A stretch of DNA of 20,000 nucleotides, from the IMG/VR virus record IMGVR_UViG_3300042350_001000; one strand, written 5' to 3'. Position 1 is the stretch's first letter; each line of letters starts with the position of its first letter. The notes under the pieces were generated by a model. That model saw only the letters and a list, made by a program, of their open reading frames with translations. It had not been told where the DNA came from and did no database searches. Made by a program: the position numbers and the translations under genes. Below, one piece after another: positions 1-20,000 of this stretch. This stretch comes from an uncultured virus (IMG/VR IMGVR_UViG_3300042350_001000). Its lineage: Duplodnaviria > Heunggongvirae > Uroviricota > Caudoviricetes.

Positions 1-54
1 GGCCGTGGCAGGGGGGTGACGAATCCCCTCTTCGGTAGCTAACCTAGCCATGCC
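1..54 (-). ncRNA. Putative structured RNA (three-way junction), C4/c4-2 antisense-RNA-like; may continue beyond the window edge
   Basis: Minus strand reads GGCAUGGC-UA-GGUUAGCUACC-GAAGA-GGGGAUUCGUCACCCC-CU-GCCACGGCC: a closing stem plus two hairpins. It starts about 7 nt downstream of a -10 box. The family resemblance is from recollection, not a covariance-model search. Confidence 0.55.
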
Positions 55-60
55 CTTTGA

Positions 61-89
61 ATGGTACTTAGTGTGTCGTTGGTTTGCAA
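61..89 (-). promoter_or_regulatory. Sigma70-type promoter for the structured RNA and downstream leftward genes
   Basis: Minus strand: TTGCAA (89-84), 17-bp spacer, TACCAT (66-61). Predicted +1 near 54 coincides with the start of the RNA stem. Confidence 0.65.
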
Positions 90-343
90 TCGGTCAAAGC
101 GACTCGGATTGCGTCGCTAATAGTGCTGACGATCTCCTCTAAACCCTTGTAACCACGGCGCTCGTACTCTTGCGTGCAATTTATCAACAGCATGTTCAAG
201 GCCGAATATTGAAAAACCATAGCTGCAAAATCGTCGCTCGTTGCCTTCGAAAGCTTTTCAATGTTCTCGAGCGTGCGGTCGATAAGCACATCGGCGTACT
301 GAACCACCTGCTGGTACTTCGCTTCTAAATTTTCAGCGGCCAT
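68..343 (-). CDS. Hypothetical protein (91 aa, predicted helical)
   Basis: ATG with purine-rich GAAGGGGG upstream; overlaps the 3' end of the Cro-like gene. Confidence 0.7.
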   Translation of the reverse strand: MAAENLEAKYQQVVQYADVLIDRTLENIEKLSKATSDDFAAMVFQYSALNMLLINCTQEYERRGYKGLEEIVSTISDAIRVALTDCKPTTH

Positions 344-504
344 ACAACCCCCTTCTCGTGTAGCCGCGGCATGAGCATCATGAGCCGATGCAGCGGGATC
401 TTCCCCGTTTTGATGTAGTGGTGGACCGTGCTTGGAGCCACCCCCAGGTACCGAGCGACTGCCCTGGTACCGCCTAGCGTTTTGATCATCTCTCTTGTAT
501 CCAT
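325..504 (-). CDS. Cro-like / YdaS-like helix-turn-helix regulator (59 aa)
   Basis: IKTLGGTRAVARYLGVAPSTVHHYIKTGKIP is a typical Cro-family HTH. ATG at 504 is preferred over TTG at 525 because a -10 box lies 6 nt upstream of 504. Confidence 0.8.
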   Translation of the reverse strand: MDTREMIKTLGGTRAVARYLGVAPSTVHHYIKTGKIPLHRLMMLMPRLHEKGVVWPLKI

Positions 505-507
505 GGC

Positions 508-524
508 GTTAGAGTAACCGAACA
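508..524. promoter_or_regulatory. Operator-like site TGTTCG-N6-CTAAC, copy 1, over the leftward -10
   Basis: Minus strand TGTTCG-GTTACT-CTAAC; same arms as 794-810. Confidence 0.6.
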
Positions 525-539
525 AAGAGGGTTACGCAA
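511..539 (-). promoter_or_regulatory. Leftward sigma70-type promoter (predicted leaderless cro-like transcript)
   Basis: Minus strand: TTGCGT (539-534), 17 bp, TACTCT (516-511), 6 nt, ATG (504). Confidence 0.65.
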
Positions 540-553
540 CCCAGGGTTTCAAC
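535..553. promoter_or_regulatory. 19-bp motif CGCAACCCAGGGTT(T/A)CAAC, copy 1
   Basis: 18/19 identical to 760-778; has the palindromic core AACCC-A-GGGTT and overlaps the leftward -35. Confidence 0.6.
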
Positions 554-576
554 GGTTGCGAATAAAGGCGAACATA

Positions 577-605
577 GGGGCGGACAGGGGGCGGACAGGG
601 TGGGG
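577..605 (+). repeat. 11-bp tandem repeat GGGGCGGACAG x2 inside a four-G-tract segment
   Basis: 577-587 and 588-598 are identical; G-tracts at 577-580, 587-591, 598-600 and 602-605. Confidence 0.7.
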
Positions 606-730
606 AGTATTAGGAGATCAATGTTCTAAACTGGATCATGACTTCTCCTATGAGAGACCGGCTAAAAGCGCATAATCGCAGTGGATTTGGCCTGAACAAT
701 GCGCGACTTTTCGGACCGGACTTTCTCGTT

Positions 731-760
731 AGTGTCCACTGGCGTCCAATAGCGTCCACC
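731..760 (+). repeat. 10-bp-periodic repeat with GYGTCCA core x3
   Basis: AGTGTCCACT / GGCGTCCAAT / AGCGTCCACC. Confidence 0.65.
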
Positions 761-778
761 GCAACCCAGGGTTACAAC
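760..778. promoter_or_regulatory. 19-bp motif CGCAACCCAGGGTT(T/A)CAAC, copy 2
   Basis: Matches 535-553; lies just upstream of the rightward -35 at 784. Confidence 0.6.
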
Positions 779-783
779 ACCGC

Positions 784-812
784 TTGACAAGGGTGTTCGA
801 TATATCTAACAT
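784..812 (+). promoter_or_regulatory. Rightward early sigma70-type promoter with overlapping palindromic operator (794-811)
   Basis: TTGACA (784-789), 17 bp, TAACAT (807-812). TGTTCGATA|TATCTAACA is an 18-bp palindrome with one mismatch. Confidence 0.8.
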
Positions 813-850
813 CTTCGATACGGCGTTTTGCCGTGAGAAAAGGAGAAACG

Positions 851-1012
851 ATGGAAGACGATTTTTGGTACCAGCAGCAAATGGAAGAACGTGAGCAACG
901 ATTGGAAGACGCTTACGAACGTGCCCGAGCAGGTCTTGCAGATGAAGAAGACTGGGCTGTTTTGCGTTACGAACTTGGACTACGAAAGGAAAGAGATGCT
1001 ACTCAAAGCTGA
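851..1012 (+). CDS. Small acidic hypothetical protein (53 aa, MEDDFWYQQQMEEREQ...), absent from the ORF track
   Basis: AGGAG RBS at 841-845, ATG 851, TGA 1010-1012; first ORF after the promoter. Confidence 0.8.
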   Translation: MEDDFWYQQQMEEREQRLEDAYERARAGLADEEDWAVLRYELGLRKERDATQS

Positions 1013-1628
1013 AGCTAATACCGGTTTTACACCCACCCCTCCAGGCGTCTACATGGGACGCTGCTACCGGATCATTGATCTCGGCACGCAAGAAACGACT
1101 TGGCAGGGCAAGATCAAACACCAGCGCAAGGTCCTGCTGTCCTGGGAGATCCATGGCGAGGACGATACTGGCAAACCCCTTTTAACGGACGATGGCAGGC
1201 CTTTGATGGCCAGCAAGCGGTTTACTGCCAGCCTCGGCGAAAAAGCGGCTCTACGGGCCTTTCTTGAGTCCTGGAGGGGCAGGCCCTTTAGCGACGCCGA
1301 ACTGAATGGCTTTGCTATCAAGTCGCTGCTTGGCCAGTGGGGCATGATCAACATCACCCAAGAGACTCGAGACGGCAAGACCTACTCGAACGTCGCAACC
1401 GTCATGCCGCTGCCACCAGCGCTTCGCAAGGTCCTGCCTGCTGGCCATAACGCACTCGGGATCTTCTCGATGGACCAGTTCGAGCCCGACATGATGGACC
1501 TCTTCAACAGCTTCGGCAAAGGCCTCCAGGACGTCATCAAGGCTTCGCCCGAGTGGGCCGCCTTGCATGAGCTTCCTGCTAAGCAGGCTACGTCTCTTGC
1601 TGATACTGACGACGACATTCCGTTTTAA
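996..1628 (+). CDS. Phage ssDNA-binding / replication protein (NGO0469-like), 210 aa
   Basis: GRCYRIIDLGTQ motif, L.EKA.LR.FLESWRG motif and acidic SSB-type C-terminal tail DTDDDIPF. ATG 996 with AAGGA RBS is preferred over GTG 891. Confidence 0.8.
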   Translation: MLLKAEANTGFTPTPPGVYMGRCYRIIDLGTQETTWQGKIKHQRKVLLSWEIHGEDDTGKPLLTDDGRPLMASKRFTASLGEKAALRAFLESWRGRPFSDAELNGFAIKSLLGQWGMINITQETRDGKTYSNVATVMPLPPALRKVLPAGHNALGIFSMDQFEPDMMDLFNSFGKGLQDVIKASPEWAALHELPAKQATSLADTDDDIPF

Positions 1629-1647
1629 TTTTAATTAAGGAAGACAC

Positions 1648-1869
1648 ATGGAAACCAAAATTATTCCTGCGGGTAGCCGCTTAGCCGAAAAGCATCTGAT
1701 GATCGCTTATCAGCGCGGTGATGTAATGGCCGTACCAAGCTTTAAGAAAGCTGATGTTTACGTCCTTCCCGGCCACATTGAGACGAGCGCTGAAGAGCTT
1801 GTATTCAACGGGTTTACCCCGAAGGTCACGCCCCTTTGGTCGCGCTTTTGGGTCGAGGTGCAGTCATGA
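1648..1869 (+). CDS. Hypothetical protein (73 aa)
   Basis: AAGGA RBS and ATG; ATGA overlap with the next gene. Confidence 0.75.
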   Translation: METKIIPAGSRLAEKHLMIAYQRGDVMAVPSFKKADVYVLPGHIETSAEELVFNGFTPKVTPLWSRFWVEVQS

Positions 1870-2159
1870 AAAAGCGCAAACCCATGAGCGAAGAGTCAAA
1901 GGCCAGGATCAGGGAAGGCGCTAAAAAGCGCTGGGCCGAATATCGGAGGATGAAAGAGTCTAAGACGACCATTCCCTACGAATTGTTCAAGCAGGCCCAA
2001 AACTTGGCCGCGGGGAAAAAGGAGGAGCCTGTGGCTTACATGCTGAAGGCCCCCGGTGGCGATCAGTTCCTGGTTACGAAGATCGGCGAACATTTCCGTA
2101 ATTTCTTGAAAGACAATGGCTTTGAGATTTGGGCCGTCAGTCTGTCGAAAAAGCTATGA
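1866..2159 (+). CDS. Hypothetical protein with N-terminal NUMOD3-like basic motif (97 aa)
   Basis: KRKPMSEESKARIREGAKKRW; ATGA overlaps at both ends; GAGG RBS. Confidence 0.7.
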   Translation: MKKRKPMSEESKARIREGAKKRWAEYRRMKESKTTIPYELFKQAQNLAAGKKEEPVAYMLKAPGGDQFLVTKIGEHFRNFLKDNGFEIWAVSLSKKL

Positions 2160-2905
2160 TCATCAATACCAAGACGGCCGAGTCTGGCCACTGGTATACC
2201 AAGGAGGGTAAGCCTGCTTACACCATTGTCGGGAGTAACGGCAAGGTGCGCAACACGACCCTCCGGGATGCCAAAAAGCTCAAGCTTTTGCCCTCAGTCA
2301 CGACGGTCATGTCGGTGGCTGCAAAGCCTGGATTGGAGGCCTGGAAGCAACAGCAGTTGCTTTTAGCGTCTCTTACCCTACCCAAGGGTGAGCAGGAGAG
2401 CCTCGAGGACTATGCCAAGCGAGTGCTCGAGGACTCCCGCAAGCAAACCAGGGATGCAGCCGACCGAGGTACGGCCATTCACGCTGAGATACAGGCCTTC
2501 TACGAGGGCGATCTCGAGAAGATGAATGTTCCATATGTCCGCAGGGCGGTTGGCGCCATACAGAGCCATTTTGGGGACCGGACGTGGATCTCTGAGGCGT
2601 CATTCGCTGCAACCCATGGCTACGGCGGGAAGGTCGATCTGCACTGCCATGACACGGTCATCGACATCAAGACCAAGGAGTTCGCTCCGGGCGACAAGGT
2701 GGCGCTGTTTGATGACCATTACATGCAGTTAGCGGCCTATGCGGTGGGGCTCAAGATCCACCCGCCCCGGTGCGCAAACGTGTTCGTTTCGGTTATCGAC
2801 CCTCACCCAGTCATTGTCCTGGAGCACGACCCCAAGGACATCCAGAGGGGCTGGGAAATGTTCCTGGCACTGCTTAACTTTTGGAAAATAAGGAGCAACG
2901 TATGA
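2156..2905 (+). CDS. PD-(D/E)XK family exonuclease (Cas4/RecB-like), 249 aa
   Basis: PSVTTV, RGTAIH, E, GKVDL, IDIKT and QLAAY motifs occur in the canonical order; ATGA-coupled start at 2156. Confidence 0.88.
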   Translation: MIINTKTAESGHWYTKEGKPAYTIVGSNGKVRNTTLRDAKKLKLLPSVTTVMSVAAKPGLEAWKQQQLLLASLTLPKGEQESLEDYAKRVLEDSRKQTRDAADRGTAIHAEIQAFYEGDLEKMNVPYVRRAVGAIQSHFGDRTWISEASFAATHGYGGKVDLHCHDTVIDIKTKEFAPGDKVALFDDHYMQLAAYAVGLKIHPPRCANVFVSVIDPHPVIVLEHDPKDIQRGWEMFLALLNFWKIRSNV

Positions 2906-3381
2906 GCATGGAAGAGAAGGTGGTGCGAAGCATCACGAAGACGCTGGATCAAATGAATATGGCCTATTTGGTATGCGGCGAACACGGTGAACTTATCAGC
3001 AACGACTTTCCAATTGAGGCGCTTATAAGGGCGCTTAAGGCCATGGAAGCCGATTTTGAAATTAGGTACCAAGGAGAGCATTACATCAACAAAGAGCGGT
3101 TTGGCCGCAATATGATTTACAAGGAATTGATTGACGTCTTCGCCGAAATCAAGCCTGGGGAAATGATCATGGTCAAAATCCCTGAGCACTTGGATTTTGA
3201 AAAGGCCAAGGCAAGTATCGTCAATCACTTTAGGCGCCGTTTTCACCCCACGGTAAACACGCACAAGGTAGGCAACTCGCCAGACGATCGCCGATTGCAG
3301 GTTTATGTTGCGCCAATAATCACCGAGGAGGAAAAGCCCCTCACCAAGTTCCAGGAGTTCATGGAGGAGCTTAAGCCATAG
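2902..3381 (+). CDS. Hypothetical protein (159 aa)
   Basis: AAGGAG RBS, ATGA overlap, followed by a terminator. Confidence 0.75.
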   Translation: MSMEEKVVRSITKTLDQMNMAYLVCGEHGELISNDFPIEALIRALKAMEADFEIRYQGEHYINKERFGRNMIYKELIDVFAEIKPGEMIMVKIPEHLDFEKAKASIVNHFRRRFHPTVNTHKVGNSPDDRRLQVYVAPIITEEEKPLTKFQEFMEELKP

Positions 3382-3414
3382 CCATTCATCGGTCTGACGA
3401 ACGGTAGCTGTTTT

Positions 3415-3435
3415 AGGGGGTTTATCCCCCTTTTT
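3415..3435 (+). terminator. Rho-independent terminator
   Basis: GGGGG-TTTAT-CCCCC followed by TTTTT, 34 nt after the stop at 3381. Confidence 0.7.
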
Positions 3436-3438
3436 CAT

Positions 3439-3467
3439 TTGACAGGTGGATAAATAAAGAGTCAAAT
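3439..3467 (+). promoter_or_regulatory. Second rightward promoter
   Basis: Perfect TTGACA (3439-3444), 17 bp, weak -10 TCAAAT. Followed by the same leader hairpin as the 784 promoter at nearly the same distance. Flanked by the inverted repeat ATTTGAC...GTCAAAT. Confidence 0.6.
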
Positions 3468-3507
3468 ACACCTACTGCGACGTGCAGTGAGAAACCGGAG
3501 AAACAGT

Positions 3508-3801
3508 ATGAAAAACGAAGCAGCAGTAATCGAAGCAGCAAGCATCGATCAACTCGGTGCCCTCTTGGCTCAGATCGCCGACCTGCAAAAGCAAGCCGAT
3601 GCAATCAAGGACGCAATCAAGGATTCGGCCTCGGCAGGTGGTGCTAAGTCGATCGAGGGTAGCCTCTTCAAGGCAACCTACATTGAGTCCGACCGCTCGG
3701 TGTTTGACAAGGCAGCCTTCGTTAAGGCTTTTGGTACCGAAGTGTACGAGCACTTCACCAAGACGACCGCCGTGTTCTCGGTCAAAGTCACCAGCCGCTA
3801 A
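3508..3801 (+). CDS. Hypothetical phage protein (97 aa, N-terminal coiled coil)
   Basis: GGAG RBS at 3497-3500; IDQLGALLAQIADLQKQADAIKDAIK heptad pattern. Confidence 0.85.
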   Translation: MKNEAAVIEAASIDQLGALLAQIADLQKQADAIKDAIKDSASAGGAKSIEGSLFKATYIESDRSVFDKAAFVKAFGTEVYEHFTKTTAVFSVKVTSR

Positions 3802-3814
3802 CCAGGATATTCAC

Positions 3815-4078
3815 ATGAAAAAAATCGCGCCAAAATCTTTGTATATCGGCCAACTGGTCGTTCTCAACAAGCACACTGAGGCTCAGGTCTACACGATTGC
3901 CGAGATCGAAGACTTTACGGTCACGCTTATGTGGTACGAGGGCAAGCGGCTTTGCGTGAATGTATGGGACTCAAGCCGCTTTTTTTACCCGGACCTCGAG
4001 CAGATCGAGTACAGCATCAACAGCAACGGCCGTCTCGCTACCGTCCGTGACCGCATGGAAGCACGTTTAACAGCTTAA
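3815..4078 (+). CDS. Hypothetical protein (87 aa, beta-rich)
   Basis: AGGA RBS and ATG 3815; the 5' extension to 3557 overlaps the upstream gene and is unlikely. Confidence 0.75.
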   Translation: MKKIAPKSLYIGQLVVLNKHTEAQVYTIAEIEDFTVTLMWYEGKRLCVNVWDSSRFFYPDLEQIEYSINSNGRLATVRDRMEARLTA

Positions 4079-4083
4079 TAACC

Positions 4084-4099
4084 GGGGGCTTCGGCCCCC
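4084..4099 (+). other. Stable intergenic hairpin with cUUCGg tetraloop and no U-tail
   Basis: GGGGGC-TTCG-GCCCCC, followed by TAACTAGGAG (RBS). Confidence 0.7.
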
Positions 4100-4115
4100 T
4101 AACTAGGAGAACATC

Positions 4116-4394
4116 ATGGAAGAGTTTCAAGCAATGGATAACGTCATAAGCCGCTTCTTCGGCAACACCACAACGCAAAGCAGAAAGCGCGAACCACGGG
4201 CGATGTACACGTCAATGTCGGTGCATAACATTGTGTCGGTCATCATTTCAAAGCCGGAGCTACTTGAGAAAGCAGACTGCCAAACCATGGACATTACCTT
4301 CGTTGCGGAGAATGGCGAACGGGTCCGAATCGTGATATTCGGCGACAACATCGACGTCGTAAGGAGTGAAAATGAAGATCCAAGTGCGGCATGA
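4116..4394 (+). CDS. Hypothetical protein (92 aa)
   Basis: AGGAG RBS and ATG. Confidence 0.7.
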   Translation: MEEFQAMDNVISRFFGNTTTQSRKREPRAMYTSMSVHNIVSVIISKPELLEKADCQTMDITFVAENGERVRIVIFGDNIDVVRSENEDPSAA

Positions 4395-4566
4395 CCCAAC
4401 CCCCCTGGACACGCGCTCGTATGACTGGCGTGCTGTTCAGGATGGTTACCAACAGGGTGATCGGATCGGCTGGGGGCGGACCAAGCTCCAGGCCATTCGA
4501 GACCTGCTTATCCAACTTGAGATGGACCCCGACACAAAGGTGTCGGTTAAGGAGATAAAGACATGA
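4372..4566 (+). CDS. Small hypothetical phage protein (64 aa)
   Basis: AAGGAG at 4361-4366, ATG 4372, ATGA overlap downstream. Confidence 0.75.
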   Translation: MKIQVRHDPTPLDTRSYDWRAVQDGYQQGDRIGWGRTKLQAIRDLLIQLEMDPDTKVSVKEIKT

Positions 4567-4919
4567 GCATGCCAGAGATCGTAAAGCGCACGATTCAGCA
4601 AGCCATCAAACTGCTTGATGCGTCAGGCGTTAAGTACAAAATTATTGACCTGGACGGGAATGAATTTGGTACGTTGACTGTTTCCAACCCTAAAAAGACA
4701 AACAAAAACTATGTACATCCGCCGGGAACGATGTTTCGTTACTACCATCCTTTAATAAAAAACATGCAGGTCGGTGATGTTGTGGTTATTGAGTCAGGTG
4801 AGTTTGCCCCCAAAAGCCTTCAAGGGGCGCTCACTTCATGGGCTACGGCACAGTGGGGAAAAGGGTCCTACAAGACCTGCATCATTGAGTCCAATATTGA
4901 AATTCTTCGCTGTGCATAG
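4563..4919 (+). CDS. Hypothetical protein (118 aa)
   Basis: AAGGAG RBS and ATGA overlap. Confidence 0.8.
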   Translation: MSMPEIVKRTIQQAIKLLDASGVKYKIIDLDGNEFGTLTVSNPKKTNKNYVHPPGTMFRYYHPLIKNMQVGDVVVIESGEFAPKSLQGALTSWATAQWGKGSYKTCIIESNIEILRCA

Positions 4920-4927
4920 GAGGGATC

Positions 4928-5137
4928 ATGGGAGAAATGAACCCCGGCCTTCGCGTGCGTGTCGGTAAGAAGCTTGGCATTCTTGAACACCTTCACCCCG
5001 ACGGGACCTGCGCAATCCGATTGATTACCGAAAACGAGTGGCCGTTTCCCGAGTGGGTTTACGTCCACCAGTCGCAAGTTAAACGAGCCTACCAACCAAA
5101 AAGGAACCTAGATGAGTACGAAGAAGCCCCCTACTGA
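4928..5137 (+). CDS. Hypothetical protein (69 aa, SH3-like beta pattern)
   Basis: GGAGG RBS and ATG. Confidence 0.75.
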   Translation: MGEMNPGLRVRVGKKLGILEHLHPDGTCAIRLITENEWPFPEWVYVHQSQVKRAYQPKRNLDEYEEAPY

Positions 5138-5306
5138 CCGGTTCGATATGTTCGCCGCTGCTGCCCTTCAAGGTTTGCTTGCCGGTGGCATATCGAACTA
5201 CAACAAACCCGACGGCAGCCCGATTGCCAGTCGAGCAGACCTTGCCGAAGTTTGCTTTTCCTACGCGAAATTTATGGTGGAACATGATCCAGATCAACTC
5301 AAATAG
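5112..5306 (+). CDS. Small phage protein with D.FAAAALQGLLA motif (64 aa)
   Basis: AAGGA RBS; the motif is familiar from small phage early proteins of unknown function. Confidence 0.75.
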   Translation: MSTKKPPTDRFDMFAAAALQGLLAGGISNYNKPDGSPIASRADLAEVCFSYAKFMVEHDPDQLK

Positions 5307-5445
5307 CAAGCAGGTGATTCTCGAGACCGAGACCTTCCCGGTCCAGTTCTTCGGGGGCTGGGACGAGGTCAACGAGTTCATCGACGCCCTTCAGAAAGTA
5401 GCCATGGAGACCTTTGGCAAGCCCTGGGAGAGCAATCATGGATGA
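5284..5445 (+). CDS. Hypothetical protein (53 aa, MIQINSNSKQVILETETF...)
   Basis: GGTGGA RBS and ATG 5284; fills the gap between neighbours. Confidence 0.65.
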   Translation: MIQINSNSKQVILETETFPVQFFGGWDEVNEFIDALQKVAMETFGKPWESNHG

Positions 5446-5782
5446 ACGGATATACGACTCCAGACCGAACGTGGTCGACCGCTGGAGGCAGTTTCCGCAG
5501 CCCCACGACCCCAAGCGAACTGAACCTCTTGTTTCACCGAACTTCACCCCACCATCGGAGGACCCGTACTATGTCAACAAATGGACAAAATTCCGCGAAG
5601 AAAACGCGACGGGCGCGTGGTTTGAGCGGCAGAGAATTGATCGACAACGTAGCGAAAGCGGAGCTATGGAGACTGAGGCAGATCGAGGTGATGTACTTCG
5701 CCCTGCAAATGGCGATCGTCGAGAAGACCGAGCTAAAAGACCGCATCGAAAAGCTTCAACCCGACCATCCGATGGAGCTTGA
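5438..5782 (+). CDS. Hypothetical protein (114 aa); 3' part overlaps the next gene
   Basis: GGAGAG RBS and ATG 5438; N-terminal half is Trp/Pro-containing and protein-like (WRQF...FTPPSEDPYYVNKW). Confidence 0.55.
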   Translation: MDERIYDSRPNVVDRWRQFPQPHDPKRTEPLVSPNFTPPSEDPYYVNKWTKFREENATGAWFERQRIDRQRSESGAMETEADRGDVLRPANGDRREDRAKRPHRKASTRPSDGA

Positions 5783-5834
5783 TCACATTATTCAGGACTA
5801 CATAAGCGAACGGGTCTCGAGAGTCGCGCATTGA
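5571..5834 (+). CDS. Hypothetical protein (87 aa, helical)
   Basis: GGAGG RBS at 5557-5561 and ATG 5571. Confidence 0.7.
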   Translation: MSTNGQNSAKKTRRARGLSGRELIDNVAKAELWRLRQIEVMYFALQMAIVEKTELKDRIEKLQPDHPMELDHIIQDYISERVSRVAH

Positions 5835-5986
5835 AGGATTACGACCCCTTTCCCGAGATTACAAAGGCGTACCAGGAAGCCAAGCTTGCCGTGCAAAAGA
5901 ACACCGACGTGGACTATGCACTACGCAAGCTTGCCCTAGTCGTGCTCGAACTTCGACTGCAAAAACAGAAAGAGAAAACGAAATGA
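5831..5986 (+). CDS. Hypothetical protein (51 aa, TTG start), absent from the ORF track
   Basis: TTGA overlap with the upstream stop and ATGA overlap with the downstream start; amphipathic helical sequence. Confidence 0.6.
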   Translation: MKDYDPFPEITKAYQEAKLAVQKNTDVDYALRKLALVVLELRLQKQKEKTK

Positions 5987-6267
5987 TGATTACCGTCGGG
6001 ATGTTCACCCGATCCTCGAGGGAGTGGTCGCTACTGACCGGCGTCCCCAGGACAACGATTGAGTACAGGGTCAATGCAGGCTGGGAGCCCGACCGACTCT
6101 TCGTTCGCAAGGACTGGGTACTCGAGGGCAATAAGCGCTGCACAAAGTGCCATGCCGTCAAACCCATCAAGGAGTTCTACAAGCGATCCGGCCGCCCAGG
6201 CCATTTAGCACACTGTAAGGAGTGCAGAAAGCATTATGGAAAAGTACGTTATCAGCAACGGGTATGA
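5983..6267 (+). CDS. Small HTH plus Cys4 zinc-finger protein (94 aa)
   Basis: REWSLLTGVPRTTIEYRVNAGW (HTH-like) followed by KRCTKC...EFYK...CKEC; no nuclease motif seen. Confidence 0.75.
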   Translation: MMITVGMFTRSSREWSLLTGVPRTTIEYRVNAGWEPDRLFVRKDWVLEGNKRCTKCHAVKPIKEFYKRSGRPGHLAHCKECRKHYGKVRYQQRV

Positions 6268-7033
6268 GGGGCTAGGCGACCGCCTGCAATGCCTATCTTA
6301 CTGCCTGGATTTCGCGCTCAAGCATAACCGCATACTCAAGGTTAACTGGCGCGACAAGGTGTGGGGCCACTGGTTTTATTCTTACTTCCACCTCGTGGAT
6401 GTCCCGTATACGGATGAAAAAATATCGCTTACCGGCAAGTCAGTATGGCCACCTATCTGGGAGGCTTTGGGCGATAAAAGCTCAGACGACTGGGTATATG
6501 ACATCAAGGAGGAAAAGCTTTCGCCAAGCGCTTATGACGTGATCGTGCACTCTGGTATTGGCTTCAGGGTTTGGAACATGCCACTGCTTTCAAGGCACCT
6601 ACGGGTCAGTTTTGAGATTGCAAACAAAGTCAAAAAGCATGACGTAGTTGTGCATTTGCGAGGGACCGACCGATACAACGAAGGATCAAGCCTGTTTGAT
6701 CTTTACGGCGAATCGGGCGACGCTTATGTCATAACCGATGACGCAAGACTTGCCCAGCAATGGGCCGAAATCAGCCCAGAATCGACGATCTCATGCGTAG
6801 GCATAGAAGGACATCGACCGGTCCACAAAACAAATCCAGAGAATACTTATGACCGCAATTCGAAAGCTATTGTTGACTTCATGACGATTGCCATAGCAGG
6901 CGAGGCTTATTCCAACAACCCGGAGAGCTTGTTCTTCAAAATGGCAAGGAGCCTTGGAACCCCGGAGCTTATGCTTACGCCCGCTCCGGAGGAAAAGACC
7001 AAGAGGGTCCGATACTTTATTCGGGGAGCGTGA
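6236..7033 (+). CDS. Glycosyltransferase of the alpha-1,2/1,6/O-fucosyltransferase superfamily (NodZ/GT23- or GT11-like), 265 aa
   Basis: N-terminal EGLGDRL...FALKHNRILKVNW, motif I VHLRGTD, motif II YVITDD, motif III DFMTIA...SLF; AAGGAG RBS. Confidence 0.72.
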   Translation: MEKYVISNGYEGLGDRLQCLSYCLDFALKHNRILKVNWRDKVWGHWFYSYFHLVDVPYTDEKISLTGKSVWPPIWEALGDKSSDDWVYDIKEEKLSPSAYDVIVHSGIGFRVWNMPLLSRHLRVSFEIANKVKKHDVVVHLRGTDRYNEGSSLFDLYGESGDAYVITDDARLAQQWAEISPESTISCVGIEGHRPVHKTNPENTYDRNSKAIVDFMTIAIAGEAYSNNPESLFFKMARSLGTPELMLTPAPEEKTKRVRYFIRGA

Positions 7034-8270
7034 TTGTCCGCTGGGGCTTATAGCGATCGTAAAGGTCAGTCAGAAACGGAACCGCCGCGGTCGTTGCAAG
7101 CCCAACCCCTCGCGTTAAGGGGTGGGGCACCAAGCCTGCAACGCCACCAAGGGCGCCGATCGCACTTAAAGCTGCGCCGGGCATATCGCCTTGCATGTAC
7201 CGGTCATAGGCGTCATAGGCCGAATAGCCTGCTCCTGCGCCGCCTAGAGTGCCTAATGCCGAGCCTTTGAATAACCCTGTCATCCTGCCGCCGGGACGCT
7301 CTACACGCTCAACGGGCAAGCCTTGACGAACCTCTCCCACGACGGGAGCATTCTTGGCGCGATCAATAAGCCGCTGGGAAAGCTGAGGGGACTCGTCAGG
7401 ACCCGCAATCCCGTAAAGCTTGGCCATCCTTCCTGAGATTCTACCTTGAGGCATAGCCCTTCGGTAATCGGTAGCTGCCTCAGAGACGGTTCCGACTCCA
7501 GGCTTTACATAGCCCGTGACCTTGCTGGCCCACTTTTCACCGGGGGTCATGCCTTGGGTTAGCTTTGCGAGATTCTGGTCCCTAGCGGCCCTCTGAGCCT
7601 CTTGGAAGGCATCAAAGCGCCTTTGCTGCATGCCACGCCTAAGATCCGCTCCAGCGCCGCTTAAAAGGGCTCCAGCAGGCGCTCCTACCGCGGCAGACAT
7701 GGCACGGCCAATGGCAGGGTCGTCGGGTTGATTGATCTGCATTTGATCGATCTGTTGGGCCAGCCTTCTTGCTTCAAGAGCCGCTTCGCTTTCGGCAGGT
7801 TCGCCTTCTTGGCTTGGCTGCGCGGCCGGTATGACACCGCCTTCAAGCTGCATCTTAAGCCTTCGTGCTTGGCCAACAGCGTCGAACGGATAAATCGCAT
7901 TGACTTGGTCGGCATAGTCCATGTTGGGCGGGTTGTCCATCTTGGCAAACCTTGGTCCGCCGTTATAACCGACCAAAGCTTTTCGGACGTCGCCGCCAGT
8001 AAGGTCGAGCATTTCCTTGAGGTACATGACCCCGCCACGGATGTTGTCGTCCATTTTCTTTGGGTTCACGCCTAGACCCTTAGCGGTGGCAGGCATAAGC
8101 TGCATGACGCCAATAGCGCCCTTATTGCTTTTCTGGGCCTGGGAGAATCCAGACTCGACTTGAGCAACAGCAAGGGCTAGTTGCGGATCAACGCCCTCCT
8201 GCTCAGCGGCCTTGATGACTTTATCGGCTATACGACGCTGGGACTCGTTAAGCTTTTCAAGATCGACCAT
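7017..8270 (-). CDS. Virion-associated lytic transglycosylase (SLT domain), probable ejection protein, 417 aa
   Basis: AQVESGF, GAIGVMQLMPATA, NIRGGVMYL and ALVGYNGG SLT motifs; Gly/Ala-rich hydrophobic C-terminus. Confidence 0.88.
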   Translation of the reverse strand: MVDLEKLNESQRRIADKVIKAAEQEGVDPQLALAVAQVESGFSQAQKSNKGAIGVMQLMPATAKGLGVNPKKMDDNIRGGVMYLKEMLDLTGGDVRKALVGYNGGPRFAKMDNPPNMDYADQVNAIYPFDAVGQARRLKMQLEGGVIPAAQPSQEGEPAESEAALEARRLAQQIDQMQINQPDDPAIGRAMSAAVGAPAGALLSGAGADLRRGMQQRRFDAFQEAQRAARDQNLAKLTQGMTPGEKWASKVTGYVKPGVGTVSEAATDYRRAMPQGRISGRMAKLYGIAGPDESPQLSQRLIDRAKNAPVVGEVRQGLPVERVERPGGRMTGLFKGSALGTLGGAGAGYSAYDAYDRYMQGDMPGAALSAIGALGGVAGLVPHPLTRGVGLATTAAVPFLTDLYDRYKPQRTITLPE

Positions 8271-10058
8271 TTAGACCCCCGCCACTTTTCTAGCCTCAGC
8301 AAGCTTACCCCTCATTTCCGGGAAGAACTCGCGCATCGAGCCATCGAGTGCATTGACGTAATTTGCACGAATGCGCTTGTACTCATCCGAGTCGTACATT
8401 TGCCTTGGGTCGTACTGCTTGGCCTCGGAGCGCCTTCTCAAAAGGTCCCCAACCTGCTTGTCGAACTTGGCCATTTCTTGAAGGGCCAGGGTCTTCACAA
8501 GGTAGGCCTTGATCGGATCATTGGAAAGGCTTGGTAAAAGCTGGCCAAACAAGACACGCTCGTAGTTCGATACTTGACCCTCGCCCTTGCGCTCTGCCTT
8601 ATTCAGCAGAGAATCTAGCCTACGCTCAGATTGCAAGAGCAATGACGCTGCATCCAAGCCTTGCTGTTGCAAGTATTTTTGAGCTTCATCGTTTGAAATC
8701 CCGCGCTCTTTTGCAACCCTGGCGACCATTTCAGGATTGGCTCGTACCAACCGCCTCATGCCGTCCTCAAAGCCTCCGATGGTGACGTTCGTGCCACCAA
8801 CACGGATGCCCTCCTTAATGAATTGCGCAAGGGCATACTGACCTCCAGGCTTATTGAAGATCCCAACCGCATAGGGATATGCCGAGGCCAGTTGCATCAT
8901 TTGCTTGGCTTCTTGCTGGAGGGAATCAGCCTTGTCGTAACGAGTGAGAATCGGCCCACGAGCTTCCTTAACTTCCCCCGTTAGCATCGAGATATTCTCT
9001 TCGGTCTGCTTGGACTCTGCCTTTTGGCGCTGCTCCCTTTCGGACGCGGTCTCAAATGGTTTCCCGGCTCCTTGCGCAGGAGCGGCTTGCGCAGGTGCCT
9101 CTGAAGCTGGTTGCATAGCAGATTGCTGAGCAGGTGGCGAATCGAGCGGCCTTGGTGGCGCTATCGCCCCTATCCTCTCGCCAAGTCCTGGGATCTTGCC
9201 AACGATGAACTTAGCGGCCTCTGTCTGACCGCCCCTGTTCATAATCTCGTCGTACTTCATCCAGTCGCCAAGGGGCATCTTGATGTCGCCGCTAAAGTTG
9301 CCAAGGTTCAATTGGCGCTCAATTGGCTTGGCAAGTTCCGCGGGGTTATAAATTCGCTCACCGGTTCCCGGTACATAAAAAGATCCATCGCCTCCAGGCA
9401 AGAAGTTCTTGCGATAGTCTTCTCGAGCCTGCATAACTTGGTTATAAAGCTTTTCGCCAGCAGGGCCGAGCGGTCTTGTAATCGCTAAAAGCTGCTCGGG
9501 GTCCATGGCCATTAAACGACGCGCCTGCGGGTTACCAACCGCGGCTTCGGCAGAGGCGCCTGATCCAGGTGCGGCTTGCACATTAGCCCCAGGCGCCCCG
9601 ATGCCGAGCATGGTTGCAATTCGTTCAGCCTCTTCTTGTTGGGCCATAGCAAGACGATTAGCGGCCAGTTCGGTCCGCATCTTCATCATGGTAGGAAGAT
9701 TTTTCTCTTGCTCACCACGCTGCCTCGAGGCCTCTGCGCCTAAGTTTGCAAGAGCACTACCGATTGATCCAGTGCCGGTAGGCTGGCCAAAGGCGAAGAG
9801 CAGGCGGGATATGTCGTAGCCCTCGCCACTAATTCGGCGCTCGAGCGCGGTAATCATGTCTTGCGTGGCTTTTAGGTAGTCCTGCTTTGCAGCACCAAGA
9901 CCGCCGGGAGCGGCCTGCCCTAATCCACTTGGACGCGGAAAATTGACTGGAATCTGGAAATTGTCACTCTTGATCCCAGTGCCGCCACCGAGAGCGCCTT
10001 CCATGGTGTCCTCGCCCATCATGGCGCCTAATCCACCCATATTCATATCAAGGGCCAT
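8271..10058 (-). CDS. Probable internal virion / DNA ejection protein (595 aa)
   Basis: Helical, Ala/Gln/Gly-rich, no Cys; lies downstream of tail genes and next to the SLT gene; GGAG RBS. Confidence 0.65.
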   Translation of the reverse strand: MALDMNMGGLGAMMGEDTMEGALGGGTGIKSDNFQIPVNFPRPSGLGQAAPGGLGAAKQDYLKATQDMITALERRISGEGYDISRLLFAFGQPTGTGSIGSALANLGAEASRQRGEQEKNLPTMMKMRTELAANRLAMAQQEEAERIATMLGIGAPGANVQAAPGSGASAEAAVGNPQARRLMAMDPEQLLAITRPLGPAGEKLYNQVMQAREDYRKNFLPGGDGSFYVPGTGERIYNPAELAKPIERQLNLGNFSGDIKMPLGDWMKYDEIMNRGGQTEAAKFIVGKIPGLGERIGAIAPPRPLDSPPAQQSAMQPASEAPAQAAPAQGAGKPFETASEREQRQKAESKQTEENISMLTGEVKEARGPILTRYDKADSLQQEAKQMMQLASAYPYAVGIFNKPGGQYALAQFIKEGIRVGGTNVTIGGFEDGMRRLVRANPEMVARVAKERGISNDEAQKYLQQQGLDAASLLLQSERRLDSLLNKAERKGEGQVSNYERVLFGQLLPSLSNDPIKAYLVKTLALQEMAKFDKQVGDLLRRRSEAKQYDPRQMYDSDEYKRIRANYVNALDGSMREFFPEMRGKLAEARKVAGV

Positions 10059-10076
10059 TACTATCTCCGATTAAGA

Positions 10077-11051
10077 TCAGCCACCTGGATTGCTGTTAAA
10101 CAATCTTCCAAGAGCGTCTACCGCCTTGGAGCCTGCGTTAATAATTCCTTCGATCGCCGATGCACCCGTGCCGCCAGTACCCGTTGGTGCAAACAAACCT
10201 GCAAGCGTACTGACCTGCTGCAATCCCGACGGGCTGTACTGAAGACCGGCAAGCGGACCTTCATAGGTCGACGAGGTGTCAGTAGGCATCGTGTAGCCCC
10301 TCATAAGACCTGAGACGGCCTGCGCAGTCTGCAAGGGGAAGTTCTCTTCACCCTGAGCGATCGCTTGCTGCTGGGCCCCTAATGAGGCCAGATTCTGCAA
10401 TTCTGCAATATTGGTACCGGATGCAATCTGACCGAGCGCACCCATGGCCTGAGCACCTTGCAAGTAACGGCCAAGATCACTCGATGCCAGCTTGGAAGCC
10501 ATATCATAGCCCTGGGACAAAGCACCGGACTGAGCACCGAGAATATCCCGAAGGGCCTCGCGTTTAGCAATACCTTCCTGCTGAAGACCGCGCTTGCCAC
10601 CAAATCCGCCAGTCCCAACGCCAAGGCCACCCATTCCAGGCATGGCCTCTTGCATTTGGCGCTGACCTAGTCGATTAATCTCCGACACGACGTCCTTGAT
10701 GTAGGGGTTCATATAACCCCCGCCCATCGTGGTCGTCTCGCCCGTTACAGGATCGGTGTAGTCATAGCCCTGCAATTGCTGAGCGGTTGTAGCACCACCG
10801 GCCTGACCAAACCTCGAGGCGGCGTCCAAGTATCCCTGGCCACCAAACATGCGATTCTTGGCTTCATCAAAGGCCGTGGTTTGCAGTTCTTGTTGCCCGG
10901 CGTATTGAGGGCCCTCGGTACCAAGAAAGCTCTCGCCAGCACTGCCAAGCTTCTTGAGGTAGTCGGTATAAAACCCAGGCGCCGTAGTCGACTGGGCTTG
11001 TTTGATATTGACGGGCGGTGGCGCTGAGCCTTGGGTCCAATCGAATGGCAT
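10077..11051 (-). CDS. Probable DNA pilot / ejection protein (324 aa)
   Basis: Gln/Gly/Ala-rich, with YMNPY...GGFGG.R motif typical of podovirus-type ejection proteins; GAGGT RBS. Confidence 0.65.
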   Translation of the reverse strand: MPFDWTQGSAPPPVNIKQAQSTTAPGFYTDYLKKLGSAGESFLGTEGPQYAGQQELQTTAFDEAKNRMFGGQGYLDAASRFGQAGGATTAQQLQGYDYTDPVTGETTTMGGGYMNPYIKDVVSEINRLGQRQMQEAMPGMGGLGVGTGGFGGKRGLQQEGIAKREALRDILGAQSGALSQGYDMASKLASSDLGRYLQGAQAMGALGQIASGTNIAELQNLASLGAQQQAIAQGEENFPLQTAQAVSGLMRGYTMPTDTSSTYEGPLAGLQYSPSGLQQVSTLAGLFAPTGTGGTGASAIEGIINAGSKAVDALGRLFNSNPGG

Positions 11052-11053
11052 GA

Positions 11054-14000
11054 TTACCTCGCGCTTTCTTTCAAGTATGCCAAGGGTGACTTAGCCTTTG
11101 GCGGAATTTTATTGACCGGTGCGGCACGCTTATGTTTACGGATTGCCTCACGCATCTTGTCGAGCTTTGCGGCGCCTTCCTTCGAAGAGCCGTCACCAAG
11201 TGCAGCAACAATATCGGCGTCCATCACATACTCGCCATCCGCTAACAGTGCGGGAATAAGGTCATCCTGACCGCCACCGGCACCGCCAACCGCATAACCC
11301 TGCATTCTCCTCGAATCCGGGGTGCCTGCAAAGCCATTGGTCTCGGCCATTTTCATCAATCCGCCCATGGCCTTTTGCTGGGGCTTTTCAGGTTGGCCGC
11401 CGGTCCTTGGCTGCTCACCCAAAAGCTCGTCAGCATCGACCTGCTCAAGCGCCCCCTTAACAGTCGTGGAGGGCTCCATCGCTCTTTGATCCTCTTCGGA
11501 TAAGTCGACCTTCGCGTTGGCAGCAATTTGCGAGATCAGCTTCTTGCTGATGCCCATCCTCATGAGGGTTTGTACCAAGCTCTCGGGGAGGTTGGAGATT
11601 GTCTTCTCTTTCATAACCGGCGCCGCCGCTAAAAAGGTTGGTGATAACGATGGGATGTTCTTAAAGCCTGCGTTGCCCGATACAGAGCCCGATGGGTAGT
11701 AACGACTTCCGCCGCCGCCATCTCCGGCGCCTCCTGAACCGCTACCAGACCCACTTCCGGAACCGCTGCCAGACCCCGATCCGCTGCCCGAACCGCTTCC
11801 TGAGCCCGATCCAGAGCCAGAGCCTGAACCGCTGCCCGACCCAGACCCACTTCCCGACCCTGAACCAGATCCGGAGCCAGACCCCGATCCGGAGCCGCTG
11901 CCGGAACCAGAGCCCGAACCTGATCCTGAACCCGAACCCGATCCTGAACCCGAACCCGATCCTGAACCCGAACCAGACCCACTACCTGAACCCGAACCAG
12001 ACCCACTACCTGAGCCCGATCCGGAGCCCGAACCGGAGCCCGAACCGGAGCCCGAACCGGAGCCCGAGCCACTGCCTGAACCCGAACCGGAACCAGAGCC
12101 TGAACCACTACCCGACCCGCTACCAGATCCACTACCTGAACCTGAGCCTGAACCAGAACCGCTGCCCGAGCCTGAGCCCGAACCGCTGCCCGAGCCCGAA
12201 CCACTTCCTGAACCACTTCCTGATCCAGAGCCCGACCCAGAGCCGCTACCAGTTCCTGTACCTGTATCTGTTCCAGTTCCCTCAGTCGGCTTTTCGGCTT
12301 CGCCGGTCTTAGTTTCACCAGCCTCGCCGGTCTTAGTTTCGCCGCCGGTTTCGGCATCGACCTTAACAGCGCCGTCCGTGCCGCCGGATGTAACTCCGCC
12401 GCTTCCGTCCGTAGCATCGCCACCCGCCGGACCGCCCGTTGGGGTACCTGTAGGACCGCCTGTCGGGGTACCCGTTGGGCCACCCGTTGGGGTACCTGTA
12501 GGACCGCCTGTCGGAGTGCCCGTTGGGTCACCTGTCGGGCTACCAGCAGTGCCGCCGCGAACGAGATTGCCGTCCTTGTCGAATGTAAACGAGCCGAGGA
12601 TGTTGTTAATCCTCTCGTCGCTAAGCCCACCAGCGCGACCAAGCTTAGCTATCTCGTTGCGATTGAAGACGGCGTTGGGATTATCGGCAAAGGTTTTGCC
12701 TACCGAAGCCTTTAAGGCGTCGTCAGACTGACCTGCAAGGTTTTGACCTTGCGGCTTTTGCGGACCCTCAACTTGACCTTGTTTCGCATCTTGATCCTGC
12801 TGAGATATGGGGCCGGTGATCTTTCCAATTTGGGCATCTATGCCACCGCTGCCCCCGCCACCTCCGCTACCACCACTACCGCCGCCACTACCGCCGCTTT
12901 CACCACCAGCGCCACCCTGTGAAGACAATCCGCCCTGGACTTGTTCACTGCTGGAGGTTTCCCCACCAGCAAGGCCGCCCCCAGGTTTTTCTGGGCCGGT
13001 GGTCTTTACCTCTTTTGGCTTCTCAATCCATGGGTAATCGTCAATCGGGACGTCTTCAAACTCCCGATATTTCGTAAACGGCCTGTCAACCACCGTGTCA
13101 GTGGCAAATTCGTTGTAAGGCGTGAAGGGGCGATCAGCCGTCTTGGTGAGGTCGAATTCGTTGTAAGACGTAAAGGGCTTATCAAGCTTTGTGGACGATA
13201 CGGTTAACGCTGGCGTCTTATCGGCATACAAGGGCTTGGTCTCATACTTTCCAATATCCTTTTGGAAGTCCTTGATGTAAGCCTGCTTATCAGCCTCGGT
13301 CCAATCAGAAACCGGTTTATTCGCATAATCAGGGACCGTGGTTGCGTAGTCCATAGTCCACGGAATATCAGCGCCAGGATTTTGTGCTTTTTGAAGGGCG
13401 GACCACAAGGCCGCGCCATGCGCACCAAGCACACTAGCGGCCGCTATACCTTGCTGAATGGCTGGTATCCCAAGAAGCGGGAGCGCAGCAACCTGCTCCC
13501 CTTTGGTTAAATCCAAGCCGCCTGCAAGGTCCAAGCCGCCAGCGCTTGCAATACTCGAAGCAAGATCCGAAGATATATCCGGATTGACATCGGAAGCCAA
13601 AGACAGTCCACCGGTCGCAGGAATTTGCGTCCCAGGCCCGCCAGTGACGTTGTACTCGTCAATAATATTTCGGCCTCCCATTGCGGAAGCCACGCCCTTC
13701 ATTCCGGCGGCAATAATGTCATAGGGGTTATCAGACTTTGCCGCGGTATAGGCCACGTTAAGTGCAGACCTAACGATCCCTGGATCAAGATTTAGCGAAG
13801 AAGCAATATTCCCAGCAGCCATATCGAGGCCGGTGCTTACCCCGTAGGAGGTAACGGCATTTTTGATAAGACTTTCTACATCGGCGCCGCCCATGGCTCG
13901 TAAGGCTGTCGATATACCTGCCGCTTGCAAGGGAGACAAACCGAGACCCGCTGCGCCACCGGTGACGACCATGGCGCCAAAATTAAGCAAGGGAGCGATT

Positions 14001-14785
14001 GACTTTTGAAACGAGCCTCGTTGATCTTGGCGAAGCTGAACGTCCAAAATGTTGCCGTCCTTGTCGACCGTAACCTCCTGGCCAAGGAGCGTCCCCTTGT
14101 TGCCGATGTCATGGGCATTCAGAAAGGCCGAATAGGTACCCGTATCTTCATAGATCGGATTGCCTTCGTTATCGGTGCCGACCTGCTTTCTTATCGGCGA
14201 AAATACCGAAGATGAGGTGGGCATAAGACCGCCCTCGCCCTCAAAGTAAGTCGGGTTTAGTGCGCTGTTAAGCTGGGTTGCAAGGTCCCCGGAAATGGTT
14301 TTACCAATCAACCCTTGGCCTTGCGCATAAAGTTGGTTGGCTATGTTTTGTGCATTAGCCGCATTGGTTGCGTCTTTGTTATACCCAAGGGCAAGCTGGT
14401 CAACCCCTACAAGATTTTGCATACCCGGAATGGTTGAGCCAGCAACAGAAAGCCCTCCCGATACCGTATCCTGACCAAGCGTTCTATTGGCCACCTCCCC
14501 AAGAACGTCCTGGGTTATGCTCGACAGTCCGCCAGCAGTCGAAGTATCAGGCTGTGAGACCGGAGCTAGTCCACCGGTCGGCTCTTTATAGGTGAGCCCA
14601 GCATTGCCGAAGTAACTGGAAACGTCGCCAGCCGTAAGGTTTGGGTTAACTGTTTGTGCAGCCCTCAAAATATCTGCTGAAGACAGCCCAAGCTCCTGAC
14701 CGCGGGTGGCCACCACGTTCGGATCATTAAGGTTGGCAAGAATGAACTCGCCTGCTTGTCTGTACTGGTCTTCAGTAAAGGCCAT
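11054..14785 (-). CDS. Large low-complexity virion-module protein (1243 aa) with (Gly-Ser)86 tract and C-terminal [17 protein letters not shown] domain
   Basis: Uninterrupted ORF; the C-terminal D.IPA.L.DGEYV..AD.V motif is familiar from phage virion proteins; sits between tail and ejection genes. Confidence 0.75.
11735..12250 (-). repeat. 516-bp degenerate hexamer repeat encoding (Gly-Ser)86
   Basis: 172 alternating Gly/Ser codons using all four Gly and all six Ser codons. Confidence 0.95.
12424..12545 (-). repeat. Repeat encoding (GGPTGTPT)n
   Basis: [74 protein letters not shown] is duplicated 48 bp apart. Confidence 0.85.
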
Positions 14786-14786
14786 G

Positions 14787-15017
14787 TCAGTTCACCGCGT
14801 TATTGAAAGCGAAGGCCCAATCTTGCCATCGGTCGAACCCGTGCGGGGTCGGTACGCCATAGTTTGAGAACAAAGCGATCGAGCAGATCGAAAGCGCAAA
14901 GTCCTTCCAGTTCTCTTCGGGTACCGGCCACATAAGCTGCTGGGCCTCGTACTTTTCCGCGATGAGCGCGTTCCAGTAGGACCATTCCATGTTTCGGGGG
15001 TCGTAGATCTGCGTCAT
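14787..15017 (-). CDS. Small Trp-rich hypothetical protein in the tail module (76 aa)
   Basis: ATGA overlap with the upstream tail gene; ends 1 nt before the next start. Confidence 0.8.
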   Translation of the reverse strand: MTQIYDPRNMEWSYWNALIAEKYEAQQLMWPVPEENWKDFALSICSIALFSNYGVPTPHGFDRWQDWAFAFNNAVN

Positions 15018-17101
15018 GGCGTGTAACCCCTGACATCGCCCATGTCGAGCGACAAGAGAATGCGGCCCATTTGATAGTCCCCGCCGATGATATTGGACTC
15101 AAACTTGAGCCTCAGTTCCCGGCGCTGCTCTTTTAAGTCGATCTTAGTCGTGTTTGCATCAAACGTATAAGGGCCGGTTGTAACGTCGGCTGCCTGCGCG
15201 TAAGGACGCCCAATGATGTACATGGTCATCTCTTGGTCTTGCAGGAAGTCAGGCTCCACGCGCTCTAGGCGGGACCAGAAATTGTCACCGATCGGAACCT
15301 CTTGCGCAGGGTTGCCAGTCACCCAGGACAGGTCGTGCGTCGTGAAATATGAGTCGATGGCAGATACCGAAGGACCGTCCACAACATCCACGCCGACCTC
15401 ATGCTGCCAAAGCTTGGTATAGCCGCCGCCAATATCTTCGGTGCCTCCGGCGACCGGATACTTGAAAACCTGGGAGAAGTAGCCCGAGGAGCGTTGAGCA
15501 TGAATGCTTTGGCCTGCGTCGTACCACGTCTTTTCGCGGACGTTGTAAATAATCGCATCGGTACATTCGGTGGCCGATCCTCGAGGGTAGAACCACCAGA
15601 TCTCGCCATAGCGAGGCACCTTCCAGGCCCAAACCTTCTGCCGCTGGGTGTAGTTCAGATTGTCGAAGAACCAGTTTTGGTTCATCGGGTTCGGGATCTC
15701 TTGGACGACGCCGTTATACATCAAGAAGCGATCAACCCCGCACCAGTAATAAATCCCGTCGTACTCGATAACACCCGAAGACGATAGGATCGAAGACTGC
15801 GAAGTAATAATGTCGTAGCGCCAGTAATCCGGAGCACCGATATAAGAGACGCGAATCAGCGAATCAAGCGACCAAAATAAGCCGGAGGGAGCGTTCGTAC
15901 CGCCTCGCACCGGAAGGCCCTTGACGATCTTGCCCGTAGCGACGTTGACCTCGTTGGCGTCGGCTGAGTTCCAGTCCAGGGGATTCCCCTTGGAATTGTT
16001 CTTAATCAGGCCCGAGTTGCCGTAAACGAAGATGTACGGATGAAGAGCGACAACGCCACCAGAGACCGAGACGATGTCACCCGTCGGATCAGGGCCGCTA
16101 ACGTCGCGAAGCTCGGTCAATGTCGTCCCGGTAATCGCGCCATAAAGCACTGGCGTGTTGGTTGTCGAGTCGACCTGCGCCAGATTCTGCCCTGGGTGGA
16201 CTAAAAGCTGATTTACACCACCCTGCGAATCGTAAGAAGAGTCGAATTGATAAACATTATTGGCGCTTGCAGTGAAAACCGAACTAATAGTCGCAACTTG
16301 GATGCTAAATGGCGTTGTTACAGTCCCGCCAAGGTTCGTGGCACTCGCCGAAAGCGAATTTCCGACCGTATAACCGACGCCTGATTGCGTATAAGCGACC
16401 GTAATGGTCGAAACTGGCACTGAAAAGCCTGAGCCAGTGCCGCCAAGATTGGCCGTGGTAGCTGAAAGCACGTCACCAGGGGTGTATCCGGCGCCTAAAT
16501 CGGTTAAAGCGACCGCTGTGACCGCCCCGCCGGAGATTGTGACCGTCGCAATGGCTCCTGAACCGAGGCCTCCAGTAAGAGGAACGTCGGTATAAGTGCC
16601 GTTTGTGTATGCAGATCCGCCCGTAATGGTTCCGAGCGTCAAAATCGGGCCGGTTGTTGTAATAACGACTGACGTTACGGACCCGCCAGCGATCGTGATG
16701 TTGCAATAAAGGCCGGTTCCGGTACCTCCGGTCATGGCCACGCCGTTATAGGTGCCGTTGGTATAACCCGTACCGCCTACAAGCGTTCCAAGCGTTGCTG
16801 CCGGTCCCGTAAAGGTGAAATTAGAGACGCCAGCACCGACGCCGTTGTTATCGACGCCAATAACCTGAATGCCTGAAGCGTAGGACGTAAAGATGTTGTT
16901 AATGCCGTTGCTGGAATCAACGAACATCCCTCGAGTCGGGCCATAGATCTGATTGGAGATCCGCTTAACGCCAAGGACTTTTCTAGGCCGTCCGCGCTGA
17001 AAGCGTACCCATAAGCCATCAGAGTATTGATCCCCGTCCAAAACGGTACCGTCCCGGCGTATCCCAGGCTGGGTATTGATCGTAATGACTTTTTCAGTCA
17101 T
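15014..17101 (-). CDS. Probable tail nozzle / tail tubular protein B-like (P22 gp10-type), 695 aa, with inserted Gly/Thr-rich repeat domains
   Basis: WVRFQRGRPRK N-terminus, beta-propeller-like aromatic pattern, EIWWFYP...IIYN...W motif; size and position downstream of the adaptor fit. Confidence 0.72.
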   Translation of the reverse strand: MTEKVITINTQPGIRRDGTVLDGDQYSDGLWVRFQRGRPRKVLGVKRISNQIYGPTRGMFVDSSNGINNIFTSYASGIQVIGVDNNGVGAGVSNFTFTGPAATLGTLVGGTGYTNGTYNGVAMTGGTGTGLYCNITIAGGSVTSVVITTTGPILTLGTITGGSAYTNGTYTDVPLTGGLGSGAIATVTISGGAVTAVALTDLGAGYTPGDVLSATTANLGGTGSGFSVPVSTITVAYTQSGVGYTVGNSLSASATNLGGTVTTPFSIQVATISSVFTASANNVYQFDSSYDSQGGVNQLLVHPGQNLAQVDSTTNTPVLYGAITGTTLTELRDVSGPDPTGDIVSVSGGVVALHPYIFVYGNSGLIKNNSKGNPLDWNSADANEVNVATGKIVKGLPVRGGTNAPSGLFWSLDSLIRVSYIGAPDYWRYDIITSQSSILSSSGVIEYDGIYYWCGVDRFLMYNGVVQEIPNPMNQNWFFDNLNYTQRQKVWAWKVPRYGEIWWFYPRGSATECTDAIIYNVREKTWYDAGQSIHAQRSSGYFSQVFKYPVAGGTEDIGGGYTKLWQHEVGVDVVDGPSVSAIDSYFTTHDLSWVTGNPAQEVPIGDNFWSRLERVEPDFLQDQEMTMYIIGRPYAQAADVTTGPYTFDANTTKIDLKEQRRELRLKFESNIIGGDYQMGRILLSLDMGDVRGYTP

Positions 17102-18309
17102 TAAAACGCACCTCCAGCCAATCCATCGGTTGTTAGTAGCATCTTGGCTGTGCCGCCAATAGACATACCAATAGCCGAGCCGCCGGTTGGCCGGTACATG
17201 CCAGTATTGGTCTCATTAGTAAAGTTCAAAGCCGGAGACGCAGCAGACCCATCAATGATTGAGATCGCAGATCCACCGGTAATAACCGTGGTTGCGTTCA
17301 AGACATTAACGGAGTCGCAAACCAACGTGGCTTGTTGAGAAGCCGCCAACGAGGAATTAGTACCGCCTCCGACGTTAGTCGTGAAAATGACGTTTGCCGT
17401 TCCCGATGTTTGATTTAAGGCAAAGTAAACCTGAACCGCAGCAGGAAGGACGACCGTCACGTTACTGTTAATCGAGGTCCCTGTGACCTTGATGATCGTG
17501 TTTTGGGCCTGGGCCGGTGTAAGCGTGTAGGTTGATCCCGAAGTAACCGGAAGGGTTAATTGAGAGTACGCAAATGTCGTTTCCTGGCCAAGCCCAACGG
17601 TATAAAACGCGGTACCCGAGCAGCAGATAAAAGCCGAGTCTCCAATCTGCAAGGCAAGGCTTGCCGAACCATTGATGAGTTCAGAGCTATTAGGGTCAAT
17701 GGTCAGCAACCCGGTTCCGCCGTTGCGGATCATCATGAACCAATCGTCACCGAGTGTTGCGGCCGCGGTAAGGTTAAGCGTGCCAACGCCGCCAGTCCAT
17801 ACTATTGCCTTGGCCCGATAGGTTGCGTCGGCAGTAAAGGTGCTGGTAACCGTTGCAACAGGGTGAGACTGGTTTAGCGTTGTTGTTATGGCTTTAAGGC
17901 CATACCCAGCAAGCGATGCGGCATCGGCCGAGCTTGATCCCACGCCAAAAGCAATAACGCCCCAGGTTCCAGCGGCTGTGGAATTATCCGTTACATAAAT
18001 GTATTTAGCCTCACCGGCGGCAACGGCTACGATGGTGTTACCAGCGTAGTCGCGGACCGTGAAAGTATTTGAGCCGGTGTTTCTAACAAGCGAGTCCGTG
18101 CCAACCGAAGTTTGATTGGCAGGCGGCATATATACCGACAGGCTTGTCGTTGATGCCGAGATCTGCATGACCCTGGCAGCGTAATCGCCAGCAGCATCAC
18201 CATCTTGCGGCCAAAACAGGACAAGGTTTGCCGATATGGAAAACGATTTATAACTGACGTCTGTCGGTTGGATGACGTCGCCCGTGAAAACACTAACGTA
18301 TGAGGTCAT
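17101..18309 (-). CDS. Tail-associated structural protein (402 aa, beta-rich; fibre/appendage-like)
   Basis: Thr/Ala/Gly-rich beta repeats; C-terminal DGSAASPALNFTNETNTGMYRP motif typical of fibre proteins. Confidence 0.65.
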   Translation of the reverse strand: MTSYVSVFTGDVIQPTDVSYKSFSISANLVLFWPQDGDAAGDYAARVMQISASTTSLSVYMPPANQTSVGTDSLVRNTGSNTFTVRDYAGNTIVAVAAGEAKYIYVTDNSTAAGTWGVIAFGVGSSSADAASLAGYGLKAITTTLNQSHPVATVTSTFTADATYRAKAIVWTGGVGTLNLTAAATLGDDWFMMIRNGGTGLLTIDPNSSELINGSASLALQIGDSAFICCSGTAFYTVGLGQETTFAYSQLTLPVTSGSTYTLTPAQAQNTIIKVTGTSINSNVTVVLPAAVQVYFALNQTSGTANVIFTTNVGGGTNSSLAASQQATLVCDSVNVLNATTVITGGSAISIIDGSAASPALNFTNETNTGMYRPTGGSAIGMSIGGTAKMLLTTDGLAGGAF

Positions 18310-18935
18310 ACTTCTTGCACCGTAGCAGATCGATCGATCGTGCGAGTATCGTTCTCAAGCTTGAGCGTCTGTATCGCACGGTCATACAGGGCTTGCCAAA
18401 GCTGAACTCGAGAATCGTTCTTCAAAAAGGGAATCGCTTGCAGGAGCGTGCCGTACAACATTGCCTGAGGCGCGTTGATCGTGAACCAGTTCGTTTGATT
18501 GGTTGCGTCTAGCGGTTGGATCTTCTCGTAGTAAAGGATCTCAATCGCATAATCATCGCTTGGCGTTGGCGCAATAAGCCAATGATCGAAGTCGTAGTCA
18601 CCATAGTATTTTGGCACGCCCTCTTGCGTTGGATCGGGCCAGTAATTGCGCATGTATTCATACTTACGAAGCAATAATGGGAAACGCTCCCCGGCCACCG
18701 TTACATTCATGGAGGTCGTTTTCCTCCAGCGGGTTGGCTTTTGAAGCGTTGGGTCACCCTGCACCAAGGTCGTGGAAACAGTTTGCTGCTGACCAAGGAT
18801 CTTTAGCTCGTCGGAGATAATCGACTCGGCGAGGTTGATAAAAGACGGGATCTGATTGATCGTCTGCGCGTCCGAGCGTTCCAGGTAGAGCGTGACATCC
18901 GCTACCAGGGACGTGTAGGTCATGGTGACAGCCAT
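18306..18935 (-). CDS. Head-tail adaptor / tail tubular protein A-like (209 aa)
   Basis: TY..L...V..YLER.D...IP.FI.LAE, P.YY...IAPTP...Y.IEILYY, TNW....PQAMLYG.L.QA.PFLKND.R pattern. Confidence 0.8.
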   Translation of the reverse strand: MAVTMTYTSLVADVTLYLERSDAQTINQIPSFINLAESIISDELKILGQQQTVSTTLVQGDPTLQKPTRWRKTTSMNVTVAGERFPLLLRKYEYMRNYWPDPTQEGVPKYYGDYDFDHWLIAPTPSDDYAIEILYYEKIQPLDATNQTNWFTINAPQAMLYGTLLQAIPFLKNDSRVQLWQALYDRAIQTLKLENDTRTIDRSATVQEV

Positions 18936-19336
18936 TATCGGTACCTTGCAGTTTTCTCGCGGATCTTCGAGGGTTGAGCGACAAATTGCTTACCGGACTT
19001 GGTACCCTCACGCTTAGCGCGTGTGGTGGCTGCATACTCAGCAGGCGAAAGCGCCTCTCGCGCTCTCCGGGGCAGGTACCGTTCACCGGTGGCCTTAGGC
19101 CCTTGCGTGGAAGGCTTACCGGATTTTGTACCCCAATCCTCGCTCGTCCACTTTGAGAGCGAATTATCCGCCTTTTTGGGACCTTTGTAACCCCCACCCG
19201 AAGCTTTGTACTTCTGGGTCGCTAACTGAGCCTTGCGGGCGCTCCATTGGCCTGGATCGCCGCCTTTATCGGAGGCCTTTACGGACGCCACAATGCGCTT
19301 CCACTTGGCCGGATCTGACTTGATCGCTGAACTCAT
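18935..19336 (-). CDS. DUF5872-like basic protein (133 aa)
   Basis: GGDPGQWSARKAQL...Y...GGGYKG...L.KW..EDW.T...RYLP signature. Confidence 0.75.
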   Translation of the reverse strand: MSSAIKSDPAKWKRIVASVKASDKGGDPGQWSARKAQLATQKYKASGGGYKGPKKADNSLSKWTSEDWGTKSGKPSTQGPKATGERYLPRRAREALSPAEYAATTRAKREGTKSGKQFVAQPSKIREKTARYR

Positions 19337-19800
19337 CGCATTAACGCGGCCTCGGCCGCCCTCCTACGGGTTAGTCCTGGCAAAACCCTGCCAGCGGCTT
19401 TATTCCATTTCAGGCACTCATCCGCGGCACCATCCCAGTTATCGGCGTCGATACGCTTTTTGAAGGTGCTCACCCTGTAGTTACCAAGGCCGCAGTTATA
19501 GGCCCAGCTTGTAACCGCTGCCATGCGCCTTGGGATCGCTTTTGACAGGCTGGGCGACATCTTGAGCAAACCCCGCACGAAATATTCGACGTGGTGGTCT
19601 AGGGCGTCCTCGCACTGCTCGATCGTCCAGATGGTCCCAGGATTGATTTCTGGGCCCGTAGCACCCCATCCTATGGTCCAAGGATGGCCACGAGTCCCAG
19701 GGTCGGGATAAGCTGTTACACGGCCATCAGGCAAACGCTTTGCCAGCCCTTCAAAGGGCTTGATCAGTACATCCTTGCAAAGCTTCTTAGCCTCATTCAC
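19333..19800 (-). CDS. Endolysin, GH24 phage lysozyme (155 aa)
   Basis: FEGL...AYPD...WTIGWG, S.AYN.G, W.KA.GRVL.GL.RRR.AE motifs; GTG start overlapping the upstream stop. Confidence 0.92.
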   Translation of the reverse strand: MNEAKKLCKDVLIKPFEGLAKRLPDGRVTAYPDPGTRGHPWTIGWGATGPEINPGTIWTIEQCEDALDHHVEYFVRGLLKMSPSLSKAIPRRMAAVTSWAYNCGLGNYRVSTFKKRIDADNWDGAADECLKWNKAAGRVLPGLTRRRAAEAALMR

Positions 19801-19975
19801 TGGACTTCTCTTTGATCAATCGGTTGACATGTTCCCAAAGCGCGTGGATTTGCCTGTCGTGGTCCTTCTCAAGGTAATCAAGCCGAGTCTTAATGGTCAC
19901 GGCATAAACGGCCACGCCAACAAGCGCAACCCCCAAGAACCAAACCCTTGCGAGGGAATCGATCAAGGCTTCCAC
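19793..19975 (-). CDS. Small single-pass membrane protein with coiled-coil tail (60 aa), possibly lysis-related
   Basis: VWFLGVALVGVAVYAVTI hydrophobic segment; directly upstream of the endolysin; AAGGTGG RBS and GTG start. Confidence 0.65.
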   Translation of the reverse strand: MEALIDSLARVWFLGVALVGVAVYAVTIKTRLDYLEKDHDRQIHALWEHVNRLIKEKSSE

Positions 19976-19977
19976 GA

Positions 19978-20000
19978 CTACCCACCTTTGTTGTACTTCT
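19978..20000 (-). CDS. 3' end of an upstream gene (...KYNKGG*), product unknown
   Basis: Frame ending in TAG at 19980-19978, 2 nt before the next start; too short to identify. Confidence 0.35.

Follow-up and report, generated by a model that had tools for sequence, protein, structure and literature searches.

An RNA hairpin that opens at the predicted transcription start is repeated in this phage and its relatives as one module of a promoter-hairpin-ribosome-site cassette. Both as a structure and as a cassette the element is well supported. Its function we infer: with a probability that we put slightly above even, the 5'-terminal stem shields early mRNAs from decay by RppH and RNase E, in cassettes that shuffle accessory genes. 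The window analysed here is the whole stretch of 20,000 nucleotides and belongs to G000, a virus record of 30,623 bases. Contigs of close relatives reach 58-59 kb, and the G000 record (30.6 kb) is therefore incomplete.

Results

Hairpin leaders in the window and the genome

An earlier note had described a hairpin leader at both rightward promoters of the window, and this observation is real: both strings, copy A (819-849) and copy B (3473-3504), are present exactly as described. The copy A hairpin, ACGGC-GTTTT-GCCGT (820-834, plus strand; stem arms 820-824 and 830-834), starts 36 nt after the TTGACA at 784, and the copy B hairpin, ACTGC-GACGT-GCAGT (3474-3488, plus strand; arms 3474-3478 and 3484-3488), 35 nt after the TTGACA at 3439. 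The predicted +1 positions are A820, 8 nt after the -10 box, and A3474, 7 nt after it, each with a T before it. Outside the window, on the minus strand of the genome (G000:C1 3734-3720), there is a third copy, ACAGC-AAGTC-GCTGT-GAGAAA-CA-GGAGAAAC, with A-T at the variable pair, an A...C loop and no TTGACA.

The pattern given in the note has exactly two matches in the window at up to three mismatches, compared with a mean of 0.21 in shuffled sequences, 3 of 200 of which reach two; this count is not independent, as the pattern was derived from copies A and B themselves. In the G000 genome there are three hairpin copies, against none in 300 shuffles. A covariance model (R1) made from the leaders of 22 relatives scored the three copies at 34.6-38 bits and nothing else above 11.2 bits; being built from close relatives, it favours known forms. 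The motif search and covariance model proposed in the note thus returned further copies and covariation in relatives, and no fourth copy in G000. Folding of the hairpins alone is weak (copy A, -8.4 kcal/mol, z -2.4; copy B, -6.9 kcal/mol, z -1.3), and with flanks the z-scores are -0.7 and +0.1, respectively. An Rfam scan of window positions 1-7100 down to an E-value of 10 gave no match at copy A or B, a scan which an element this short could escape. Contigs from RNA runs start near copy A at 842, 849 and 860 and near copy B at 3461 and 3517, and one spans the promoter (759-3083); these data come from 4 of 24 listed runs, all as contigs, and can neither map a start nor show transcription.

Promoters, terminator and first genes

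Promoter A (784-812, plus strand) matches the consensus at 10 of 12 positions, with a -35 box TTGACA at 784-789, a 17-nt spacer and a -10 box TAACAT at 807-812. Relatives keep this predicted promoter at the orthologous position whether or not they have the hairpin. Promoter B (3439-3467, plus strand), read from the sequence and its orthologues, has TTGACA at 3439-3444, 17 nt and a non-canonical -10 hexamer, TCAAAT, at 3462-3467. Our promoter scan called only the promoter at 784 and missed promoter B because its hexamer, 17 nt after TTGACA, has no A at the second position. At the same place, the orthologous leaders of more distant relatives carry TAAGAT, TAACAT or CAATAT. By eye, an AT-rich stretch upstream of the -35 box is absent at A, and a T-run is found at B. 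We also observed that -10 hexamers without the second-position A (TCAAAT, TCTAAT, TGTAAT) recur, at window positions 3462-3467 and in promoter classes C and D and locus L049; in B, D and L049 a 17-nt spacer separates them from TTGACA, and C too has TGTAAT.

A putative terminator, a PeSL-like hairpin with a T-run (3415-3438, plus strand), ends operon A and adjoins the -35 box of promoter B without a gap; the hairpin proper occupies 3415-3431 and its T-run reaches the box. Its arms covary in relatives (GGGGGTTTATCCCCC vs GGGGCTTATGCCCC).

In copy A the tail (835-853, plus strand) reads GAGAAA, an SD-like GGAG at 842-845 and ATG at 851, which opens a 53-aa acidic ORF heading an SSB-like/PD-(D/E)XK nuclease operon. 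The label SSB-like is our assumption from a DDIPF tail; no family search gave it. The copy B tail (3489-3510, plus strand) has GAGAAA, GGAG at 3497-3500 and ATG at 3508, the start of a conserved 97-aa phage protein with no known function (the 3508-3801 gene family). GGAG followed by ATG is present in all three G000 copies. Operon A runs rightward, divergent from a cro/MerR-like HTH gene (325-504), and contains a PD-(D/E)XK-type nuclease, and copy B heads a run of small genes without known function. Searches of Pfam, PHROGs and Atlas gave no function for the first gene of unit A or unit B.

Several other sequences around these promoters were recorded. Just after the -35 box, promoters B and D carry the word GTGGAT(A/T)AA or GTGGACTAA (window 3446-3454; L224-L250, L328, L363), and the TTGACA-less promoter C of the third G000 cassette has two copies of GGATAAA at a distance of 22 nt; these words could be an activator box, and may resemble a DnaA box. 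A palindrome, GCAACCC-A-GGGTT(T/A)C, lies at 536-550 and 761-775, each copy just upstream of or overlapping the -35 box of the divergent promoters; it is also found at promoter A of relatives L194 and L237 and is replaced in others. It is likely the operator of the cro-like protein. On the minus strand, by eye, TTGCGT-17-TACTCT and a 6-nt gap precede the ATG of the cro-like gene at 504 (539-504), whose mRNA is possibly leaderless. Within the first operon, a 97-aa ORF with a strongly basic N-terminus (1866-2159, plus strand), for which PHROG and Pfam gave no match, is a possible nucleic-acid binder. Elsewhere in the window, positions 2-54 (minus strand) match Rfam int-alpA weakly (27.8 bits, gathering threshold 35.8, E 0.013); the match lies some 40 nt upstream of an ORF (G000 9197-8505, minus strand). 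Positions 11054-14785 (minus strand) encode a 1243-aa protein in the virion region that contains both GGPTGTPT repeats and a Gly-Ser repeat of great length.

Relatives and host

Ten loci of close relatives were retrieved via the 996-1628 protein and 54 stretches via the pattern, with one to four hairpin copies per locus. These copies belong to four promoter classes, stand before different genes and have variable loops of 5 or 6 nt. In viral contigs, the exact pattern of the note matched 25 stretches; close relatives account for 16, and the other 9, in unrelated contexts, have the look of chance matches. Limnohabitans phage DC33 encodes a 67% homologue of the 97-aa copy B protein; it has this downstream gene, and no copy of the hairpin element was found in it. 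The copy B gene also occurs in three contigs of Polynucleobacter and Limnohabitans MAGs, one of which (L378) shares gene order with G000 and encodes a 46% identical homologue of the 996-1628 protein. These matches hint at a host of the Limnohabitans/Polynucleobacter type. A search for the 16S 3' end in two host-like MAGs, both incomplete, bearing on whether GAGAAA extends the SD, gave no match in either (0/2).

The hairpin keeps a fixed distance from the -10 box

The copy B gene family has 1391 homologues, and an alignment of 41 was used to fetch loci with no motif filter. The homology-anchored set comprised 160 loci: from 387 viral and 483 metagenome hits we took the best 80 each. These gave 95 distinct leaders, 94 of them long enough; 80 scored at least 6 bits for a promoter under approximate sigma-70 weights. 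In 66 of these 80 leaders the first paired base falls 6-9 nt after the -10 box, compared with 24.6 expected from shuffles, and the mean folding z of the set is -1.5. The remainder includes some wrong promoter picks and some real absences of the hairpin (L294, L345). In a promoter-anchored scan of 142 distinct promoter-SD-ORF sites, an early hairpin was found in 43 of 49 sites of the copy B gene family and in 58 of 93 others, a denominator that includes false promoters; 31 of those 58 share the apex and precede many unrelated genes.

The converse search started from the hairpin. A pattern for the long form of the hairpin alone matched at least 130 loci, with 87 distinct contexts among the matches listed. 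Among these, a TAnnnT box precedes the A in 85, with its end 7 nt away in 82 and 8 nt away in three, and 84 have C-A-C at -1, +1 and +2, followed by 40 distinct N-terminal heptamers. By comparison, then, these data strongly support placing the hairpin at the predicted +1/+2. Hairpins of unrelated sequence occupy the same place in L049, L216, L332 and L369, as does a second loop type. This second type of +1 hairpin was seen in the same arrays of distant relatives (L252, L261, L265, L268, L293, L318, L373) and has an outer GCAC/GTGC-like stem, a bulge and an A-N-Y-Y-C loop.

At promoter A the hairpin is less widespread. Among 26 distinct orthologous leaders, from 62 hits of which the rest were duplicates or had no detected first gene, it is present in six, each from a close relative, whereas the 20 leaders of distant relatives lack it; L237 and L224 have hairpin-less orthologues of promoter A. 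The hairpin is therefore dispensable there, and copy A looks like a lineage-specific gain.

Stem covariation and a conserved apex

We aligned 23 short-form hairpins, which are 26 script picks minus three non-hairpin rows; window copy B was put in for one of the others. At the variable pair we counted A-U in 11, G-C in six and U-A in six, with none broken, and the next pair is C-G in 20 and U-A in three; the loop-closing position is G.U in four of the 23. The long form (16 of 35 rows, the ACA internal-loop class) shows C-G/U-A exchanges at two outer pairs. Rows of both alignments were chosen for a GC/GC apex, so that its invariance there is by construction, and kinship inflates the counts. Covariation, together with the further copies in relatives, bears out the proposal that a hairpin at the predicted +1 acts in cis as RNA. 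That the spacing varies, the arms covary and the long form has internal loops argues for an element of RNA and not for a DNA operator.

Loops are 4-7 nt long, and positions after the second vary freely. They start with A or G, mostly AA, a purine being required by the pattern itself. The 48 hairpins have 30 distinct loops: 17 A...C, six A...T, four A...A and three G...T. The G...T loop that the note regarded as a defining feature is therefore a minority form, and the third G000 copy is itself A...C. All three G-first loops end in T and all 17 C-last loops start with A. We considered an isosteric G.U/A.C closing pair; since A...T and A...A loops also occur, this is only suggestive.

A paired GC-R...GC apex was found by pattern in 65 of the 80 homology-anchored leaders. 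It is present in 21 of 27 gene lineages, a count of related sequences and not of independent events, in which fourfold-degenerate sites retain 0.44 identity against 0.31 at saturation. In the long form just 2 bp make up the apex stem, on top of a 3x3 internal loop; marginal as this fold is, it is still kept. By energy, GC ties with CC and GG as the inner stem, and other loop ends would be more stable. Given loops that are not the most stable and a GC stem that is only tied, stability alone fails to explain the conserved apex. That it persists despite strongly diverged silent sites leaves room for recognition by a protein.

Tail and ribosome site

The note had counted the GAGAAA tail as part of the element. 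In other lineages GAGAAA is replaced by AGCAAA or AGCGAA, spellings that also precede internal genes and hairpin-less leaders. A scan for TTGACA...GAGAAA...GGAGAA returned at least 124 matches, and among those listed 17 distinct contexts outside the gene family had a -10 box and an ATG; a +1 hairpin was present in two and missing from 15, a rough control given that many are AT-rich. The tail thus reads as a lineage-specific spelling of the ribosome site. A translational enhancer, also suggested in the note, gained nothing from folding: predicted SD accessibility with vs without the hairpin was 0.54 vs 0.67 for copy A and 0.91 vs 0.93 for copy B, that is, the hairpin did not raise it. In a distant lineage (L252-L295 and the long-form loci), many leaders have no GGAG and carry GAAAG or AAGG and then AGCGAA before the ATG; these leaders may pair with a different part of the host 16S end.

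Cassettes and gene shuffling

The first reading of the window overlooked a repeated promoter-hairpin-RBS cassette, associated with gene shuffling, to which the hairpin belongs. The modules of the cassette are an optional upstream terminator, the -35 and -10 boxes, the +1 hairpin, a purine tail, the SD and the ATG. The leftward array reads C-MQTAS in G000 and C-MATFK-D-MQTAS, C-MQTAS-D-MIDLK or C-MQTTR..D-MQTAS-D-MIDLK in relatives. Promoter class, hairpin type, spacer and gene occur in 24 combinations, with junctions between the -10 box and the hairpin, in the tail or at the ATG. Hairpin types cross promoter classes, with a D-type loop at promoter A and a C-type hairpin at promoter D. Such combinations are the outcome that homologous exchange between cassettes would be expected to give.

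Traces of cassettes were also seen. At 4084-4099 a GGGGGC-UUCG-GCCCCC hairpin stands directly before an SD, with neither T-run nor promoter, and may be a cassette remnant; a near-identical sequence is the terminator before class D promoters in relatives. The MQTAS start of L155 (minus strand) is fused to the next gene, and in L159 (minus strand) a cassette without promoter has left a broken hairpin behind a terminator.

Discussion

These data allow us to propose a mechanism. A host sigma-70-type RNA polymerase would make early transcripts that carry the hairpin, folded in vivo, as a 5'-terminal stem-loop. Transcription would start, most likely, at the A that opens the stem, and leave a 5' triphosphate end with 0-1 unpaired bases and a pyrimidine at +2. 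This geometry would give RppH and 5'-end-dependent RNase E the least access, so that the early mRNA would last longer, and the purine-rich single-stranded stretch would keep the ribosome site open. Recombination between cassette copies would swap, insert and delete accessory genes, as with the PeSLs of T4-like phages.

Pyrimidine-purine starts are common at any promoter. Having examined 164 leaders, of which 25 had no hairpin and 14 no such start, we found 0-1 unpaired 5' bases in 99 of 125 hairpin leaders and Y-A-Y in 98 of 119; the +1 was picked by a pyrimidine-purine rule at 6-9 nt, which leans the unpaired-base count toward this result. The predicted pairing of the first base is only 0.53-0.56 and the stems are weak. 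[quoted passage not shown] Judged by the 0-1 unpaired bases and the needs of RppH, a 5' stabiliser is the best fit among the functions that the note had offered. Such protection fails to explain the conserved apex, and protein recognition may therefore exist beside it and add to it.

Stabilisers of the ompA and papA type depend on structure and not on sequence. By prediction, the leaders described here resemble them in a stem that opens at base 1 or 2, a pyrimidine at +2 and an open ribosome site (PMC8833179; work on ompA and papA is in the references of PMC3997798), and differ in being repeated across phage early promoters, with a weak 5-bp stem and a kept GC-R...GC apex. On the question of structure or sequence our element points both ways: the outer stem covaries and unrelated stems occur, yet the apex is retained in most lineages.

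In layout, the cassette is a variant of known promoter/stem-loop/SD cassettes, with an added hairpin inside the transcript that, by its sequence, is not a terminator. The PeSLs of T4-like phages RB49/phi1, PST and nt-1 are described as a promoter, a terminator stem-loop, an SD and a start codon (PMC2839356, PMC4122927). As far as those descriptions extend, the likeness lies in a repeated sigma-70-like promoter (by consensus) with SD and ATG before small genes in a variable region, and in gene gain, loss and exchange between copies, seen here as cassette-boundary indels among close relatives. Copy B and class D of the relatives also have a terminator directly upstream of the -35 box, as in PST and nt-1; that feature is present at B (3415-3438) and in class D, is absent at A and was not seen at C. 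In PeSLs the stem-loop is described as a terminator that coincides with the start site or precedes it, whereas here a second hairpin lies in the transcript at the predicted +1, followed by purines and no U-run, and occurs also in cassettes without an upstream terminator (A, C). Nor are these phages T4-like, with close relatives of 58-59 kb against 160-240 kb. The SAS/ESAS elements of Cluster K mycobacteriophages, which in the report cited have no known function, share a repeated start-associated SD with conserved bases and, in some copies, an upstream inverted repeat with a variable spacer; the ESAS arms are 17-bp imperfect repeats of fixed consensus, whereas the arms here are 5-6 bp, covary and keep a fixed distance from the -10 box (PMC3203893). 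A literature search found no publication describing the element. In the part of the supplements of the phage RNA catalogue PMC10690425 that was searched, the motif strings are absent; the catalogue may already contain the element elsewhere.

The conserved apex invites another explanation, which we consider possible though improbable on balance: that the two G-C/C-G pairs closing a purine-first loop are bound by a protein, of phage or host origin, which puts these early transcripts under joint control by activation, protection or later shut-off, the outer stem only presenting the apex. Such a site could coexist with 5'-end protection. It would account for an apex kept in leaders and lineages whose fourfold sites have diverged, for the marginal 2-bp apex of the long form, and for loops that are purine-first, by demand of the pattern, and mostly AA without being optimal in energy. 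Against it, loop length varies between 4 and 7 nt with free positions after the second, hairpins without the apex and leaders without a hairpin occur in the same genomes, Pfam and PHROGs searches of the genes found no candidate RNA-binding protein, and GC/GC is in any case among the three most stable inner stacks. We put forward with the same reserve the wider proposal that a large freshwater phage family, probably with Limnohabitans/Polynucleobacter-type hosts, tags the 5' ends of mRNAs from its shuffled early genes with a sequence-specific RNA fold read by a phage or host protein, giving one post-transcriptional switch over its accessory genes; the fold would consist of the GC/GC apex and purine-first loop, to which distant members add a conserved 3x3 internal loop. 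It is unlikely that the hairpin is nearly functionless and merely carried along by duplication and recombinational homogenising of whole promoter-leader cassettes. Movement of hairpin types between promoter classes and the apparent gain of copy A would fit such a passenger, but selection is indicated by compensatory changes that affect four different pairs, by stems of unrelated sequence in one and the same place and by retention across lineages with diverged silent sites.

Early transcripts of lambda, P22 and phi21 (boxB) and of HK022 (put) carry short hairpins near their start. In boxB/nut a fixed loop is read by an N-like protein with a boxA upstream, and put consists of two long hairpins. 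The boxB-like antitermination site raised in the note, for read-through of terminators such as 3415-3438, agrees with the lambdoid-like layout, in which a small hairpin closely follows the early promoters and a cro-like gene is divergent, and with a terminator between units A and B. We nevertheless hold it to be very unlikely. That terminator is fused to a new promoter, which makes read-through unneeded, and each unit has its own; the loop is fixed in neither sequence nor length; a hairpin at +1 leaves no room for an upstream boxA, and neither a boxA nor an N-like protein was found; there is one 15-nt hairpin rather than two long ones; the orthologous operon A has no hairpin in 20 of 26 leaders; and Rfam gave no match in window 1-7100. 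An idea with still less to commend it is an operator in double-stranded DNA, a palindrome spanning the start site to which the cro-like protein or some other regulator would bind. Dyad symmetry, a fixed GC core over +1 and the HTH gene at 325-504 are in its favour, but the half-site spacing varies by up to 3 nt, the arms covary and the long form has internal loops; the fixed-spacing palindrome at 536-550 and 761-775 is a better candidate. That a DNA hairpin serves here as a promoter of the N4 type, or as a site for site-specific recombination, is barely credible, for all that short inverted repeats do lie at transcription starts and gene-swap junctions. The hairpins of N4 virion-RNAP promoters are described as lying upstream of +1 with a fixed 3-nt loop (PMC4496689); ours is downstream of a -35/-10 promoter, boxes that N4 virion-RNAP promoters are not known to have, and its loop is 4-7 nt long. 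The junctions fall at different positions, which argues against a recombination site, although, the 30.6-kb record being incomplete, a polymerase or recombinase gene may lie outside it.

Protection of the 5' end thus remains our preferred account of the hairpin. Protection of phage early mRNA from RppH was listed as not investigated in a 2010 review of T4 (PMC3014915), and the orthologous promoters with and without the hairpin would provide a natural control for it. Should the apex bind a protein, the element would define a new RNA-level regulon. In freshwater viromes the element is widespread, and because it flags early promoters and arrays of accessory genes in phages of uncultured or rarely cultured hosts, it can serve as an annotation handle. 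For the phages themselves, it would mean that small genomes can build portable, pre-wired units in which promoter, protected 5' end and ribosome site travel together, such that a gene newly inserted behind a cassette would be expressed at once.

Follow-up and report, generated by a model that had tools for sequence, protein, structure and literature searches.

A long, strictly alternating glycine-serine tract encoded by non-repetitive DNA in a putative internal virion protein of an uncultured podovirus-like phage

The window analysed here is a stretch of 20,000 nt from the record IMGVR_UViG_3300042350_001000. The phage, uncultured and known from lake water, is podovirus-like and about 58 kb in size. 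Within the window, a single open frame encodes a protein of 1243 aa (P0001) that carries a long, strictly alternating tract of glycine and serine. The coding strand of this gene is the minus strand; the first-pass annotation, which had been made from the sequence, gave no strand. The features of the gene and of its neighbourhood are collected in Table 1. The tail adaptor gene is followed by genes for a 402-aa protein, the 695-aa virion structural protein and a 76-aa protein, then by the tract gene, and finally by genes for the 324-aa protein, the 595-aa protein and the SLT protein. The same gene order was found in L001 and L002 (Caulobacter phage RLK, record MW202545). In addition to its SLT domain, the 417-aa protein that ends the block matches phrog_342, "internal virion protein with endolysin domain" (E 5.5e-18). 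The tract gene is therefore part of a contiguous block that lies beside the tail genes and includes a protein bearing a peptidoglycan hydrolase, which is the context of ejection-protein genes. A tape-measure gene would be expected after tail-tube and chaperone genes in a long-tailed phage, and this arrangement was not found; an adaptor of the SU10 type is present instead. None of the 29 structural-region ORFs of the complete relative G001 matched a tail-tube, sheath or tape-measure PHROG (E ≤ 1e-5). Megablast of the whole window against phage records returned no match.

Table 1. Features of the tract gene and its neighbourhood in the window (residue numbers refer to the 1243-aa protein)
Feature	Position	Strand	Basis or remark
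417-aa protein with N-terminal SLT lytic transglycosylase domain, last gene of the block	7017..8270	-	PF01464, E 5.7e-21
595-aa protein, no family, between the tract and SLT genes	8271..10058	-	Position conserved in L001 and L002
324-aa protein, no family, directly downstream of the tract gene	10077..11051	-	Position conserved in L001 and L002
Tract gene, 1243-aa putative internal virion / ejection-type protein (P0001)	11054..14785	-	Single open frame
Conserved C-terminal module, residues 1151-1243	11057..11335	-	Invariant columns in 41-sequence alignment
Region between tract and C-terminal module, residues 1019-1150	11336..11731	-	Conserved among close relatives only
Local 18-nt tandem repeat	11922..11975		Two exact copies and a third with the last base changed
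Local 12-nt tandem repeat	12021..12068		Three exact copies and a fourth with one mismatch
Two Gly-Thr units opening the strict G-[S/T] tract	12251..12262	-	Residues 842-845
Pro-Thr-Gly octapeptide repeats, residues 748-779	12449..12544	-	Pfam PT repeat, sub-threshold
Irregular Gly/Ser-rich stretch, residues 602-648	12842..12982	-	Not alternating
Three copies of the P-F-T-x-Y-x-E-F motif, residues 537-576	13058..13177	-	Sequence inspection
Moderately hydrophobic Gly/Ala-rich segment, residues 432-464	13394..13492	-	Kyte-Doolittle mean at most 1.52 over 19 residues
Moderately hydrophobic Gly/Ala-rich segment, residues 263-284	13934..13999	-	Kyte-Doolittle
695-aa virion structural protein, upstream of the tract gene	15014..17101	-	phrog_3287, E 1.3e-25
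Tail adaptor protein	18306..18935	-	PF24175 SU10_adaptor, E 1.6e-28

The longest pure alternating Gly/Ser run in the 1243-aa protein is (Gly-Ser)86-Gly, which comprises 173 residues (846-1018; window 11732-12250, minus strand). The first-pass annotation had described 172 alternating codons at 11735-12250; it was right about the alternation and slightly short in extent. When threonine is admitted alongside serine, the strict G-[S/T] tract covers 177 residues (842-1018; 11732-12262) with the pattern T2S86. The same annotation had claimed that all four Gly codons and both classes of Ser codon are used, and the counts agree. In the 173-residue run, Gly is encoded by GGT (35), GGC (26), GGA (16) and GGG (10), and Ser by all six of its codons, TCG (25), TCA (18), TCT (15), TCC (9), AGC (10) and AGT (9). 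Codon entropy is near-maximal, at 1.86 of 2.0 bits for Gly and 2.47 of 2.58 bits for Ser. Glycine recurs with a period of 2, not at every third residue as in a collagen-like or polyglycine-II sequence.

The DNA under the tract avoids repetition. Its longest exact repeat, which lies inside the 18-nt tandem repeat, is 35 nt, a length that synonymous shuffles reached at most (median 18, 95th percentile 23), and codon identity at lags of 2-20 units was close to the shuffle null (|z| ≤ 2.6). Two local patches excepted, the tract is therefore not repetitive at the DNA level. The same codon was found in neighbouring units less often than expected by chance (122 of 681 versus 161.2 expected, z -3.7), and so it was when all alleles were pooled (223 of 1192, z -4.2). 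Nested sub-repeats had been noticed earlier; their 12- and 18-nt units exist but are local, and the 18-nt unit that had been counted three times consists of two exact copies and an imperfect third. The expansion by slippage read from these sub-repeats is borne out for the two patches only, while elsewhere the depletion of identical neighbouring codons speaks against it. The tract is thus a clean case of protein-level repetition kept separate from DNA-level repetition, a separation that bears on how low-complexity regions persist.

Seven distinct alleles of the tract were compared. All are strictly alternating Gly-[Ser/Thr] and span 143-187 residues (143, 162 in two parts, 165, 177 and 187 residues), and the sole break in alternation among them is an insert of 7 residues in L015. 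Ser and Thr are exchanged in blocks, the alleles ranging from S86 to T50-S6-T33; relatives whose flanks are 84-97% identical carry S73T5S14, S51T27, T50S6T33 or T36S4T26. Full-length relatives of the carrier protein in IMG/VR are 95-100% identical to it. Between L008 and L011, 32 of 184 fourfold sites of the tract differ and 0 of 187 residues, whereas in the C-terminal flank of the same pair 17 of 113 fourfold sites and 5 of 224 residues differ. A gapped tract alignment was made for one pair, the window and L004. It contains five gaps of 6, 6, 6, 30 and 18 nt, all multiples of 6, together with 63 third-position synonymous differences, 12 TCN/AGY switches and 7 S/T differences, and no replacement other than S/T. 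Changes from Gly to Ser, which are one transition away (GGY/AGY), occurred in none of the alleles compared, and Ala and Pro, each one step from Ser codons, never occur in the tract alleles. Homology of the tract DNA exceeded that of synonymous shuffles for the window versus L004 (z 9.1) and for L008 versus L014 (z 7.1); between the window and L013 (z 1.4) or L008 (z -0.2), no alignable homology above the shuffles was found.

Given that the L008/L011 differences are synonymous only, that the gaps are multiples of 6 nt and that codon sharing between neighbours is depleted, selection acts on the protein pattern and not on the DNA. Judged from these allele comparisons, the alternation is held by strong purifying selection, and Ser and Thr are interchangeable within it. 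It had been suggested before that selection keeps a pure GS chain while its length varies. The L008/L011 comparison and the range of 143-187 residues bear out a selected amino-acid pattern of variable length, but the pattern that is kept is Gly-[Ser/Thr]. The mixture of TCN and AGY codons had likewise been considered telling, as no single silent change joins the two classes. A silent step is unnecessary, since the path AGY-ACY-TCY passes through Thr, which is tolerated; the alignment with L004 contains 12 switches between the classes beside the 7 S/T differences. The Ser-to-Thr blocks and the different tract lengths make up a natural variant set that can be compared directly. The irregular Gly/Ser stretch of the same protein, unlike the main tract, does not alternate.

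Apart from the tract, the carrier protein is characterised by its C-terminal end. The invariant columns of the C-terminal module read G-x-G-x-G-Q-x-D, L, Y-V-x-D-A, V, L-G-x-G-S, G, L-D, R, R-x-H-K-R, I-P-P-x-A and Y. By phmmer, this module was matched in 130 of 131 retrieved proteins, the N-terminal 110 residues in 3 of them, and the middle segments, region 1019-1150 included, in none. The module matched 5,906 cluster representatives at E ≤ 1e-3, and 3,131 when the threshold was tightened to E ≤ 1e-10. It has no Pfam family, and it weakly matches seven tape-measure PHROG families and two of unknown function (E 1e-4 to 0.09, over about 30-70 residues). Proteins of this unnamed family carry a module of about 90 residues with Y-V-x-D-A, L-G-x-G-S and R-x-H-K-R at the extreme C-terminal end, as the carrier protein does; counted from its end, the last D-G-[E/D]-Y-[V/I] motif is 53-111 residues (median 56) away from the C-terminus in 259 of 267 members. 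So widespread a module seems to tag highly variable phage proteins. An 80-residue window below 2.5 bits was found in 35 of 123 family proteins, and the ten such tracts inspected, most of them rich in Thr, immediately precede the C-terminal domain. Exact dipeptide repeats reaching 16 residues were seen in 0 of 267 other members that were examined, so such a polymer is no requirement of the family.

The whole 1243-aa protein matched no PHROG or Pfam family, aside from a Pfam PT repeat (PF04886) that scored 20.3 bits against a gathering cut-off of 26.2 at residues 750-783, off the tract. The two Gly/Ala-rich segments have Kyte-Doolittle means of 1.4-1.5, which is borderline for membrane spans; segments like residues 432-464 are also present in the homologs P0002 and P0071. 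AlphaFold modelling of the C-terminal 225 residues (41-sequence alignment) gave a mean pLDDT of 57.7, with three short helices at fragment residues 50-84 (pLDDT 75-81) in the region between tract and module, and modelling of the N-terminal 600 residues (10 sequences) gave a mean of 35.3. PDB sequence searches with the carrier protein returned chance-level matches only, and a search of the ESM Atlas with residues 1-600 gave a best score of 0.87 and no named family.

On the evidence of gene position, not of sequence, the carrier protein is most likely an internal virion protein that would be packed in the head and expelled via the tail at infection. Ejection proteins have been matched by size and synteny and are described as fast-diverging and mosaic, with sequence similarity often absent (PMC8954989). 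For phage SU10, five ejection proteins, gp20-24, are reported, one of them with transglycosylase activity (PMC9509320). PHROG and PDB sequence searches gave no link between the carrier protein and known ejection proteins, the AlphaFold models were weak, and the literature found, the Caulobacter phage paper included, held no virion proteomics of homologs; for the cyanophage homologs, no relevant paper turned up. Cultured carriers of the family include the Caulobacter phages RW and RLK (gene gp066c) and the cyanophage Pag-Yong1 group.

We place about even confidence in the reading that we prefer, namely that an injected protein carries the tract as a spacer or tether that is disordered and uncharged. 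As a structureless, uncharged and highly soluble chain, it would link the fast-evolving, mosaic N-terminal part, with its two moderately hydrophobic Gly/Ala-rich segments, to the small C-terminal part, in which the module of the last 93 residues probably docks the protein in the particle or onto partner proteins. A chain without a fold could pass the narrow portal and tail channel without unfolding. GS repeats are described as an ideal disordered chain with a scaling prefactor R0 of 0.55 nm and an exponent of 0.48 (PMC10201532), and arithmetic from this scaling gives a relaxed end-to-end distance of about 6.5 nm for the tract. It would be either relaxed at about this distance or pulled or confined to tens of nm, the contour length being about 62 nm. 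The envelope tether of about 60 nm proposed in the first-pass annotation needs amending: 60 nm is the contour length, and spanning the envelope would need stretching or confinement. The virion location, the ejection, the disorder and the role as spacer or tether are inferred. Should the carrier prove to be an ejection protein, the way in which short-tailed phages bridge the cell envelope could be probed through the length and chemistry of the tract.

The design most like that of the carrier protein is seen in the SDR regions of the staphylococcal Clf/Sdr proteins, where a long, strictly alternating Ser dipeptide (25-275 units) lies between a functional domain and the anchoring end. The carrier protein has a long exact Ser dipeptide repeat in the same place between domain and anchor, and the likeness is one of design only. 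The DNA of SD repeats likewise mixes TCN and AGY Ser codons. There, the partner of Ser is charged Asp, not Gly, the proteins are bacterial LPXTG wall proteins, and no sequence relation exists; the LPXTG motif is absent from the 1243-aa carrier protein. SDR regions are moreover glycosylated by the dedicated enzymes SdgA and SdgB, and no transferase was found in this phage lineage (G001 ORFs and five records). SD repeats have been proposed as a wall-spanning stalk (PMC3794999) and have been shown to be disordered and highly extended (PMC9881980).

Among phage systems, T7 gp14/15/16, P22 gp7/16/20 and SU10 gp20-24 resemble the block described here in being tail-adjacent and in including a transglycosylase-bearing protein. 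As a class, podovirus ejection proteins are described as large, fast-diverging and mosaic, with hydrophobic segments (PMC8954989; PMC9509320), as the carrier protein is, its own two segments being borderline for membrane spans. No sequence or fold similarity between these proteins and the carrier was found. No ejection protein with a dipeptide polymer was found described in the literature searched. Tail tape measure proteins are linked to the carrier by the weak matches of its C-terminal motif only, and exit through the tail is thought to occur for both; one Caulobacter phage homolog is annotated as a tape measure. They differ in context: no tail-tube, sheath or tape-measure family was found in G001, and the adaptor belongs to the type of the short-tailed phage SU10.

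Engineered (Gly-Ser)n and (Gly4Ser)n linkers have the same composition as the tract and presumably form the same ideal, flexible, uncharged chain (PMC10201532). Unlike them, the tract is natural, runs to about 86 units, is under purifying selection and is interchangeable with Gly-Thr. Literature retrieved with Gly-Ser linker terms deals nearly always with engineered linkers. Gly-Ser repeats are the standard artificial flexible linker, and here a natural version of 86 units is held exact. The g3p protein of filamentous phages has natural Gly/Ser-rich linkers of similar composition. The Ser-Gly repeats of serglycin are also natural Gly/hydroxyl dipeptide repeats, with no relation in sequence or context to the tract; serglycin is eukaryotic, and its repeats are much shorter and carry glycosaminoglycans. 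The Thr-Gly repeat of the Drosophila Period protein is eukaryotic and much shorter as well.

Several points weigh against our preferred reading. None of the 267 other family members has an exact dipeptide repeat of at least 16 residues, and the hydrophobic segments are borderline. A flexible linker, moreover, needs neither exact alternation nor the exclusion of Ala, Pro, Asn and extra Gly; residues 602-648 have the look of an ordinary linker, and the exactness of the main tract points to a requirement beyond that of a simple spacer. We entertain, tentatively, the possibility that the period-2 Gly/hydroxyl pattern is itself required. The tract would then be a purpose-built alternating copolymer in an injected protein, forming a silk-like sheet or fibre or a dense modification coat, and the codon scrambling, neighbour-codon avoidance included, would keep the repeat from being slippery DNA. 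If true, nature would here be doing what engineers do when they scramble the codons of repetitive genes.

It seems unlikely to us that the tract is ordered, be it stacked into silk-like beta sheets, wound into a beta-solenoid or built as some other rod or fibre; the first-pass annotation had named a silk-like beta or polyglycine-II structure among its alternatives, along with a glycosylation or phosphorylation scaffold. With Gly on one face and hydroxyls on the other, an ordered tract could serve as a rigid shaft or self-associating element, in the particle or after ejection. Such a structure would accord with the alternation in seven alleles, which has no exception bar the insert in L015, with the absence of the one-transition Gly-to-Ser changes, and with the T/N-rich periodic stretches that other family members have at the same position. 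It would also accord with the free substitution of Thr for Ser, as Thr favours beta strands. Against order, lengths vary by up to 44 residues among close relatives, which is easier to reconcile with a spacer than with a fitted structural element, and GS repeats serve experimentally as the benchmark of an ideal disordered chain (PMC10201532).

The tract could also be a scaffold for dense hydroxyl modification by O-glycosylation or phosphorylation, each Gly-flanked Ser or Thr being a sequon, a reading that we judge to be quite unlikely. Only hydroxyl residues alternate with Gly, never Ala or Pro, and the SD repeats of staphylococci, with 25-275 units, are reported to be glycosylated on almost every Ser and thereby protected from proteolysis (PMC3794999). 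However, no glycosyltransferase family was found among the 71 ORFs of G001 (E ≤ 0.001), and six-frame searches for TIGR04414, PF00535, PF00534 and PF01075 each gave 0 of 5 records, four of them complete genomes. Nor is there a lineage-wide excess of [S/T]-G, since among ORFs of at least 150 aa z reached at least 3 in 1 of 32 for [ST]G and in 1 of 32 for G[ST]. An internal virion protein would, in addition, be made in the cytoplasm, a compartment in which the general O-glycosylation systems of bacteria are not known to operate; an enzyme of the host, or one of the phage that went unrecognised, may nevertheless act there.

We regard it as improbable that the tract is a slippery segment, resistant to grip or to proteases, that shields the injected protein from host unfoldases and proteases or eases its passage through the channel instead of setting a distance. 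The tract does lack Lys, Arg, aromatic and large hydrophobic residues, lying in a stretch of roughly 200 residues free of Lys and Arg, and substrate sequences can reportedly impair the grip of ClpX (PMC9531181). Nevertheless, the exact alternation and the rough conservation of length are explained no better by this property than by a spacer.

That the tract is functionless, having arisen by replication slippage and been tolerated in a low-complexity region that evolves fast, is highly improbable and largely refuted. Two local tandem DNA repeats inside it, the different allele lengths and the low-complexity regions of many compositions at the same family position would fit such an origin. A recent slippage product, however, would be repetitive in its DNA, and a neutral one would gather replacements; the near-maximal codon entropy, the longest exact repeat of only 35 nt and the depletion of identical neighbouring codons contradict the former, and the latter is contradicted by L008 and L011, whose tracts differ by 32 synonymous changes and 0 replacements.

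Two further candidates were rejected. Two frames are also open across the tract on the plus strand, and one of them, in the ORF at 11692-12312, would read (Glu/Asp/Leu-Pro)n. This antisense frame is not conserved, because its Glu, Asp and Leu would give way to NGT codons (Gly, Ser, Arg or Cys) in the Gly-Thr alleles, and the minus-strand frame has conserved protein on both sides. A diversity-generating retroelement would be expected to yield Pro and Ala from Thr codons, as adenine-directed mutagenesis of such codons does, and neither residue was seen in the alleles.

Finally, it is scarcely credible that the assembly of short metagenomic reads produced the tract, or its length, as an artefact, although related contigs do end at or near it (L009 inside the tract, L006 48 residues past it). 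Two IMG/VR records besides the window, L003 and L005, carry the 531-nt tract at 100% identity; L003 differs from the window at 35 of 734 residues in the N-terminal part of the gene, and other alleles recur in independent records (L013 and L006, L008 and L010, L011 and L016). Overlapping Logan contigs from four other lake-water runs cover 11200-12800, and in 4 of 4 runs they show 0 mismatches within the tract; these data are all short-read, and no single contig in the four runs spans 11927-12050, with breaks at the 18-nt repeat, or covers the whole tract. The longest internal repeats, 54 and 48 nt, are below presumed ordinary read lengths, and the frame stays open with conserved protein on either side. 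Mis-assembly had been named in the first-pass annotation as a possible refutation, and by these short-read data the tract is real. In the same data, depth spikes at 11902-12063 came from short low-complexity contigs of other organisms, and three low-depth joints in run X12 (depth 2.2-4.8) probably reflect related alleles; both were left out of the evidence.

The window derives from a 30.6-kb IMG/VR virus record rated 56% complete, and the features of the tract gene are collected in the table. Residues 846-1018 of its product contain no amino acid other than Gly and Ser, and two Gly-Thr units precede this run, giving a strict Gly-[Ser/Thr] alternation of 177 residues. As the first-pass annotation had claimed, all four Gly codons and both Ser codon classes are used. 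The 173-residue run contains GGT 35, GGC 26, GGA 16 and GGG 10 times for Gly, and all six Ser codons (TCG 25, TCA 18, TCT 15, TCC 9, AGC 10, AGT 9). The codon entropy of the 177-residue tract was close to the ceiling (Gly, 1.86 of 2.0 bits; Ser, 2.47 of 2.58 bits). The sub-repeats named in that annotation exist but are confined to two local patches. On the opposite strand, an antisense ORF reads (Glu/Asp/Leu-Pro)n over the tract, and a second plus-strand frame is likewise open there. The antisense ORF was rejected as a gene: it is a by-product of the Gly/Ser codons, and the Gly-Thr alleles do not keep it.

Positions in the window of the tract gene, its parts and associated features
Feature	Position (nt)	Strand	Basis or detail
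Tract gene, 1243-aa open frame	11054-14785	minus	open reading frame
(Gly-Ser)86-Gly, residues 846-1018, 173 residues	11732-12250	minus	direct reading
18-nt sub-repeat	11922		two exact copies and a third with the last base changed
12-nt sub-repeat	12021		three exact copies and a fourth with one mismatch
C-terminal module, last 93 residues	11057-11335	minus	family-wide conservation
Mosaic N-terminus, ~100 residues	14500-14785	minus	
P-F-T-x-Y-x-E-F motif	13058-13177	minus	three copies, 16-residue spacing
Antisense ORF, 206 aa	11692-12312	plus	
402-aa gene	17101-18309	minus	

It is very unlikely that the tract is a mis-assembly. The 531-nt tract DNA was 100% identical in three viral records (the window, L003 and L005), and outside the tract 35 of 734 N-terminal residues of the gene product distinguish L003 from the window. 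For 11200-12800, 93% or more of the sampled words were present in 19 lake-water runs, which carry 19 study codes and may belong to one campaign. Logan contigs tiled this region in all four runs examined, with no mismatch within the tract. These contigs break at 11927-12050, the site of the local repeats, none spans the whole tract, and several related contigs terminate within or close to it; the exact tract length is that on which the short-read assemblies concur.

An IMG/VR scan matched 46 stretches, 23 of which encode a relative, corresponding to 18 distinct loci. A strict alternating Gly-[Ser/Thr] tract occupied the same position in 13 of the 18. As to the others, the contigs of L012 and L017 stop ahead of the tract position, the distant relatives L018 and L019 carry a Thr/Asn/Gln-rich stretch there, and the contig of L020, also distant, stops after 963 residues. 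Seven distinct complete alleles were obtained, written here by their Ser/Thr blocks: T2S86 (177 residues; the window, L003 and L005), T1S73T5S14 (187; L004), T2S51T27S2 (165; L013 and L006), T1S1T50S6T33S2 (187; two alleles by DNA, one in L008 and L010, the other in L011 and L016), T1S1T36S4T26S3 (143; L014), and that of L015, with 89 and 73 residues parted by a 7-residue insert. The conserved feature is therefore Gly alternating with a hydroxyl residue across 143-187 residues, not Gly-Ser per se. Accordingly, the earlier proposal that a pure GS chain is kept at variable length holds for the alternation and the length, but not for the Ser, which is replaced by Thr in relatives.

The protein pattern is retained while the codons change. 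Between the tracts of L008 and L011, 32 of 184 fourfold sites differ and none of the 187 residues does, compared with 17 of 113 fourfold sites and 5 of 224 residues in the C-terminal flank. By our own arithmetic, which assumes that two-thirds of random GGN/ACN changes are replacements, the probability of 32 consecutive silent changes is ~5e-16. Between the window and L004, the fourfold sites that differ number 20 of 407 and 18 of 110 in the flanks and, by protein-guided alignment, 89 of 142 in the tracts. Gapped codon alignment of these two tracts retained homology (z 9.1 against synonymous shuffles), whereas the window tract showed none with those of L013 and L008 (z 1.4 and -0.2). In the MAFFT alignment of window and L004, all five tract gaps were multiples of 6 (6, 6, 6, 30 and 18 nt), and the aligned codons comprised 87 identical, 63 third-position synonymous, 12 Ser TCN/AGY switches and 7 Ser/Thr exchanges, with no other replacement. 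The TCN/AGY divide, previously put forward as a barrier to silent change, is thus not forbidding, since the AGY-ACY-TCY route passes through Thr, which the tract accepts.

At the DNA level, the longest exact repeat in the window tract was 35 nt (shuffles: median 18, maximum 35). It was 19-20 nt in L004, L013 and L014 (shuffle medians 17-20), and in L008 (32 nt) and the two parts of L015 (26 and 23 nt) it was at or above the shuffle 95th percentile. Codon identity was close to the null at lags of 2-20 units and fell below it at lag 1. In the least related set (window, L013, L008 and L015), identical same-residue neighbours numbered 122 of 681 (expected 161.2, sd 10.6, z -3.7), a count equally low in only 1 of 2000 shuffles (P 0.0005); all seven alleles gave 223 of 1192 (expected 282.4, z -4.2). 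Identical neighbouring 6-mers were not significantly depleted (z -1.4 and -1.3). Perfect tandem units are removed by either selection or deletion-biased slippage, and the persisting state is a perfect protein repeat over non-repetitive DNA.

The C-terminal module is the only widely conserved part of the protein, matching 130 of 131 retrieved proteins, compared with 3 of 131 for the N-terminal 110 residues and none for four middle segments. Against 1.84 billion cluster representatives, the module matched 5,906 proteins at E<=1e-3 and 3,131 at E<=1e-10. Among the 150 matches listed, the proteins were 103-2000 residues long and many matched the module as two stretches; a second motif copy was seen in the sequences of the retrieved proteins P0003, P0015, P0020 and P0104. 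The module sits at the very C-terminal end of its carriers; in 259 of 267 retrieved members, 53-111 residues (median 56) follow the last D-G-[E/D]-Y-[V/I] motif. The module has no Pfam family, and its PHROG matches were weak (seven tape-measure and two unknown-function families, E 1e-4 to 0.09). Some carriers add GDSL lipase, chitin-binding or hemolysin-type calcium-binding domains, and the module may act as a tag that targets or docks variable phage cargo. The N-termini are mosaic even between close relatives: in L008, L013, L014 and L015, near-identical middles adjoin unrelated N-termini, and the distant L018 and L019 share the first 94 residues of the window protein. The P-F-T-x-Y-x-E-F motif, kept in relatives, may be a short linear binding motif.

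An 80-residue window below 2.5 bits occurred in 35 of 123 proteins, and the ten low-complexity tracts inspected immediately precede the C-terminal domain, most of them being rich in Thr. Among the 267 other family members, no Gly-[Ser/Thr] run of at least 20 residues and no exact dipeptide repeat of at least 16 residues was present. The Gly-Ser polymer is therefore an extreme, regular version of a family-wide hydroxyl-rich low-complexity spacer. In MW202545, the syntenic homolog (L002:7282-9201), a protein with two C-terminal motif copies, lacks the tract and instead has a low-complexity middle rich in Cys, with numerous C-x-x-C-like spacings.

We consider it about an even chance that the tract is an uncharged, fold-free spacer or tether. 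As such it would connect the conserved docking part at the C-terminus with the variable N-terminal part, in which two Gly/Ala-rich segments are moderately hydrophobic. It would be well adapted to a protein threading a narrow channel. In PMC10201532, GS repeats are described as ideal disordered chains (R0 0.55 nm, exponent 0.48). By our arithmetic with this scaling, 173 residues have a relaxed end-to-end distance of ~6.5 nm and a contour length of ~62 nm; the span of roughly 60 nm suggested earlier thus applies to the fully stretched chain only. The weak point of the spacer reading is that a plain linker requires neither exact alternation nor a Ser/Thr-only alphabet; residues 602-648 of the same protein form an ordinary irregular G/S stretch. 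Two other readings therefore stay alive. An ordered, two-faced beta structure, for which that exactness would speak, appears unlikely. A modification scaffold, which would draw on the same exactness, is less likely still, since no glycosyltransferase family was present among the 71 ORFs of G001 (a complete relative), a six-frame search of 5 records for four transferase families gave no match, and no lineage-wide [S/T]-G excess was seen.

Among known designs, the Ser-Asp dipeptide repeat found in staphylococcal surface proteins comes nearest to this putative spacer. PMC3794999 describes it as a long exact dipeptide leading from functional domain to anchor, glycosylated and proposed as a wall-spanning stalk, and PMC9881980 as disordered and extended. 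The phage tract lies outside the Ser-Asp family, since it lacks both an LPXTG motif and a transferase and the residue paired with Ser differs. Searches of open-access papers and bioRxiv for Gly-Ser and Gly-Thr repeats yielded nearly exclusively engineered linkers, plus serglycin, and no natural phage Gly-Ser or Gly-Thr polymer.

The whole tract protein matches no PHROG family, and its sole Pfam match is a sub-threshold PT-repeat (residues 750-783). In transcriptional order, the minus strand encodes an endolysin, a 133-aa protein, an SU10-type adaptor (PF24175, E 1.6e-28), a 402-aa protein, a 695-aa virion structural protein (phrog_3287), a 76-aa protein, the tract protein, 324-aa and 595-aa proteins without family, and a 417-aa protein whose SLT transglycosylase domain matches the PHROG 'internal virion protein with endolysin domain'. 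Caulobacter phage RLK and MW202545 share this order, with a 580-aa or 639-aa homolog replacing the tract gene. G001 (57.3 kb) has portal, capsid, terminase and fibre genes, and no tail-tube, sheath or tape-measure family was found among its 29 structural-region ORFs. In SU10, according to PMC9509320, gp20-24 are five ejection proteins, gp20 having transglycosylase activity; the review PMC8954989 describes ejection proteins as matched through size and synteny, fast-diverging, mosaic, and crossing the portal partly unfolded. From its position in this block, the tract gene is therefore a candidate ejection protein gene. PDB sequence searches found no sequence or fold link to a known ejection protein, and two AlphaFold models (pLDDT 57.7 and 35.3) were too weak for use.

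Several other genes of this lineage were observed. For the 402-aa gene, the corresponding place in the 95%-identical G001 (L023:11864-13000) contains no intact ORF of comparable length; ORFs of 71 and 82 aa were the only ones called. G001 also encodes, at L024:13806-18101 (minus strand), a 1432-aa protein that carries an ART-PolyVal ADP-ribosyltransferase domain; since its gene lies directly upstream, in transcription, of the portal gene (L024:11341-13818), a second large protein may be packaged or injected. The head gene block of G001 also contains a GroES-like co-chaperonin (Cpn10, E 4.3e-08; L024:10601-11014, minus strand). Finally, a 735-aa fibre-like protein of G001 (L023:16830-19034, minus strand) carries three lectin-type domains of the Laminin_G_3 family and is probably the receptor-binding protein; one of these domains has a further match to the clostridial neurotoxin receptor-binding N-domain family.
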